From Calditrichaceae bacterium (GTDB lineage: Bacteria; Calditrichota; Calditrichia; Calditrichales; JBFXGD01): a DNA stretch of 64,000 nucleotides. Shown here in pieces: positions 1-64,000 of the stretch (the first letter of the stretch is position 1; each line of letters begins with the position of its first letter). The notes beneath the pieces were generated by a model. That model had not been told where the DNA came from, made no database searches, and saw nothing but the letters and a program-made list of their open reading frames with translations. The position numbers and the translations under genes are program-made. The stretch spans positions 32,001-96,000 of the forward strand of contig JBFXLE010000007.1 in the NCBI GenBank assembly GCA_050173015.1, read 5' to 3'.

Positions 1-312
1 GGATTGAAATCAACAAACGTTTCATATTTAAAAATATTCAGTTAATGATGATTATATTGACAAACAAACATTATTCAGTATCGTCAGAAATATATGCCAT
101 CTTTATTAATTTCACAAGAAAAACATCATAATCAACGCTAATTTGATTTTTAATTTTGTTCGGAGAGGACCCAAAGTGCTGTTGAAGATAGGTTTGTTTT
201 TCACTTAAAATGATGCATTTTGTGACAGAATCGGAAAGTTTTTCACCACGCGGGAACAGAGTCAGGAGAGAACAGAAAGAGTATTCTGTTTTTTAAAAAT
301 TCAATAAACAAT

Positions 313-355
313 AAAAAAGGGGATTTGTTACCCGGCGGGTGAGTAACAAATCCCC
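313..355 (-). terminator. Intrinsic terminator downstream of cas6
   Basis: 13-bp stem GGGGATTTGTTAC/GTAACAAATCCCC followed on the minus strand by T6. Confidence 0.8.
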
Positions 356-386
356 CAAAGTAGGGAATAAGAACTAAAATACCTTA

Positions 387-1235
387 TTAATTATGTATGG
401 TAGCATTAATTGGGGCCATCGTTCTGTTTTTTCGACCTCTGGAAGGATTGACCGTTTCCAGCATGCCAAAACCAAGATCGTTCAGCTGTCCAAGACCTAA
501 ATCATATATAAGCTGCAAAACTTCAGGTTCTGCTTTTATATGAATTGGCGCCAGTATCCCCCGAATTTGTTCAGGAGCATCTTTTGAATTTTCAAGGGTA
601 ATCACTTTTGTGATTCTATTGTTCTTTCTTCGGATATATTCTCTGTCGAATTCAAGATTTAATCGAATATTATTCTTCTTTTGTTTTTTTATCAGGTTGT
701 ATTTATAAATGAGATCTTTTTCAATATAATCAAGATATTCATCTTCTCCCGGCAGCAAGTATCCACCGTTGAATTGATACATTGCCCTGTGCCTTTTGTT
801 AAAGCGCTGTCGATATACCGCTACCGGCGACATGCATGTAAATTGCGCTTCCGCTTCCTTAAATTCGGGCGAAGGTATGAATTCAATTCCCCCGACATCA
901 AACCAGGCGTTTTTAATTTTAATTTTTCCTCTGTCCCTTAATTCTTTGGCGATGAGCCCAAGAAATTGATAGTATGGCGAAGAAATGTACCAGTAAAATT
1001 CACTTGACAAAATGCCGATCTGAAAATCCTTAATCTCGCGTTCCGGTATGATTAACTGTGAGAAGGTATACATATCGAATTTTGCATGCACTCCATCGAT
1101 CCCCGGCAGCAAAGAGTTTAGGTACCGGCGATACTCATATGTGAGCTGATTTATCAGTTTTACAAGATAGTAGTTTGTATTAATTGGCAAAAAGGTTCTG
1201 GCCCGCTTGTTCTTGAACGTGATTTTAATTCGCAT
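387..1235 (-). CDS. cas6: Stand-alone Cas6-family RAMP endoribonuclease-like protein (ATG 1235; alternative GTG 1253)
   Basis: YTFS, ISSP and TCMSP motifs and C-terminal Gly-rich loop GLGQLNDLGFG; no other cas gene or array in the window. Confidence 0.85.
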   Translation of the reverse strand: MRIKITFKNKRARTFLPINTNYYLVKLINQLTYEYRRYLNSLLPGIDGVHAKFDMYTFSQLIIPEREIKDFQIGILSSEFYWYISSPYYQFLGLIAKELRDRGKIKIKNAWFDVGGIEFIPSPEFKEAEAQFTCMSPVAVYRQRFNKRHRAMYQFNGGYLLPGEDEYLDYIEKDLIYKYNLIKKQKKNNIRLNLEFDREYIRRKNNRITKVITLENSKDAPEQIRGILAPIHIKAEPEVLQLIYDLGLGQLNDLGFGMLETVNPSRGRKNRTMAPINATIHN

Positions 1236-1285
1236 AAATCTCTCTCGTTTCACTGAATATTAAAATAATTTCATATGAGTAATAT

Positions 1286-1301
1286 TGCAACGAATGTGCC
1301 A
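1286..1301 (-). promoter_or_regulatory. sigma54 -24/-12 promoter of cas6
   Basis: Minus strand TGGCACATTCGTTGCA is an exact TGGCAC-N5-TTGCA consensus, about 50 nt upstream of the ATG. Confidence 0.8.
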
Positions 1302-1329
1302 AATATGGCACACCACATTAAAAACGACT

Positions 1330-1342
1330 CAATATATTGATT
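1330..1342 (-). promoter_or_regulatory. IHF-consensus site upstream of the sigma54 promoter
   Basis: AATCAATATATTG matches WATCAANNNNTTR. Confidence 0.55.
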
Positions 1343-1389
1343 ATTAACGAATTATGCCAGAGACAAACGAGGTAAGAAGAAATTAAAAA

Positions 1390-1408
1390 GTGGGGATATT
1401 ATCCCCAC
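1390..1408. promoter_or_regulatory. Palindrome, candidate enhancer (UAS) or mrp terminator
   Basis: GTGGGGATA-T-TATCCCCAC, about 90 bp upstream of the -24 box. Confidence 0.45.
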
Positions 1409-1438
1409 CACCTAAACATACAAGGGATTTTTTACCTT

Positions 1439-2482
1439 CTATTTGCTTAATAATTGTTTTTTTACATTCCTGGCGATATCTACAAACGCCTTTGTCTGCG
1501 GACTTTCGCTATCGCCCGCGACGATGGGCACACCCTGATCCCCCCCGGCGCGGATAGCCGCATCTATTGGTATTTCTCCCAACAATGGAGTGTCGAGTTT
1601 TTCACATTCCTTTTTCACACCGCCATAAGAAAAGATTTCAGTCCTTTCCCCACAATTGGAACACACAAAATAACTCATATTTTCGATGATTCCGAGGATC
1701 GGCACATTCACTTTCCTGAACATTTGCACGCCCTTAACAGCATCAAGCAATGCGACATCCTGAGGCGTTGATACGATTACTGCCCCATCGAGCGCGACGG
1801 ACTGAGAAAGGGTTAATTGCGCATCGCCCGTTCCGGGAGGCATATCGAATAACATTATATCCAGCTCCGGCCAGGCAACATCATTCATTAGCTGCTGAAG
1901 TGCTCGGTGAACCAGCGCGCCTCGCCAGATAACAGCATCATTATTATCCACTAAGAAGCCAAGCGACATCAAATGAACACCAAACTTCTCGATTGGATAA
2001 ATCTTAGTTCCGTCATAGTATGGCTGCTCTTCCACCCCGAACATGAGCGGGATGCTCGGACCGTAGATGTCCGCGTCAAGTAAGCCGACCGATAAACCTT
2101 CTTTGGCAAGAGCAACAGCCAGATTCACCGCCACCGTTGATTTCCCGACTCCACCCTTACCGCTGGCGACTGCTACTTTATACTTTACGGATGTCAGGAA
2201 CGTTGATTTTTGCTGCGGGGAAGTATGAAATTGAGGCGGTTCCTGGCTTTCCAGAAGAACAGTAACCGAATGGTCTTTATATTTATCGGAAAAAACCTTC
2301 TTAATCTCAGATTCAATTTCCTGACCTACCGTTGTATCCTTTGATTTTATAAGTAATTTAATCGTGATCAGGTTATCTTTAATTTCAACCGCGTTAATAA
2401 TCCCAAAAGACACAATATCTCTGCTGAATCCCGGATATTTAATCTCTTTAAGAGTTTCAACAACCATATCTTTATTTACCAT
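1439..2482 (-). CDS. mrp: Mrp/NBP35 Fe-S cluster carrier ATPase
   Basis: ASGKGGVGKST, DADIYGPS, DMPPGTGD, ENMS and CxxC motifs. Confidence 0.95.
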   Translation of the reverse strand: MVNKDMVVETLKEIKYPGFSRDIVSFGIINAVEIKDNLITIKLLIKSKDTTVGQEIESEIKKVFSDKYKDHSVTVLLESQEPPQFHTSPQQKSTFLTSVKYKVAVASGKGGVGKSTVAVNLAVALAKEGLSVGLLDADIYGPSIPLMFGVEEQPYYDGTKIYPIEKFGVHLMSLGFLVDNNDAVIWRGALVHRALQQLMNDVAWPELDIMLFDMPPGTGDAQLTLSQSVALDGAVIVSTPQDVALLDAVKGVQMFRKVNVPILGIIENMSYFVCSNCGERTEIFSYGGVKKECEKLDTPLLGEIPIDAAIRAGGDQGVPIVAGDSESPQTKAFVDIARNVKKQLLSK

Positions 2483-2698
2483 TTGTTTCTCCTTACGATC
2501 CTAAATTTGAAAATTAAAATAATATGTACGGATACCCGTAATGTTTTGATGCAATTATCGACAGAATGTAACAAAAACAATTAAATTTCTTACCAGGACA
2601 AAGGTATCCCATTCTACTTCCGGGATATCGGCGGTGATAATGGAGGCGGATAGCAAAAACTTCATCACGTCAAATTAACAAGGTCGACTCATCAGATA

Positions 2699-3361
2699 TT
2701 AGATTACCACTTCCAGGTCCAAAACCGAATCAGTTTCAAGGTCTAGTGAAACCACTTTGACCTTATCAAGTTCTATATCATTGATTAATGTCAGTTCAAC
2801 TTTGAAATTTTTATGCTCAACATCCTTTGATACTAATTTACCCATACCATTGATGACACCCGCTTTTTCTTTATCGTAATAACTTATTAAAATGGATTCG
2901 TTTAAATCCAGTGCATCAAGAATTTGCAATAATTCATCAACGTTTTTCTTCTCATCGATTATAAGCTCGTCGAGATCCTCCTCGATACTCATGATATCGC
3001 CGTCTTTATATTGAAAATCTATGGTGCCGCCTCCGCCCTTCAGGTAGATGAGCCGATTATCCATATCTTGCTTTATACTTCGTTCGACGTTGACAACCCT
3101 GCCCGTAAAGTACTCATTCCGAATATCCAGAATCTGAACCGTAATCGGAGATTCTTCAGGAGTCCCATCGTATTCAACTCTTCTGATGTTAACTTTTTTG
3201 TTTCTGCCGATCTTCTCAACAAGTTCTCTAACCTCATCCGGAGGCAGAGCGCCGGGGCGGTGTTTGAGATGTTTTTTTGATTTAAATAGCTTAATAAAGA
3301 AACGTGCATTACGGTCACTGTCAAAAAACCAGTTTCTTTCCTCTGATTTATATGTATTCAT
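2699..3361 (-). CDS. Hypothetical protein, possibly two small beta-barrel-like domains
   Basis: 220-aa ORF with AAAGGAGG RBS; no confident family. Confidence 0.7.
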   Translation of the reverse strand: MNTYKSEERNWFFDSDRNARFFIKLFKSKKHLKHRPGALPPDEVRELVEKIGRNKKVNIRRVEYDGTPEESPITVQILDIRNEYFTGRVVNVERSIKQDMDNRLIYLKGGGGTIDFQYKDGDIMSIEEDLDELIIDEKKNVDELLQILDALDLNESILISYYDKEKAGVINGMGKLVSKDVEHKNFKVELTLINDIELDKVKVVSLDLETDSVLDLEVVI

Positions 3362-3478
3362 GCACCCTCCTTTAAATGGCTTATTTTAGCAAATATAGTA
3401 GAAATTAAAGCCCAAACCTCATAAAATCAAGATTTTAAACTTATTCACCCTGATTTTAGGATAAAATTATTCACGGTG

Positions 3479-5197
3479 TTATTTATAATTTCTTGCCTCA
3501 TTGATCAAATGTCTGGCATTTTCAAGCGCGTGATTAGATATAATCTCCCCGCCAAGCAGATTCGCGATCTCTTTTTCCCGGCTGTCTTCGCTCAGTAAAC
3601 TGATACCAACAAAGGTCCTGTTACCCTCAACCGATTTTGCTACTTTATAATGTGAATCAGCAAACGCCGCGATCTGAGGGAGATGTGTTACACACAGGAT
3701 TTGATGGAATTTTGCCAGTTCGGTCATTTTTTTTCCGACAATCTGAGCAATTTTCCCCGATATACCGTTATCAATTTCATCAAAAATTAAAATCGGAAGC
3801 TGATCCTTCTCGGCAAGTATCGTTTTCAGAGCCAGCATGATTCTTGAGATTTCACCGCCTGACGCGATTTTGTGAAGCGGCTTAAAATCTTCCCCCGCGT
3901 TTGACGCAATCTCAAATAATACCTGATCAAATCCGCGTGAAGTAATAGCGAGGCGCTTACCTTCAACCATAAACTGTCCCTCGGGATGTTCATGGAAAAT
4001 TTGATGAACACGAAAACGCGCCTGCGGCATACCGATTTCTGTCAATATACCCGTAATCTGATTTTCCAGATCCGCGGATTTCATTTTTCTGTTGTGACTG
4101 ATGAGAAGCCCTTTCTCTATCAATACTTCCTTCAATTTTAGAATCCTGCGTTCACATTCAGCCAATTCTTCATCAAAGTGATCGACCTTTTTCAAGAGCT
4201 CCGCTATTTCTTCACGATGTTCAATTAATTCCTGAACATTAATTTTTCCATATTTCTTCAATAAAAATTCCAGTTGAGCAATTCTCTGTCTTATGAACTC
4301 GGCCCGGTCGGGATCGAATTCTAGACCGGCGATATACTGGGCGCTAAAACGGCCGATCTCTTCGATCGCTACCCTTGCATTTGTCAGGGATTCAAGGATA
4401 TTTTCGAATTGAGGATCCAACTTTGCAATTTTTTTGAGATTCTCTTCGGCCTGAACGATTAAATGACCGGCATTCCTTTCGCCATCATAAAGCGCGTCAT
4501 TCACCACGCTTCCGTACTGATGCAGATCTTCCACGTGGCTCAAGATCTTTAATTCCGTGCGAATATTCTCAATTTCATCGGCATCGAGCTCTGCTTTTCT
4601 TAATTCATCCAGCTGATACCGGTACATATCCTGCATCTGAACTGAACTTGCTTTTTGAGCTGTCAAATCATCACGTTCCGAGACAGCATTTTTATATTCA
4701 TGCAAATAATTTTTAAAAATTCCAAGCAGGGGATCAAGCCCGCCAAAATCATCCAGATAAACAATATGATTCTCGGGATGCAGCAGTCGCTGATGCTGAT
4801 GCTGGCCGTGAAGATCAATAAGGCGGGAACTTAGCTCGTTCAATCTGCCTAATGTAATAGGAGTATCGTTAAGGAAGATTCGCGCGCTCCCGTTTACATT
4901 TATCTCTTTTCTTAAAATAAAAGTGGATCTGTGATTGTCATCCGAATCAAAATCACTGATCAAATCTGATAAATCGGCGGCTGAATCAACGTCAATTTCT
5001 GCTTCTATGATGGCCTTTTTTTCACCGGATCGAATCAAATCGGAACTGCTGCGGTCACCACATAACTGGCCCAGCGCGTTGACCAAAATCGACTTTCCGG
5101 CACCTGTCTCACCGGTAATGATGTTCAAGCCCGATTTGAAGGAGACTTCGGCTTCATCAACCAGAGCAAAATTTTTAATATAAAGATTTTTAACCAT
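3479..5197 (-). CDS. recN: DNA repair protein RecN
   Basis: TGETGAGKS, HGQHQHQ, ASGGEISR, FDEID and VTHLPQIAA motifs. Confidence 0.97.
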   Translation of the reverse strand: MVKNLYIKNFALVDEAEVSFKSGLNIITGETGAGKSILVNALGQLCGDRSSSDLIRSGEKKAIIEAEIDVDSAADLSDLISDFDSDDNHRSTFILRKEINVNGSARIFLNDTPITLGRLNELSSRLIDLHGQHQHQRLLHPENHIVYLDDFGGLDPLLGIFKNYLHEYKNAVSERDDLTAQKASSVQMQDMYRYQLDELRKAELDADEIENIRTELKILSHVEDLHQYGSVVNDALYDGERNAGHLIVQAEENLKKIAKLDPQFENILESLTNARVAIEEIGRFSAQYIAGLEFDPDRAEFIRQRIAQLEFLLKKYGKINVQELIEHREEIAELLKKVDHFDEELAECERRILKLKEVLIEKGLLISHNRKMKSADLENQITGILTEIGMPQARFRVHQIFHEHPEGQFMVEGKRLAITSRGFDQVLFEIASNAGEDFKPLHKIASGGEISRIMLALKTILAEKDQLPILIFDEIDNGISGKIAQIVGKKMTELAKFHQILCVTHLPQIAAFADSHYKVAKSVEGNRTFVGISLLSEDSREKEIANLLGGEIISNHALENARHLINEARNYK

Positions 5198-5200
5198 AGT

Positions 5201-7540
5201 TTATTTTCTTATTACCGCTATCTTACCTGATGCGGATGTTCCGTCTTCATGGTAAGCTAAATAGAAATATATACCTGAAGCAACAGGATCTCCATTTTCG
5301 TCTTTTCCGTCCCAGGTTGCTCTGCTGCCAAAAACCTGATTGTTTTGACTGGTCAACTCACGAACCATTATTCCGTTCAAATTATAGATTTTCACAGTGG
5401 AGCTGAACTTCAGTTCTGTTATTACAAAGTTCCGGTTGCTTCCGTCAATCACAAAAGGATTTGGCCCGGCATTCATACGGTCATAGTTATTCTGTATTTC
5501 AGCAAAACTGCCCCGAAACACGGACAATCCATGTTCTGTCGCGATGACCGCCCTGGAATCGACGGGGTCAACATACACTCCGTGAACATCATTGTTGACC
5601 AGGCCACTGTTCAAAGTTGTATATCCGACCCAGGCGAAGGAATCCCAGGCGCTCCGTCCGTCTTTCAGAATACTCAATCCACCTTGTGTCGCGAACCATT
5701 TATTATTGTATGTGTCCACAAATATATAATTTATTCTATTTTCAAGCGGCCCGCTCAGTCCTTCCAGATCCCCCACATGCCTGTAAACATTAACACCATC
5801 AAACGAATTTAGACCGGCGGTAGTACCGATCCAGACGATTCCGTCCTTATCCGTCGCAATGGACAATACGGTATTACTGTATAAATTATTTTCAATATTT
5901 AGTTTATACAATCGGTCATCGTTCTTGTTTCTCAGGGTATTATTGTAATCCAGTACGTAGGCGCCATTATTTAAAGTTCCAAACCAAACCCTGCCGAAAT
6001 CATCAAACTCGATACAGGATATGCCCTGCTCATCGGCAATAATGCCATCATCGGCTCCAAAGTAGGTCCAGTTTTCCTTGTTAAGGTCGATAAATCCATC
6101 AGCGTTGTACGGCGCTACAGCCATAATATTGCCATTGGATGCAAAATAGTTTCCAAACCACAGATTCCCGGACAGATCTTCCTTGATGGCGGTAATCACC
6201 TGGTAATCTGAAGCGCTAACCGGCGCAGGACTAAAAAAACCGCGATGTTCATCCGGAATGGGTTGAATACTCAACTCATAAATGCTGTCACCGGTAGTGA
6301 TTTTAACAAATCCATCCGTATAGTAATCATTAAAAAACTTTAATTCTTCATTTCTCATGACGGCAACTCCGCCACCCCAGGTGCCGGTCCAAATATTGTC
6401 GTATTGATCTTCATATATCACATCCGTGTTCCCCAGTCTCCCGAGTTCCGAACCGGTAAAATCCACGTTTGTCCAGCTACCCCCGTCATTAAAAGAAAAC
6501 CCATCACCGCTCTGCAACTTGAACTTACCGGTACTGACCCAGATTTTACCGCGGCTGTCAGTAATCACATAACGGAGCGCGTTACTCACAGGGCCATCCA
6601 GTAAAAGCGGTTTATTCCAACCGGCGCTAAAAAAGCCTCCGAATCGAAGCCCGATCCGGATGATACCTGATGAATCCATTTGCATGGCTGAAATAACATT
6701 CAGGAAACTGCCGGCAAATTGTCTGCCGTTTTCTTCTGAATACGAATAATAACTGCCAAAATAGGACGCGAAGATATTCTGATCAGATTTGGTAAGTGTA
6801 TGAACGGCATCATTACCCCAGGCAGTTTCATTATGGAGCTGCATGGAAGTATCCAACGAAACAAGCCCGGCGCCTGTGCCAATCCATATTTTGTTATTAT
6901 GAACAATCATTTCGTAAATATAATCAGATTGTAAGCCGTTCGATGTATTATATACTTTCCACAATGCCGGGTCATTTATGGTATTTTTTGAGAAATCTGA
7001 TGGTGCGGTCAGCAGTCCCGTTTCCGTTCCGAGCCAGATGCGGCCGGAATAAATTTGCAGGGATGTCGTTTTGCCGGGAAGTATGGGAAAATTGATAAAG
7101 GAATCTTTATATTTGTAAATATCTCCATTCCACAAAAAAACGGAGACACTTTTTCCCGCGGCGACCCAAAGAGTATCCTCATTGGTCAAAATGTCAGAAA
7201 TTTCGTTTCCGCTAATCTGGAAAAGCTGTGACCATTGATCTGATGATTGACTATAGATCTGAATTACTCCGTCCTCACCTCCGGTGACTACATTTCCATA
7301 ATTATCCAGTGCAATCGCCCTCATGTCAATGGAATACATCCCATCAACATTTGTGAAGCGCCTGATTTGATTGTCCGTTTTACCGTAAGAATACACCCCA
7401 CCCGTCGTCGCAACCCACACTGTTTCATGATCCTCGACAAGATCACGCACATCATTCATATTGGTAATCGTTTCCCAATCGCGCAAATCAGCCGCCCACG
7501 ACACGGTTATGAGTAGAAAAAACAGACTTACATACTTCAT
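5201..7540 (-). CDS. PorZ-like beta-propeller protein with C-terminal FlgD-Ig/T9SS-like domain
   Basis: Signal peptide, repeated D-x-x-G-x-(I/V)W propeller motifs, C-terminal PNPF...WDGKDENGDPVASGIY. Confidence 0.8.
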   Translation of the reverse strand: MKYVSLFFLLITVSWAADLRDWETITNMNDVRDLVEDHETVWVATTGGVYSYGKTDNQIRRFTNVDGMYSIDMRAIALDNYGNVVTGGEDGVIQIYSQSSDQWSQLFQISGNEISDILTNEDTLWVAAGKSVSVFLWNGDIYKYKDSFINFPILPGKTTSLQIYSGRIWLGTETGLLTAPSDFSKNTINDPALWKVYNTSNGLQSDYIYEMIVHNNKIWIGTGAGLVSLDTSMQLHNETAWGNDAVHTLTKSDQNIFASYFGSYYSYSEENGRQFAGSFLNVISAMQMDSSGIIRIGLRFGGFFSAGWNKPLLLDGPVSNALRYVITDSRGKIWVSTGKFKLQSGDGFSFNDGGSWTNVDFTGSELGRLGNTDVIYEDQYDNIWTGTWGGGVAVMRNEELKFFNDYYTDGFVKITTGDSIYELSIQPIPDEHRGFFSPAPVSASDYQVITAIKEDLSGNLWFGNYFASNGNIMAVAPYNADGFIDLNKENWTYFGADDGIIADEQGISCIEFDDFGRVWFGTLNNGAYVLDYNNTLRNKNDDRLYKLNIENNLYSNTVLSIATDKDGIVWIGTTAGLNSFDGVNVYRHVGDLEGLSGPLENRINYIFVDTYNNKWFATQGGLSILKDGRSAWDSFAWVGYTTLNSGLVNNDVHGVYVDPVDSRAVIATEHGLSVFRGSFAEIQNNYDRMNAGPNPFVIDGSNRNFVITELKFSSTVKIYNLNGIMVRELTSQNNQVFGSRATWDGKDENGDPVASGIYFYLAYHEDGTSASGKIAVIRK

Positions 7541-7559
7541 TCACCTTCTCCGGAAACGA

Positions 7560-8024
7560 TTATAATTTTCCCATAAGGTCAACCATCTCAATTGCCGTTA
7601 ATGCGGCATCCCAACCTTTATTACCCGCCTTTGTGCCTGCTCTTTCGATTGCCTGTTCAATAGAATCTGATGTAATAATACCAAAGATAACCGGCTTTCC
7701 CGTTTCAAGCGAGACACTTGCGATTCCCTTGGATACTTCAGCTGAAACATAATCAAAATGAGGCGTCGCGCCGCGAATTACCGCCCCAAGACAAATGACA
7801 CCGTCATACTTATCCGATTCAGCCAAACGTTTGGCGATAACCGGTATCTCAAAAGATCCGGGCACCCAGACAACGGTGAGATCATTATCCAGTCCTCCAT
7901 GACGAATCAGGCAATCCGTCGCTCCGGAGAGTAATTTGTTTGAAATAAATTCATTGAACCGACCGACCACCAACGCAAACTTTTTTCCTTTTGCCGAAAG
8001 ATGGCCTTCTATTAGTTTGGCCAT
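7560..8024 (-). CDS. ribH: 6,7-dimethyl-8-ribityllumazine synthase
   Basis: [22 protein letters not shown] and [13 protein letters not shown]. Confidence 0.97.
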
Positions 8025-8065
8025 TGTACCTCCTAGTTCACTTCAATTTGAATTTCAAAAACAGG

Positions 8066-9304
8066 TCATTTTTTTGATAAAAACAGATGCCCCATTTTAT
8101 CTCTTTTTGTTTTTAAATATCGTTCGTTGACTTCATTGGGACAAATTTCTATCGGCACCCGTTCCACAATTTCAAGATCATATCCTTTAAGACCGACAAT
8201 CTTTTTCGGGTTATTCGTCATAAGCCTGATTTTTGACAATCCCAAATCCTTCAATATTTGAGCTCCGATACCATAATCTCTTAAATCGGCTTTAAAGCCA
8301 AGCATCTCATTTGCCTCAACGGTATCTTTGCCCTCCTCCTGAAGCGCGTACGCCAGCAGTTTATTCACCAATCCGATCCCGCGCCCTTCCTGACGCATAT
8401 ACAGAACAACGCCTCTGCCTTCCTTTTCGACAATTTTCAAAGCAGTCGCGAGCTGATCACCGCAATCACAACGTCTTGAACCAAAAACATCACCGGTAAG
8501 ACATTCTGAGTGTACGCGCACGAGTACAGGATCTCCGTTTGATACATCACCTTTGACGAGAGCGACATGGTGCTCGTTCAGATCAAGAATATTTTCAAAA
8601 AGGTATAATTTAAACTTGCCGTAACGCGTCGGCATATCCACCACCACCCGTCGCTGAACAAGTTTTTCTCTCTGTCCCCTGTACTCAATCAGATCCGCGA
8701 TGGTTATCATTTTCAATTTATGCTTTTTGATGAATTTTTTCAGTTGTGTCACACGAGCCATACTGCCGTCTTCATCCATTATCTCACAGAGGACGCCCGA
8801 TGGTTTCAGACCGGCCATTCGGGCAAGATCAACCGCCGCTTCTGTATGCCCGGCTCTTCTGAGTACGCCCCCCTGTTTAGCAATTAAGGGGAAAATGTGT
8901 CCGGGACGAGCCAGATCTTCAGGTTTTGTTGCCGGGTCAATGGCCGCTCTAATTGTACTGGAGCGGTCAAACGCAGAAATTCCGGTTGTGGTACCATGCT
9001 TATAATCGATGGTCACCGCAAACGGTGTTTCATGGAGGGCGGTATTCTCCTCAACCATATAATCCAGCCGTAAATCACGCGCCCGCTGATCGGTAATCGC
9101 TACACAAAGCATCCCGCGCGCCTCACGTGTGATAAAATTGACATCTTCGGGACGAATCAATTCTGACGCCATAATCAGATCGCCTTCATTTTCACGATCC
9201 GCGTCATCAACGACAACGACCATCCTGCCATTCCGAATATCCTCAAGGGCTTCATCAATCGAACTAAAAGATACACCCTTTTCATTTATCTTTTTATCTG
9301 ACAT
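8066..9304 (-). CDS. ribBA: Bifunctional DHBP synthase / GTP cyclohydrolase II
   Basis: [29 protein letters not shown] and QEGRGIGL; start taken at MSDKK. Confidence 0.97.
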
Positions 9305-9306
9305 TG

Positions 9307-9954
9307 TTAATACCCTAACTTTTTGAACCATTCATCCGAAAAAACCGAATCTCCGGATTGTGATTTTTTTGAAATCATTAAATTTTCAACATATTTAGCG
9401 ATAACATCCGTTTCAATATTTACCTGATCACCGATATCCCTGAATTTCAAATGAGTATTCGACCAGGTGTGAGGTATGACTGAGACACCGACTCTTGAAT
9501 CATTCAATCTGGCAATAGTCAAACTGATACCATCGATGGCAATGGATCCTTCCGAAATCAGATATTTAGTTAATTCCTTCGGGACATCCACCTCCAGGAA
9601 ATAATTTTCTCCCAGTTTGTTTATTTGAGTTATCGTCGCCACACCGTTCACATGCCCCTGAACCAGATGCCCGCCAAGCCTGTCCATCAGCCTTACAGCC
9701 CGTTCAAGATTTACTAAAGTTCCTTGCCGTAATTTAGAAAAGGTGGTTTTTTTTAATGTATCGCCAACCGCGTCAACACGGAAACTTTCCGTGTCACAAG
9801 CGGTAACGGTAAGGCAAACGCCGTTCACAGCGACCGAATCGTCAATTTTAACATCGTTCATAATTGACTTCGCTGAAATTTTAACGCGTTTACCACCGGC
9901 TATCGGTTCAATTCCGGTAATTTTTCCGATTTCTTCTATGATTCCTGTGAACAT
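9307..9954 (-). CDS. ribE: Riboflavin synthase
   Basis: MFTGII N-terminus, NGVCLTV and GGHLVQGH. Confidence 0.97.
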
Positions 9955-10000
9955 GGCTATAATTTATTAATTTAAGACTATCATTTCACTTAAAAAAATG

Positions 10001-11137
10001 TCAATCCGACTTCTTTTTTAATTCTATCTTAATATCATTACCTAATTTTTCGATCGATCGCAGTTCAAATTCCGTCCGTGTATCAACATCAAAGGCGGAT
10101 AATCCTCGTCCAAACAAAACCGGCGCCTGCAATATGATTAATTCATCCAGATGATTATTACTTATGAATGAACTGAATAATTCCTGTCCGCCTTCAACCA
10201 ATACCGAAATAATTTTTTCCGTGCCCAGGATTTTAAGAATCCGGTTAAGATCAAGATGGAATTTTCGGTCCGACGGTATCCTGAAAATACTAATTCCTCT
10301 ATTTTCAAGAGATCGAATTTTTTGAACATCGCTGTCTTCCGCCGTAAAAACCCAGGTACCTTCCTTTCCCTCATCATTAAATATTTTAGAATCCGGCGGG
10401 CTGCTCAGACGCCCGTCGATGATTATTCTGTATGGATTCCGCCCCTGAACCTTTCTTACCGTCAGCTGCGGATTGTCAGAGCTTACGGTGCCCGCGCCGA
10501 TCATCACCGCGTCATAGCCGGCCCGCTGTCTGTGAACATATTCGACGGCTTCATTACCCGTCAGCCATGTCATTGTTCCTCTGCGCTCGGCAATTTTCCC
10601 GTCCAGTGTTTGCGCGATTTTCATTGTTACATATGGCATTCCGGTTTGAATATATTTGAAGAAAAAACGGTTGAGATACTCGCCTTGCTTCCGTAGTACA
10701 CCGGTTGTCACTTCAATTCCTGCATCAGATAATTGTTTCACTCCCTTCCCGGAAACCATAGGATTTGGATCGGGATTGCTTATCACAACCCTTTTTAATT
10801 TGTGCGAGATAATTAGGGGTGTACAGGGTGGGGTTTGTTTTTCAGTATGACAACACGGCTCAAGGTTGCAATAGAGTGTCGCCCCCTCAACGGATTCGAT
10901 CGCGTTCTGAATCGCGTTCAGTTCCGCGTGCGCGCTTCCGTAATGCTCGTGCCATCCTTCCGCGATGATCTTTCCATTTTTGACAATGACGGCGCCGACC
11001 AGCGGATTCGGACTTACTTCACCCTTACCACGGCACGCCAATTCAAGGCACCGCCGCATGTAAACATGATCATCAGCTATTCCTGCTGTCATGGTAACCT
11101 TCTTTTCAAGATGATTTATCCGGGATATGTTAATCAA
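10001..11137 (-). CDS. ribD: Riboflavin deaminase/reductase (start may be slightly downstream)
   Basis: NPLVG, HAE, LEPCCH...PPC, TLDGKIA and VEGG. Confidence 0.95.
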   Translation of the reverse strand: MINISRINHLEKKVTMTAGIADDHVYMRRCLELACRGKGEVSPNPLVGAVIVKNGKIIAEGWHEHYGSAHAELNAIQNAIESVEGATLYCNLEPCCHTEKQTPPCTPLIISHKLKRVVISNPDPNPMVSGKGVKQLSDAGIEVTTGVLRKQGEYLNRFFFKYIQTGMPYVTMKIAQTLDGKIAERRGTMTWLTGNEAVEYVHRQRAGYDAVMIGAGTVSSDNPQLTVRKVQGRNPYRIIIDGRLSSPPDSKIFNDEGKEGTWVFTAEDSDVQKIRSLENRGISIFRIPSDRKFHLDLNRILKILGTEKIISVLVEGGQELFSSFISNNHLDELIILQAPVLFGRGLSAFDVDTRTEFELRSIEKLGNDIKIELKKKSD

Positions 11138-11288
11138 TCAGCAAATTTGCCGGAAAACAGTGTTTTCCCCGGAAGAGAAAGGTAATGATCTTTACTCTTT
11201 GGTTCAAGCTATTTGCCGGTAACATTAATAATACAGCGGCTATTTTTCGGCTATCGTTGGGAATATCCGGATTTGCCCGGGATAACCA

Positions 11289-11972
11289 TTACTTTTCGCC
11301 TGACGGTACATCTAATATGGGCGTTCCAAAGTGATTCCGCTGAAAACCGAACGCGATTGAAAGAAAATTGCTTAGCAGGAATCCCGTTACTCCCCAAATG
11401 ACATCACTTCCGGCATGATAATAATGTAAGCGCCAGGTATAACCATTCTTACTATAGGCTCTCACTTCAAAAACATCATCACGTACCAAAAAGCTCAAAG
11501 GAACATGAATTAGCCGGTCAATTTCTGCTTTATTCACGGTAAATGAGTATGGATAATCAAATATACCGACATAGGGGGTGACCAGGAAATGTGTATTCGT
11601 GAGAAAAATATCGGTTTGTCCGAGTACAGATATATCATTCTTTCGGATACCTATCTCTTCCTCCGTTTCTCTTAACGCGGTTTCGAGAAGATCCTTATCC
11701 GTCTCATCTTTTCTGCCGCCGGGAAACGAAATCTGTCCCTTGTGATGTTCCAGATTTTCAGTTCGTTTTGTAAACAAAAGATGTGCTTCGCCATCCTTAA
11801 AATAAACAGGTATTAATACAGCTGCATCCACTGATTCTGTATTTTTATAGATATACTCTTTTGTCTCATGACGATCCAGCCGCATTGTTAAATGTGAAAC
11901 GAGTTTTTCTTTCGAAAAGAAAAGTTCATGTAAATAATTTGAGTCTGGTGAAGGACTACCTGAATTCTTCAT
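11289..11972 (-). CDS. Nudix CoA pyrophosphatase
   Basis: LLFTKR...HKGQISFPGG and Nudix box ALRETEEEIG, IWGVT. Confidence 0.9.
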   Translation of the reverse strand: MKNSGSPSPDSNYLHELFFSKEKLVSHLTMRLDRHETKEYIYKNTESVDAAVLIPVYFKDGEAHLLFTKRTENLEHHKGQISFPGGRKDETDKDLLETALRETEEEIGIRKNDISVLGQTDIFLTNTHFLVTPYVGIFDYPYSFTVNKAEIDRLIHVPLSFLVRDDVFEVRAYSKNGYTWRLHYYHAGSDVIWGVTGFLLSNFLSIAFGFQRNHFGTPILDVPSGEK

Positions 11973-13320
11973 CTTTGATGCTATAGTCTTCCAATTTATT
12001 GTATAATGATCGCCGGCTGATGCCCAGCATTTCAGCCGCTTTTAATTTATTGCCTTTGGCCATTTTAAGGGTTTTGATGATGGATGCGCGTTCAATTTCA
12101 GGAAGCGGAGTACCGGCCGGAAATCTGATCTCCTGCCCGGGCGCCATACCTTTGATGATCATCGCGGGCAGATCTTTTTTCCTTATTCTGTCTTTCGCGG
12201 ATATCATCGCCCTCAGAATGATATTTCTAAGTTCACGAATGTTTCCCGGCCAACTGTAGTCGGTAAGTAATTCTTCCGCGTCTTTGTCAATTCCTTTAAT
12301 ATTTTTATCGTATTCATTATTGAACCGCTGAATATAATAATTTGCGATAAGCAGAATATCTTCCGGTCGCTCTCTCAGTGGAGGTAATTCAATACCGTAA
12401 ACATTCAAACGGTAGTAAAGATCGTCTCGCAGCCTGCCCTCATCAATCAGATCAACCGGGTTTTCATTTGTCGCGGCAACGATTCTCACATCCACCGGTA
12501 TTTCCCGGTTTCCTCCCACCCTGTCAATTTTTTGGCTTTCCAGTACCCGGAGCAGTGAGATTTGCACCTGCTCACTCATGGAACTGATCTCATCCAGAAA
12601 AAGTGTGCCGTTGCTTGCTTCTTCAAACTTTCCCTTTTTTGACTCAATCGCGCCTGTAAAAGCGCCTTTTTCATGGCCGAATAATTCCGAGCTGATAAGA
12701 TCTTTCGGGATGGCGCCCGTATTCACCGCTATGAACGAATTTGGGTTTCTTTTTGACGCGTTATGAATTGCTCTCGCGACAAGCTCCTTACCGGTACCGC
12801 TCTCTCCGATAATTAAAACCGGGACATCAATATCGGCTATTTCGTTTATTTTTTTTACGACATTTTTAATCCCGCGGGATTTTCCTATAATTTCCCCAAA
12901 ATGAATGTATCTGTCCGGAATAACACCGCCGCTCTCCTTAGCGGAATCTATACCCGGAACACGTAGCGCGCGATGAACAACTTCTTTTAATTTTACGGGA
13001 TCAACAGGCTTAGGAATATAATCCAGCGCGCCGAGATGAATGGCTTCGACGGCATGCTCGATCGAGCTGTAACCGGTAACCATAATCACCCGTAAAAGCG
13101 GATCAAAATCGTTTATCATTTTGAGCAGTTCAAGTCCGTCGATCTCCTGCATCTTGTAATCAGTAACAATCAGATCATAACTGTACTTTCTGATTAAATC
13201 CATTGCAGCCGCGGCGCCATCCGCCTGATCGACACGATAATTCTGATCTTCAAGCAGTATAACCATACCTTCGCGGTGGGACTGATCATCATCAATAACT
13301 AGCAAATGTGGCTTAATCAT
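11956..13320 (-). CDS. NtrC-family sigma54-dependent response regulator
   Basis: REC domain, [22 protein letters not shown] and Fis HTH. Confidence 0.95.
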   Translation of the reverse strand: MIKPHLLVIDDDQSHREGMVILLEDQNYRVDQADGAAAAMDLIRKYSYDLIVTDYKMQEIDGLELLKMINDFDPLLRVIMVTGYSSIEHAVEAIHLGALDYIPKPVDPVKLKEVVHRALRVPGIDSAKESGGVIPDRYIHFGEIIGKSRGIKNVVKKINEIADIDVPVLIIGESGTGKELVARAIHNASKRNPNSFIAVNTGAIPKDLISSELFGHEKGAFTGAIESKKGKFEEASNGTLFLDEISSMSEQVQISLLRVLESQKIDRVGGNREIPVDVRIVAATNENPVDLIDEGRLRDDLYYRLNVYGIELPPLRERPEDILLIANYYIQRFNNEYDKNIKGIDKDAEELLTDYSWPGNIRELRNIILRAMISAKDRIRKKDLPAMIIKGMAPGQEIRFPAGTPLPEIERASIIKTLKMAKGNKLKAAEMLGISRRSLYNKLEDYSIKDEEFR

Positions 13321-13427
13321 CCGAATCTTCTTTATGCAATTTTATTATCAACTTTACGTAAAATAACGAGTTCACTGCCAATTTGCAACGGATTTACATT
13401 CTCTGATCATCCGGCTTCTTCGGGTTG

Positions 13428-15905
13428 TTATAACCTAATTCTCTTCAGCCGGAGACTGTTTGTCACCACTGAAACCGAGCTCATCGCCATAGCGAGCGCG
13501 GCAAATACGGGATTAAACATTATTCCCCACAGTGGATAAAGAGCGCCTGCGGCAACCGGAATCATGATTACATTGTAGGCAAACGCCCAGAATAGATTTT
13601 CTTTTATAACGCGGACTGTTTTCGCGGAAAGCCTGAAAGCCGTGGAGAGGGCCGTCAAATCACCTTTCATCATTATGATATCAGCCGATTCAATCGCTAC
13701 GTCGGTGCCTGTACCAATGGCGATTCCCACATCCGCTCGCGTAAGAGCGACAGCATCATTGATCCCGTCTCCGACCATCGCCACCTTACGGCCTTTCTCC
13801 TGCAACGATTTGATGATATCCTCTTTTCTTTCCGGTGTCCGCTCGGCATAAACCGTATCAATTCCGGCTTCATCGGCTACCGCTTTCGCGGTTCTTTCAT
13901 TGTCCCCGGTTACCATGCTGACATGGATGTTTCTTGTTGTAAAAAATTTGATGATCTCAGGAGCTTCCTCTTTCACCTGATCGGCCACCGCGAGCAGACC
14001 CGCCATTTTTTCATCGATGGCCACAAATACCGGTGTCCACATTTTTTTAGATATGTGATTCAACTGTTCCAGAATGTTTTCTTCAATCGCTATTTTTTTT
14101 CTCCGGATGAATGCGGCGTTTCCGATGTAAATATGTTTTCCATCCACATCACCTTCCATGCCAAAACCCGGTTTTGTTTTAACATTAAGAGCTTCCTGAA
14201 GCTCCAGGTCACGGCTGATCATTTCATCCAATATTGCTTTCGCGATAGGATGATTGGATTGACTTTCCACCGAGGCGGCATACATCAACACCTTGTTTTC
14301 ATCGTAATTAAAAGATGATGTCTGCGCGATTTTCATTTTCCCCGAAGTGATGGTTCCCGTTTTATCCAGTAAGATATCATCAATTTTATGGAAGATTTCC
14401 TGACTTCGGGCATTTTTTATCAGAACACCTTCGCGGGCGCCGCGGCCGGATGCGACCATAATTGCAGTAGGGGTGGCCAGTCCTAAGGCGCAGGGACAGG
14501 CGACTACCACAACGGCTATAAAATTAACCATTGATACTGAAAAAGTATGACCGGTAAGATACCACACTAAAAAAGTTAAAGCCGCTAAAATTAAAACAAC
14601 CGGTACAAAAATCGAAGCGATTCTGTCCGCCAGTTTTTGAATCGGCGGTTTACTTCCCTGCGCTTCCCTTACGAGCTTGATAATTTGCCCGAGCGCGGTG
14701 TCCATTCCCGTTTTGAGTATTCTCATTTTAAAAGGCGAATCCATATTCACCGTGCCACCGAGCAGTAGATCGCCACTGGTTTTATCGACTGGCAGACTTT
14801 CACCCGTAAGCATGGATTCATCAATTCCGGCATTCTCATCGAGCAGGATACCATCCGCCGGGATATGTTCACCGGTTCTTACAAGACAAACCATTCCCGC
14901 GCTCAGTTGAGCGCTGGGTATCTCGTTTATTTCTGAATTTGTAACCTGCAGGGCTATTTTGGGTTGAAGGGATGCCAGATTTTTGATCGACGCGCCTGTC
15001 TGTCCTTTGGCTTTAGCCTCAAGATACCTCCCAAGGAGAATGAATGCAGTAATCATAGCCGCCGTGTCATAATAAACATGATGGGTTTCAACCCCGGGAA
15101 ACAAAGTCAGAAACGCGCTGTAAAAGAACGCGGTTCCCGAACCGATCGCGATCAGTGAATTCATATCCGCCGTGCCGGCCTTTAGAGCCTTCCAGAATCC
15201 CGTAAAAAATTGCCTTCCCGCTCCGAAAAGTACAATCGATGTTAAGACAAGTGAAATATAAAGTCTGACATTTGATTTGACTGTCGTGACAAAGGGGAAT
15301 AGCTCCGGCATGGTAAGCACAAAGACAACCGCCGAGAGGAGCGCGGCAAGAGCAAATTTAATAAGTGTTCTTCGGGCTTTTAGGGACTGGTTATCAACAA
15401 GGATATTCTCGATCTCGGATTTCCCTTGCCCGCTAGTAATGTTTAAACCGAATTTATCCGACAGAATTTTCCCGGCCGCGGTCAGATCAATCGCTCCCGG
15501 AATAAAACTAAGGGTGATGGTTTCATTCGCGGTATTCGCGGTGACATCCAGAACGCCGAACATAGTACCGACAAATTCTTCTATTTTTGCCGCCACCGAA
15601 GGGTCCTGCAACCCGGGGGCCGAAATGATCTCTTTATTCTTCTTGACCTTATAACCTGATTTTTCCACACTTTCGATCAAATCCAGTGTTGAAAGTGCAT
15701 TCGGTTTAAACCCGACCGCCGCCTGCTCGGTCGCAAAATTTACATTTACCGAGGACGCGCCGGGAAGAACGGACAGCCCCTTCTCCACACGAGCCACACA
15801 GGTCGCGCAAGTCATACCTTCAATCGGTATAAGTTTATATATCAGCGAATTGGGATCCGCTTGCATTTTATTCCGGGTATTAGCCATATACTTATGATCC
15901 CGCAT
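13428..15905 (-). CDS. copA: Cu(+)-type P1B ATPase
   Basis: GMTCATC, TGES, CPCALGLATP, DKTGT, YN and MAMSS. Confidence 0.92.
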   Translation of the reverse strand: MRDHKYMANTRNKMQADPNSLIYKLIPIEGMTCATCVARVEKGLSVLPGASSVNVNFATEQAAVGFKPNALSTLDLIESVEKSGYKVKKNKEIISAPGLQDPSVAAKIEEFVGTMFGVLDVTANTANETITLSFIPGAIDLTAAGKILSDKFGLNITSGQGKSEIENILVDNQSLKARRTLIKFALAALLSAVVFVLTMPELFPFVTTVKSNVRLYISLVLTSIVLFGAGRQFFTGFWKALKAGTADMNSLIAIGSGTAFFYSAFLTLFPGVETHHVYYDTAAMITAFILLGRYLEAKAKGQTGASIKNLASLQPKIALQVTNSEINEIPSAQLSAGMVCLVRTGEHIPADGILLDENAGIDESMLTGESLPVDKTSGDLLLGGTVNMDSPFKMRILKTGMDTALGQIIKLVREAQGSKPPIQKLADRIASIFVPVVLILAALTFLVWYLTGHTFSVSMVNFIAVVVVACPCALGLATPTAIMVASGRGAREGVLIKNARSQEIFHKIDDILLDKTGTITSGKMKIAQTSSFNYDENKVLMYAASVESQSNHPIAKAILDEMISRDLELQEALNVKTKPGFGMEGDVDGKHIYIGNAAFIRRKKIAIEENILEQLNHISKKMWTPVFVAIDEKMAGLLAVADQVKEEAPEIIKFFTTRNIHVSMVTGDNERTAKAVADEAGIDTVYAERTPERKEDIIKSLQEKGRKVAMVGDGINDAVALTRADVGIAIGTGTDVAIESADIIMMKGDLTALSTAFRLSAKTVRVIKENLFWAFAYNVIMIPVAAGALYPLWGIMFNPVFAALAMAMSSVSVVTNSLRLKRIRL

Positions 15906-15920
15906 AGTTGGATTAAAAAA

Positions 15921-16196
15921 TTATCTTTCGAGAAAATCTTTAATTTTCTTTATCAGCAATTCTTCAGGCTCGAGTATAAATTGTGCCGGGCCATAATGGC
16001 TTCTGATATTTTGTTCCGCCCAGTCCAGCGCCAATTCTAGTTCCACCCTTCCCAAAACCAATCCGGCGCCTGTGACAGGGTGACTGATCCTTTTCAGGAG
16101 AGCCTCTTCTTGCGGCATGGGAATGCCATGTTTTTTCAGCGCGTTCTCGCTCCAGCCGCGCACAATATCGACTTCTGATGGCAAGAGACGAAACAT
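15921..16196 (-). CDS. Small hypothetical protein with an internal two-fold repeat
   Basis: Fills the operon gap; both halves follow L-x-x-x-E-x(5)-W-x-E...EE-x-L-x-K-x-I. Confidence 0.7.
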   Translation of the reverse strand: MFRLLPSEVDIVRGWSENALKKHGIPMPQEEALLKRISHPVTGAGLVLGRVELELALDWAEQNIRSHYGPAQFILEPEELLIKKIKDFLER

Positions 16197-16208
16197 ACGA
16201 CTATCCCG

Positions 16209-16934
16209 TCAGTCTTTTTTAATCATATATATGGATACCGCTATCTGTTGATTCCCCTGCCGCACCGAATCCCTGATTTCATCATAAACATAACCGGCTT
16301 CCCGCAGCATTTTAAAAAATTCTTTCGCGATATTGCGGTTCGGTTCGGCGATAATTATAAGGCCTCCCGGCTCAAGGAACTTTCCCAGAAGACTGATAAC
16401 CGGATGAAAAAATCTTTTCTCATAAAGAATATCGGATGCTATGATCACATCAAACAGCCGGTCAAGTTCCGGTTGCCGCCAATCGAGAATTCTCGTTTCC
16501 GGTAAAGATAATTTATTTAACTTAAAATTTCGAAGGGACATTTCCAATGCCGGTTGTTCATAATCCGTCAACAACAGTGAAGCGGGATTCTGCAACGCGA
16601 TAAAGAGAGAGGATAATCCCAGACCACATCCTAATTCCAAAACCGATTTGGTGCTGATCAACGCGGGATGAGCGGCAATAAAACGACTGATGGCAATCGC
16701 GGATGGCCAAAGCTCCGCCCAATAGGGCAACCGCTCATCCTCGTTAAAAAGGTCATCGCTCACCTGATCAACCAGATCATCGAGATTCTTGACGCGCTCA
16801 ATCACAACCTTCTGATCATTTATCCGAAACTCCTCGGTCACGAGATCCATATCAAAGGGAGAATTTGTCAGCCTTTTTTTTGTTTCCAAAAATATTTTCT
16901 CCTGATAATTATATTGATTTAATAACAGGCGCAT
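16209..16934 (-). CDS. Class I SAM methyltransferase (Methyltransf_16 / lysine MTase-like)
   Basis: LPYWAELWPSA, VLELGCGLG and IIASDILYE. Confidence 0.88.
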   Translation of the reverse strand: MRLLLNQYNYQEKIFLETKKRLTNSPFDMDLVTEEFRINDQKVVIERVKNLDDLVDQVSDDLFNEDERLPYWAELWPSAIAISRFIAAHPALISTKSVLELGCGLGLSSLFIALQNPASLLLTDYEQPALEMSLRNFKLNKLSLPETRILDWRQPELDRLFDVIIASDILYEKRFFHPVISLLGKFLEPGGLIIIAEPNRNIAKEFFKMLREAGYVYDEIRDSVRQGNQQIAVSIYMIKKD

Positions 16935-16996
16935 AGGGTATGCGCATATAAACCGATTAAATGGCGGATTCAGTTCTTCCGGGAATAATCATTTTA

Positions 16997-18133
16997 TTAA
17001 GGATGATGATTATCCAAAAAATGAGCTACCGCTTCAGCCGCCCTTTTAGATGCTCCGGGCTCCCCTAATTTATCTCTTACGACTTTGAGAGTTTCGCGGA
17101 TTTGTGAATTTTGTTCCTGATCCAGCATTTGCGCGACATGTTCCGCTGCCTTCTGCGGCGTAAAATCCTTTTGAATCAATTCAACCGCGACCGGAGATTC
17201 GGCCACGATATTCGCCAAACCGATATAATCTATTTTAACAAGCATGCGTCCCAGCCAGTAGGTAATTGGATTTACATGATAAACGATCAGCATGGGCACG
17301 CCATAGTAAGCCGTTTCTAAAGTTGCTGTCCCCGACGCTACGATCACGGCATCAAACCGCTGAAGACATTGCTCAATCGGTTCTTCAACAATTTTTATAA
17401 AAGTATCTGTCTCCACGAGATGATCGGCGTACATTTGCTTTGGCAGATGCTTCACTTTTACTATCTCTGCCGTTTTAATCTGATTGTTTTTATACAAAAT
17501 TCTCGCGGTTTCAATCATTTTGGGTAAAAGGGAAGCCACTTCCTGCCTACGGCTCCCCGGGAGTAAACCAAATACAATATTATTCGCGTCAATTTTTTTA
17601 GATTCATTCGGAATATACGCGGAGTGTTTGTCAACTAAAGGATGACCGACATATTCCGCGTCAATCTGATACTGTTCATAAAATTTTTGTTCAAACGGAA
17701 AAAGTACAACCATCCGGTCCACATATTTTCGGATTTTATCGATTCTGCCCTTACCCCACGCCCATAATTGCGGACTGATGTAGTAAATAACGGGAATTCC
17801 TAATTTTTTTAATGATTTTGCGATTTTTAAGTTGAACCCCGGATAATCTATCAGAATAGCGCAAACAGGACGTTCGCGTTCCGCCCAGTCAATTAAGGTA
17901 CTATGCACCTTCCTGATAAACGGCAGATGTCTAATGACTTCACCAACTCCCAGGAATGCCATGTCTTTAACGTGAAAAAGAAGCTGCATCCCTTCATTTT
18001 CCAGCATATCACCACCGATCCCGGAGATCTGAAGCCCGGATTTTAGTTTCTTTAGTTCTTTGATAAGCGCCGCGGCGTGGTGGTCACCTGAGACTTCACC
18101 CGTTACAAGAAGAATTTTTTCCATTTGATCCAT
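16997..18133 (-). CDS. lpxB: Lipid-A-disaccharide synthase
   Basis: GEVSGD, IDYPGFN, YVGHPL, LLPGSRRQE and SGTATLE. Confidence 0.96.
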   Translation of the reverse strand: MDQMEKILLVTGEVSGDHHAAALIKELKKLKSGLQISGIGGDMLENEGMQLLFHVKDMAFLGVGEVIRHLPFIRKVHSTLIDWAERERPVCAILIDYPGFNLKIAKSLKKLGIPVIYYISPQLWAWGKGRIDKIRKYVDRMVVLFPFEQKFYEQYQIDAEYVGHPLVDKHSAYIPNESKKIDANNIVFGLLPGSRRQEVASLLPKMIETARILYKNNQIKTAEIVKVKHLPKQMYADHLVETDTFIKIVEEPIEQCLQRFDAVIVASGTATLETAYYGVPMLIVYHVNPITYWLGRMLVKIDYIGLANIVAESPVAVELIQKDFTPQKAAEHVAQMLDQEQNSQIRETLKVVRDKLGEPGASKRAAEAVAHFLDNHHP

Positions 18134-18322
18134 ACAATCCTGATATAATGAACTTTTTCAGTATAAAAATCACGAGCAAAATTAGAATAAAAATGCGCGT
18201 GAATCAATTATTCTGTGATAAAACCGGGGTAAACCGCGGAAAAATTTTTCAGTTTGAAATATTGGATATAAAAGCCACAGTTCGAGATATCCCTAAATCT
18301 CTGAGGTAAATAAGTTATAAAC

Positions 18323-18349
18323 AAAAAAGCGGCCGTTTCTGACCGCTTT
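18323..18349 (-). terminator. Probable terminator of the lemA-TPM operon
   Basis: AAAGCGG...CCGCTTT stem with minus-strand T tract. Confidence 0.6.
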
Positions 18350-18364
18350 ATTTGCTGATTAATT

Positions 18365-18802
18365 TTATTCACCGATTGAAATATCATCCGGTAACTCATT
18401 GACATCATCATCCTGGTAGGGAAAATATTCCTTTAATTTTTCACCGACCTTCAATGTGCCGATAACGATACCTTCCGCGAATTGTCCTTTTGAAAAATGT
18501 TCACGCATCTCATCTTTAACATCTCTCCAAAAGTTTTCCGTTACTATTTCATTAATTCCCTCATCACCATAAATGGCAAATTTTTTATCTTTTACCGCGA
18601 GATAAATTAAAGTACCGTTTCGTAACTGTGTCTCATGCATCTTTAATTTTTGAAAGACTTTTACCGCCCGCTCAAGCGCGTCACCCTTGCATCCCGATTC
18701 AAGGTGAATTCGAATTTCACCCGAAGTCTCATTTTCCGCTTCTTTGATGGCCTGAATGATTTTCTCTTTCTGTTCTTTCGTAAAAAAATTTTTCACATTC
18801 AT
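18365..18802 (-). CDS. TPM-domain protein
   Basis: AENETSGEIRIH, GDEGIN and DDVNELPDDIS. Confidence 0.9.
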   Translation of the reverse strand: MNVKNFFTKEQKEKIIQAIKEAENETSGEIRIHLESGCKGDALERAVKVFQKLKMHETQLRNGTLIYLAVKDKKFAIYGDEGINEIVTENFWRDVKDEMREHFSKGQFAEGIVIGTLKVGEKLKEYFPYQDDDVNELPDDISIGE

Positions 18803-18840
18803 ATTTTAATCCCGTGTTTACCTTTATTCATACTGCCGCA

Positions 18841-19614
18841 TTACCAGCTGCCGCTCGCGCCCCCGCCGCCGGACATTCCTCCGAATCCGCCTCCGAAACC
18901 TCCGCCGCCGCCGCCAAATCCTCCACCGGAAGAACCACCACCGAATCCGCCAAAAATGATAGGTCCGCCAAACCCGGAACCTCTTCTCCGTGATCCGTAT
19001 CCCGTAGATCCGCCGCCGCCAAAAAATTTAGATATCAGCATCACCAAAATGAATAAAATGATATAGTAAGTGAAATTCCCGCCTTTGTTTTTATTTTTTG
19101 ATTTGACCGGGATCTGATATTTCCCTTCCGCGGCCGGTATTAAAACAGAAAGGGCGGCCTCGATACCATGATAATAATCACCCTGTCTGAAATACGGCGC
19201 CATATAATCACGGATAACCGTCCCCGACTGAGCATCTGTGATAACATCCTCAAGACCATAGCCGACCTCGATCCGGACTTTCCTGTCATTTATAAAAATG
19301 ACCATTATCACCCCGTTGTCCTGTTCAGCCAGGCCGGGTTTCCATTTATCATACAATTTTAAAGCAAAATCTTCCAGATAGGTATTCTCCGGCATGGACT
19401 CAAAAATCGCTACGAAGATCTGGTTAGAGGAACGCTGTTCGAGTCCCTGAAGCATTCCGGTCAATGTCTGCTTCTCGGATGCTGACAATACATTGGCATA
19501 ATCGTTAACCCAAGACTGCGGCTTTTCCGGAAGCACATCCTGCGCGAAAAGCCCGCTGAATAAAAATATGGTAAAGAACAATAATTTTAGATTTCGAAAC
19601 ATCATATAATCCAT
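18841..19614 (-). CDS. TPM-domain (YgcG-like) membrane protein with Gly-rich tail
   Basis: VNDYANVLS, RIEVGYGLE and GGGGASGSW. Confidence 0.92.
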   Translation of the reverse strand: MDYMMFRNLKLLFFTIFLFSGLFAQDVLPEKPQSWVNDYANVLSASEKQTLTGMLQGLEQRSSNQIFVAIFESMPENTYLEDFALKLYDKWKPGLAEQDNGVIMVIFINDRKVRIEVGYGLEDVITDAQSGTVIRDYMAPYFRQGDYYHGIEAALSVLIPAAEGKYQIPVKSKNKNKGGNFTYYIILFILVMLISKFFGGGGSTGYGSRRRGSGFGGPIIFGGFGGGSSGGGFGGGGGGFGGGFGGMSGGGGASGSW

Positions 19615-19626
19615 TTTTATGATATG

Positions 19627-20223
19627 TTAAAATTGAATTTTCGGCGCGTTTTCGCTTCCCGCATCCGCCTGAAAATATACTTTTTGCTGAAAACCAAACA
19701 TTCCCGCCAACATCACCGCCGGGAATTTACGAATGGATGTATTGTAGCCCTGAACCGATTCATTAAAACGGCCGCGCTCTACCGAGATTCGATTTTCGGT
19801 GCCTTCCAACTGAGTCTGCAGATCCGCGAACCGCTGATCGGCCTTCAAATCGGGATATCGTTCAACTACCACCATCAACCGCTGTAAGGCTGAAGTCAAT
19901 GCCCCCTGCGCCTGCTGAAACTGGGCAAAAGCCTGTGGATTATTCAATACTTCCGGACCGATATTAATCTGACCACCAACTTTTGAACGGGCGTTAACAA
20001 CCGCTTCAAGGGTCTCGCGTTCATGACTCGCGTATCCTTTCACGATTTCCACAAGATTCGGGATCAAATCAGCCCGCCGCTGATAGACATTTTCAACCTG
20101 TGCCCATTTTTGATTCACGTTTTCTTCCAGCGTAACAAAATTATTGTAATAACCTTTCAGCGAAGTAAAAAGAAAAATTACCACTAAAACTATAACGCCG
20201 ATAATAATCCACGACTTCTTCAT
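19627..20223 (-). CDS. lemA: LemA family protein
   Basis: YQRRADLIPNLV, ERYPDLKA and LEGTENRI. Confidence 0.95.
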   Translation of the reverse strand: MKKSWIIIGVIVLVVIFLFTSLKGYYNNFVTLEENVNQKWAQVENVYQRRADLIPNLVEIVKGYASHERETLEAVVNARSKVGGQINIGPEVLNNPQAFAQFQQAQGALTSALQRLMVVVERYPDLKADQRFADLQTQLEGTENRISVERGRFNESVQGYNTSIRKFPAVMLAGMFGFQQKVYFQADAGSENAPKIQF

Positions 20224-20360
20224 TTGGCCTCCAAAAGAATTAACTTGAACTGTATTGTTAAGTAATATAGAAAATTAGTGTAAATCCCGCCTGAATTAAA
20301 TTTAGTCAGAAGGATCCAAACAACGGTTCCACTTTTTAATCAACCACTATTTTGAATTTT

Positions 20361-21194
20361 TCAACTATAGAATATCGCTGACAAATATCCGACCACCTCA
20401 GATTTCTGGCCGGTAACATCACCCGAGTTCCTGTAAATCAGCACCTTTGATGATTTCGCGCCGAGATTCCTGCAAATCATCATGGTCGCCATTACCGGTC
20501 CGCCGCCGCACATTTCACAGGAATTCCTGAGCAGGTTCTCATTAAGTTTTTCCGCGTCGAATTCGTTGATATTATCGACCACCACATTGTCAATCATGGC
20601 CGCGCGATCATAATGATGATAATGCGAAAGATCCGAACTGGCCACGACAAGCGCTTTTTTGCCTTGCAGGACTTTGCTTAGCGCTTCCGCGAGCAGCTTT
20701 ACATTCCCCATGTCCTGATTTCCCATGACAACCGGAACCAGTTTAAACTCACCCAAAACCTGCTGAAGAAAAGGAAGCTGGACTTCCAGCGCGTGTTCAT
20801 CGATCTCGTGACCAATATCCGAATAGATAATGGAAGAATGCATTTCCGCGATTTCGGACGCTAATTTCCGGTCAACCGGAATATCACCCAGCGGAGTACT
20901 GTACCCGTAACCATTGTAAACCGATACTTCTTCAAAATATGTTCTGTGACTCGGCGCGATGACCACAACAACATCAAATTCCCGATCCACTAATTGTCTG
21001 TACGCTCTTGCCGCTACACCACCCGAATACATGTATCCCGCATGGGGCGCGACCAATCCGTAAATCTGATTCACATCTTTGACCGCGGGTGAATTCTCCA
21101 GATATACAGCCACTTCACGTTCGAGCGTGCTCTTTTGCTTTGAATAAAACAAACCGGCAACGGCTGGCTGCCTGATTTTATTACTTTTTTCCAT
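20361..21194 (-). CDS. amrB: MEMO1 family protein (AmmeMemoRadiSam protein B)
   Basis: RQPAVAGLFY, PHAGYMYSG, EHALEVQLPFLQ, ASSDLSHY and VVGY. Confidence 0.92.
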   Translation of the reverse strand: MEKSNKIRQPAVAGLFYSKQKSTLEREVAVYLENSPAVKDVNQIYGLVAPHAGYMYSGGVAARAYRQLVDREFDVVVVIAPSHRTYFEEVSVYNGYGYSTPLGDIPVDRKLASEIAEMHSSIIYSDIGHEIDEHALEVQLPFLQQVLGEFKLVPVVMGNQDMGNVKLLAEALSKVLQGKKALVVASSDLSHYHHYDRAAMIDNVVVDNINEFDAEKLNENLLRNSCEMCGGGPVMATMMICRNLGAKSSKVLIYRNSGDVTGQKSEVVGYLSAIFYS

Positions 21195-21509
21195 GTGACC
21201 CGACCTGACTGTCTTTGTTTTTGTAAGACATTAATAAATGAATAGGTTAGATCAAAATTTCTATCTGATCGATAATAACATAATGAGACCACTATCGCAA
21301 TATCAATATATAAATATTCCGAATGAGCGTAAACCAAACGGCAAGCGGATTTGTTCCATTTATCAGCGGTGGATGGAAATTATGCTGTTTCTCCGGGCGC
21401 GCGCTTAGGCGCGCTCCCCACGAGGATTAAAAGATCATATTTATTGGTTCATACTTGTCCTGAGCCGGAAACATGATTAAAATGGGCATAGTCTAAAAAC
21501 AGATGGAAT

Positions 21510-22631
21510 ATGAAAGAATTTTCCCACAGACAGAAAATTATCGTTATCGCGCTGATTATTATTCTGATAACCTCCGCGCATTATACAATGAGTCATGCGG
21601 TTGTTTATCTTCATGATATTTCCAGGAGAATGTACTATCTGCCGATTATCCTCGCCAGTTATTGGTTTGGGAAAAAAGGGGGGATTTATTCGGCCGCGTC
21701 TGTCACCATTTTATATTTTCCACACGCTTTATTTTCATGGTACGGCAGAAATCCGCGCTATCTCGACAACATGATCGAAATTGTATTCTTTAATATTGTC
21801 GGCTACATGATCGGCACCTACATAGAAAGAAAAAACGATCAGAAAAGATCGGCAGAGAAAAGCGCGCGCGAACTTCAGGAAGCCTACTCCCTTTTACAGA
21901 ATAACACGGAAAAAATCATTCAACTCGAAGACGAATTACGGTTTGCCGATCGTCTCTCTATTCTGGGAGAACTCTCCGCGAGCCTTGCCCATGAAGTGAG
22001 AAATCCGCTGGGAAGCATTCAGGGAGCCACGGAAATCCTTCAAAAAAAGATATCCGAAAATGAACCGGAATATGAATTTATCAAAATCCAGCTTGACGAA
22101 ATCAAACGTCTGGACAAAGTGGTTGAGAATTACCTGAGTCTGACCCAAAGAGATCAAAAAGCATACATAAAGGTAAATCTTATCGACTTAGTTTCTAATT
22201 CAATGGCCCTGGTACGCGTATCAGCCGGTTCACGTAATGTCAGTCTCACCACTGAATTCCCGGATGAAAAGCAGATTTTTGTTCATGGCGATCCTGTTCA
22301 AATCCAACAGGCGCTGCTTAATGTGGCGCTTAACGCGATTTATGCCGTGTCTGATGGGGGCTCTCTCAAGTGTGAAATATTGCTAAACATGGAAGATGAT
22401 CATGTGGTCGTGGTAATTACGGATTCGGGTCCCGGAGTATTAAAGGAGATTGAAGAAAATATTTTCGATCCGTTCTTTTCAACAAAAGAAGACGGAACCG
22501 GCCTCGGGCTCGCGATAGTCAAACGGATTATGACTCAGCATGGAGGAAATGTCTGGTTTAACAATCAGACGGAAGGCGCCTCTTTCTTTCTCCGGTTTCC
22601 CATCTGGAAACCCGAACAGTCGCGGGAATGA
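21510..22631 (+). CDS. Membrane sensor histidine kinase
   Basis: N-terminal TM helices, LAHEVRNPL H-box, N/G1/F/G2 boxes. Confidence 0.93.
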   Translation: MKEFSHRQKIIVIALIIILITSAHYTMSHAVVYLHDISRRMYYLPIILASYWFGKKGGIYSAASVTILYFPHALFSWYGRNPRYLDNMIEIVFFNIVGYMIGTYIERKNDQKRSAEKSARELQEAYSLLQNNTEKIIQLEDELRFADRLSILGELSASLAHEVRNPLGSIQGATEILQKKISENEPEYEFIKIQLDEIKRLDKVVENYLSLTQRDQKAYIKVNLIDLVSNSMALVRVSAGSRNVSLTTEFPDEKQIFVHGDPVQIQQALLNVALNAIYAVSDGGSLKCEILLNMEDDHVVVVITDSGPGVLKEIEENIFDPFFSTKEDGTGLGLAIVKRIMTQHGGNVWFNNQTEGASFFLRFPIWKPEQSRE

Positions 22632-22659
22632 TCTAAAAATTTACAGGACAAATATCATC

Positions 22660-24009
22660 ATGAAGTTTACCATTCTGCTTGCCGATGACGACACGAATCT
22701 GCTACGGGTGACCGAATATCAGCTGGAAGACGCGGGGTTCAATGTGCTGACCGCGTCTGACGGCGAATCCGCCTATAATTTATATCATTCTCAATCGGCT
22801 GACCTGGTTTTAACCGATCTCAATATGCCCGGAATGGACGGACTGGAGCTTATAAAAAAAATCCGTATTACAGATACAAGAACCCCCATAATCGTGATAA
22901 CCGCATACGGCTCTATCGATAATGCCATAAAATCAACTCAATTCGGCGCCGATGACTACATCACAAAACCATTCAGTTTTGAAGCCCTTAAGTTTTCAAT
23001 CGATAAAAATCTGCAAATCAAAAAAATCAGCACAGAGAACGAGAATCTTAAACAACGCCTTTCCGACAAATACACACCGGAAAACATGATAGGACAAAGC
23101 CCGGGGATGAAAGCCGTCTTTGAAATGGTAGATAAAGTTTCCAACAGTGACGCCAATGTGATTATACTTGGTGAAAGCGGCACGGGAAAAGAACTGGTCG
23201 CCAGGGCTATACACAATAAAAGTCCCCGGAGCGGTCATCCATTTGTCGCGGTAAATTGCGCGTCCATTCCTCATAATCTGATGGAGAGCGAGTTGTTTGG
23301 ACATGTAAGAGGCGCGTTTACCGGGGCCATAAAAGATACAATGGGCAAATTCGAAGCCGCCAACCGCGGCACACTTTTCCTTGATGAGATTGGCGATCTT
23401 GATATTGATCTTCAGTCAAAACTTTTGCGAGTACTGCAGGACAGGGAAATACAACGGATCGGAGATGCCCAGACCCGTAAAATAGATGTACGCATATTGT
23501 CGGCAACGCACCGAAATCTGGATGACATGGTTGCCGGAGGCGAATTCCGGCAAGATCTGTTTTTCAGATTGAATGTTGTCCCGCTTACCATTCCTCCCTT
23601 ACGGGAACGCAAGGAAGATATTCCCTTATTAATTCATCATTTCATCCAGGGTTTGGAACCTTCCAAAAAAATCACCATTTCCGATCAGGCAATCAAAGGA
23701 CTTGTCAATTATCAGTGGCCCGGAAATATCAGAGAACTCGAAAATCTGATGGAGCGCTTTTCAATCCTGTTTCCGGGAAAAGAGATACAAACCGGACAGA
23801 TTCCATTTATCGCCAAAAGTTACCGCGCGGATGAAAACTCCATTACAATTCCTTTTACCGATGATGGGATCGCTCTTGATGAAATTGAAAGAATGGTCAT
23901 CATCGAAGCGCTGAAACGAAACGATAATAACCAGACAAAAACAGCATCATTCCTGAAAATCCCCCGCCATGTTCTGATTTATCGGATAAAAAAGCTAAAT
24001 ATAAAATGA
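22660..24009 (+). CDS. ZraR/NtrC-family sigma54 response regulator
   Basis: [17 protein letters not shown] and HTH; start taken at MKFTILL. Confidence 0.93.
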
Positions 24010-24210
24010 ACACGATTACCCGCTTCACTTCCCCCGCCGGTGATTTTTAACCTGTTTTGAACATCCGCCGTGAGTTGATGACTATTCTCCAGTTTTATTG
24101 TACAATATTCTACAAATCCGCGCATACTTATTAAAAACCATTTCTGCCTTAAATTGCTAATCAAATGTTTTTATTACACTTGCCATTCGGGTTATCCAAA
24201 GAATTATGAC

Positions 24211-24226
24211 TGGCATCATTCTTGAA
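24211..24226 (+). promoter_or_regulatory. Variant sigma54 promoter of the efflux operon
   Basis: TGGCATCATTCTTGAA (GG-N10-GA) directly after a bEBP gene; palindrome TTGTA-N8-TACAA near 24098-24115. Confidence 0.5.
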
Positions 24227-24238
24227 ATAGTAATCAGT

Positions 24239-24496
24239 ATGAAAAATTTACTGATTATCACAGCATTGGCGGGTGTCATCATGTTTTTCCCTGTCTCAAT
24301 CAATAACAGCACCTGTCTTTTCGGCTACCTCACCGGAAGTTGGATTCACAGCGCGGATCATGCTCACGGGATGGGTTCTGTTATGCTGAATCATTATCTC
24401 AGAAATTTTGTGTTCTTCTGGTGGGGTTCAATCGCTCTTGCTATTTATCTGTTGACCCGAAAAAAGAAAACCGATGAAAAAAAGGAAATACAATGA
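24239..24496 (+). CDS. Small two-TM protein with His/Met/Cys-rich loop
   Basis: TM - TCLFG...HSADHAHGMGSVMLNHY - TM; stop overlaps the tolC start (ATGA). Confidence 0.7.
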   Translation: MKNLLIITALAGVIMFFPVSINNSTCLFGYLTGSWIHSADHAHGMGSVMLNHYLRNFVFFWWGSIALAIYLLTRKKKTDEKKEIQ

Positions 24497-25734
24497 TTTA
24501 CAAACGGATTCTCAGGATTTTTATTTTTTTACTGATCATCACCGGCCAGATACAGGCGCAGGCAAGTCTTGACCAATTGATTGAAGAGGCTCTGCACGCG
24601 AATCCGGATATTAACCGGGTTAAAAATGAACTTAATGCTCGGAAATTCAACATCGGACCCGCCGGCAGTCTGCCGGATCCCGAAATAACATTTGGCCTGA
24701 ATAACCTGCCTACGGATACTTATGCTTTCAATCAGGAACCCATGACTCAAAAAACCATCGGTCTGATGCAAATGATTCCCTTTTGGGGAAAGTTGAACAT
24801 GAAACAGGATATGGCTGAAATTGACGCGCTGATTGGAGCGGAACGTTATGATGAATCCAAACTGCAAATTATAAGGCTCGTAAAAAACACCTATTACGAT
24901 CTCTACTATATCTCAAAAGCCATTGAGATAACAGATGAGAACAGGCAGCTTTTGGAAAATGTACTTCAGGTGGCAACAATTAAATATCAGTCGGGCAAGG
25001 GTATCCAGCGGGATCTTCTGCAAAGTCAGCTGGAACTGCTAAAACTGGATGAAATGCTTGAAATTCTGAAGCAGCAGGAATCGGTACTGAAAGCGCGGCT
25101 GAATATTTTATTAGACCGCGCCCCCGATCGACCGATTGAAAATCCTCAGACGCTCATAACCGGCAGATTCGATAAAAGTCTGGATCAGATCATGGAACTT
25201 TCGATTCAGAATAATCCCATGTTAAAGATAAAAGATATGACTACTGAAAAAACATCTGTCGCGGAGAAGTTAAAAAGAAGAGAATATTGGCCGGATATCT
25301 CCCTTGCCGCCATGTACGGGCAGCGTGAGAATCGGCCCGACTTTTTATCGGCAACTGTTTCCCTCAGCATACCGATCTACGCCCGTCGAAAGCAAAGTCA
25401 AAAAGTTCAGGAGGCAGCCGCCCTGAATGAAAGCGCTAAATTCGATTATGAAGACACAAAGAATGACCTTCTGTATCAGATAAAAGTCATGTATGATGAT
25501 TCTCAAAAAAATCACAGGCTTCTGGAGCTCTATGAGAATCAGATGATACCGCAATCCCGACAGGCCTATGAATCGGCTATTTCAGCTTACACAAACGACC
25601 GCATCGATTATACCTCAATGATCGATAACCTGATGACCGTCTACAAGTATCAGCTGGCGCGTGAAAATGTTTTGTCCGCCTATAATAAAAACATCGCGGA
25701 TCTTGAATTTTTGACGGGAGAAGGGGTGAAGTAG
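24493..25734 (+). CDS. TolC-family outer membrane efflux protein
   Basis: Signal peptide, LPDPEI, QMIPFWGK and OEP helical repeats. Confidence 0.9.
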   Translation: MIYKRILRIFIFLLIITGQIQAQASLDQLIEEALHANPDINRVKNELNARKFNIGPAGSLPDPEITFGLNNLPTDTYAFNQEPMTQKTIGLMQMIPFWGKLNMKQDMAEIDALIGAERYDESKLQIIRLVKNTYYDLYYISKAIEITDENRQLLENVLQVATIKYQSGKGIQRDLLQSQLELLKLDEMLEILKQQESVLKARLNILLDRAPDRPIENPQTLITGRFDKSLDQIMELSIQNNPMLKIKDMTTEKTSVAEKLKRREYWPDISLAAMYGQRENRPDFLSATVSLSIPIYARRKQSQKVQEAAALNESAKFDYEDTKNDLLYQIKVMYDDSQKNHRLLELYENQMIPQSRQAYESAISAYTNDRIDYTSMIDNLMTVYKYQLARENVLSAYNKNIADLEFLTGEGVK

Positions 25735-25798
25735 GAAGTAGGAAGTAGGAAGTAAGAAGTAAGAAGTAAGAAGTAGGAAGTAGGAAGTAGGAAGTAAG
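25729..25798 (+). repeat. Ten AAGTA(G/A)G heptamers starting at the tolC stop codon
   Basis: Direct count; the first unit contains the TAG. Confidence 0.95.
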
Positions 25799-25836
25799 AT
25801 TTAAGAGCGTTAAGAGAAAAGAGTTAAGAGTTAAGA

Positions 25837-25861
25837 GTAGGGGCACGATGCTCGTGCCCTA
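25837..25861 (+). repeat. GTAG-type REP-like palindrome
   Basis: GTAG-GGGCACGA-TGC-TCGTGCCC-TA. Confidence 0.75.
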
Positions 25862-25865
25862 AGTT

Positions 25866-26410
25866 AGAAGTAGGAAGTAAGAATTAGTCTGAACTTTGAT
25901 TAAAATGATTAAATGATGAGCATGATTTAAGCACTTAATTCCGCGTACTCCCCGTAGGTCATCCTGGAAGGATCTTCTGCTTGATTGGGAAGAGGCGGAA
26001 AGTGAGAAAAAAGATAAAAGAAAAAAAATTAAGAATGGTCTGAACCGTGACGCGTCCGCCTCTGGTGGATTAATATAATTAAGAAATTGGAAATCAGAGT
26101 TCAGACAAAGAAGTAGGAAGTAAGAAGTAGGAAGTAAGAATTAGTCTGAACTTTGATTAAAATGATTAAATGATGAGCATGATTTAAGCACTTAATTCCG
26201 CGTACTCCCCGTAGGTCATCCTGGAAGGATCTTCTGCTTGCTTGGGAAGAGGCGGAAAGTGAGAAAAAAGATAAAAGAAAAAAAATTAAGAATGGTCTGA
26301 ACCGGGACGTGTCCGCCTCTGGTGGATTAAAATGATTTAATGATTTGGATGATTAAGAAATTGGATATCAGGGTAATCATCTGATCACACAAATCAGAGT
26401 TCAGATAATG
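25866..26410. repeat. Tandem duplication (257-bp period) of composite palindromic-repeat DNA
   Basis: 25866-26073 vs 26123-26330 differ at 3 of 208 positions; contains TCTGAAC...GTTCAGA elements with GATT periodicity and GTCATCCTGGAAGGATCT. Confidence 0.9.
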
Positions 26411-26444
26411 AAAATGATTGAAGCAAAAATCAAAGGAGTAAGGC

Positions 26445-28319
26445 ATGTCATTTAAAGAAATCTTTTTAAAAAATAAAACCCGGATTATTTGGAGCTCATT
26501 CATATTATTAGCGTTCATCATCGGTTACTCGCTGAACAGCGCTCCGAAAACATCAGATGAACATAATCATGCTGAAGATTCACTCCAAAAGAACACGATC
26601 TGGACATGTTCGATGCATCCTCAGGTTCAGCAGCCAAATCCGGGGCAATGCCCCATCTGCGGCATGGATCTCATCCCTGTCAGCAATGACAGCGGAGGCG
26701 ATGAAGGATACCGGGAAATTCGGTTGTCTGAAAAAGCCATAAAACTCGCGGAGATTCAGTTAGCCCGTGTCGAACGGCAGACCGTCCGCGCCAATATCCG
26801 TTTGACCGGTAAAATCGGATATGACGAAACGCGCCTTGGATATATCACATCCCGCATTCCCGGAAGGATTGACCGGCTGTACGCCGATTATACAGGAACC
26901 ACCGTCCGCAAAGGCGAAAAGCTGGCCGATATCTATAGTCCCGAACTTCTTTCCACACAACAGGAATTGATTCAATCCTTAAAAGTATATGATCAGTCCC
27001 AAAATGGTTCTCAGGCGATATCAAAAACGGCTCTTCAGACTTTAAACGCCGTGCGGGAACGGCTGCGTTTGTGGGGATTCACAAATGAGCATATAAGCGC
27101 CATTGAAAAGAGCGGAACCCCGGCCGAGCATTTACCGATTTACTCCCCGCTGACCGGCACGGTGATTCATAAGAATGCCGTCGAGGGAATTTATGTCAAT
27201 ACCGGAAGCCCGATCTACACGATCGCGGATCTTTCTCAGGTCTGGGTCCTTCTTGACGCCTATGAGAGTGATCTTTCCTGGCTGGCGGTCGGAAACGATG
27301 CCGAATTCACCGCTGAAGCCTGGCCGGGAGAGACTTTTAAAGGGAAAATATCTTTTATCGATCCCGTTCTCAATGATAAAAGCCGGACGATAAAAATTCG
27401 TGTTCAGGCGAAAAATTCCAACGGCCGGTTAAAGCCTGATATGTTTGTTCACGCGGTTATAAAATCAAAACCGGTCATGGCTGCCTCCGCCTTCCCGGTT
27501 TCTCCCCTGATCATTCCCGCGTCGGCGCCGCTTATTACAGGTAAAAGAGCGGTTGTTTATGTCGCAAATCCCGATAAAGACGGGATGTATGAAGGACGCG
27601 AAATTGTGCTCGGACCGCGGACCGGAGATTATTACATCGTAAAAGAGGGTCTCGATGAGGGGGAGATGGTTGTGGTTAACGGAGCGTTTAAGATCGACAG
27701 CGCCATCCAGATTGTCGCCAAACCCAGTATGATGAATCCTGAAGGCGGCACCCGCCAAACCGGACATGATCACGGCGGTAATTCTCAAAAAACGACTGCG
27801 CCGATGAAAAATAATGAAGACAAACAAGCGGCAGAAGAAATACAACGTTTTGATGGAATATCTGCTCTGTTCCTGACTCAATTAGACGGAGTTTACTCAA
27901 ATTATTTCGATATCCAGTTTGGCTTAAGTCATGACAATCAGGAAAGCGCGCAAAAAGCAGCGAATGATTTGTTGAAAAGTTTGAGTGATGTGGATATGAA
28001 ACTCCTCAAAGGCGAATCGCACATGGCCTGGATGAATAATCTGAAATTTATCAAAAAAGGCGGGGAAGGAATCAGCAAATCCGGGACGATCGAATCGGCG
28101 CGCGCCTCTTTTGAAACTTTATCGAACGCCCTTATTCAGACAGCCCGGCAGTTTGGTACCAGCGGGAAACAGGCCGCGCTGGTTTACCACTGTCCTATGG
28201 CATTTGACTATAAAGGCGCCGACTGGATTCAAAACAAGGAAGGCACCGAGAATCCCTATTTTGGAAGTGAAATGTTTAAATGCGGTTCAAAAATTGAAGA
28301 CTTAACAAAGAATAAGTAA
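26445..28319 (+). CDS. cusB: CusB-like RND periplasmic adaptor with heavy-metal-binding and DUF3347-like domains
   Basis: WTCSMHPQV...CPICGMDLIP, LKPDMF and C-terminal HCPMAF...NPYFGSEMFKCG. Confidence 0.9.
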   Translation: MSFKEIFLKNKTRIIWSSFILLAFIIGYSLNSAPKTSDEHNHAEDSLQKNTIWTCSMHPQVQQPNPGQCPICGMDLIPVSNDSGGDEGYREIRLSEKAIKLAEIQLARVERQTVRANIRLTGKIGYDETRLGYITSRIPGRIDRLYADYTGTTVRKGEKLADIYSPELLSTQQELIQSLKVYDQSQNGSQAISKTALQTLNAVRERLRLWGFTNEHISAIEKSGTPAEHLPIYSPLTGTVIHKNAVEGIYVNTGSPIYTIADLSQVWVLLDAYESDLSWLAVGNDAEFTAEAWPGETFKGKISFIDPVLNDKSRTIKIRVQAKNSNGRLKPDMFVHAVIKSKPVMAASAFPVSPLIIPASAPLITGKRAVVYVANPDKDGMYEGREIVLGPRTGDYYIVKEGLDEGEMVVVNGAFKIDSAIQIVAKPSMMNPEGGTRQTGHDHGGNSQKTTAPMKNNEDKQAAEEIQRFDGISALFLTQLDGVYSNYFDIQFGLSHDNQESAQKAANDLLKSLSDVDMKLLKGESHMAWMNNLKFIKKGGEGISKSGTIESARASFETLSNALIQTARQFGTSGKQAALVYHCPMAFDYKGADWIQNKEGTENPYFGSEMFKCGSKIEDLTKNK

Positions 28320-28377
28320 ATGAATTCATCCAGGCGTCACCGGTGATTTCCGGTGAGCAATCTGAAATTGAGGAGAT

Positions 28378-31300
28378 ATGGAAAACTACAATCCTGTTGA
28401 TAAAATTATCCGCTTTTGTCTTGAGAACAAACTGGTTGTCAGTCTGTTTTTGATAATGATTATTGTTTGGGGTATTATGGTTGCCCCCTTCGACTGGAAT
28501 ATCACCGGTCTGCCGCGTGATCCCGTTGCTGTGGACGCGATTCCCGATATCGGTGAAAACCAGCAGATTGTGTTTACTGAATGGCCGGGGCGTTCTCCGC
28601 AGGATGTGGAAGACCAGATCACCTACCCTCTGACGGTATCGCTTCTCGGTATCCCCGGCGTGAAAACGGTCCGCAGTTATTCCATGTTCGGATTCTCAAC
28701 CATCTATATCATTTTTAAGGAGGATATCGAATTTTACTGGTCCCGGTCACGGGTTCTTGAACGTATGAACAGTCTCTCTCCGGGTACTTTACCGGCTAAT
28801 GTTCAGCCTACGCTCGGACCGGACGCGACCGCCCTGGGTCAGGTATTCTGGTACACGCTTGAAGGACATGACGAAAAAGGAAATCCCACGGGAGGCTGGG
28901 ATCTTCAGGAATTGCGTTCCATTCAGGATTTTTATGTGAAATATGCCCTGCTTTCCGCGGAGGGTGTAAGCGAAGTCGCCTCTGTGGGCGGATTTGTAAA
29001 GGAATATCAGATCGATGTGGACCCGGATGCCATGCGCGCGGCAAACGTGAGTATTAATGATGTGATCATGGCGGTCAAAAATTCGAATGTGGATGTGGGC
29101 GCCCGCAGCATCGAAGTCAATAAGGTGGAGTATGTCATTCGCGGGGTTGGCTTTGTAAAAACAATAAGCGATCTGGAAAATGCCGTTATTAAAGTGAATG
29201 ACAATGTCCCGATTTATGTAAAAAATGTGGCAAACGTCGCTCTGGGGCCGGCGTTAAGGAGAGGCGCGCTGGACAAAGAGGGCGCCGAGGCGGTGGGTGG
29301 TGTTGTCGTTGTCCGCTATGGCGAAAATCCGCTCGCCGTTATTAAAAATGTCAAAAAGAAAATTGATGAAATTACAGTGGGTCTTCCCCAAAAAACATTA
29401 TCAGACGGAACGGTTAGCAAGGTAAAAATAGTGCCTTTTTACGATCGTACCGGTCTCATTTACGAGACACTTGGAACTCTGAACAGCGCCCTCTTTGAGG
29501 AAATCCTTGTTACGATCATCGTTATCCTGATTATGCTTCTGCATCTTCGCAGCTCCATGCTTATTTCCGGTCTGCTGCCCGTAGCCGTGCTCATGGTCTT
29601 TATCGCCATGAAACAGTTCGGGGTGGACGCCAATATTGTCGCGCTTTCTGGGATCGCGATCGCCATTGGCACCATGGTCGATGTGGGTGTGGTGATCAGT
29701 GAAAATATTATCCGGCATCTTGAGGAAGCCGATCCATCTGAAAGCCGGCTGGAGGTCATATTCCGGGCAACGAGTGAAGTGGGCAGCGCCGTTTTAACGG
29801 CTGTCGCCACCACCGTGGTGGGATTTCTTCCCGTATTTACCATGGTGGCCGCCGAGGGGAAACTTTTTAAACCGCTGGCCTATACAAAAACTTTTGCCCT
29901 GATTGCCTCCATCATCGTGGCGCTGACCATTATTCCTCCTTTCGCTCAGGCTCTGTTTACTTTTAAAATTAAAGGTCAAAAGCTGCGCAAATATTTAAAT
30001 ATCGCCCTGATTTTCGTGGGATTCATCCTAATGATTCTGTTGCCCTGGTGGATCGGCATGATTGTGATTCTGATCGGGGTTTATCATTTATTCATTACCG
30101 GCGCCGCTGACAAATCCGGATCGGAAGATGAATATATCCGCATGGGTCAGTCCTTAAAAATAAAGAAAAGCCGGCTGCCCTATATTTCAAACGGACTGGT
30201 GATTTTGCTTGTTATCATTTTTCTGACCGATCACTGGCTGCCATTGGGCCCCGAAAAAGGACTCGTACGAAATGCCCTTTTTGTTCTCATTCTCATCGGC
30301 GGACTGATGTCACTATTTCTAACATTCCAGAAATACTATTCAAATATCCTGAGATGGGCGTTGGATCACCGTGTCGCGTTCTTATCAATCCCGCTGCTGA
30401 TTACTTTTATAGGTTTTAATGTGTGGCTTGGCTTTGATACTTTTTTCGGATGGCTGCCGCAGGCTGTGCGTGTTTCACGACCCGTATCCGCGGTTGCTCA
30501 CGCTTTTCCCGGATTAGGAAAGGAATTTATGCCGCCTCTTGATGAGGGTTCATATCTGTATATGCCGACAACCATGCCCCACGCCTCTATCGGGGAAGTA
30601 CTTGATGTCATGCAAAAACAGGATATTCGCATCAACGCCATTCCGGAAGTCGAGCAGGCCGTCGGAAAATTAGGCCGCGCCGATTCCCCTCTTGATCCCG
30701 CTCCCATTTCAATGATAGAAACGGTGATTAATTATTCCCCGCGTTATATCAGCGATATGGACGGAAAAAGTCTGACATTTAAATTTGACGAGGATTCGGT
30801 GGATTATTTCCGTTCGGTTGACGGAACTCCACTGCAGGCTCCCGACGGCGATCCTTACCTTGTTCAGGGTTCATTTATCCGCGATGATGAAAACCGCTTA
30901 ATTCCCCAAAACGGAGGTACCCCTTTCAGACTCTGGCGCCCCGCGCTCGATCCGGATCTGAATCCGGGCAGAGACCCCTGGCCCGGCATCAATTCACCGG
31001 ATGCCATCTGGGAGGAAATCCTCAAGGCCGCCGAGATGCCGGGAACCACCTCCGCGCCAAAATTACAGCCGATTGCCACACGTATTGTTATGCTGCAGAG
31101 CGGAATGCGCGCGCCGATGGGTATCAAAGTCAAAGGTCCCGATCTTCAGACGATTGAAAATGTCGGGATTGAACTGGAACGGTTTTTAAAACAGGTACCA
31201 TCGATCGAACCGGCGTCTGTGTTCGCGGACCGGATCGTCGGAAAACCCTATCTGGAAATCATCATTGACCGCAACGCCATCGCCCGGTACGGTATAAAAC

Positions 31301-32298
31301 TTAATCAGGTTCAGGAAGTCATCGAAACCGCGATCGGCGGTAAACCGATCAGCACTACCGTCGAAGGAAGGGAGCGTTATCCGATCAGAGTAAGATACCC
31401 GCGGGAACTTCGTGATAACATCGAAGCCTTGGGACGTATCCTTGTTCCGGCACCCGGGAACGCTCAGATTCCCATAGAGCAGCTCGCTGATATCGAATAT
31501 GTCCGCGGCCCCCAAATGATCAAAAGTGAAGACACCTTTCTCACCGGTTATGTATTGTTTGACATGAAACCCGGCTATTCCGAAGTCAATGTGGTTGAAC
31601 AGGCCAGGGATTACTTAATACAAAAAATTGAAGACGGTGAGTTAGATATACCCGCAGGAGTCAGCTATCACTTTGCCGGAAGTTATGAAAATCAGATCCG
31701 CGCGCAAAAAAAACTGACGGTAGTTCTGCCGCTCGCGTTGTTTATCATCTTTCTTATTCTCTACTTTCAGTTCAAATCCGTGCCGACAACCGCGCTGGTG
31801 TTTTCGGGAATTCTGGTGGCATGGGCCGGAGGTTTTATTATGCTCTGGCTATACGGGCAAAACTGGTTTATGGATTTTTCCATCTTTGGATCGAACCTGC
31901 GTGAATTATTCCAGATGCACCCCTATAATTTGAGCGTAGCGGTCTGGGTGGGATTTCTCGCGCTGTTCGGTATCGCTTCAGATGACGGTGTCATCATTGC
32001 CACTTACCTTGATCAAAGTTTTGCCAAACATGAACCCTCAACCATCACCGAAATTCGCGAAGCCACCATCTATGCCGGAAAACGCCGTGTGCGTCCCGCG
32101 CTGATGACCATGGCTACGACCATACTTGCCCTGATTCCGGTGCTCACTTCCACCGGCCGGGGCTCGGATATCATGGTACCCATGGCGATTCCATCCTTTG
32201 GCGGGATGAGTTTCGCGGTTATAACCATGCTGGTTGTGCCGGTTCTTTATTCATGGATAAAAGAAAGCAGATTAAAAACACAAAATAAATCGTTGTAG
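28378..32298 (+). CDS. cusA: CusA/CzcA-family heavy-metal RND permease
   Basis: VDAIPDIGENQQIV, EFMPPLDEG and RRVRPALMT. Confidence 0.93.
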   Translation: MENYNPVDKIIRFCLENKLVVSLFLIMIIVWGIMVAPFDWNITGLPRDPVAVDAIPDIGENQQIVFTEWPGRSPQDVEDQITYPLTVSLLGIPGVKTVRSYSMFGFSTIYIIFKEDIEFYWSRSRVLERMNSLSPGTLPANVQPTLGPDATALGQVFWYTLEGHDEKGNPTGGWDLQELRSIQDFYVKYALLSAEGVSEVASVGGFVKEYQIDVDPDAMRAANVSINDVIMAVKNSNVDVGARSIEVNKVEYVIRGVGFVKTISDLENAVIKVNDNVPIYVKNVANVALGPALRRGALDKEGAEAVGGVVVVRYGENPLAVIKNVKKKIDEITVGLPQKTLSDGTVSKVKIVPFYDRTGLIYETLGTLNSALFEEILVTIIVILIMLLHLRSSMLISGLLPVAVLMVFIAMKQFGVDANIVALSGIAIAIGTMVDVGVVISENIIRHLEEADPSESRLEVIFRATSEVGSAVLTAVATTVVGFLPVFTMVAAEGKLFKPLAYTKTFALIASIIVALTIIPPFAQALFTFKIKGQKLRKYLNIALIFVGFILMILLPWWIGMIVILIGVYHLFITGAADKSGSEDEYIRMGQSLKIKKSRLPYISNGLVILLVIIFLTDHWLPLGPEKGLVRNALFVLILIGGLMSLFLTFQKYYSNILRWALDHRVAFLSIPLLITFIGFNVWLGFDTFFGWLPQAVRVSRPVSAVAHAFPGLGKEFMPPLDEGSYLYMPTTMPHASIGEVLDVMQKQDIRINAIPEVEQAVGKLGRADSPLDPAPISMIETVINYSPRYISDMDGKSLTFKFDEDSVDYFRSVDGTPLQAPDGDPYLVQGSFIRDDENRLIPQNGGTPFRLWRPALDPDLNPGRDPWPGINSPDAIWEEILKAAEMPGTTSAPKLQPIATRIVMLQSGMRAPMGIKVKGPDLQTIENVGIELERFLKQVPSIEPASVFADRIVGKPYLEIIIDRNAIARYGIKLNQVQEVIETAIGGKPISTTVEGRERYPIRVRYPRELRDNIEALGRILVPAPGNAQIPIEQLADIEYVRGPQMIKSEDTFLTGYVLFDMKPGYSEVNVVEQARDYLIQKIEDGELDIPAGVSYHFAGSYENQIRAQKKLTVVLPLALFIIFLILYFQFKSVPTTALVFSGILVAWAGGFIMLWLYGQNWFMDFSIFGSNLRELFQMHPYNLSVAVWVGFLALFGIASDDGVIIATYLDQSFAKHEPSTITEIREATIYAGKRRVRPALMTMATTILALIPVLTSTGRGSDIMVPMAIPSFGGMSFAVITMLVVPVLYSWIKESRLKTQNKSL

Positions 32299-32319
32299 AG
32301 AATCACTAAGGGGGAAATT

Positions 32320-33855
32320 ATGAAATATTTTTTAATAGCGTTTATAATGCTTCTTACGGTTTTTATCAACAAAACAGAAGCGCAGAACCGGTGGCATTTC
32401 AATCCGGACTCGCTACAGGATATCACTGTATCGGGAAAGGCAATCGTGGATTCCTTTTCCATGCATGGAATGTACTTTCTTGATCAGGATGAGGACGGCG
32501 CTGCCGACTACCGTTTGATTTTCGGACCGGTCTGGTATCAGCCTGACAGCAGCGAGGCTATGAGACCGATAAATGATGAACTGATTTCTATCGACGGCGG
32601 ATTGCATGAATCAATGATCGATACGATCCCATCCATCGTGGTTTACAATATAAACGGCCACTTCTGGAGAGAGCCCTATGAGGCGGTCTGGAATCAGTTT
32701 GGCGGGCATCATGCAGGCGACGGAAGGGGTCATCACGGTGATTCGCACGGGTACGCGTTCGGATGGACGCAGGATTCCGTACGGACAATCAGCGCCGATG
32801 GCGTTGTTATCATCGATTCCACATTTTTTCATAACCACTTTTACCTTGATGAGAATACGGACGGTCTGCCGGATTATCTTCTTAATTTTGGACCTCCCTG
32901 GTACACGCCGGAATCCGGCGCGGTTCGACCGGAGAATGGTGAATCGGTATCCGTGACCGGCGGCGCGCTTGATCAACACGGAATTCCCATGCTGGTTGTT
33001 TATGAAATTAACGGGCAGATTTGGCGGGATTCCACCAACATCGGACATCATTTCGGGGGTGGTTGGATTGACAGGAATATGAGTGAAGGGCGCTATATTT
33101 ACACGCCATTCGATTCCCTGGATGGGATGTATATCAATCCCGGCTGGCACGGAGGCATGATGAATCACGATCACGGAGGTATGATGGCCGATAGTTTCTT
33201 CTGCCGGATTCTGGAAGTGTACCCCGGAAATATACCCGGTCATGACAGTCTCCATGTATTCGCCGGATACGAAATAGGCTTGTTTAATCCCGCCGGTGAG
33301 AATTCAATGTGGGAAAACGGTCATGGAGGCCGTCACATGAATTTCGCGTCCAACGTCGATTTTTCCATGCACTATACCGAAAGCCAGCTTCATGATTATC
33401 AGATTAACGAGGACATGATTGAAGCCAGGTACTGGGATGATCAGTCGGGCACATGGGTAAAAGCGCCAAATCAGATTCATGACAAGGCCATGAACACGCT
33501 GTCTTTCTCGACCGATGAAGTCAGTAATTACATCATTTTAACCGGATCCATGCTGACTACCTCCATTGACAATCCATCGGCGGGGATCATCAAAGATTTT
33601 GTATTAAGACAAAATTATCCCAATCCGTTTAATCCCGAAACAACCATTGAATTTGAATTAAAATCGGCTTCGGGCGTCGAATTGTCTGTTTATAATATAT
33701 TGGGTCAAAAGATCGCCACTTTGCTTGATAAAAATATGAACGCGGGATTACACAAACTGCAATTCGACGGAAAAAATTTACCATCGGGGCTCTATTTTTA
33801 CCGTTTAAAAGCGGGAACACAGGAATTTATTCGGAAAATGCAATTGATCAAATAA
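32320..33855 (+). CDS. Secreted His/Met-rich protein with duplicated domain and T9SS-type C-terminal domain
   Basis: Signal peptide; two YxLD..DG..DY.L.FGP.WY.P repeats; His/Met tracts; QNYPNPFNPETTI...LPSGLYFY. Confidence 0.85.
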   Translation: MKYFLIAFIMLLTVFINKTEAQNRWHFNPDSLQDITVSGKAIVDSFSMHGMYFLDQDEDGAADYRLIFGPVWYQPDSSEAMRPINDELISIDGGLHESMIDTIPSIVVYNINGHFWREPYEAVWNQFGGHHAGDGRGHHGDSHGYAFGWTQDSVRTISADGVVIIDSTFFHNHFYLDENTDGLPDYLLNFGPPWYTPESGAVRPENGESVSVTGGALDQHGIPMLVVYEINGQIWRDSTNIGHHFGGGWIDRNMSEGRYIYTPFDSLDGMYINPGWHGGMMNHDHGGMMADSFFCRILEVYPGNIPGHDSLHVFAGYEIGLFNPAGENSMWENGHGGRHMNFASNVDFSMHYTESQLHDYQINEDMIEARYWDDQSGTWVKAPNQIHDKAMNTLSFSTDEVSNYIILTGSMLTTSIDNPSAGIIKDFVLRQNYPNPFNPETTIEFELKSASGVELSVYNILGQKIATLLDKNMNAGLHKLQFDGKNLPSGLYFYRLKAGTQEFIRKMQLIK

Positions 33856-33941
33856 TTTGGCGGGGTTAAAACCCGGCGGATGCCAAATGATATAACATTA
33901 AATTCCGGTTTTTGGGGAAATGTAAATTCCGATTGACAATT

Positions 33942-34001
33942 TGGGCTGAAGCCCACCTTCATTAGGTTTCTCTTTAACCCCCGATCTAAAGATCGGGGCT
34001 A
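33942..34001. repeat. REP-like doublet abutting the hsdS stop
   Basis: TGGGCTGAAGCCCA and CCCCGATCT-AA-AGATCGGGG followed by CTA (hsdS TAG). Confidence 0.7.
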
Positions 34002-35399
34002 TGACACACCATTAAACGCTTCCCGTAAAACCGCCTGCATCAGTTGCCCTACCTGCGCTTTGCGGGATTTGACCTGTTTTTCCAGCACGTCGATTTTTGC
34101 CATTAGCCGGTCCACTTTTTCGACAATGGCTTGTTGTTCGGCAAGTGGTGGTAAAGCAAATACAGCATTCCTTAAAACAGATTGATTCAAATTATTCATG
34201 GTCTGCCCGATAGAATTGCATAACAATTCTTTCTGAAAATAATCTGAGATAAAACCTTGAATGAAAAAACCTTTATTTATGAAATTTGAAACTTTGATAA
34301 AAAATGAACCTGTTCCACATAGCCATCCTTTTTCATTTTCAGAAACAACGGCACATTTACTTAAATCACCACGTCTTGCTAAAACGACATCATTCATATC
34401 TAAAATATATCGAGACAAGCGGTTTTTAGTGGTCTGACTGACCATCATTTTTTTATTCGCAACTATTTGATTAGCAACAATATTCATTGGATTTACTAAT
34501 GGTATTCCATCCTGCACATAGTCTGACTTATGCAACATCGTTCCAAAAGGTCCGGTTGAAAATTTATTAATTAATCCCGTCAACCGACACCAAACCCACC
34601 CTTCCGGCAGGGTAAACGGTTTTTCTGCTTCGCTGATGGGCGGCAGTTCTTTTATTTTCTTCGTGCCCTTTGTGTCCTTTGCGAGCCTGTCTTTTTCGGC
34701 TTTGATTTTTTCCAGCAACGCTTTAGCGGAATAATTGGGATCGTTCTCACAAAGTTCACGAAGTTCACTAAGATTTTTACCGGTTTCCGCGGCCAGTTTG
34801 TTCCATTGCTGTTCACGCCATGTTGCGGTCAGTTTGCCTTCCACCGCTTCCTGTAAAATGGCCTGGCGAAGTTGTTTGAGATTGTCAGACTGTTGAGAAA
34901 TATGAAAATCAATGTCACCAATTTCATTTTCTGTTCTTTTGAAAAATTCAACGATTGATTTTTGTGTATCAATATCTGGTAAATCAATCTTTAATGGTAA
35001 TAGATGTTTTGGTTTAATTTCTGTTTTTATACCACCTTTAACCTGGTCTTTTAAAAGTTGAATGAACTTAGGACTTTTTAAAAATCGTTTAAAATATTCA
35101 ACATTAATTTTTTTATCATCAAACTGATAGGAAGAATAATGAATAGTTGCAGTAATATCGACATCACCACCGTAGACAGCCAAAGCGCCTTTTGCCACAT
35201 TTATTCCGGAAATCACAAGGTCGCCTTTTTTTGCAATAATCATATCCGTCTTTGATGATTTATCAGAAAAATGCATTCCACCAGAGAAATCGATTTTATC
35301 CAGTCTTTTTAGTTTAGATACGATCGGATCACTGGGTTTGTATTTACCGACTCGTTCTTTTAAGAATTCGCTTACTTCTGTTACTTGCCAATCAGCCAT
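33999..35399 (-). CDS. hsdS: Type I R-M specificity subunit
   Basis: Two TRDs; LRQAILQEAVEGKL, PFTLPEGWVWCRL and LPPLAEQQAIV. Confidence 0.93.
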   Translation of the reverse strand: MADWQVTEVSEFLKERVGKYKPSDPIVSKLKRLDKIDFSGGMHFSDKSSKTDMIIAKKGDLVISGINVAKGALAVYGGDVDITATIHYSSYQFDDKKINVEYFKRFLKSPKFIQLLKDQVKGGIKTEIKPKHLLPLKIDLPDIDTQKSIVEFFKRTENEIGDIDFHISQQSDNLKQLRQAILQEAVEGKLTATWREQQWNKLAAETGKNLSELRELCENDPNYSAKALLEKIKAEKDRLAKDTKGTKKIKELPPISEAEKPFTLPEGWVWCRLTGLINKFSTGPFGTMLHKSDYVQDGIPLVNPMNIVANQIVANKKMMVSQTTKNRLSRYILDMNDVVLARRGDLSKCAVVSENEKGWLCGTGSFFIKVSNFINKGFFIQGFISDYFQKELLCNSIGQTMNNLNQSVLRNAVFALPPLAEQQAIVEKVDRLMAKIDVLEKQVKSRKAQVGQLMQAVLREAFNGVS

Positions 35400-35434
35400 T
35401 ATTCAACTCACTCTTCAACTGTTCCAGTAATTCA

Positions 35435-36493
35435 TCACTTTTTCTTACCCCCAGAATTATCCTTACCAGGCTTTTTTCGGGGTAATTTCTTTTTCGCCGC
35501 TTCCAGTTTTTTCACCGTTTTATCAAAATCGCCATCTCTTTTATCCTTAGCAACGATACGTTGAATATTGAATTTTTCATACTCATCTTCGGCAAGGGCG
35601 GCGGCCAATTCCTGAGATATTTTTCCGGCATGGGTTAAAATATCGCGCTCATTCAATTGCAGAAAAGAATCCAGTTTTTTTCGCCAGTCGCGCATAAAAA
35701 CCTGTTTATGCCGTTTGGCCTGATCTTCGGCAAAATCCAGATACATGGTTACCACGCGGTTCAGGGCTTGCAGTTCTTCTTCATTCAAATAATTCTTGGC
35801 AATCCTTACATCGCCTTTGCGTACCTTTTCACCTTTCCATGAAGTTAACCCCATATTGGGTTTGGAAGCATCCGCGCGGTCATGTACAATTTCAGCGGCG
35901 GTTTGTCCGGAAATAGCAAAGTGCAGTTTATTTTGCACTGCCTTAAAAAACTCGGGAGTCTCTTCCGCTATGGGATCATAGTCAACCGCTAATTTGTAAA
36001 TTTCCTTTATTTTTTGATAAAAGCGCTGCTCGCTGGATCGAATATCCCTGATCCGTTCCAACAGTTCATCAAAATAATCCGAACCGATATTATGGACATT
36101 CTTCAAGCGTTCATCATCCATGGTAAATCCCTTGACCATGTACTCGTTCAAACGCGCGGTAGCCCAGCGCCGGAATTGTGTACCACGGTGCGAACGGACG
36201 CGGTAACCAATGGCGATGATCGCTTCCAGATTATAAAATTGTGTACTATAATTCTTACCATCAGCGGCAGTTGTCAAGAAATCCTTGACAACTGAATTTT
36301 CATCGAGTTCGCCTTCTTTAAAGATATTATTTATATGAAGGCTGATATTTTGCTTGGTGGTCTGAAACAATTCCGCCATTAACTTCTGTGTCAGCCAAAC
36401 CGTTTCATCCTGCAGACGCACTTCTATTTTAGTTTTACCGGATTCGGTTTGATAGATGATAATCTGCGAATCGGGTTTGTTGGTTTTAGCCAT
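35435..36493 (-). CDS. rhuM: RhuM family protein
   Basis: TVWLTQKLMAELF, YNLEAIIAIGYRVRS, FRRWAT and RIRDIRSSE. Confidence 0.92.
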   Translation of the reverse strand: MAKTNKPDSQIIIYQTESGKTKIEVRLQDETVWLTQKLMAELFQTTKQNISLHINNIFKEGELDENSVVKDFLTTAADGKNYSTQFYNLEAIIAIGYRVRSHRGTQFRRWATARLNEYMVKGFTMDDERLKNVHNIGSDYFDELLERIRDIRSSEQRFYQKIKEIYKLAVDYDPIAEETPEFFKAVQNKLHFAISGQTAAEIVHDRADASKPNMGLTSWKGEKVRKGDVRIAKNYLNEEELQALNRVVTMYLDFAEDQAKRHKQVFMRDWRKKLDSFLQLNERDILTHAGKISQELAAALAEDEYEKFNIQRIVAKDKRDGDFDKTVKKLEAAKKKLPRKKPGKDNSGGKKK

Positions 36494-37934
36494 GGTTCAA
36501 CTCGCTCTTTAACTGACTTAGTAACGCGTCGCTTTTTCTGAATGAATCGTGCAGCATATCCAATAATTCAGCGCTTGTGTGAGTGTGTTCTTCTTCGGCA
36601 ATATGCGGATTTTTAATATCCAGATTAAAACCATTCTTTTCTAATTCTTCAATAGAAACTTTCCAGGCCTGTTCGTTGGCTTCACGCTTTGTCCACCACC
36701 GGCGCAGATTTTCAAATTCAATTTTCTGGATCGTTTTGGTTTTAGAATAAGCCTTCATTCCTTGCGGCAGTTTATGTTCCCAATACCAGATTTCTTTGGT
36801 TGCCTGCCCGCCTGTGGTGGGGCCTTTTTCAAAAAACAACAGATTGGTTGCCACGCTGGCATAGGGTTGGAACACAGAATTAGGTAAACGCACAATGGTA
36901 TGCAGATTACATGTTTCCAGAAAATGCTGACGGATGCGCTGCTTGACGCCATCGCCGGTTAAAGATCCATCCGGCAAAACAATCGCCGCCCGACCGTTTT
37001 CTTTTAAATAGCGAATCATCAAAACCAGAAAAAGGTCGGCGCTTTCCGTGGTGCGGTAATTCTGCGGAAAATTAGTTTCCACACCATCGCTTACCGATGC
37101 CCCGAAAGGCGGATTGGCGAGAATCACATCCACACGGTCTTTATGTCCGATACCGGTGTATTCGCGATTCAGGCTGTCGATATAATCCACATTGGGCACT
37201 TCAATATCATGAAGGATCAGGTTGGTCACACACAGCATAAATGGCAGCGGCTTTAATTCCATACCGTGAATGGTGGCTTCCAGATTTTTTAAATCTTCCA
37301 CGCCTTTTACATCCTGTTTGCGGATATTCTCTATGGCACAGGTTAAAAATCCGCCGGTGCCACAGGCCGGATCCAGCACTTTTTCGCCTAAACGGGGATT
37401 GATCATTTCGGTCATAAATTCGGTTAACGCGCGGGGGGTGTAAAATTCACCGTAATTACCGGCGCTTTGCAAATCGCGTAAAATAGTTTCATAGATATCA
37501 CCAAAAACGTGGCGGTCTTCGGAACTGTTAAAATCGATTTCATTCAGTTTATTGACCACCTGGCGGATGATGGTGCCGTTCTTCATATAATTGTTGGTGC
37601 CGGAAAAGATTTCACGGACAATCAATGTTCGCTTGTTGCCATTGGAAATATCAAGATTTTTCAAGGCCGGAAACAGCGTATTGTCGATAAATTCCTGCAA
37701 CTCGATCCCGGTCATCCCTTCATCATCCGCCGCCCAGTTGCGCCATTGAATAGTTGAAGGGATTGGCGATTTATAATTTTCATTGAGCAGTTCCAGTTCC
37801 TGATCTTTATCATCCAGTATCTTGAGAGAGATCATCCAGCCTAATTGCTCGATACGCTGCGCGTCACCCGAAACGCCCGGATCTTTGCGCATGATGTTTT
37901 GAAGTGTTTTTATGATATTGCCGATATTTTTCAT
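36486..37934 (-). CDS. hsdM: Type I R-M N6-adenine methyltransferase
   Basis: GEFYTPR, DPACGTGGFL and NPPF. Confidence 0.96.
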   Translation of the reverse strand: MKNIGNIIKTLQNIMRKDPGVSGDAQRIEQLGWMISLKILDDKDQELELLNENYKSPIPSTIQWRNWAADDEGMTGIELQEFIDNTLFPALKNLDISNGNKRTLIVREIFSGTNNYMKNGTIIRQVVNKLNEIDFNSSEDRHVFGDIYETILRDLQSAGNYGEFYTPRALTEFMTEMINPRLGEKVLDPACGTGGFLTCAIENIRKQDVKGVEDLKNLEATIHGMELKPLPFMLCVTNLILHDIEVPNVDYIDSLNREYTGIGHKDRVDVILANPPFGASVSDGVETNFPQNYRTTESADLFLVLMIRYLKENGRAAIVLPDGSLTGDGVKQRIRQHFLETCNLHTIVRLPNSVFQPYASVATNLLFFEKGPTTGGQATKEIWYWEHKLPQGMKAYSKTKTIQKIEFENLRRWWTKREANEQAWKVSIEELEKNGFNLDIKNPHIAEEEHTHTSAELLDMLHDSFRKSDALLSQLKSELNHG

Positions 37935-37947
37935 GTGGTTCCCTTTA

Positions 37948-38029
37948 TACTCACTAAGTTCACGAAGGACACAAAGAAAAAATTAACTTTAAAATACTCT
38001 TTGTGATCATTGTGTGCTTCGTGAGAGTC
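37948..38029. repeat. Hairpin repeat 1 of the GxxExxY array (9-nt periodic arms)
   Basis: CACTAAGTT-CACGAAGGA-CACAAAGA ... TCTTTGTG-ATCATTGTG-TGCTTCGTG-AGAGTC. Confidence 0.9.
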
Positions 38030-38409
38030 TACAATTTTCCGTTAATGATTCGTTTTAGCCCGTTTTTTAATAACACTTCGTTAAAATTTATTACCAATCC
38101 GAGTTTTAAACCGGATAATTTCAGATAAGTTAGTGTTTGTTTGAAATGAATGTCTTCCAGTTTTTTTACCGATTTGAGTTCTAATAGAACCTCATTTCCA
38201 ACAATTATATCCGCTCTAAAACCTTTATCAAACTGCAGATTTTCATAGACGACTGGAATGTCTTTCTCTACGTCAACCGATAATCCTGCCTTATTTATCT
38301 CATAAGCTAAAACATCACGGTAAACCGATTCCAGTAAACCAGGACCCAGTTTTGTATGAACTTTTAAAGCGCATTCAATAATAATTTTAGATATTTCATT
38401 TTCATTCAT
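38029..38409 (-). CDS. GxxExxY protein (PD-(D/E)XK nuclease family), copy 1
   Basis: GPGLLESVY and RADIIV..VLLELKS. Confidence 0.93.
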   Translation of the reverse strand: MNENEISKIIIECALKVHTKLGPGLLESVYRDVLAYEINKAGLSVDVEKDIPVVYENLQFDKGFRADIIVGNEVLLELKSVKKLEDIHFKQTLTYLKLSGLKLGLVINFNEVLLKNGLKRIINGKL

Positions 38410-38417
38410 TTATTCTA

Positions 38418-38498
38418 TCTCACGATGTTCACGAAGGACACAAAGAAAAAATTAACTTTAAAATACTCTTTGTGATCATTGTGTGCTTCGTGAGAGTC
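38418..38498. repeat. Hairpin repeat 2
   Basis: TCTCACGA...TCGTGAGA arms. Confidence 0.9.
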
Positions 38499-38878
38499 TA
38501 CAATTTTCCGTTAATGATTCGTTTTAGCCCGTTTTTTAATAACACTTCGTTAAAATTTATTACCAATCCGAGTTTTAAACCGGATAATTTCAGATAAGTT
38601 AGTGTTTGTTTGAAATGAATGTCTTCCAGTTTTTTTACCGATTTGAGTTCTAATAGAACCTCATTTCCAACAATTATATCCGCTCTAAAACCTTTATCAA
38701 ACTGCAGATTTTCATAGACCACAGGAATGTCTTTCTCTACGTCAACCGATAATCCTGCCTTATTTATCTCATAAGCTAAAACATCACGGTAAACCGATTC
38801 CAGTAAACCAGGACCCAGTTTTGTATGAACTTTTAAAGCACATTCAATAATAATTTTAGATATTTCATTTTCATTCAT
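38498..38878 (-). CDS. GxxExxY protein, copy 2
   Basis: Protein identical to copy 1. Confidence 0.93.
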   Translation of the reverse strand: MNENEISKIIIECALKVHTKLGPGLLESVYRDVLAYEINKAGLSVDVEKDIPVVYENLQFDKGFRADIIVGNEVLLELKSVKKLEDIHFKQTLTYLKLSGLKLGLVINFNEVLLKNGLKRIINGKL

Positions 38879-38886
38879 TTTTTCTA

Positions 38887-38967
38887 TCTCACGATGTTCA
38901 CGAAGGACACAAAGAAAAAATTAACTTTAAAATACTCTCTGTGATCATTGTGTGCTTCGTGAGAGTC
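38887..38967. repeat. Hairpin repeat 3
   Basis: Same as repeat 2 with one substitution. Confidence 0.9.
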
Positions 38968-39347
38968 TACAATTTTCCGTTAATGATTCGTTTTAGCCCG
39001 TTTTTTAATAACACTTCGTTAAAATTTATTACCAATCCGAGTTTTAAACCGGATAATTTCAGATAAGTTAGTGTTTGTTTGAAATGAATGTCTTCCAGTT
39101 TTTTTACCGATTTGAGTTCTAATAGAACCTCATTTCCAACAATTATATCCGCTCTAAAACCTTTATCAAACTGCAGATTTTCATAGACCACAGGAATGTC
39201 TTTCTCTACGTCAACCGATAATCCTGCCTTATTTATCTCATAAGCTAAAACATCACGGTAAACCGATTCCAGTAAACCAGGACCCAGTTTTGTATGAACT
39301 TTTAAAGCACATTCAATAATAATTTTAGATATTTCATTTTCATTCAT
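38967..39347 (-). CDS. GxxExxY protein, copy 3
   Basis: Identical protein; the ORF-track extension to 39464 runs through the hairpin. Confidence 0.93.
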   Translation of the reverse strand: MNENEISKIIIECALKVHTKLGPGLLESVYRDVLAYEINKAGLSVDVEKDIPVVYENLQFDKGFRADIIVGNEVLLELKSVKKLEDIHFKQTLTYLKLSGLKLGLVINFNEVLLKNGLKRIINGKL

Positions 39348-39350
39348 TAC

Positions 39351-39431
39351 GACTCTCGCAAAGTTCACAAAGGCCACGAAGAAAAAAGATTTAACTAAAA
39401 AACTTTGTGTTCTTTGTGCGCTTAGTGAGTA
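39351..39431. repeat. Hairpin repeat 4 (divergent)
   Basis: GACTCTCGCAAAGTTCACAAAGGCCACGAAG ... CTTTGTGTTCTTTGTGCGCTTAGTGAGTA. Confidence 0.88.
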
Positions 39432-39432
39432 A

Positions 39433-41838
39433 CTATGCTGCTTCCTTATACAATTCTGTTTCAAGTTCTTTAATCATTTTTAGATAGCCGTTTCTACCGC
39501 CAAAAAGTTTGACGATTTCCGCGGGTGTTCCGATTTCACTAAAAGGATCAATACGTAAAACCGCTAAATCTTCGATGTTTTCAATACCTTCCGTTGCGTA
39601 TTTATCAAGCAGGGCATCAATTATATTCCTTGCCTGTTCGCCATATTTAGTAAAGTAATTGCGTTTCTTCACATTTTCAGCCCGTTCGCGCCTTGTCAGC
39701 GCGGGCATATCCCAGGCCACATGACAAATCAGATCAAATAAATCCAAATCCTTTTTAACTTCTTCTTTTAGATTTTCAAGGATAATGCCTTCGGCTTCCA
39801 GTTCATCAATCAACGCTTTTTTCTTTTCGGCGGAATTCCAGCTCGACAAGAATTCATCCAGGCTGCGATATGTTTTAAGGATGTTCCTTTTCGTATAGTC
39901 TTTCAGGCTTTCTGTAATTAATGTACCATCACCATCCAAAAATTGAACACGTTCATTAAGAACTGAAACATCTACTCCCGCCACATAGATCTTATTTCTT
40001 CGTTCAGATACAATTTCTCCGCCTGTAACAGTATGTGGTTCTCCATAATCAGCATTGTTTTCACCCTCAAAGTCAATTTCTTCTCCGGATTCTTCATCTA
40101 TAAAGTCTTCCTGTCCTTCCGGATTTATATCATCATCAGTGAGCGGTTGATCCGCGTCAACTTCTTTGACCATCACCGGATCGCCGTCAAAAGCAGGATC
40201 AGCAAATAAGTCCGTGACATTGCGGAAATCCATAATGGTAAAGTAGGTTTTATCAAATTCTTCATTGATGCGTGTGCCGCGTCCGATGATCTGCTTGAAT
40301 TCGGTCATTGATTGGATATTGGAATCCAGTACAATCAGTTTGCAGGTTTGCGCGTCCACACCGGTCGACATCAATTTGGAAGTGGTGGCAATAACCGGAT
40401 AAGTCTCTTCGGGATTGATAAAATTATCCAGTTCACGTTTTCCTTCATCCTCATCGCCGGTTATGCGCATGACATATTTATAGTTTTCCTGTACCAAATC
40501 TGTATTGAAGTTAGAGATCGCCTGACGCATGCGTTCCGCATGTTCGATATCAACGCAAAAAATAATTGTCTTGTCGAAGCGGTTCGTTTTTGTTAAAAAC
40601 TCAGTAACTTTATTGGCGACTAATTCAGTACGCGGATCGATCACCAAATTGCGGTCATAATCTTTGGTATTATATAACCGGTCTTCTATCAGATTTCCGT
40701 CTTTATCGGTTTTACCTGATTCCGGCCTCCAACCTTCCAAATCCACATTAATTCCAACACGAATCACTTTATATGGCGCCAGAAATCCATCGGAAATACC
40801 TTGTCTGAGAGAATAGGTATAAATAGGATCGCCAAAATATTCTATATTTGAAACATCTCTTGTTTCTTTTGGCGTTGCGGTTAGACCAATATGAGTTGCT
40901 GTATTAAAATATTCCAGAATTTCCCGCCAGGCGCTATCAGCGGACGCGCTTCCACGATGGCATTCATCTACAACGATCAGGTCAAAAAAGTCACGACTAA
41001 ATTCTCTGTAAGCGTCTTTATCTTCATCATAGCTTGTCAAACCCTGATACAGGGCAAGGTATATTTCAAAAGCCTTGTCAATTTGCTTTTTGCGAATAAC
41101 CGTCATGCGCTCTTTGAAATGTTTGAAATCGCCGCGCTTGGTTTGATTGATTAAAGCGTTACGGTCAGCAAGAAACAGAATGCGTTTGGCAGTTCCACTT
41201 TTCCACAGACGATAAATGATTTGAAAAGCCGCGTAGGTTTTACCCGTCCCGGTTGCCATAACGATTAGAATTCTGTTTTGTCCCCGGGCGATGGCTTCAA
41301 CTGTTCTGTTAACTGCTATTTGTTGGTAATAGCGCGGCTTTCTTCCCGAACCGTCAATGAAATAATCATGGGATGAAATACGCTCTTGTTCGCTTGTTTC
41401 AATGCCTTTGAATTTTTTATAGCGGAGCCAGAGTTCTTCCGGAGCGGGAAAATTTTCCAGAGATAACTCTGTTTCGATTTGCCCGGTAGATTTAGTTCGA
41501 TCGTGTTCCAGAAAGCCATCACCATTGGAACTATATGCAACAGGAATATCCAGAATTTCAGCATAATCCAAACCTTGCTGCATACCAGCGCCAACTGAGT
41601 GCTTATTATCTTTTGCTTCAATTACGGCAATTGGAATATTGGATTTGTAGTAAAAAATGATGTCCGCTTTTTTAGCCTTGCCGCGTTTTGTTTTGTTGCC
41701 TTTAACATAAATTCGCCCGGCTGTAAAATAGACTTCCTCCCGAACTTGCTTTTGAATATCCCAACCTGCTTTTTCCAGGTTTGGAATAATATACTTGGTG
41801 ATTATGTCTCGTTCTGTTAAATCTCTTTTTGACGTCAT
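39433..41838 (-). CDS. hsdR: Type I R-M restriction subunit (EcoAI/EcoEI-like)
   Basis: IEAK, MATGTGKT, DECHRGS, TATP, QIIGRGTR and EcoEI-type C-terminus. Confidence 0.96.
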   Translation of the reverse strand: MTSKRDLTERDIITKYIIPNLEKAGWDIQKQVREEVYFTAGRIYVKGNKTKRGKAKKADIIFYYKSNIPIAVIEAKDNKHSVGAGMQQGLDYAEILDIPVAYSSNGDGFLEHDRTKSTGQIETELSLENFPAPEELWLRYKKFKGIETSEQERISSHDYFIDGSGRKPRYYQQIAVNRTVEAIARGQNRILIVMATGTGKTYAAFQIIYRLWKSGTAKRILFLADRNALINQTKRGDFKHFKERMTVIRKKQIDKAFEIYLALYQGLTSYDEDKDAYREFSRDFFDLIVVDECHRGSASADSAWREILEYFNTATHIGLTATPKETRDVSNIEYFGDPIYTYSLRQGISDGFLAPYKVIRVGINVDLEGWRPESGKTDKDGNLIEDRLYNTKDYDRNLVIDPRTELVANKVTEFLTKTNRFDKTIIFCVDIEHAERMRQAISNFNTDLVQENYKYVMRITGDEDEGKRELDNFINPEETYPVIATTSKLMSTGVDAQTCKLIVLDSNIQSMTEFKQIIGRGTRINEEFDKTYFTIMDFRNVTDLFADPAFDGDPVMVKEVDADQPLTDDDINPEGQEDFIDEESGEEIDFEGENNADYGEPHTVTGGEIVSERRNKIYVAGVDVSVLNERVQFLDGDGTLITESLKDYTKRNILKTYRSLDEFLSSWNSAEKKKALIDELEAEGIILENLKEEVKKDLDLFDLICHVAWDMPALTRRERAENVKKRNYFTKYGEQARNIIDALLDKYATEGIENIEDLAVLRIDPFSEIGTPAEIVKLFGGRNGYLKMIKELETELYKEAA

Positions 41839-41940
41839 CGCAAATCCAAAATAATTTACTTACCCGCCATGGACAGCGGGTTAAGAAAGGTAGGTAATTT
41901 TTTAATAACAGACAAAAATATACTCAGAAAATTTAAAAGC

Positions 41941-42070
41941 ATTTAACAGTTAGCATAAGGGGATTTAAACCCCACGGCCAGTAGCTTCAACTTACTAAAT
42001 TTTTCTTCGGTTTAAAAGAAATTCAAAAGAACCGTACGCGTTTAAATTCCCTTTAATGCTTTTGTTATGC
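41941..42070 (-). mobile_element. Integron attC site (130 bp)
   Basis: Minus strand R'' GCATAAC-N5-L'' CATTAAAG ... L' CCTTATG-N6-R' GTTAAAT, with an extra base in L''. Confidence 0.8.
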
Positions 42071-42071
42071 A

Positions 42072-42974
42072 TTACTTGAATAAATCAACAACTTCTTTTG
42101 CAGATAACAATTTTTCATAAGAGGTGTATCTCGGGCTCTGCAAAATTCCCTGCTTTGCTCTGCCATATTTTATAGGCCCAATTGGTTTTGCTGGTGCAAT
42201 AAAATTCAATTTATATTTTCCACCATCCCCATAAGGTTCAATAGACTCAACTTCAGCGTAATGCGTCACTGCTGAAATAGGAGCAGTTTGATATGCGGCT
42301 ATGTATTTAATTTCATTTAGTTTTCCACCACCAATTCTAATTGCCCACCAGCAGTTTTCACCAATGAAAACATCTTTAAACCCATCTTCCTGTGCAGGAA
42401 CGATAATAGTATCTTGCAACCCCTTTTTCTTTATTATATTCTGTGGATGAGACGCAACTTCAATTTTCTTGCCCTTTTCAAACACTCTAATTTCAACCAA
42501 AGGCAGAATGCTCAAAATCTCATTAAGAAATTCCTGTGTATCAGCTCGCTCTGCTTCTGTTAATACAGGTTCATTCGGGGTTGCATTATTATCTAATTTT
42601 GATCTGCCAATACTTTTTGCTCTATCAATCAAAGCCCACTCAAGCCAAGTAATGTGTGCCCGATTAAGCCCCCCATTACTTGAGACAAAGATCAAAACTT
42701 TATCCCAGAACTCTTTATTCTTCTCGTGAGAATCAATTCGGTTTCTTACACCGTCCCCCTGACCAATGTAAAGGGTTGGGAGATCATCACCTTCCTGATA
42801 TCCAAAGAGAATATAGGCACCGGCTTGGTCAAGTTCCTTTCTGTTTCTATACTTATCCCAGTTATCTCTTGAAATTTCCAATCCAATACCAGTCCAATTC
42901 ATTTTATCAATAATTTTAAATGTATTTGGGTCCCCATCGGGAACAAATAAACGAATAGTGTAAGGTTTCGACAT
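42072..42974 (-). CDS. GIY-YIG nuclease family protein (cassette gene)
   Basis: GAYILFG...LYIGQG..RNRIDSH, KEFW and LE motifs; extra C-terminal domain. Confidence 0.85.
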   Translation of the reverse strand: MSKPYTIRLFVPDGDPNTFKIIDKMNWTGIGLEISRDNWDKYRNRKELDQAGAYILFGYQEGDDLPTLYIGQGDGVRNRIDSHEKNKEFWDKVLIFVSSNGGLNRAHITWLEWALIDRAKSIGRSKLDNNATPNEPVLTEAERADTQEFLNEILSILPLVEIRVFEKGKKIEVASHPQNIIKKKGLQDTIIVPAQEDGFKDVFIGENCWWAIRIGGGKLNEIKYIAAYQTAPISAVTHYAEVESIEPYGDGGKYKLNFIAPAKPIGPIKYGRAKQGILQSPRYTSYEKLLSAKEVVDLFK

Positions 42975-42997
42975 TTATTTTACCTCAAAATTATAAT

Positions 42998-43054
42998 GCA
43001 TAACATATTGATTGGACGTCTCAGCTAATTATCATTTTATTCTAAAATTAGAAA
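42998..43054 (-). mobile_element. attI-like simple site / cassette 5' junction
   Basis: GTCCAAT-N6-GTTATGC; GTTATGCATTA is the exact complement of the cassette 3' end; 43005-43054 is 40/50 identical to 44116-44165. Confidence 0.55.
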
Positions 43055-43365
43055 AATTAACAATCGTAAACAGTTCACTCCTTCGTTCAACAGAATAAGT
43101 GCCTTTTAAGACACACCGCTGACCATTATGACTTTTTATTGGAATTCCGGCGCAAGATTATATCCATATAATGAGCTGACCTCTATCTGAACCACATTAT
43201 CAACCGTTTGTGTCTGCAATGATTGAAGTAAAAAAATAAAATCGTAATTATTATAAACAAAAGGAATGAAATTTTCAAGGGTGGTTTAACCTACACGTAA
43301 ACGATATACTCCTTTCCCATAGCAATTTTTGTAAACTCCGGGTTTTAATACATTCACTTATTCCC

Positions 43366-43483
43366 AATCCCGAAGGGATTACACGTTAATAGAAAAACAG
43401 ACCCCACATCATCTGCGACCCCGTGGGGGTCGAACTATTACGGCGGAAATCCTATTCTACTAAGCTGTGACACCTCCGGCGTC
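43366..43483. repeat. REP-like hairpin triplet
   Basis: AATCCCGAAGGGATT, CGACCCCGTGGGGGTCG and degenerate GACACCTCCGGCGTC. Confidence 0.65.
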
Positions 43484-43615
43484 GGAGTTTCCGGTTTTAA
43501 CCATTGATAATCGTCATACCCTTTTTCTCTTAAAACAGGGTCAATCAAGTAATAATGGGTTTCTGCTTCATTATAGGCCATTCAATAACTCCAACGTTAA
43601 AAAGAAAAGTATCTT

Positions 43616-43897
43616 TTAGCCACCATAATCTCTTACAAGTTCAAATGTCTTATACCAATAAAAGAATGCCTGCGGATTCGATTTCTTTAATTTGTTTAAA
43701 CGCGTAAAAAATGGTTGAACAGTGGCCCAATCCTTAATTTGAATCGCATTTTCAAATCGTTCCGGCGTGTTTATTTTGAATTTGATCAGCTTGCTCAAAT
43801 AAGCCGCTTTTGCCGCGTGAACAATGGCTTTTTCAATTTGATAGGTATCCGAGAAAATGAAAGCATGTATTTGTGAGATGCCGCTTTGCGGTTTTTC
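43616..43897 (-). pseudogene. C-terminal fragment of an AbiEii/AbiGii-like nucleotidyltransferase toxin
   Basis: Open frame without a start: ...IFSDTYQIEKAIVHAAKAAYL...LNKLKKSNPQAFFYW; family recalled from similarity. Confidence 0.55.
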
Positions 43898-44237
43898 TTA
43901 GATACGGAACTTATTCAGTCAAGCTATAATGTATTCATTGAAATCATTTGTAGAAATTACTTAAAACCAGAGAACGCCTTTTTAATCTCGCTAAAATTAA
44001 GTTTCATAATGTTTACAACATACCTAATTATTGGCAGCAAATCATTTTAAGTGCCAATAATTTGAAATTTAAATATATATGGGGGAAATGAAGATCAACT
44101 CCAAAAGCAACTAAAATATTGATTAGACGTCTCTGTAAATTATACTTTTATGCCAATATTGGAAATCCGGCCGAAAATTGTATCCAAATAATGAAAGGAT
44201 GATTAAGGTTGACTGTTTCCCGGCCTAAAATAACGTC

Positions 44238-44401
44238 TCCCCTCTGTATATTTATGCGCCCCTCTTATGATTTACCCTTCCCGCTGCATATTTATGCGCT
44301 CCCGCTAAATTTTTTGGCTTCCCGCTGAATATTTATGCATCCCGTCAGGGGTTTTTAGCTTCCCGCTCCATTTTGACACGTCCCGTCACGGGTTTGCGGG
44401 A
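44238..44401. repeat. About 8 degenerate 20-21-bp tandem units with TCCCG core
   Basis: e.g. TCCCGCTGCATATTTATGCGC / TCCCGCTGAATATTTATGCA. Confidence 0.75.
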
Positions 44402-44602
44402 CAAATGCTATCCGGGCCGCTAAAATCTTTCATCGGGACGGAAAAGTTAACCGGTTGGAATTTTGCAACAGATAAAATCATTTACACTATTGATTCGTTA
44501 AGGATCAAATCGTTCGATTTTGATTGACTTAGTGAATGCTAATAACTTAACTTGTCACCTTCTAAAATAATGTACAGTTTAAAATAAAGGCGGGGATCAA
44601 TA

Positions 44603-46849
44603 ATGCCGGGTACAGTTCTGATTATCACAGGGGTTTTGGCCACCATTGTTTCAATTTACCAGTACTTTCTGGTCACCAAAGAAGAATCGATACCTCTGAA
44701 AAAGAGAAAAAACACAGACGCGCATCTCCGGATCGCGCGTTTGAGTTATTATATAATGACCTTCGCTGTTAGTTTGGCGTCCGTCTATTTATTCTATCTT
44801 ATTTTTTCACACCAGTTTCAATTTAAATATGTGTACAGCTATACCTCCCGTGATCTGCCCACAGGATTTTTGTTTTCCGCCTTCTGGGCCGGACAGGAAG
44901 GATCTTTCCTTTTATGGGCGCTGCTTATCGCTTTGATGGGCGCCGCCTTTATAAAAACCGCGAATCATCTTGAAGCCCGATCCATGTTGGTTGTGAATCT
45001 TATTCAGGGATTCTTTCTGGTGATTCTCGTGAAAGCCAGCCCCTTTGCCGTCATGGCGCAAACACCGCCGGACGGAGCGGGATTAAATCCGCTTTTGCAG
45101 AACTTCTGGATGGTTATTCATCCGCCGGTTTTGTTCGTCGGATATGCCGCGGCATCATTCCCCTTAGCGCTTGGTTTAGCGGCGCTGATGAAAAAAGAAT
45201 ACGACGGCTGGGTTAAATTGGCGCTTCCCTGGGCCGCCTTTACTTCCCTAACTCTGGGAGCGGGTATCATTCTTGGCGCGTTCTGGGCCTATGAGACACT
45301 CGGATGGGGCGGATACTGGGGCTGGGATCCCGTTGAAAATTCATCTTTAATTCCCTGGTTAACCACTCTCGCGCTGATACACAGTCTGATCGTTCAGAAG
45401 ATGAAAGGCTCACTCAAAAAAACAAATTTTGTTCTTGTGATCATTACCTTTATTCTGGTGATTTACGCGACATTCCTTACGCGAAGCGGTGTGCTTTCCG
45501 ATTTTTCGGTTCACTCTTTCGCCAACCTGGGCATCAACAATTATCTGATTGTGTTTATGTTGACCTTTTTACTGCTCGGTTTCGGTATATTTTTAATGCG
45601 CAGGAATGATATTCCGTTCGTGGCGATTGATAAAGCGTTCGCCAACCGTGAAAACGGGTTGTTTGTAAGCATTTATGTTTTTCTCGCTTTCGCCTTCCTG
45701 ACATTTATCGGGACATCGTCCCCTATTATAACCGGATTTCTGAGCACCCCTTCACAGGTGAATATCAGTTTTTACAATCAGGTCAACCTTCCCGTGGCGA
45801 TTATTATGGCGCTGCTTCTGGGCATCATCCCTTGGCTGACATGGATTGAGCACAACAACACCGATATCATCAGGCGTTCGCTGCCTTCTCTGGTTTTTGC
45901 GATGGTCGCGGGAATCACCGCCTATGTGTTTGGTATCAATAAACCATTAATGCTTATATTCATTGTCACGGCAGCCTTCACCACCTGGACCAATATCTTT
46001 GTGATTTTTAAGCAGTGGAAAAAGGGATGGCAGAATACCGGCGCGCCGGTTTCCCATTTTGGCATCGGGATCATGATGATCGGTATCGTTGTCTCCGGTT
46101 CACTTGACAAGACGGACCGGCTGTTTTTGACCCAAAATCAACCGACAAACGTACTGGGTTATGAACTAACCTATCTTGGTATATCCGAGAAAGAAGACGG
46201 TAAATCGGTTGTTAATATCAAAGTCAGAAATGAAAGTGAAGAATATACCGCTCAGCCGAGACTCTATTTCAGCCCGAAAAATAACGGCATGATGCGTGAA
46301 CCGGATGTTCGGCCCGGATTTATAGAAGATTTGTATATCTCTCCCCTGGAGAGACAGATTTCCGCCGCGGCGTCAGCGGATCATTCCATGATCATCAAAA
46401 AAGGCGAGAGTAAAATTGCCGGCAATTATAAAATAGAATTTGTCGAATACGATATGAACAGCCATTCCGAATCAGGTAATATGAATATCGGCGCTGTCCT
46501 GAATATTTCGAACGGGTCCTCAGCGATTAAGGCGGTACCGGTCATGGAGATGAGCGCGCAGGGACGGAGACCTATCCCGGCGGCAGTACATTTGGAATCT
46601 GATGGCGGTGAGCCGGCTCACGCGACCGTCTCACTGATCGGAATAAACGCGAGCAACAAGACCGTAGAGTTGTCTATAAAAGGTTTCCCCGGGATGTCGC
46701 ATGCTTCGGTCGCCCCGGCGGAAAAGCTCGTTATTGAAATCAGTATAAAACCGTTCATGACGATTCTTTGGATCGGTACCATCATCATGATGACCGGCGG
46801 GCTTATTTCGGTATTAAAAAGATCTAAAGCGGCCGGTTCAACAGATTAA
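44603..46849 (+). CDS. ccmF: Cytochrome c maturation heme lyase CcmF/NrfE
   Basis: WAGQEGS, GLNPLLQ, HPP, WGGYWGWDPVEN, TRSG and SVHSF. Confidence 0.93.
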   Translation: MPGTVLIITGVLATIVSIYQYFLVTKEESIPLKKRKNTDAHLRIARLSYYIMTFAVSLASVYLFYLIFSHQFQFKYVYSYTSRDLPTGFLFSAFWAGQEGSFLLWALLIALMGAAFIKTANHLEARSMLVVNLIQGFFLVILVKASPFAVMAQTPPDGAGLNPLLQNFWMVIHPPVLFVGYAAASFPLALGLAALMKKEYDGWVKLALPWAAFTSLTLGAGIILGAFWAYETLGWGGYWGWDPVENSSLIPWLTTLALIHSLIVQKMKGSLKKTNFVLVIITFILVIYATFLTRSGVLSDFSVHSFANLGINNYLIVFMLTFLLLGFGIFLMRRNDIPFVAIDKAFANRENGLFVSIYVFLAFAFLTFIGTSSPIITGFLSTPSQVNISFYNQVNLPVAIIMALLLGIIPWLTWIEHNNTDIIRRSLPSLVFAMVAGITAYVFGINKPLMLIFIVTAAFTTWTNIFVIFKQWKKGWQNTGAPVSHFGIGIMMIGIVVSGSLDKTDRLFLTQNQPTNVLGYELTYLGISEKEDGKSVVNIKVRNESEEYTAQPRLYFSPKNNGMMREPDVRPGFIEDLYISPLERQISAAASADHSMIIKKGESKIAGNYKIEFVEYDMNSHSESGNMNIGAVLNISNGSSAIKAVPVMEMSAQGRRPIPAAVHLESDGGEPAHATVSLIGINASNKTVELSIKGFPGMSHASVAPAEKLVIEISIKPFMTILWIGTIIMMTGGLISVLKRSKAAGSTD

Positions 46850-46864
46850 ATGGGGCTCTGCCGG

Positions 46865-47395
46865 TTATTTTAACAACTCGGCGATCAGCATTACCGCGAC
46901 ACTGCAGATCAGACCGACAATAAAAGACATATAAGCAAGGCGGATAAAGCGGTATTTTTTATCCGCCAAAAATTTTCCGAGCGTATAAATTTCTCTGATT
47001 TGCAGTTCATAACTTTTGGAAGGATCATTCATTGCTTCTTCCATGGCATTTTCAAATTGTCTGTAGTCAAGCCGAACAAAGTTGCCAAAAAACAGCAGAT
47101 TAAATTCGGGGTCATTAACATCCGGAGGTTTTCCCTGTTTAATGGGCACTCGTACCTTGGGCATAACCGTATAAACCGCGAGAACCAGCGTCACGAGACA
47201 AAAGGCGATCAAGACCATCGCCGCCCACTTTAAATCGGGATCCGTTACATACCTGGCCGAAAGTGTGATCACCACCGACGCCATAGTCATAAGAATATTC
47301 GCCTTGAGATCGGCCATTGAACTGAGCTGCACATGATGGTTTCTTGTCTGTCGAACTAACTGATCAAGGTGAGCGCCCGCATGATGAATCTTCAT
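46865..47395 (-). CDS. Pycsar effector-like (DUF5706) membrane protein, stand-alone
   Basis: HVQLSSMADLKANIL, NLLFFGNF and LADKKYRFIRLAY; 3 TM helices. Confidence 0.8.
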   Translation of the reverse strand: MKIHHAGAHLDQLVRQTRNHHVQLSSMADLKANILMTMASVVITLSARYVTDPDLKWAAMVLIAFCLVTLVLAVYTVMPKVRVPIKQGKPPDVNDPEFNLLFFGNFVRLDYRQFENAMEEAMNDPSKSYELQIREIYTLGKFLADKKYRFIRLAYMSFIVGLICSVAVMLIAELLK

Positions 47396-47535
47396 AAATC
47401 CCCCCATAAAAATAGTTTCCAAGGTCATTGTGTTTTGCGTAATTTAACAAAATCTTTTAAAAATTGTAACTACGTTGAATTTTTCATCTCTAACTAATTC
47501 AAGATTATTTTTCTATAACATAAGGAGTCAGAACA

Positions 47536-47922
47536 ATGGGATATCATTTTAGCAAGGAAACAGAGTACGGTTTTCAGGAAGCTATCGATCTTATTACCAT
47601 GAAGCTCAAAGAAGCCGGTTTCGGAATCATTACCGAGATAGATATTACAAATACATTCAAAACCAAACTGAATGTGGATTTCAGAAATTATCGCATTTTA
47701 GGCGCCTGTAATCCGGCGAACTCTTACAAAGTTTTACAACATGACGACAAAGCCGGTACAATGCTGCCTTGCAATGTGGTTGTACAGGAAAAAACAAACG
47801 GTAAAACGGAAATTACTTTTATTGACCCGATCGCCTCATTCAAGGCTGTGGAAAATAAGGAAGTGCAGAAAATCGTTTCTGAAATCAGTAAAACGATGAA
47901 ATCTGTTTTTGAACAAATATAA
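47536..47922 (+). CDS. DUF302 protein
   Basis: GFGIITEID, YRILGACNP and MLPCNVVV. Confidence 0.9.
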   Translation: MGYHFSKETEYGFQEAIDLITMKLKEAGFGIITEIDITNTFKTKLNVDFRNYRILGACNPANSYKVLQHDDKAGTMLPCNVVVQEKTNGKTEITFIDPIASFKAVENKEVQKIVSEISKTMKSVFEQI

Positions 47923-48113
47923 ATAATTTTCAGAAAAAATCTCGTTATATCCTATTTTAAAATTTTTTAACCGGCGATTCCAAATCATCTTCAGATGAAG
48001 TTAAAAGATTCGTATAGGGTATTTCCCGCCTTATTTGCATCGTTCTTTTTAAACCTTTAAATTTTGAGCAATTATAATCATTATATTTGAAGACGCACGC
48101 GAAGAAAGGCCTT

Positions 48114-49544
48114 ATGACAACCTCCATTCAAAACACTATTATCAGGCTCTTTGAAGACTGGGCGAATGAACCTCATTTAAAGATATATCAACTTCCGAGA
48201 CAGGGATCCGACCGGCAGTACTTCCGCGTTTCCGGCGATAAAAAAACAGCCATCGGAGTGTATAATCCTGATCGTAAAGAAAACACCGCCTTTATCAGTT
48301 TTTCAGAACATTTTTTATCCAAAGGGTTAAATGTCCCCGAAATTTATTCTCAGAATTCAGATAAAAACAGTTATCTCATTCAGGATCTGGGCGACACCAC
48401 TCTCTTTTCATATCTGACAACCAGTCGGGAAACCGACGTGTTTCCACAACCCTTGATGAGCCTTTACAAAAAAGTAATCGACGCGCTTCCCCGATTCCAG
48501 ATCGAGGGCGGCAGAGAAATCGATTACGGTCTCTGCTATCCCCGAAGCAGCTTCGACAGACAATCGATGATGTGGGATCTTAACTATTTTAAATATTATT
48601 TTTTAAAATTGGCAAAAATCCCCTTTGATGAACAGAATCTCGAAGACGATTTTCTTAAATTTACAGATTATTTACTCGAAGCGGATCATGACTATTTTAT
48701 GTACCGGGATTTCCAGTCACGCAATATCATGATCCGGGATGATGAGCCTTTTTTTATTGATTATCAGGGCGGCAGAAAGGGCCCGCTTCAATATGATCTG
48801 GCTTCGCTCCTGTATGACGCGAAAGCCGATCTGCCAAATGAAATCCGTCAGGAGTTGCTTGAGCGGTATATGGAAACTATCGGACAACTTATTAAGTTTG
48901 ACCGCGATAAATTTCTACGGCATTATTACGGTTTTGTTCTCATCCGTATTATGCAGGCATTGGGGGCCTATGGATTTCGGGGATTCTATGAACGCAAAGA
49001 ACATTTTCTGCAAAGCGTCCCCTATGCTATTCAAAATCTCGAATGGATTCTTCGCAATACAGATCTTCCGGCCGGGATCCCGGAGCTCAAAAACGCCTGG
49101 GAACAAATGGTCCAGACCGCTGAACTGCGTCAGTTCGGACACGCGCATTTGCATCTGAATGTACGGGTACAAAGTTTTTCATACAGACGGGGGATCCCAC
49201 TGGATGAAAAAGGAAACGGCGGCGGATTTGTTTTTGACTGCCGGCTACTGCCCAATCCGGGGAGATATGATGAATATAAAGAACTGACCGGGAATGATCC
49301 TGAAGTCATTGCATTTCTGGAAAAAAAAGATGAAGTCTCATCTTTTCTGTCACAATTAAAAACGGTGATTGACCAGGCCGTTGAATCCTATCAAAAACAA
49401 AATTATACGGATTTGATGATCGCCTTCGGTTGTACCGGAGGGCAGCACCGATCGGTTTATTGCGCGAATCAGATGACCGCGCATCTCAGAGAAAAATATA
49501 ATATCAGCGTTGATCTGAGACACCGGGAGCAGGAGAGGAAGTAG
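48114..49544 (+). CDS. AmgK-like phosphotransferase fused to a RapZ-like C-terminal domain
   Basis: GSDRQYFR, YRDFQSRN and IDYQG; FDCRLLPNPG and FGCTGGQHRSV. Confidence 0.88.
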   Translation: MTTSIQNTIIRLFEDWANEPHLKIYQLPRQGSDRQYFRVSGDKKTAIGVYNPDRKENTAFISFSEHFLSKGLNVPEIYSQNSDKNSYLIQDLGDTTLFSYLTTSRETDVFPQPLMSLYKKVIDALPRFQIEGGREIDYGLCYPRSSFDRQSMMWDLNYFKYYFLKLAKIPFDEQNLEDDFLKFTDYLLEADHDYFMYRDFQSRNIMIRDDEPFFIDYQGGRKGPLQYDLASLLYDAKADLPNEIRQELLERYMETIGQLIKFDRDKFLRHYYGFVLIRIMQALGAYGFRGFYERKEHFLQSVPYAIQNLEWILRNTDLPAGIPELKNAWEQMVQTAELRQFGHAHLHLNVRVQSFSYRRGIPLDEKGNGGGFVFDCRLLPNPGRYDEYKELTGNDPEVIAFLEKKDEVSSFLSQLKTVIDQAVESYQKQNYTDLMIAFGCTGGQHRSVYCANQMTAHLREKYNISVDLRHREQERK

Positions 49545-50015
49545 GAAGTAGGAAGTAGGAAGTAAGAAGTAGGAAGTAAGAATTTTAAGAAAAAAGATAA
49601 AAGAAAAAAGAGTAGAGGTGCAGCACACATGGGCCGCCCGGGCATATTCACGACAGGCCACCATACTTGTCATCCTGGAAGGATCTTTTGCTTTCTCGGT
49701 TGATTCTGTGGTAAATCCCAAATTAACTGACGCGATTCTTCGGGGCGAATTTTCTGTTAAAGCTAAAGCATTAACCCTCCCCTCGATCCCCTCCCTTATG
49801 CATAAGGGAGGGGAAGGGCATGATTTATCAGGCCCGGGGTGGGTTAGAAGAAGCTAAAAGTAAGAAAAAGGATAAAAGAAAAAAGAAAAAAGAAAAAAGA
49901 AAAAAGAGTTAAGAGAAAATAGTGTAAGAGTTTTTGATAATACCGTTTTGATGCGTTGTTTTTGCAGTAATGAGTTAATGCATCTCATTCCGATGCTTCA
50001 ATTTTTGAGGGAGAG
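49539..50015. repeat. Composite repeat hotspot
   Basis: Six AAGTA(G/A)G units from the stop codon, degenerate GTAG REP, GTCATCCTGGAAGGATCT, 28-bp perfect palindrome at 49787-49814, (AAAAAAG)n. Confidence 0.85.
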
Positions 50016-50079
50016 TGAAATTTTAAGTTCTTAAAACTCGGCAAAAATGTGATTAAAGAAGAAGGCTAAAACTTAATCA

Positions 50080-50820
50080 ATGAAAGCGATGATATTCGCG
50101 GCGGGACTGGGAACCAGGCTTCACCCGTTAACCGCCGGAAAACCGAAAGCCCTGGTGGAAATTGCCGGGATACCGATGATTGACCGACTGATCCGCCGCT
50201 TAATATATTTTGGCTTCGATGAGCTTATCATCAATGTTCACCATTTTGCCGATCAGATTATTTCCCATATCAAATCAAAAAATGACTATGGAATACGGAT
50301 TGAAATTTCGGTGGAAGATACACTTCTTGATACGGGGGGCGGGCTGCAAAAGGCAGCCTGGTTTTTTGATGACCAACAACCATTTCTGGTCCACAACGTT
50401 GATGTTCTCTCCGATCTTGATTTGAGAAATTTAATGAATCAGCATCAGCAGACCGGCCCTCTCGCCACCCTCGCGGTCAGAGATCGCAAAACATCACGTT
50501 ATCTCCTGTTTGACAAGAATGACCAATTATGCGGGTGGAGATCCATACGGGAACAGAAAACCATCATTACCCGCCAGTCCGGTGAACTGATCCCCCTGTC
50601 ATTTACGGGTATCCAGATACTTGATCCTGAAATCTTAGGTCTAATTAATGAAACTCCTCCTTTTCCGATTATTGAATTATATCTCAGACTCGCGGGACTA
50701 AACAAACATCTTCAGGGCTTCAGGGCTGATCAGTCAAGATGGATTGACCTGGGTAATACCATAAATTTGGAACTTGCCGAAACGTTATTCAAAAATGATT
50801 TCAGGAACGATAAATTCTAA
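50080..50820 (+). CDS. MurU-like nucleotidyltransferase
   Basis: MKAMIFAAGLGTRL.P.T..KPKAL and LLDTGGG. Confidence 0.9.
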   Translation: MKAMIFAAGLGTRLHPLTAGKPKALVEIAGIPMIDRLIRRLIYFGFDELIINVHHFADQIISHIKSKNDYGIRIEISVEDTLLDTGGGLQKAAWFFDDQQPFLVHNVDVLSDLDLRNLMNQHQQTGPLATLAVRDRKTSRYLLFDKNDQLCGWRSIREQKTIITRQSGELIPLSFTGIQILDPEILGLINETPPFPIIELYLRLAGLNKHLQGFRADQSRWIDLGNTINLELAETLFKNDFRNDKF

Positions 50821-51056
50821 TCCTTGCATTTTATATAGAATTCTTTAAGTTTAAACCTAACTATTACAAACATAAAATAATAGTCTAATACTAAATGACA
50901 TTTTAATCTATATATTGCACATTAATTATTTTTGGGGGATTATCTTGCAGGGTAGTGCAGTGACGGTCATCATGGATAATTTATCCATTCAGGGTATATT
51001 AATAAAACAGTTCTCAAATCCGGCACCCGCCGATCATTTAATAAAACAGGATTTGA

Positions 51057-51464
51057 ATGGACTCTCCAGCTGAAAGACGAACACTGCACCGAATTGAAAT
51101 ACCCGGGACAAAAGTGGTGTATAGAAAACCCGGGGGGATTGATTTATTTAACACCTATTCAAAACCTGTTGAATTAATCAATATCTCGAAAGGCGGTATG
51201 TGTATCACTGTTACAGAGTCCTTTGATTTTGGTGATTCTTTGGCCATGAAAGTCTATTTCCCCGACGGTGAAAAATTAAAATTAAAGGGCCAGGTACGGT
51301 GGCAAAAACCTGAATCATCCAATGGTTCATACACGGTGGGAATACAGTTTTTTGCCTTTGGATATCAAAGAAAATACAACGCCGTCAAATCCCTGGATTA
51401 TCTTCGTACCCTCAAAGACCAGTCTGTGTCCGCGGCAAAGCAACAAGTAAATGCTGAGGTCTGA
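51057..51464 (+). CDS. PilZ-domain protein
   Basis: ERRTLHR (RxxxR) and NISKGG (D/NxSxxG). Confidence 0.88.
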   Translation: MDSPAERRTLHRIEIPGTKVVYRKPGGIDLFNTYSKPVELINISKGGMCITVTESFDFGDSLAMKVYFPDGEKLKLKGQVRWQKPESSNGSYTVGIQFFAFGYQRKYNAVKSLDYLRTLKDQSVSAAKQQVNAEV

Positions 51465-51469
51465 CAATC

Positions 51470-52633
51470 CTATTCCCTGCTATCGATTTTATAAATATAA
51501 CCGTCAAACGCGCAAATATATAACATCCCCGCGCTATCCATCCCAAAAGATGAAATATTTAACCTTGAATCGCTCAAAAGCCAGTGATCCTTCACCTTTC
51601 CGTTTTCATACCGAATCGACCAGATTTTTCCCGAAACATAGTCCGCGTACAAATACGCGCCTTTCAGGAAGTATGGTTTCTCATTTGTATAGAAACAACC
51701 GCCGGTAATGGATTGCCCCACATCGTGATTATATTCCAGAATAGGTATCTCCAGACCTGTTGTATCGCAATTTTGCGCCGGATTGTAGCAGGCGGTTCCC
51801 TCCATAATATTCCAGCCGTAATTTTTTCCTTTTTTAACAATATCGATTTCTTCAAGCCGGTTTTGCCCCACATCCGCTGCCCATAGTTCCCCGGTGACAG
51901 GATGAAAGGCAAAACGCCATGGATTTCTTAGACCATAGGCAAATATTTCTTCTCTGTCACCGGCCCGGTTACCCGCAAATGGATTATCGGGCGGAATTGA
52001 ATAATTTCTCTTCTGATCCGATTGATCGACATTGATTCTTAGAATCGATCCCAAAAGAGATTTTTTATTCTGTCCGTTTCCGTATGGATCACCGGCTGCT
52101 CCTCCGTCACCGACGCCGATATACAGATATCCATCGGGACCAAAGAGAACCTGTCCTCCATTATGATTACCAAACGGCTGATCAAACTCCAGGATAATTT
52201 TTTCGCTCCCGTGATCTGCTTTACGCGGATCCGTTTTGTCCGCCGTATATCGCGCGATAACAGTCCGTCGGGGTTTCGCGGCTGTGTAATTGAGATAAAA
52301 GTAGCCATTGGTTTTATACTCAGGGTGAAATGCCAGTCCCAGCAAACCTTCTTCGTTTCCTGAGTCATTTACTTTCTCCGTAATATCCAAAAATAGTTTT
52401 TTTTCACGGATTTCAGGTTGATTTTGAAATACAAATATCCTTCCCGACTGCTCTGCAACAAAAATCCGGTCTGTTCCGTCCGCCGGACTCTGGAAATCAA
52501 CCGGTCGGGTAAACCTTAACTCCGGATACGCTTTTACTATGCGTATCTTTTCAGGAGGGGAAACCGAGCGGTCATCTGCCAGACATCCGGATGAAATATA
52601 CATCGTGAAAATAAGCATCATGTAGGTTCGCAT
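51470..52633 (-). CDS. PQQ-dependent glucose/sorbosone dehydrogenase family protein
   Basis: GLLGLAFHP, NHNGG, GDGG, YGLRNPWR and NYGW. Confidence 0.92.
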   Translation of the reverse strand: MRTYMMLIFTMYISSGCLADDRSVSPPEKIRIVKAYPELRFTRPVDFQSPADGTDRIFVAEQSGRIFVFQNQPEIREKKLFLDITEKVNDSGNEEGLLGLAFHPEYKTNGYFYLNYTAAKPRRTVIARYTADKTDPRKADHGSEKIILEFDQPFGNHNGGQVLFGPDGYLYIGVGDGGAAGDPYGNGQNKKSLLGSILRINVDQSDQKRNYSIPPDNPFAGNRAGDREEIFAYGLRNPWRFAFHPVTGELWAADVGQNRLEEIDIVKKGKNYGWNIMEGTACYNPAQNCDTTGLEIPILEYNHDVGQSITGGCFYTNEKPYFLKGAYLYADYVSGKIWSIRYENGKVKDHWLLSDSRLNISSFGMDSAGMLYICAFDGYIYKIDSRE

Positions 52634-52785
52634 ATCTCAAAAATCTCCTATTATAAAGTCACATTTTGTTTTGTTATTGTATAACTCTTCTATATCTCAA
52701 AGCGTTTGATCGTTAAAAGTTATTTTTCTATATTTAATTAAATCCACATGTATTTATAATTTCACTCTTAATCTGAGAATGATTT

Positions 52786-54024
52786 ATGAAAATTCAACTT
52801 CATTGGCAGATACTTATCGCGCTGATTCTCGGCATTTTGTTCGCTTTCATTTCCAGGATTTTTCATTTTGAGACTTTTGTAATCGATGATGTCTCCATAC
52901 TCGGCACCATCTTTCTTCGCGCCCTGCGTATGATTATAGTGCCGCTCATTGTCTCTTCCATCATCTCCGGAGTAACCAGTATCGGCAGCGCCGAAAACTT
53001 TGGCCGGATGAGTTTGAAAACTTTTACTTACTACATTTCCACCAGTTTGCTGGCTATTCTCACCGGCCTGATATTGGTCAATTTAATTCAACCCGGTGTC
53101 GGGGCGGAGCTGGGATTCGAAAAAATACCCGACGAACTAAGCGCGAATGTCGAAAGACTCGGCGACACGCTCATGGGAATCATACCGACAAATCCCCTGG
53201 CTTCTATGGTCAACGGCGATATCCTGCCAACGATTTTTTTCTCATTATTATTCGGATTTTTTATTACCCGCGCGCCGGAACCGTACAATCAGAAATTAAC
53301 AGATTTTTTTCAGGGTGTTTTTGAAGTTATGATGAAACTTGCTCATTTCATAATCCTTTTTACTCCGATCGGGGTGTTCTCACTCATGGCAAAAATCGTC
53401 GCTCAAACCGGTACTGATGTCTTTCTGCCGCTTGGCGGATATATGATCACGGTTATTCTGGCGCTGTTGATCCACGCGGTAATAACACTTCCGGCGTTAT
53501 TATATTTTATTGGCGGTATCAATCCTCTTTTACACGTAAAAGCAATGTCCGCTGCGCTGATGACCGCATTTTCGACATCATCTTCTTCGGTTACTTTACC
53601 TCTGACCATAGACTGCATCGAAAACAACGCCGGCGCTTCCAATAAAGTGAGCAGTTTTGTTCTCCCGCTGGGCGCTACGATTAATATGGACGGAACCGCT
53701 CTTTACGAATGTGTGGCCGCCATGTTTATCGCTCAGGCTTATGGGATTGAACTGGGATTTACTCAGCAGTTCATTATTGTGTTAACCGCCCTGCTCGCCA
53801 GCATCGGAGCTGCGGGTATCCCGATGGCCGGTTTGGTAATGATGACAATTATCCTCGGCGCCGTCGGCTTGCCGCTGGAGGGTCTTGGTTTAATTCTGGC
53901 CGTGGACCGGGTACTCGATATGATGCGTACTTCTGTAAATGTCTGGAGTGATTCATGCGGAACAATTATAATTGCCAGAAGCGAGGGGGAGCAAAATTTA
54001 AAAGTATCGCGGTCCAATTTTTGA
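52786..54024 (+). CDS. Dicarboxylate/amino acid:cation symporter (DAACS)
   Basis: FSTSSS, GATINMDGTAL and DRVLDMMRTSVNV. Confidence 0.95.
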   Translation: MKIQLHWQILIALILGILFAFISRIFHFETFVIDDVSILGTIFLRALRMIIVPLIVSSIISGVTSIGSAENFGRMSLKTFTYYISTSLLAILTGLILVNLIQPGVGAELGFEKIPDELSANVERLGDTLMGIIPTNPLASMVNGDILPTIFFSLLFGFFITRAPEPYNQKLTDFFQGVFEVMMKLAHFIILFTPIGVFSLMAKIVAQTGTDVFLPLGGYMITVILALLIHAVITLPALLYFIGGINPLLHVKAMSAALMTAFSTSSSSVTLPLTIDCIENNAGASNKVSSFVLPLGATINMDGTALYECVAAMFIAQAYGIELGFTQQFIIVLTALLASIGAAGIPMAGLVMMTIILGAVGLPLEGLGLILAVDRVLDMMRTSVNVWSDSCGTIIIARSEGEQNLKVSRSNF

Positions 54025-54128
54025 ATTCAGTACGTTAATTTAGATTAGTTTTGTTTAATCACTGATTATGCCATCTTCAGACTTTCTCGGCTGAAGTCTC
54101 TGTATCATTTTATCCAAAGGCTGTTTAT

Positions 54129-54839
54129 ATGGAAATTTCTCTTTCATACCGGGACTCTGTAAGTCTGCTCAAAATTCTGAGTGGCCGCCGGGATATTACT
54201 CCCACAATAAATTTAAAAAATAATCTGCTGACATATTTTGATGAAGCGAATGAAAAAATATTTGATTTTCGTCCTCCTCTCCCCTTTCCGCAAATCCAAT
54301 CAGTTAGCGATCCCGCTTATTATTCAGATTTGCAGAATACCCTGCCGCCGCCGTACCTGATTATATTAATTCAGGCCGGTAACAGCGCTCTTGCATATAC
54401 TAAAGAAGGTAAAATCGAAAAACATAAAGTTATAAAAAAATATATGGTCCGAAAAAAACAGGGCAAATCCCAGATATCCTTTTTGAAGACAAAGGGAAAA
54501 TCACGGGCGGGCTCAAGAGTTCGGCTTGCGAATACAGTACTGTTTTTCGAAGAGATTAATGAAAAACTGCTGGAGTGGACAAAGGGGAACGATATCGGGC
54601 GAATCCTTTACAGCTGGCCGGTGTCCATGACGGCGTTAATATTTAATTCAAAAATCAAGCCTCCCTTTGAAAAAAAAGACAGTCGTCTGATAAAGATTCC
54701 GATGGATGTGAATATTCCAAATTTTGCGGAAATCCAGAGGGTTAACCGGTTTGTGATAACCGGAATTCTCAGACAGTACAAAGAAAACTATCTTGTCAAA
54801 GATTTGCTGGGAGAAATTGAAAAGGTCTCACAAATATAA
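54129..54839 (+). CDS. Bacterial VLRF1 (Vms1/ANKZF1-like aeRF1-fold) protein
   Basis: HKVIKKYMVRKKQGKSQ...KSRAGSRVR motif. Confidence 0.8.
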   Translation: MEISLSYRDSVSLLKILSGRRDITPTINLKNNLLTYFDEANEKIFDFRPPLPFPQIQSVSDPAYYSDLQNTLPPPYLIILIQAGNSALAYTKEGKIEKHKVIKKYMVRKKQGKSQISFLKTKGKSRAGSRVRLANTVLFFEEINEKLLEWTKGNDIGRILYSWPVSMTALIFNSKIKPPFEKKDSRLIKIPMDVNIPNFAEIQRVNRFVITGILRQYKENYLVKDLLGEIEKVSQI

Positions 54840-54905
54840 AAAAGGCCGGCCCATCATATTGAGCCGACCGTTGTGGGGGTATTAAGATTTTTGACAATAG
54901 AACCG

Positions 54906-55427
54906 TTAGTTGTTTTTACCGGCTTGTTTCACATTTCCCTTTGGACCCGTGCCGTCACACTCACCGGAGCCTTCCCCTAAACCTTCTCCGCTCTGAATTT
55001 TACCCTGCATTTTACCATACTGGTTCTGCATTCCTGTTCCATCGGCGGGAGGTGTATAATCTTCATCCTGGCCATTTGGTATGCCGTCGCCGTCTGCGTC
55101 CGGAGCGTTGTCATTAAATCCGTCGCCGTCTTCATCGATATAACCACCGACACCATGCCCTCCCCGCGCTTTGGGACCTGTGTAATCTTCATCGATGGCA
55201 TTTGGAATGCCGTCGCCGTCATGATCCGGCGCGTTGTCATTATATCCGTCGCCATTTTCATCGACAAAATTGAATTTGGATTGTACCTGTGTTTTATTTT
55301 GCGTAGCCGTTTTCACTTGATTCTTGTGACGATTCTGATTTTTTACTTCAAGCGAATCCTGTGCGTTGGCTTCAGCAAAAAAGGCAATAAATAGTAAAGC
55401 CATGATAATTCCTGATAAACGTTTCAT
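54906..55427 (-). CDS. Secreted low-complexity protein with Asp-rich Ca-binding-like repeats
   Basis: Signal peptide; two copies of DE(N/D)GDG(Y/F)NDNAPDxDGDGIPNxxDEDYT; GGAGG RBS. Confidence 0.8.
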   Translation of the reverse strand: MKRLSGIIMALLFIAFFAEANAQDSLEVKNQNRHKNQVKTATQNKTQVQSKFNFVDENGDGYNDNAPDHDGDGIPNAIDEDYTGPKARGGHGVGGYIDEDGDGFNDNAPDADGDGIPNGQDEDYTPPADGTGMQNQYGKMQGKIQSGEGLGEGSGECDGTGPKGNVKQAGKNN

Positions 55428-55475
55428 TTTTAATCCTCCGATGATTAATGAATATGTTAATTTATTATCCATTAA

Positions 55476-55491
55476 TGCCAATGCTGTGCCA
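55476..55491 (-). promoter_or_regulatory. sigma54 promoter
   Basis: TGGCACAGCATTGGCA (GG-N10-GC), about 50 nt upstream of ATG 55427. Confidence 0.65.
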
Positions 55492-55642
55492 AAAATTATT
55501 ATATATTGTTTTTATTGTGTTTAGGGGACTTATTATTAAATGTGATAATATAATAATTCGACGAGATGGTAGATAAAAAACAGATTGTGGTCGAATCTTT
55601 CGGAATTTCCCGGCTAAAATGAAGAAGTATTTTGACAAAAAC

Positions 55643-55667
55643 AAAAAAACCCGGCATGGCCGGGTTT
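55643..55667 (-). terminator. rocD terminator
   Basis: AAACCCGGC/GCCGGGTTT stem plus T tract. Confidence 0.8.
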
Positions 55668-55676
55668 CATAAGGGA

Positions 55677-56882
55677 CTATCCTTCAAGCACTTTTTTGAT
55701 ACGATCGAATGCCCAATCGATTTCTTCTTTTTTTATGACCAGAGGCGGGGCAAGGCGAATCACATTTTCATGGGTTTCTTTACACAACAACCCTTCCTTT
55801 TTTAATGCTTCACAGAACGGTCTCGCGCCGCCCGCTTCTTTGTTGAGTTCAATTGCGACGAACAATCCCCTGCCCCGGTATTCCTTTACATGCTTACTCT
55901 TCAAAGTACGCAGTAATTCGAGCAGATAATGACCCAATTCTTCGGACCTGGATGGCAATTTTTCTTCAACAATCACATTCAATGCTTCCCGGGCGATGGC
56001 GCAGGCCAACGGATTGCCGCCAAATGTACTGCCGTGCTGTCCCGGTTCAAACACACTCATTACCTCCTTTTTTCCAACCACGGCAGATACAGGGTAAAAG
56101 CCGCCCGACAATGCTTTACCAATGATAACCAAATCGGGTTTTTCTATATCTTCATGCTGATACGCGAACATTTTCCCCGTTCTTCCCAAACCGGTCTGAA
56201 TTTCATCAGCGACAAACAACACATTATTTTCAGAACAATATTCACTTGCGCCTTTTAAATATCCTGCAGGAGGAATTTTAATACCCGCTTCACCCTGGAT
56301 CGGTTCAAACATGAAGGCAACGGTATTTTTGTTTACCGCTTTTTTAAAAGCGTCCAGATCTCCGTAAGGCACAACTACAAATCCGGGAGTAAAAGGCCCG
56401 AATCCGTCCTTATAATCGTCTTCGGTTGAGAATCCAACAATGGTGGTCGTTCTTCCATGAAAATTATCAGCGCATACGATTATTTCAGCTTTTCCTTCCG
56501 GAACCCCCTTGACCTTATAACCCCATTTTCTTGCCGCCTTTATCGCTGTTTCAACTGCCTCCGCCCCTGAATTCATCGGCAGCACCATGTCCTGTTCACT
56601 TATTTCAGCCAGTTGTTTATAGAAGTAACCAAGCTGATCATTTCTGAACGCTCTGGATGTTAACGTTACTTTTTTTAGCTGCTCCGCCGCAGCCTCCATA
56701 ATCCGCGGGTGACAATGTCCCTGGTTCACAGCTGAATAGGCGCTAAGAAAATCCATATATTTCTTGCCTTCCACATCGGTTACCCAGACTCCTTCTGCTC
56801 TTGAAATAACGATATCAAGCGGATGGTAGTTATGCGCTCCGTATTGTTCCTCAAGCGCTATATAATCTTTGGTTTGCATCAT
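55677..56882 (-). CDS. rocD: Ornithine aminotransferase
   Basis: [37 protein letters not shown] and HGSTFGGNP. Confidence 0.95.
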
Positions 56883-56917
56883 TACTCCTTTATGATTTCC
56901 TTTATTTAATAGATTTA

Positions 56918-57634
56918 TTATGGATTTGACGGTCGTATATCAATTTCACTGACCATTGCCCTTTGCGGCATTTTGATCATGTGTAAAACACTTTCCGCTA
57001 CATCTTCCGGTCTCAGTATGTTGTTTCGCCTGGGTTCAGGCGTATTATTCTCATCATTAAAAAATTCGGTGTCAACACTACCCGGGCAGATTGCCAGAAC
57101 ACGAATTCCGTTTTTGCGTTCTTCAAGCATCAGACACCGGCTGAAGCCTATAACCGCGTGTTTCGTCGCCGCGTATCCCCCGCCACCGATAAAAGCATTT
57201 CGTCCGGCAAGAGAGGCGATGTTCACAATAACAGACTCTCCTGACTTCCGCAAATATGGAAGAGCTTCTCTCGTCGAAAGAAATAATCCCCGCACATTGA
57301 GATTAAACATCTCGTCCCATTTGTCAGTAGGCATCTCAGCAACACTACTGAAGTATCCCAATCCGGCGTTATTAATCAAAATATCTACTCCACCAAAGGC
57401 ATCAACTGTTTTTTTAACAAAGTTTCTGATGTCATCTTCCCTGCTCATGTCACCGGTATAGTCGATGACGCTTGCTCCTTTATCCTTGAGCATGGCGGAA
57501 GTTTCCGATAAGCTCTTTGCGCCGCGGGCGGAGATGGCGATTTTTGCTCCTTCCTCAGCGAGAGCAAGCGCGATGGATTTTCCGATTCCTTTGCTTGCTC
57601 CTGTAACCAGAGCAATTTTATCTTGAATCTTCAT
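56918..57634 (-). CDS. SDR oxidoreductase
   Basis: [12 protein letters not shown] and YAATK. Confidence 0.93.
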
Positions 57635-57823
57635 AATTTCCCCCTTCAAATTTATAAATTTAATAAAATTTAATATGGTTTTCTATCAAATTTAACATTA
57701 TTCGACATGACTAAGGTCATTAATGAGGGATATAATTGCTTCTTCCGTCAGGAGATGACGAAAATCAACCAGCAATCTATATCTGACGGCGAATCTGACA
57801 AGTGTATGCTATAAAATATCGGC

Positions 57824-58429
57824 CTACTTAAATTTATCCGGTTTTATAATGCCGCCTGAAACGACCCATTTCATGCCCTCTTCTACGGTAATATTCAGCG
57901 GAATTGTTTTATTCTCCGGAACCATGATAAAGAATCCTGACGTTGGATTTATGGCAGCCAGAACCAGCACATTTAATTTTTTAACCGACTCACCGGGAAA
58001 CATAATTTCGCCATTAACGAACCCTACCGACCAGATCCCCTCACCCGGATATTCCACAAACACAACCCGTTGAAAAGACTGTTTTTCCTTCTTGGAAAAA
58101 GTCTCCATCAGTTGTTTTGACGCGGAATAGACTACTTTTGCAATCGGGATCTTATACATCAATTTTTCTCCCCAGTTCAGGAGCCGCCCAATTAAGATAT
58201 TGCTCGTCAAAAGGCCTATAAACCAGATAAGAATAATTGTGATGACCAGCCCGATTCCAACCGGCCAGAATCCAAGAAATGGTTCTAAAACGGGTCTGAT
58301 AAGATTATCCAGGGAAATAAAAATTGCTTTTATTACAATAAAGGTGATTACCAGAGGCACAACAATAAGCACCCCGGAAATCAGATAACCTTTACTTTTG
58401 CCCTTAATTTTATAATACAGTTTTGTCAT
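57824..58429 (-). CDS. DUF502 membrane protein
   Basis: KIPIAKVVYS, VFVEYP, NPTSGF and VSGG. Confidence 0.88.
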   Translation of the reverse strand: MTKLYYKIKGKSKGYLISGVLIVVPLVITFIVIKAIFISLDNLIRPVLEPFLGFWPVGIGLVITIILIWFIGLLTSNILIGRLLNWGEKLMYKIPIAKVVYSASKQLMETFSKKEKQSFQRVVFVEYPGEGIWSVGFVNGEIMFPGESVKKLNVLVLAAINPTSGFFIMVPENKTIPLNITVEEGMKWVVSGGIIKPDKFK

Positions 58430-58441
58430 TCTATCTCACAT

Positions 58442-58467
58442 AAAAAAAGCCCGGCACTCGGCCGGGC
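58442..58467 (-). terminator. Terminator after the Ig-repeat gene
   Basis: GCCCGGC/GCCGGGC stem plus T7. Confidence 0.8.
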
Positions 58468-58476
58468 ATGGGTTGA

Positions 58477-61400
58477 TTATTCCTTATTCGGCATATCCTG
58501 CCCGGTCGGGACACTCTCTGCCGGCCTCTCTTTCACAATTAATCGAGTTTCCATTCTGGATTCATCGGTTCCGTCACTAACAGTAACCGTGATAGTACTT
58601 TCACCCGCCTGATTTTCAGCAGGTGTCCAGCTGAATGCGCCCGATTTTGAATCCAGACTTGATCCCGCCGGCAATCCGCTGGCAGTGTATTTCAGATTAT
58701 CTCCATCCGGCTCATCGGCTGAATAAGAGAAGGTCAGTGTTGAACCGGCTTCGGTTTCTTTTGAAGCCGGCCCTTTGATTTCGGGTTTTCTGTTCACATT
58801 GATTACTGTTATTTTTACCGTTGACGATACCGTTATTTCACCATCAGAGACATTAAATGCCACCTCATATTTACCCGACTGATCATAACCCGGTTTCCAG
58901 CTAAATGTTTGCCCATCGAATGTCGCTCCTTCCGGCAAATTCGCTGCGGTGTAATTGAGTGTTGTGCCGGCGTCTTCATCACTCGCTTCGACAGAGAATG
59001 ACAGAGCTTGCTCTTCATTGACAACCTGGTCATTAACCTGACTAAATACCGGTTTTCGATTTACATTATTCACTGTGATAACCACCGGTGATTTAATCAT
59101 CTCTTCACCATCAGTCACACTGAATGAAACCGTATATGTTCCTGCCTGTTCATAATTCGGTACCCATGTGAACAATCGGGCTTGACTATCAAAATTAGCG
59201 CCATCCGGCAGATTTTCGACTGAGTAAATCAAAGTTGTCCCCTGATCATCGTCCGCCGCGTTTATTTTGAAACTAAGCTCCTTATTCTCATCCACCGACT
59301 GATTCTTTAATTCGATAAACTTTGGAGGACGGTTTACGTTTTCAACCGTTATATCGGCAGAGATATTTGACCCTGCTTTTCCGTCACTTACTTTAAAAGT
59401 TACCTTATAAGAACCGGCCTGTTCAAAACCGGGCTTCCAGGTGAAAGTCCTTGCCGCCGGATCAAATACGCTTCCATCCGGTAGATTTTCCGCAGAATAG
59501 GTCAATGTATTATCCGTATCTTCATCCGTAGCATTAACCGCGAAGGACAGCTCGGAATTTTCTTTAACGATTTGAGCCGCCAATTCCTGCATAACCGGCG
59601 CGCGGTTAAGATCATCTATCGTAATAACGCCGGTTTTTGTGTCAGATAATCCTCCCGTATCCGTCACCTTATATTTAATACTGAATGGACCCGCCTGCAG
59701 GAAATTTGGTTTCCATGTCAACAGACCTGATTTGCCATCAAATACCGATCCTTCCGGCAAACCAGCCGCTTCAAAAACCAGATTGCCCTGATCCTCATTA
59801 TCGGGATCACTTGCAGTCAGATTTACCAGCAGTTCAGTATTTTCAATTCCCTTAACGTCTGCCACTGCCGTTAGCACGGGCGGGCGATTTACATGATTCA
59901 CTGTGATATCAAAAGTCTTTTCATCAGTGAGGCCACCCGGATCGACAGCCGTAATTTTTATACCCGCGTATTCACCGGATTGATCAAAATCAGGAGTCCA
60001 TGTAAATGCTCCTGAAACCGGATCAAATACAGCGCCTTTCGGTAAATTTAATACCGATAATGTTATTTTCCCGTTATCCTCTTTATCAGGATCAGAAAAA
60101 TCAATTTTAGACGTCCATTTCGTGTTTTCATCGATAGTTTGTGACTCCATCACCGCAAGCTGCGGAGCCCTGTTAACATGATTCACGGTAATATTCAGCG
60201 GTTTTGTCACGGTAAACTCGCCATCTGACGCTTTTAAAGTCACCGCGTAGGTCCCGGATTGTTCAAAAGTTGGTTTCCATCCCAATGTTAAAGCTTCCGG
60301 ATCAAATATCGCGCCTTCCGGTAATGTCTCGGCCGAGTAAATTATTTTCCCTGCATCTTCTTTATCAGGATCGACGGCCGGCTTGATCACATATTTGAGA
60401 TCCGCATTTTCATCAATGGTCTGTGCCGGCTGATCCGGGAAAACCGGTGTGCGATTGACATGATTAACCCCAATATTCACATTCTTTTCTACAAATAAAC
60501 CCTGTGGATCTGTATTTGTCACTTTAATGACATAAGTTCCGGATTGTTCGAATGTGGGAGTCCATGTTAGTTCTCCCGCCACGGCATTGAAAACCGCGCC
60601 TTCCGGCATGCCGGCCGCAGATAAGACCCATTTCCCCGCGTCTTCCTTATCAGGATCAGAGGCTTCCGTTTTAAAAGTTAGAAGCGTATTTTCATTGACT
60701 GTCTTGTCGGATATCTCCGCCAGCACGGGTACACGGTTAACATGATTTACCGTGACTACTGTTTTCTTTTTATCCGTTAAACGACCGTCACTGACCATAA
60801 ATTCAACAGGGTAGGTTCCGGACTGTTCGAAAGTCGGTGTCCAGATGAAATCCGTACCTTCCAGGCTTGCTCCTTCGGGAAGCCCACTCGCTGAAAAGAC
60901 AAGTTTCCCTGCATCCTCAATATCCGGATCAGATCCGCTTAGACTGAACGTCAGAGACACATTTTCATCGACAATCTTCGGTTCAAGCGCTGCAAGTACC
61001 GGCGGACGGTTGACGTGTTCCACCGATATATTCATTGATTTGCTTTCTTCAAGACCGGCCACATCTTTCACGGTGAAGATTATATTCTGATAATCGCCGG
61101 ACTGCTCATAATCCGGTATCCAGCTAAACAGAAGTGAATCCGGATTAAATTTTGATCCTTTTGGTAAATTGGAAGCGCTATACTTTAATTTTCCTGTATC
61201 TTCTTTGTCGGGATCGTTTCCTGAAATGGTGAACGTCAGCAAACTGTTCTCATTGACAACTTTATCCTTCAAATCTGCCAAAACCGGCGGGCGATTGACA
61301 TTTGCCACGGATATATCAACATCAATTGAATCACTCATGGCTCCGGCTCTGAAGATGAACTGCAGCTTTTTATACTCGCCTGATTGATCATAAGTCGGTG

Positions 61401-63132
61401 TCCAGGAAAATTCTGCCGTTGCCGGATTAAATTCTGATCCCGCGGGCAGATTTTGAGCAAGATAACTCAATTTATCCTGATCTTCCCTGTCAGGGTCACT
61501 CCCGTTCAAAGTAAATTTTATCACGCTTGCTTCAGCGGCAGCGATTGGCATTACCGGTTCAAGCGTTGGTTTCCTGTCAACATGACGAACGGTAATTGTC
61601 GCGCCTTCACGCATTAAAGCTCCCGGCGGATCATGAATCAGAAAATCTATGGTGTAAACTCCGGACTGTTCAAAATTAGGTGTCCAGTTGAATTTCCTGG
61701 TTTTTGAGTCAAAGATCGCGCCTTCGGGTAAACTTTCTGCCGTGTAAGTCAACAGTCCCTGATCTTCCTTGTCCGGATCAGATCCTTCAGGAATAACAAA
61801 AGCAAGAGGCTTATTCTCATCTATATCGTAATCGGGGATTTCCGGAATGGACGGAGGCCTGTTCACATGGATCACATTGACGCTAAATGTGGTTGGTGTG
61901 GTCAGTTCACTCGCTGTGCGTTCAATAACCTTAATCGTCACTCCCGGATAATCACCGGATTGTTCGAAATCCGGGGTCCATGAAAACGCGCCGCTCAAAG
62001 TATCAAACATGGCGCCCGGAGGCAGGTTTTCGATTTCAAAATGTATGGCGTCGCCATCCGGATCGAAAGCTTCTGCCTGTAATGCAAGAGTCATATTTTC
62101 ATCAACAGTCTGATTTTCTATTTGCGTTATTACCGGCGGGTGATTATGTCGGACAATAATTGTTTTATCGTCTGCGGCAATGTATACATAAACATCGTTT
62201 TTCCATACAGCATATACCTTACCTTCAGAAATATAATCCGCTTCCTTGACCGGTTTTTTAAGATCGGTAACATCCACAATTTCAAGTTTTCTTCTAAGTT
62301 CATTGGCGAGATAGAGCGAATTGCCGGCTTTATACGCATTATAAACATAACCATCAATCGGTACTTTGGAAATCAATGATGGAAATTTCGGATTGGTCAC
62401 ATTAATTATCCAGAGACCATCCGGACCATTGGCAACATAAGCGGTTCCATTGTCCACCTGGACTGTTTTCGCGTTACTCATCTGCGCGTATTGCCCGAGC
62501 CTCACCGGCAAAGCAGGATTTGAAATATCCAGTATAATTAATCCGCCGTTTTTATCGGCTACATATAATGTTGATCCTTCTATATACAGACCCCACGCCC
62601 AGCGTGGTGTATCATAGTTTCCGATCAGCTTTGGCGCGTTCAGATCACTGATATCATATATATTTACCCCAAGTAATTCTTCGGCAACATACACATACGG
62701 ATATTCTGCTACAACCCAAAACGCATCGCCCTTTGTCCGGATTCTTCCAACAGATTCGATATTTGACGGATTTGAAATATCAAGAATTTCGACTCCGTAC
62801 AATTCTTCGGACATATATGCGTAGTTTTCATGAACAAATACGTTGTGCGCCCGGTGCTCTGATCTGTAAACACCTAATTCCCTGGGATTTTCGGGACTTG
62901 TTACATCCAGAACCTGAAGCCCTGACCAGACATTCGTTACATATAAACGAAAATCCTTAAAAAAGATATTTTGAATACCATCAGTCACCTGCTCTCCCGT
63001 CAGCAATTTGGCGGGCGGTTTGGAACTGATAAATTCAGCGCTGGCTTTTTGTCCATAGGTGGGATGATTAAGAACTAATCCAAATAACAAAACAAATAGT
63101 AGATTCCGGAACATGCGTCCTCTGGAATTCAT
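58477..63132 (-). CDS. Large secreted protein: LVIVD-repeat propeller plus 13 cadherin-like/putative Ig repeats
   Basis: Signal peptide, L-x-I-x-D-(I/V)-S-x-P repeats, then 13 units of about 95 aa (NRxP...DPD...LPxGA.F...WTP.FEQSG). Confidence 0.9.
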   Translation of the reverse strand: MNSRGRMFRNLLFVLLFGLVLNHPTYGQKASAEFISSKPPAKLLTGEQVTDGIQNIFFKDFRLYVTNVWSGLQVLDVTSPENPRELGVYRSEHRAHNVFVHENYAYMSEELYGVEILDISNPSNIESVGRIRTKGDAFWVVAEYPYVYVAEELLGVNIYDISDLNAPKLIGNYDTPRWAWGLYIEGSTLYVADKNGGLIILDISNPALPVRLGQYAQMSNAKTVQVDNGTAYVANGPDGLWIINVTNPKFPSLISKVPIDGYVYNAYKAGNSLYLANELRRKLEIVDVTDLKKPVKEADYISEGKVYAVWKNDVYVYIAADDKTIIVRHNHPPVITQIENQTVDENMTLALQAEAFDPDGDAIHFEIENLPPGAMFDTLSGAFSWTPDFEQSGDYPGVTIKVIERTASELTTPTTFSVNVIHVNRPPSIPEIPDYDIDENKPLAFVIPEGSDPDKEDQGLLTYTAESLPEGAIFDSKTRKFNWTPNFEQSGVYTIDFLIHDPPGALMREGATITVRHVDRKPTLEPVMPIAAAEASVIKFTLNGSDPDREDQDKLSYLAQNLPAGSEFNPATAEFSWTPTYDQSGEYKKLQFIFRAGAMSDSIDVDISVANVNRPPVLADLKDKVVNENSLLTFTISGNDPDKEDTGKLKYSASNLPKGSKFNPDSLLFSWIPDYEQSGDYQNIIFTVKDVAGLEESKSMNISVEHVNRPPVLAALEPKIVDENVSLTFSLSGSDPDIEDAGKLVFSASGLPEGASLEGTDFIWTPTFEQSGTYPVEFMVSDGRLTDKKKTVVTVNHVNRVPVLAEISDKTVNENTLLTFKTEASDPDKEDAGKWVLSAAGMPEGAVFNAVAGELTWTPTFEQSGTYVIKVTNTDPQGLFVEKNVNIGVNHVNRTPVFPDQPAQTIDENADLKYVIKPAVDPDKEDAGKIIYSAETLPEGAIFDPEALTLGWKPTFEQSGTYAVTLKASDGEFTVTKPLNITVNHVNRAPQLAVMESQTIDENTKWTSKIDFSDPDKEDNGKITLSVLNLPKGAVFDPVSGAFTWTPDFDQSGEYAGIKITAVDPGGLTDEKTFDITVNHVNRPPVLTAVADVKGIENTELLVNLTASDPDNEDQGNLVFEAAGLPEGSVFDGKSGLLTWKPNFLQAGPFSIKYKVTDTGGLSDTKTGVITIDDLNRAPVMQELAAQIVKENSELSFAVNATDEDTDNTLTYSAENLPDGSVFDPAARTFTWKPGFEQAGSYKVTFKVSDGKAGSNISADITVENVNRPPKFIELKNQSVDENKELSFKINAADDDQGTTLIYSVENLPDGANFDSQARLFTWVPNYEQAGTYTVSFSVTDGEEMIKSPVVITVNNVNRKPVFSQVNDQVVNEEQALSFSVEASDEDAGTTLNYTAANLPEGATFDGQTFSWKPGYDQSGKYEVAFNVSDGEITVSSTVKITVINVNRKPEIKGPASKETEAGSTLTFSYSADEPDGDNLKYTASGLPAGSSLDSKSGAFSWTPAENQAGESTITVTVSDGTDESRMETRLIVKERPAESVPTGQDMPNKE

Positions 63133-63514
63133 AGCGTGCTCCTATTTGTGGTATGCTTCAATGCATAATTAATTGAGAATTAATGATTTAAATTCGCGAT
63201 AATTTACCTTTGTCAGTTTAGGAAATCAAGCTGTATCGTCAAATGGGATTCTTCACAAGTCCTATACTCGGCGATGGCACTTGATTTCTTTAGTAATTAA
63301 ATATTTTACATAACCATAGAATACAGCCGGTATTCCATAGATTTCAGATTGATCCTACTACAAGTTTTTTGCCAAAACCCCGGGGTCTTTTGTATAATTA
63401 ACAATACAATAAATCACCGTTTTTAAATCCTGAAATTGTGCAAAAATTTCCCATCATCAGTATTTTATCACCTCTAAAAAATAACCAAATCCCTAAACGC
63501 TGTGCATGCATATC

Positions 63515-63530
63515 TGGCCTGAGAATTGCA
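63515..63530 (+). promoter_or_regulatory. sigma54 promoter
   Basis: TGGCCTGAGAATTGCA (GG-N10-GC), 36 nt upstream of ATG 63567. Confidence 0.6.
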
Positions 63531-63566
63531 TAGGATATTCTCTGAACAATTAAAAACAGGAATGAC

Positions 63567-64000
63567 ATGCGAAGTATTAAATATATTCTAATACTAGTCT
63601 TCATAACCGTCAATTTAGGTTTAGGCGGAGGCCCGGAGAATCCAGCTCTCAACCAATTCCTCATTGGTTTTGAAAAAAGGATCGATCCCGCCGCAAGAAA
63701 AGCGTTACTCGATCGATATCAGGGAACAATTATCAAAGAAATAAATGGGTATTCATTCCCAGTTTATTTAGTCGAAATCAATCGTGTTTCAACTGACAGC
63801 ATGAATCCTGCTAACGTACTCGACAAACTTGAACATGAAAGCGGAATAATGTACGTTTCATTGCGTGAAAAAAATGACGATGAAAAAGAAATACTTGATG
63901 TTTATCCTACCAATCCGCTGAGGCAGGGTGATTTCAGGATTACAAAACCTCAAACATCAAAATATGCTTCAAATTATAAACCGCAGACCGCAAACTCATA
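63567..64000 (+). CDS. Secreted protein reaching the window edge; N-terminus resembles a subtilase-type propeptide
   Basis: Own translation MRSIKYILILVFITVNLGLGG...NQFLIGFEK...; open to the edge and absent from the ORF track. Confidence 0.65.
   Translation, partial: MRSIKYILILVFITVNLGLGGGPENPALNQFLIGFEKRIDPAARKALLDRYQGTIIKEINGYSFPVYLVEINRVSTDSMNPANVLDKLEHESGIMYVSLREKNDDEKEILDVYPTNPLRQGDFRITKPQTSKYASNYKPQTANS

What the first reader, a model, noticed from the sequence alone, without database searches (positions are those of the whole stretch)
37948..39431. Hairpin-delimited tandem array of three GxxExxY nuclease genes whose outer arms rebuild an empty site
Seen: three 469-bp units between hsdR and hsdM, each a 126-aa GxxExxY PD-(D/E)XK gene, bounded by four ~80-bp hairpins whose arms are three 9-nt CACnAAGnn-like units. 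The tips of the terminal hairpins pair better across the array than with their own partners. TACTCACTAAG (37948) is the perfect complement of CTTAGTGAGTA (39421), and GACTCTC (39351) complements GAGAGTC next to each gene stop. The internal hairpins are self-complementary (TCTCACGA/TCGTGAGA). The layout is therefore A-B' gene B-B' gene B-B' gene B-A'. Copy 1 differs from copies 2 and 3 at three positions (38251, 38254, 38371), all synonymous. Inference: gene cassettes inserted repeatedly into a resident A-A' hairpin, like integron cassettes but with no integrase or transposase nearby; the encoded nuclease may be the mobilising enzyme. The array starts 1 nt after the hsdR stop and ends just before the hsdM RBS, leaving the operon intact.
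Basis: partly seen in the sequence, partly recalled or inferred. Interest (0 to 1): 0.88.

Follow-up and report, generated by a model that had tools for sequence, protein, structure and literature searches.

The report
Amplified nuclease cassette inside restriction operon
A small nuclease gene with hairpin-forming repeat ends has been inserted between two genes of a restriction-enzyme operon and copied three times in a row; it belongs to a widespread, apparently undescribed kind of selfish gene cassette, but it did not land in a pre-existing hairpin as first proposed.

Summary
Window 37935-39432 carries three 469-bp units, each a 126-aa GxxExxY (PF13366/TIGR04256) gene plus an ~80-nt hairpin built from 9-nt CACNAAG-type units, lying exactly between hsdR and hsdM.

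The integron-like reading is only partly supported. In 49 of 70 orthologous operons hsdR and hsdM lie 12 nt or less apart. These include the window's three closest relatives, where the stop codon directly abuts the ATG, so the empty site holds no hairpin. The complementary outer arms (25/29) are the terminal inverted repeat of the whole insert, as in all ten other gene-bearing inserts compared at this junction.

The junction genes form one clade, yet they are scattered over the operon tree. Two clade members sit outside any restriction operon, so the cassette is gained or lost site-specifically.

The triplication is best explained by local unequal recombination or gene conversion between the flanking hairpins. 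Contigs from other samples carry a different hsdM-side hairpin and about 2x unit depth.

The nuclease's role is inferred, not shown. This scan has noted hairpin-armed GxxExxY cassettes before on other DNA: 501 notes in at least 427 genomes, five of them at hsdR-hsdM. I found no published description.

The parts
39433..41838 (-). hsdR, EcoAI/type IB restriction subunit, 801 aa; its stop codon lies 1 nt from the insert
   Evidence: NCBIfam restrict_EcoAI 1169.7 bits; Pfam ResIII and EcoEI_R_C
37935..39432 (-). Whole 1498-nt insert between the hsdR stop and the hsdM ATG; absent from the closest orthologous operons
   Evidence: Junction maps and printed junctions; outer inverted repeat 25/29
39351..39431 (.). 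hsdR-side hairpin, divergent from the internal ones. Its loop matches, by my reading of the printed sequences, the loop of the hairpin just upstream of the gene in relative L120. Its outer arm 39403-39431 is one terminal inverted repeat of the insert.
   Evidence: (I3, I9)
38967..39347 (-). GxxExxY gene copy nearest hsdR (126 aa), identical to the middle copy
38887..38964 (.). Internal hairpin between gene copies (three 9-nt units per arm, 22-nt A/T loop)
38498..38878 (-). GxxExxY gene, middle copy
38418..38495 (.). Internal hairpin, 71% self-complementary over 38 nt. Its loop matches, by my reading of the printed sequences, the loop of hairpin Hx of L120.
   Evidence: (I1)
38029..38409 (-). 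GxxExxY gene copy nearest hsdM; three synonymous differences from the other two
37948..38029 (.). hsdM-side hairpin, a chimera. The outer arm tip 37948-37967 is shared with strains in runs X9 and X3. From 37968 inwards it is of the internal type here but of another type in those strains. The outer arm is the second terminal inverted repeat.
36486..37934 (-). hsdM (482 aa), preceded by a 13-nt spacer with a purine-rich ribosome-binding-like run
   Evidence: Pfam N6_Mtase and HsdM_N; sequence
34656..34772 (-). Two arms of the same repeat type embedded in frame in hsdS: one at 34746-34772 inside a 17-residue insertion, the other at 34656-34685 overwriting conserved codons. A conserved 45-nt native stretch lies between them.
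   Evidence: Motif scan, sequence, protein and DNA alignments with five or more orthologues

Best explanation
The 1.5 kb between hsdR and hsdM is one insert of the hairpin-armed GxxExxY cassette family. It is bounded by its own terminal inverted arms, and it rides this horizontally mobile EcoAI-type operon family at the stop/start junction.

Inside the insert, the 469-bp module (gene plus one hairpin) was amplified to three copies. The hairpins lie as direct repeats on both sides of the gene, so unequal recombination or gene conversion between them amplified the module and homogenised the copies, including most of the hsdM-side hairpin. Three independent insertions into a resident hairpin are not needed.

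The gene encodes an intact minimal PD-(D/E)XK nuclease of the Cas4/RecB/lambda-exonuclease type.

Inferred, not shown: the phased 9-nt units are the nuclease's binding and cleavage sites on folded or single-stranded DNA. Breaks made there would be repaired by copying. This would account for site-specific gain at new junctions, for the shuffling of hairpin modules between relatives, and for a higher rate of local amplification.
For: Insertion.
- The closest operons L038, L039 and L041 have the stop codon directly followed by ATG.
- 49 of 70 junctions measure 12 nt or less (10 of the 80 loci lacked one gene end and were dropped).

Terminal inverted repeat of the whole insert: window 25/29, L118 28/30, L123 30/30, L120 22/27, L044 21/24, L086 19/24, L092 27/33, L046 24/30, L057 19/21, L105 16/17.

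Cassette family.
- 57 of 103 related genes have an inverted repeat of score 12 or more between their 125-nt flanks, against 0 of 103 shuffles.
- 39 of 41 related genomes carry PF13366 matches, mostly several per genome and some interrupted by stop codons.

Site-specific gain or loss.
- The 12 junction genes plus L121 and L124 form one group (SH-aLRT 86). The junction label needs 2 changes, and 0 of 500 shuffles are as low.
- Cassette-bearing operons are scattered on the HsdM tree: window with empty L038/L039 (98), L105 with empty L067 (99), L123 with empty L062 (92).
- L121 (82%) and L124 (80%) lie outside any R-M operon.

Decay to gene-less forms: L049 keeps both arms with an internally deleted gene, L113 is a 60-nt remnant, and L063 is disrupted.

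Local amplification.
- Copies 2 and 3 are identical and copy 1 differs at 3 synonymous sites.
- Relatives L120, L122 and L128 have one gene.
- Run X9 shows flanks at 7.8/8.5, the unit at 17.2 and an internal-hairpin contig at 9.1, which fits two copies. Run X1 shows 42.7/40 against 95.9.
- At the 18 listed positions where X9 and X3 differ from the window in the hsdM-side hairpin, L120's hsdM-side hairpin has the X9 letter at 14, and L120's Hx hairpin has the window letter at 15. The difference begins right after a 10-nt stretch shared by both hairpin types.
- A second tandem duplicate of a gene-bearing cassette exists in G038 (period 491, 2.0 copies, 98%).

Intact enzyme.
- Invariant E27, Y30, D67, K79 and Q91; nearly invariant E77 and Y95.
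- Model pLDDT 95.3.
- Best fold matches are the LHK-Exo alkaline exonuclease, Cas4 SSO0001, ACE1 and lambda exonuclease.
- 51 synonymous against 19 non-synonymous codon differences to L120.
Against: - Copy number is not independently counted. Only contigs, not reads, were available, and 2.3x lies between two and three copies. No listed contig of run X1 covers the internal junction at 38412, and X9's contig there carries T instead of the window's A (one X1 record was not shown).
- The internal unit junction (17 nt between the gene start and the shared arm core) matches neither present-day flank exactly (my reading). A single simple duplication of today's flanks does not reproduce it; further conversion or another source is needed.
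- The shared stretch at the inferred crossover is only about 10 nt, short for RecA-type recombination.
- Hairpin order differs from the closest relative. L120 has two hairpins, the gene, then two hairpins. The window has one hairpin, then gene and hairpin alternating. I cannot derive one from the other by one event.
- There is no evidence that the nuclease acts on the arms.
- The cassette has not spread anywhere else in this genome, so activity here is unproven.
- The fold matches are weak (best E 3.9e-3, TM 0.5 or less).
Confidence: 0.6

Rival explanations
1. A circular gene-plus-hairpin module recombines site-specifically, hairpin against hairpin as in integron attC x attC recombination. It does so without an integrase, possibly using the encoded nuclease. 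Each of the three copies is a separate reinsertion, and the crossed arms are the recombination products.
For: - The outer arms pair better with each other (86%) than with their own partners (70-74%). The same held before homogenisation, judging from the X9 variant list (my count).
- In L017 the two arms next to the gene outscore both own-partner pairings (score 23 against 15.5 and 16.5).
- Hairpin modules sit in different orders in close relatives.
- The internal junction is not a simple hybrid of the two flanks.
- No other mobility gene is nearby.
Against: - The empty site has no hairpin to recombine with.
- The inner 'crossed' pair is no better than own partners (72-75% against 71-74%).
- Crossing was seen in only 2 of the 7 testable loci.
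- The hsdR-side hairpin differs from the internal type throughout, arm and loop. The model predicts that its gene-side arm should equal the internal arm.
- PD-(D/E)XK nucleases are not known to catalyse strand exchange (from my own knowledge).
Confidence: 0.15
2. The arms work at the RNA level, as in ORF-bearing intervening sequences of 23S rRNA. In the hsdR-hsdM transcript the inverted arms pair, RNase III cuts the stems, and the small gene's message is released or the operon's messages are uncoupled. The triplication is then a neutral or dosage-driven duplication.
For: - The whole insert and most single cassettes are enclosed by inverted arms, the layout of the Coxiella IVS (PMC4990558, abstract read).
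- Across 203 flanks of related genes the sense strand folds slightly better than the antisense strand: 121 against 82, mean difference 1.2 kcal/mol.
- The insert sits inside a transcription unit, and no terminator-like site was found.
- The arm ends supply a purine-rich run just before the next start codon.
Against: - In this window the antisense (+) strand folds better (z -3.8 to -5.1) than the mRNA strand (z -1.8 to -3.5).
- The units keep a conserved CAC...G core and an 8-10-nt phase across loci. A pure RNA stem would not require this.
- An RNA role does not explain gain and loss at one junction or copies at unrelated loci.
- No RNA data could be examined: all runs found were DNA contigs.
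Confidence: 0.15
3. The gene is a domesticated accessory of this restriction system, for example an extra nuclease or a regulator. It is kept at the junction by selection, and extra copies raise its dosage.
For: - One gene clade stays at the same junction in operons of several phyla under purifying selection.
- Other small nuclease or defence genes sit at the same junction in other operons: DUF559 in L094, GmrSD in L068, NYN in L080.
Against: - 49 of 70 operons, including the closest ones, do without it.
- Decayed copies occur (L049, L113, L063).
- 76 of the 80 metagenome relatives show no such operon beside them.
- The family is multi-copy, with matches interrupted by stop codons, in related genomes.
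Confidence: 0.07
4. Assembly artefact: the true locus has one or two copies, and the third was created by the assembler.
For: - Copies 2 and 3 are identical.
- Unit depth in run X1 is 2.3x rather than about 2.85x.
- No listed X1 contig covers the internal junction at 38412.
Against: - The assembly distinguishes two internal hairpins, at 38412 against 38881 and 38470 against 38939.
- An X1 contig covers the 38881-type junction at 1.1x, and the unit is clearly above 2x.
- A collapse of dispersed paralogues is excluded, because the genome has no other copy.
Confidence: 0.05

Closest known systems
REP/REPIN elements with RAYT genes (Bertels & Rainey 2011, PMC3116915; abstract read)
   Same: A single-copy enzyme gene flanked by the hairpin-forming palindromic repeats it is thought to act on. 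Gene-less hairpin copies exist. The location is extragenic, between genes.
   Different: - The enzyme is a PD-(D/E)XK nuclease, not an HUH Y1 transposase.
- The arms are tandem arrays of 8-10-nt units rather than one REP.
- In this genome there are no dispersed gene-less copies at all.
- No activity is shown.
Ssn GIY-YIG single-strand nucleases with NTS/SRM repeats (Chenal et al. 2025, PMC11893778; abstract and section 7 read)
   Same: A small nuclease gene flanked on one or both sides by the hairpin repeats that the enzyme recognises. The association is conserved across phyla.
   Different: - A different nuclease superfamily and different repeats.
- Ssn cleavage of single-stranded DNA is demonstrated; nothing is demonstrated for GxxExxY.
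- Ssn repeats number hundreds per genome, whereas here they are confined to one locus.
ORF-bearing intervening sequences of 23S rRNA, e.g. Coxiella burnetii (PMC4990558; abstract read)
   Same: A selfish insert of about 0.4 kb in which inverted ends enclose a small ORF. It sits inside a transcription unit without destroying the host function.
   Different: - The host site is an operon junction, not an rRNA helix.
- The cargo is a nuclease-fold protein, not S23p.
- RNase III excision is untested here.
- The better-folding strand in this window is the antisense strand.
Integron gene cassettes with attC hairpins (from my own knowledge)
   Same: An array of promoterless small genes separated by imperfect hairpins, with each hairpin's two halves belonging to neighbouring units.
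   Different: - No IntI integrase within the scanned 30 kb, and no attI.
- All cassettes carry the same gene.
- The empty site has no recombination hairpin.
Free-standing homing endonuclease genes between conserved genes, as in T4-like phages (from my own knowledge)
   Same: A nuclease gene present or absent at exactly the same intergenic point of otherwise conserved, horizontally moving gene sets. The gene phylogeny is not that of its neighbours.
   Different: - No co-conversion of flanks. The window's flanks are closest to the empty alleles L038/L039 (82-92% nt identity) and not to cassette-bearing L120 (80-81%).
- The repeat arms have no counterpart in homing endonuclease genes.
- Cleavage of the empty junction is untested.
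Ordinary tandem gene amplification between flanking direct repeats (from my own knowledge)
   Same: Near-identical head-to-tail units, apparent copy-number differences between strains, and homogenised junctions.
   Different: The direct repeats are themselves the structured ends of a mobile-looking cassette, and only about 10 nt are shared at the inferred crossover.

Membership tests
GxxExxY protein family (TIGR04256) / PDDEXK_3 (PF13366) | Profile score above the curated cut-off | tested here: met
   132.9 bits against cut-off 22 (Pfam) and 137.7 against 35 (NCBIfam), full-length matches
GxxExxY protein family (TIGR04256) / PDDEXK_3 (PF13366) | GxxExxY motif plus the D...ExK catalytic core of PD-(D/E)XK nucleases | tested here: met
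   G24, E27, Y30, D67 and K79 are invariant and E77 nearly invariant in 61 sequences. The model has the alpha-beta-beta-beta-alpha-beta core at pLDDT 95.3. Q91...Y95 fits the QxxxY motif of RecB/Cas4-type enzymes (motif name recalled).
Hairpin-armed GxxExxY cassette (class noted in this scan, not in print) | Gene enclosed by inverted arms made of tandem 8-10-nt units | tested here: met
   Window outer arms 25/29. 57 of 103 related genes have flank inverted repeats of score 12 or more, against 0 of 103 shuffles.
Hairpin-armed GxxExxY cassette (class noted in this scan, not in print) | Presence/absence polymorphism at an otherwise conserved site | tested here: met
   49 of 70 orthologous junctions are empty, 7 carry the gene or a fragment of it, and 2 (L049, L113) carry smaller remnants
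Integron cassette array | Adjacent IntI tyrosine recombinase and attI site | tested here: not met
   No recombinase family among 16 ORFs scanned between 22.5 and 54 kb
Integron cassette array | Different cassettes, each ending in an attC site recombined as folded bottom strand | tested here: not met
   Three copies of one gene. The hairpins are arrays of 9-nt units, and no Rfam family matched them. attC core sites were not specifically modelled.
REP-RAYT system | HUH Y1 (IS200-like) transposase gene flanked by REPs | tested here: not met
   The gene is PDDEXK_3 only
REP-RAYT system | Many dispersed REP/REPIN copies in the same genome | tested here: not met
   The hairpin is found only in the array, and the arm motif otherwise only in hsdS
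23S rRNA intervening sequence | Insertion in a 23S rRNA helix and excision by RNase III | tested here: not met
   The location is an operon junction. Processing cannot be tested with these tools.
Homing endonuclease gene | Cleavage of the empty allele and co-conversion of flanking sequence | tested here: inconclusive
   No co-conversion signal in the last 240 nt of hsdR or the first 400 nt of hsdM. Cleavage is not testable here.
Simple tandem duplication | The internal junction equals the end of the unit joined to the start of the unit as found at the two outer boundaries | tested here: inconclusive
   Left boundary and internal junction are identical from 37958 inwards, but the 17 nt next to the gene start match neither flank exactly. 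The chimeric hairpin shows later conversion.

The most novel reading that the evidence does not exclude
The hairpins are genuine recombination sites, and the GxxExxY nuclease is the only protein the element needs. It would be an integrase-free cassette system in which gene-plus-hairpin modules are cut at the phased 9-nt units in folded DNA. The modules would then be exchanged, reinserted or amplified at other hairpins and at stop/start junctions of operons. This would explain the crossed outer arms, the different hairpin order in close relatives, the in-frame arms inside hsdS, and the repeated gain at one junction across phyla.
Probability: 0.15. Interest if true: 0.85.

Novelty: new variant of a known kind. 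Interest (0 to 1): 0.6.

Why it matters
GxxExxY/PDDEXK_3 proteins are common in many bacterial phyla and have no assigned function. This locus gives unusually clean comparative material:
- one conserved operon family with empty, filled, decayed and amplified states of the same junction;
- close relatives of the cassette at unrelated sites;
- sample-to-sample differences in hairpin type and, apparently, in copy number.

That makes a concrete question testable: does a minimal Cas4/RecB-like nuclease act on phased 9-nt repeat hairpins and drive its own spread? If it does, this would be a new enzyme class behind bacterial palindromic repeats, beside RAYT and Ssn, and a possible structure- or sequence-specific nuclease tool.

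For annotation, the case shows that such inserts and their in-frame arm relics can sit inside restriction operons without breaking them.

Tried and rejected
- Strand of folding. In the window the + (antisense) strand folds better, but across 203 flanks of related genes the sense strand is slightly better (121 against 82). Loci are related, and flanks contain other signals. No conclusion on DNA against RNA.
- Crossed-arm test across loci. Only 7 of 103 genes had scorable hairpins on both sides, so power is low.
- Co-conversion of flanks: none seen.
- Rfam. No family matched the hairpins; the single hit is a chance lncRNA match at E 0.061.
- PDB by sequence: no hit at E of 1 or less.
- Terminator scan: none.
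- Promoter-like hexamers inside each gene copy (11 of 12 matches) are not conserved in relatives. I take them as fortuitous.
- Reads. All runs found are kept as contigs, so there are no read-level copy counts, no joints and no circles. Parts without cover in those runs say nothing.
- Synteny with the same-genus genome G001 did not define island borders. Only short repeat hits came back.
- Literature. 'GxxExxY' gave 3 papers, 2 listed, one passage read; none concerns repeats. 'PDDEXK_3' gave 1 paper, a table row with function unknown. 'TIGR04256' gave 0. An IVS/nuclease/inverted-repeat search brought nothing on this family in the 12 titles and abstract starts listed of 105.
Family tables of PMC3424549 and Supplementary Data 3-5 of PMC11893778 might bear on whether the repeat association was noticed.
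Full report
WHAT IS THERE

All genes of the locus lie on the minus strand. In order they are hsdR (39433-41838), three identical-length GxxExxY genes (38967-39347, 38498-38878, 38029-38409), hsdM (36486-37934), a RhuM-family gene (35435-36493) and hsdS (33999-35399).

- HsdR is an EcoAI-type subunit (NCBIfam 1169.7 bits). HsdM and HsdS have the expected domains.
- Each small gene matches PDDEXK_3 (E 8.8e-39) and TIGR04256 GxxExxY (E 2.2e-40).
- Tandem Repeats Finder reports period 469, 3.0 copies, 99% matches.
- Four hairpins of about 80 nt separate the genes from each other and from hsdR and hsdM. Each arm is three 9-nt units of CACNAAG type, or its complement.
- The genes of copies 2 and 3 are identical. 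The gene of copy 1 differs at three synonymous sites, and the hairpin parts differ at a few more.

The one qualification concerns 'crossed' pairing, which is clear only for the outermost arms: 86% over 29 nt, against 70-74% for own partners. The inner pair (72-75%) is no better than own partners.

IS IT AN INSERT, AND INTO WHAT?

I fetched 80 loci encoding close relatives of HsdM (75-93% identity, many phyla) and mapped HsdR, HsdM, RhuM, HsdS and the small gene on them. Both the hsdR end and the hsdM start are present in 70 of them.

| Spacing between hsdR stop and hsdM ATG | Loci (of 70) | Content |
|---|---|---|
| Overlap of 1 nt | 1 | none |
| 0 nt (stop abuts ATG) | 22 | none |
| 3-12 nt | 26 | none |
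| 60-162 nt | 8 | remnants, hairpins, other palindromes |
| More than 200 nt | 13 | see below |

The window's nearest operons, L038, L039 and L041, are in the zero-spacing class. The empty site therefore contains no hairpin, and the idea of a resident A-A' hairpin fails at this locus.

Of the 13 long junctions, 7 carry a GxxExxY gene or a fragment of one. Others carry an IS200-like gene (L047), GmrSD (L068), an NYN-domain gene (L080) and a DUF559 gene with its own G-rich inverted arms (L094). L055 has an ORF with no Pfam match, and L104 (4429 nt) was not examined. Among the short junctions:
- L049 is a cassette whose gene is internally deleted.
- L113 is a 60-nt remnant.
- L060 is a gene-less hairpin of another unit type.

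The junction is thus a landing place for small selfish or defence genes, and gene-less hairpins can arise from gene-bearing cassettes by deletion.

THE OUTER ARMS

In every gene-bearing insert compared at this junction, the first arm starts 1-6 nt after the hsdR stop. It pairs with an arm ending 6-18 nt before the hsdM ATG. The scores are 16/17 to 30/30 in ten other loci and 25/29 here (for L128 the script picked another repeat, and I read the arms by eye). The variable letter of the outermost unit is complementary at the two ends in the window and in L118, L120 and L105, although it differs between loci.

HISTORY OF THE CASSETTE

A tree of 109 GxxExxY proteins places the 12 junction genes in one group together with two non-junction genes, L121 and L124. 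Support is SH-aLRT 86, which is moderate. The junction label needs 2 changes, and 0 of 500 shuffles are as low.

On the HsdM tree the cassette-bearing operons are scattered among empty ones:
- the window groups with empty L038 and L039 (support 98);
- L105 groups with empty L067 (99);
- L123 groups with empty L062 (92).

The window's flanks are most like the empty alleles (hsdR end 82-87%, hsdM start 85-92% nt identity). They are less like cassette-bearing L120 (80-81%). Either the cassette is gained repeatedly at this one junction, or it is lost so precisely that the abutting stop-ATG junction is restored. Both are site-specific behaviour. Co-conversion, as in classical homing, is not seen.

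L121 (82% protein identity) and L124 (80%) sit between unrelated genes, again with hairpins, so the cassette can leave the operon. In the window's own genome there is no other gene copy and no other hairpin. The same-genus genome G001 gave no match to the first 200 residues of this HsdM at E 1e-30 or below. The cassette most likely arrived with, or into, a horizontally acquired operon and has not spread further here.

WHY THREE COPIES

Close relatives carry one gene with one or two complete hairpins on each side (L120, L122, L128). The gene is therefore flanked by direct repeats of a hairpin, an arrangement prone to unequal exchange.

Contigs of other public runs give a second state of this very locus.
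- In X9 and X3 the hsdM-side hairpin differs from the window at 20-22 positions, all inward of 37968, while the outer ~20 nt are the same.
- At the 18 listed positions, the hsdM-side hairpin of L120 has the X9 letter at 14, and L120's other hairpin type (Hx) has the window letter at 15.
- In the window's lineage, therefore, the original hsdM-side hairpin was overwritten by the internal type up to a 10-nt stretch shared by both.
- Depths fit fewer copies elsewhere. X9 shows flanks at 7.8/8.5, the unit at 17.2 and one internal-hairpin contig at 9.1. X1 shows flanks at 42.7/40 and the unit at 95.9. Contig depth is no copy count, however.

A tandem duplicate of another cassette occurs in G038. I therefore read the array as local amplification with homogenisation.

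Some things do not fit a single simple event. The 17 nt next to each internal gene start match neither outer flank exactly. The hairpin order also differs from L120: by my reading of the printed sequences, the loops match almost letter for letter, but in another order. Hairpin modules are evidently reshuffled, and a site-specific process is not excluded.

THE PROTEIN

The AlphaFold model is confident (pLDDT 95.3, pTM 0.88) and has the PD-(D/E)XK core. E27, Y30, D67, K79 and Q91 are invariant, and E77 and Y95 nearly so, in 61 sequences. The best structural neighbours are weak (E 3.9e-3 and above, TM 0.5 or less). They are consistently exonuclease or Cas4-type enzymes that work on DNA ends and single strands: LHK-Exo, Cas4 SSO0001, ACE1 and lambda exonuclease. 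Against L120 there are 51 synonymous and 19 non-synonymous codon differences. The gene is thus maintained as a working enzyme.

MECHANISM: SHOWN AND INFERRED

Shown:
- insertion relative to empty alleles;
- terminal inverted arms;
- one cassette clade against a scattered distribution on the operon tree;
- copies at unrelated sites;
- decay series;
- local amplification with a chimeric hairpin;
- an intact, conserved nuclease;
- no other mobility gene within about 15 kb.

Inferred: the phased units are the nuclease's binding or cutting sites, and breaks at them, repaired by copying, drive gain, module shuffling and amplification.

The RNA-level alternative (IVS-like processing) remains open. 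Strand-specific folding gave opposite hints in the window and across relatives, and no RNA data were available.

COMPARISON WITH KNOWN SYSTEMS

The design 'enzyme gene flanked by the hairpin repeats it acts on' is that of REP/RAYT (PMC3116915, abstract read) and of Ssn with its SRM repeats (PMC11893778, abstract and section 7 read). The design 'inverted ends enclosing a small ORF inside a transcription unit' is that of 23S rRNA intervening sequences (PMC4990558, abstract read). Membership in each of these fails on the defining enzyme or site, and membership in integrons fails on integrase, attI and cassette diversity (see the membership table).

I found no paper linking GxxExxY/PF13366 to repeats. 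Supplementary files could not be read.

This scan has noted the class many times: 501 notes in at least 427 genomes, five of them between hsdR and hsdM. New here are the gene-bearing triple array, the polymorphism between samples, and the tests of the empty site and of crossed arms.

VERDICT

The cassette nature is supported. A resident hairpin and integron-like serial insertion are not supported. The locus is a good, testable example of an apparently undescribed nuclease-plus-hairpin selfish cassette, amplified locally. Interest 0.6.

Noticed in passing
window 34656-34772 (minus strand, inside hsdS 33999-35399): Two arms of the same CACNAAG-type repeat lie in frame in the central conserved region of HsdS. 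One sits inside a 17-residue insertion that is absent from the eight aligned orthologues that cover this region. The other overwrites conserved codons with one extra residue. A conserved native 45-nt stretch lies between them. It is the only other site with this motif in the genome, and its effect on specificity is unknown.
   Followed up: partly
window 43360-43485: An unrelated repeat of about 125 nt with predicted stem-loops gives 49 BLAST hits in the window's own genome and more than 20 in the same-genus genome G001.
   Followed up: partly
window 35435-36493 (minus strand): A RhuM-family gene sits between hsdM and hsdS and overlaps hsdM by 8 nt. The same gene occupies this position in many orthologous operons, for example L039, L042, L048 and L053.
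   Followed up: no
window 46865-47428 (minus strand): A 187-aa ORF matches the Pycsar effector domain PycTM (E 1.8e-22). I did not look for a partner cyclase, and the neighbouring ORFs I scanned are not cyclases.
   Followed up: no
window 42072-42974 (minus strand): A 300-aa ORF just upstream of hsdR has no Pfam or NCBIfam match.
   Followed up: no
L094:5537-6000; L047:5186-5617; L068:4013-5986; L080:5236-5886: Other cargo sits at the same hsdR-hsdM junction in other operons: a DUF559 nuclease-fold gene enclosed by G-rich inverted arms, an IS200-like Y1 transposase gene, a GmrSD gene and an NYN-domain gene.
   Followed up: partly
L049:5860-6000; L113:2547-2607; L063:4441-5070: A decay series of the junction cassette in a clade of mostly Brocadiaceae operons: arms kept with the gene internally deleted (140 nt), a 60-nt remnant, and a gene broken by foreign DNA.
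   Followed up: partly
L204 (G038:C223) 334-1315: A tandem duplicate (period 491, 2.0 copies, 98%) of a different GxxExxY cassette, with arms enclosing the gene. The roughly 45-nt spacer between the copies is more diverged than the genes.
   Followed up: partly
L124:2700-3000; L120:268-457 and 838-1026: Gene-less hairpins of the same type are stacked in tandem beside the gene in close relatives: three upstream in L124, and two on each side in L120.
   Followed up: partly
window 39142-39169, 38673-38700, 38204-38231 (minus strand): A promoter-like pair of hexamers (11 of 12 matches) lies inside each gene copy. It is not conserved in relatives.
   Followed up: yes
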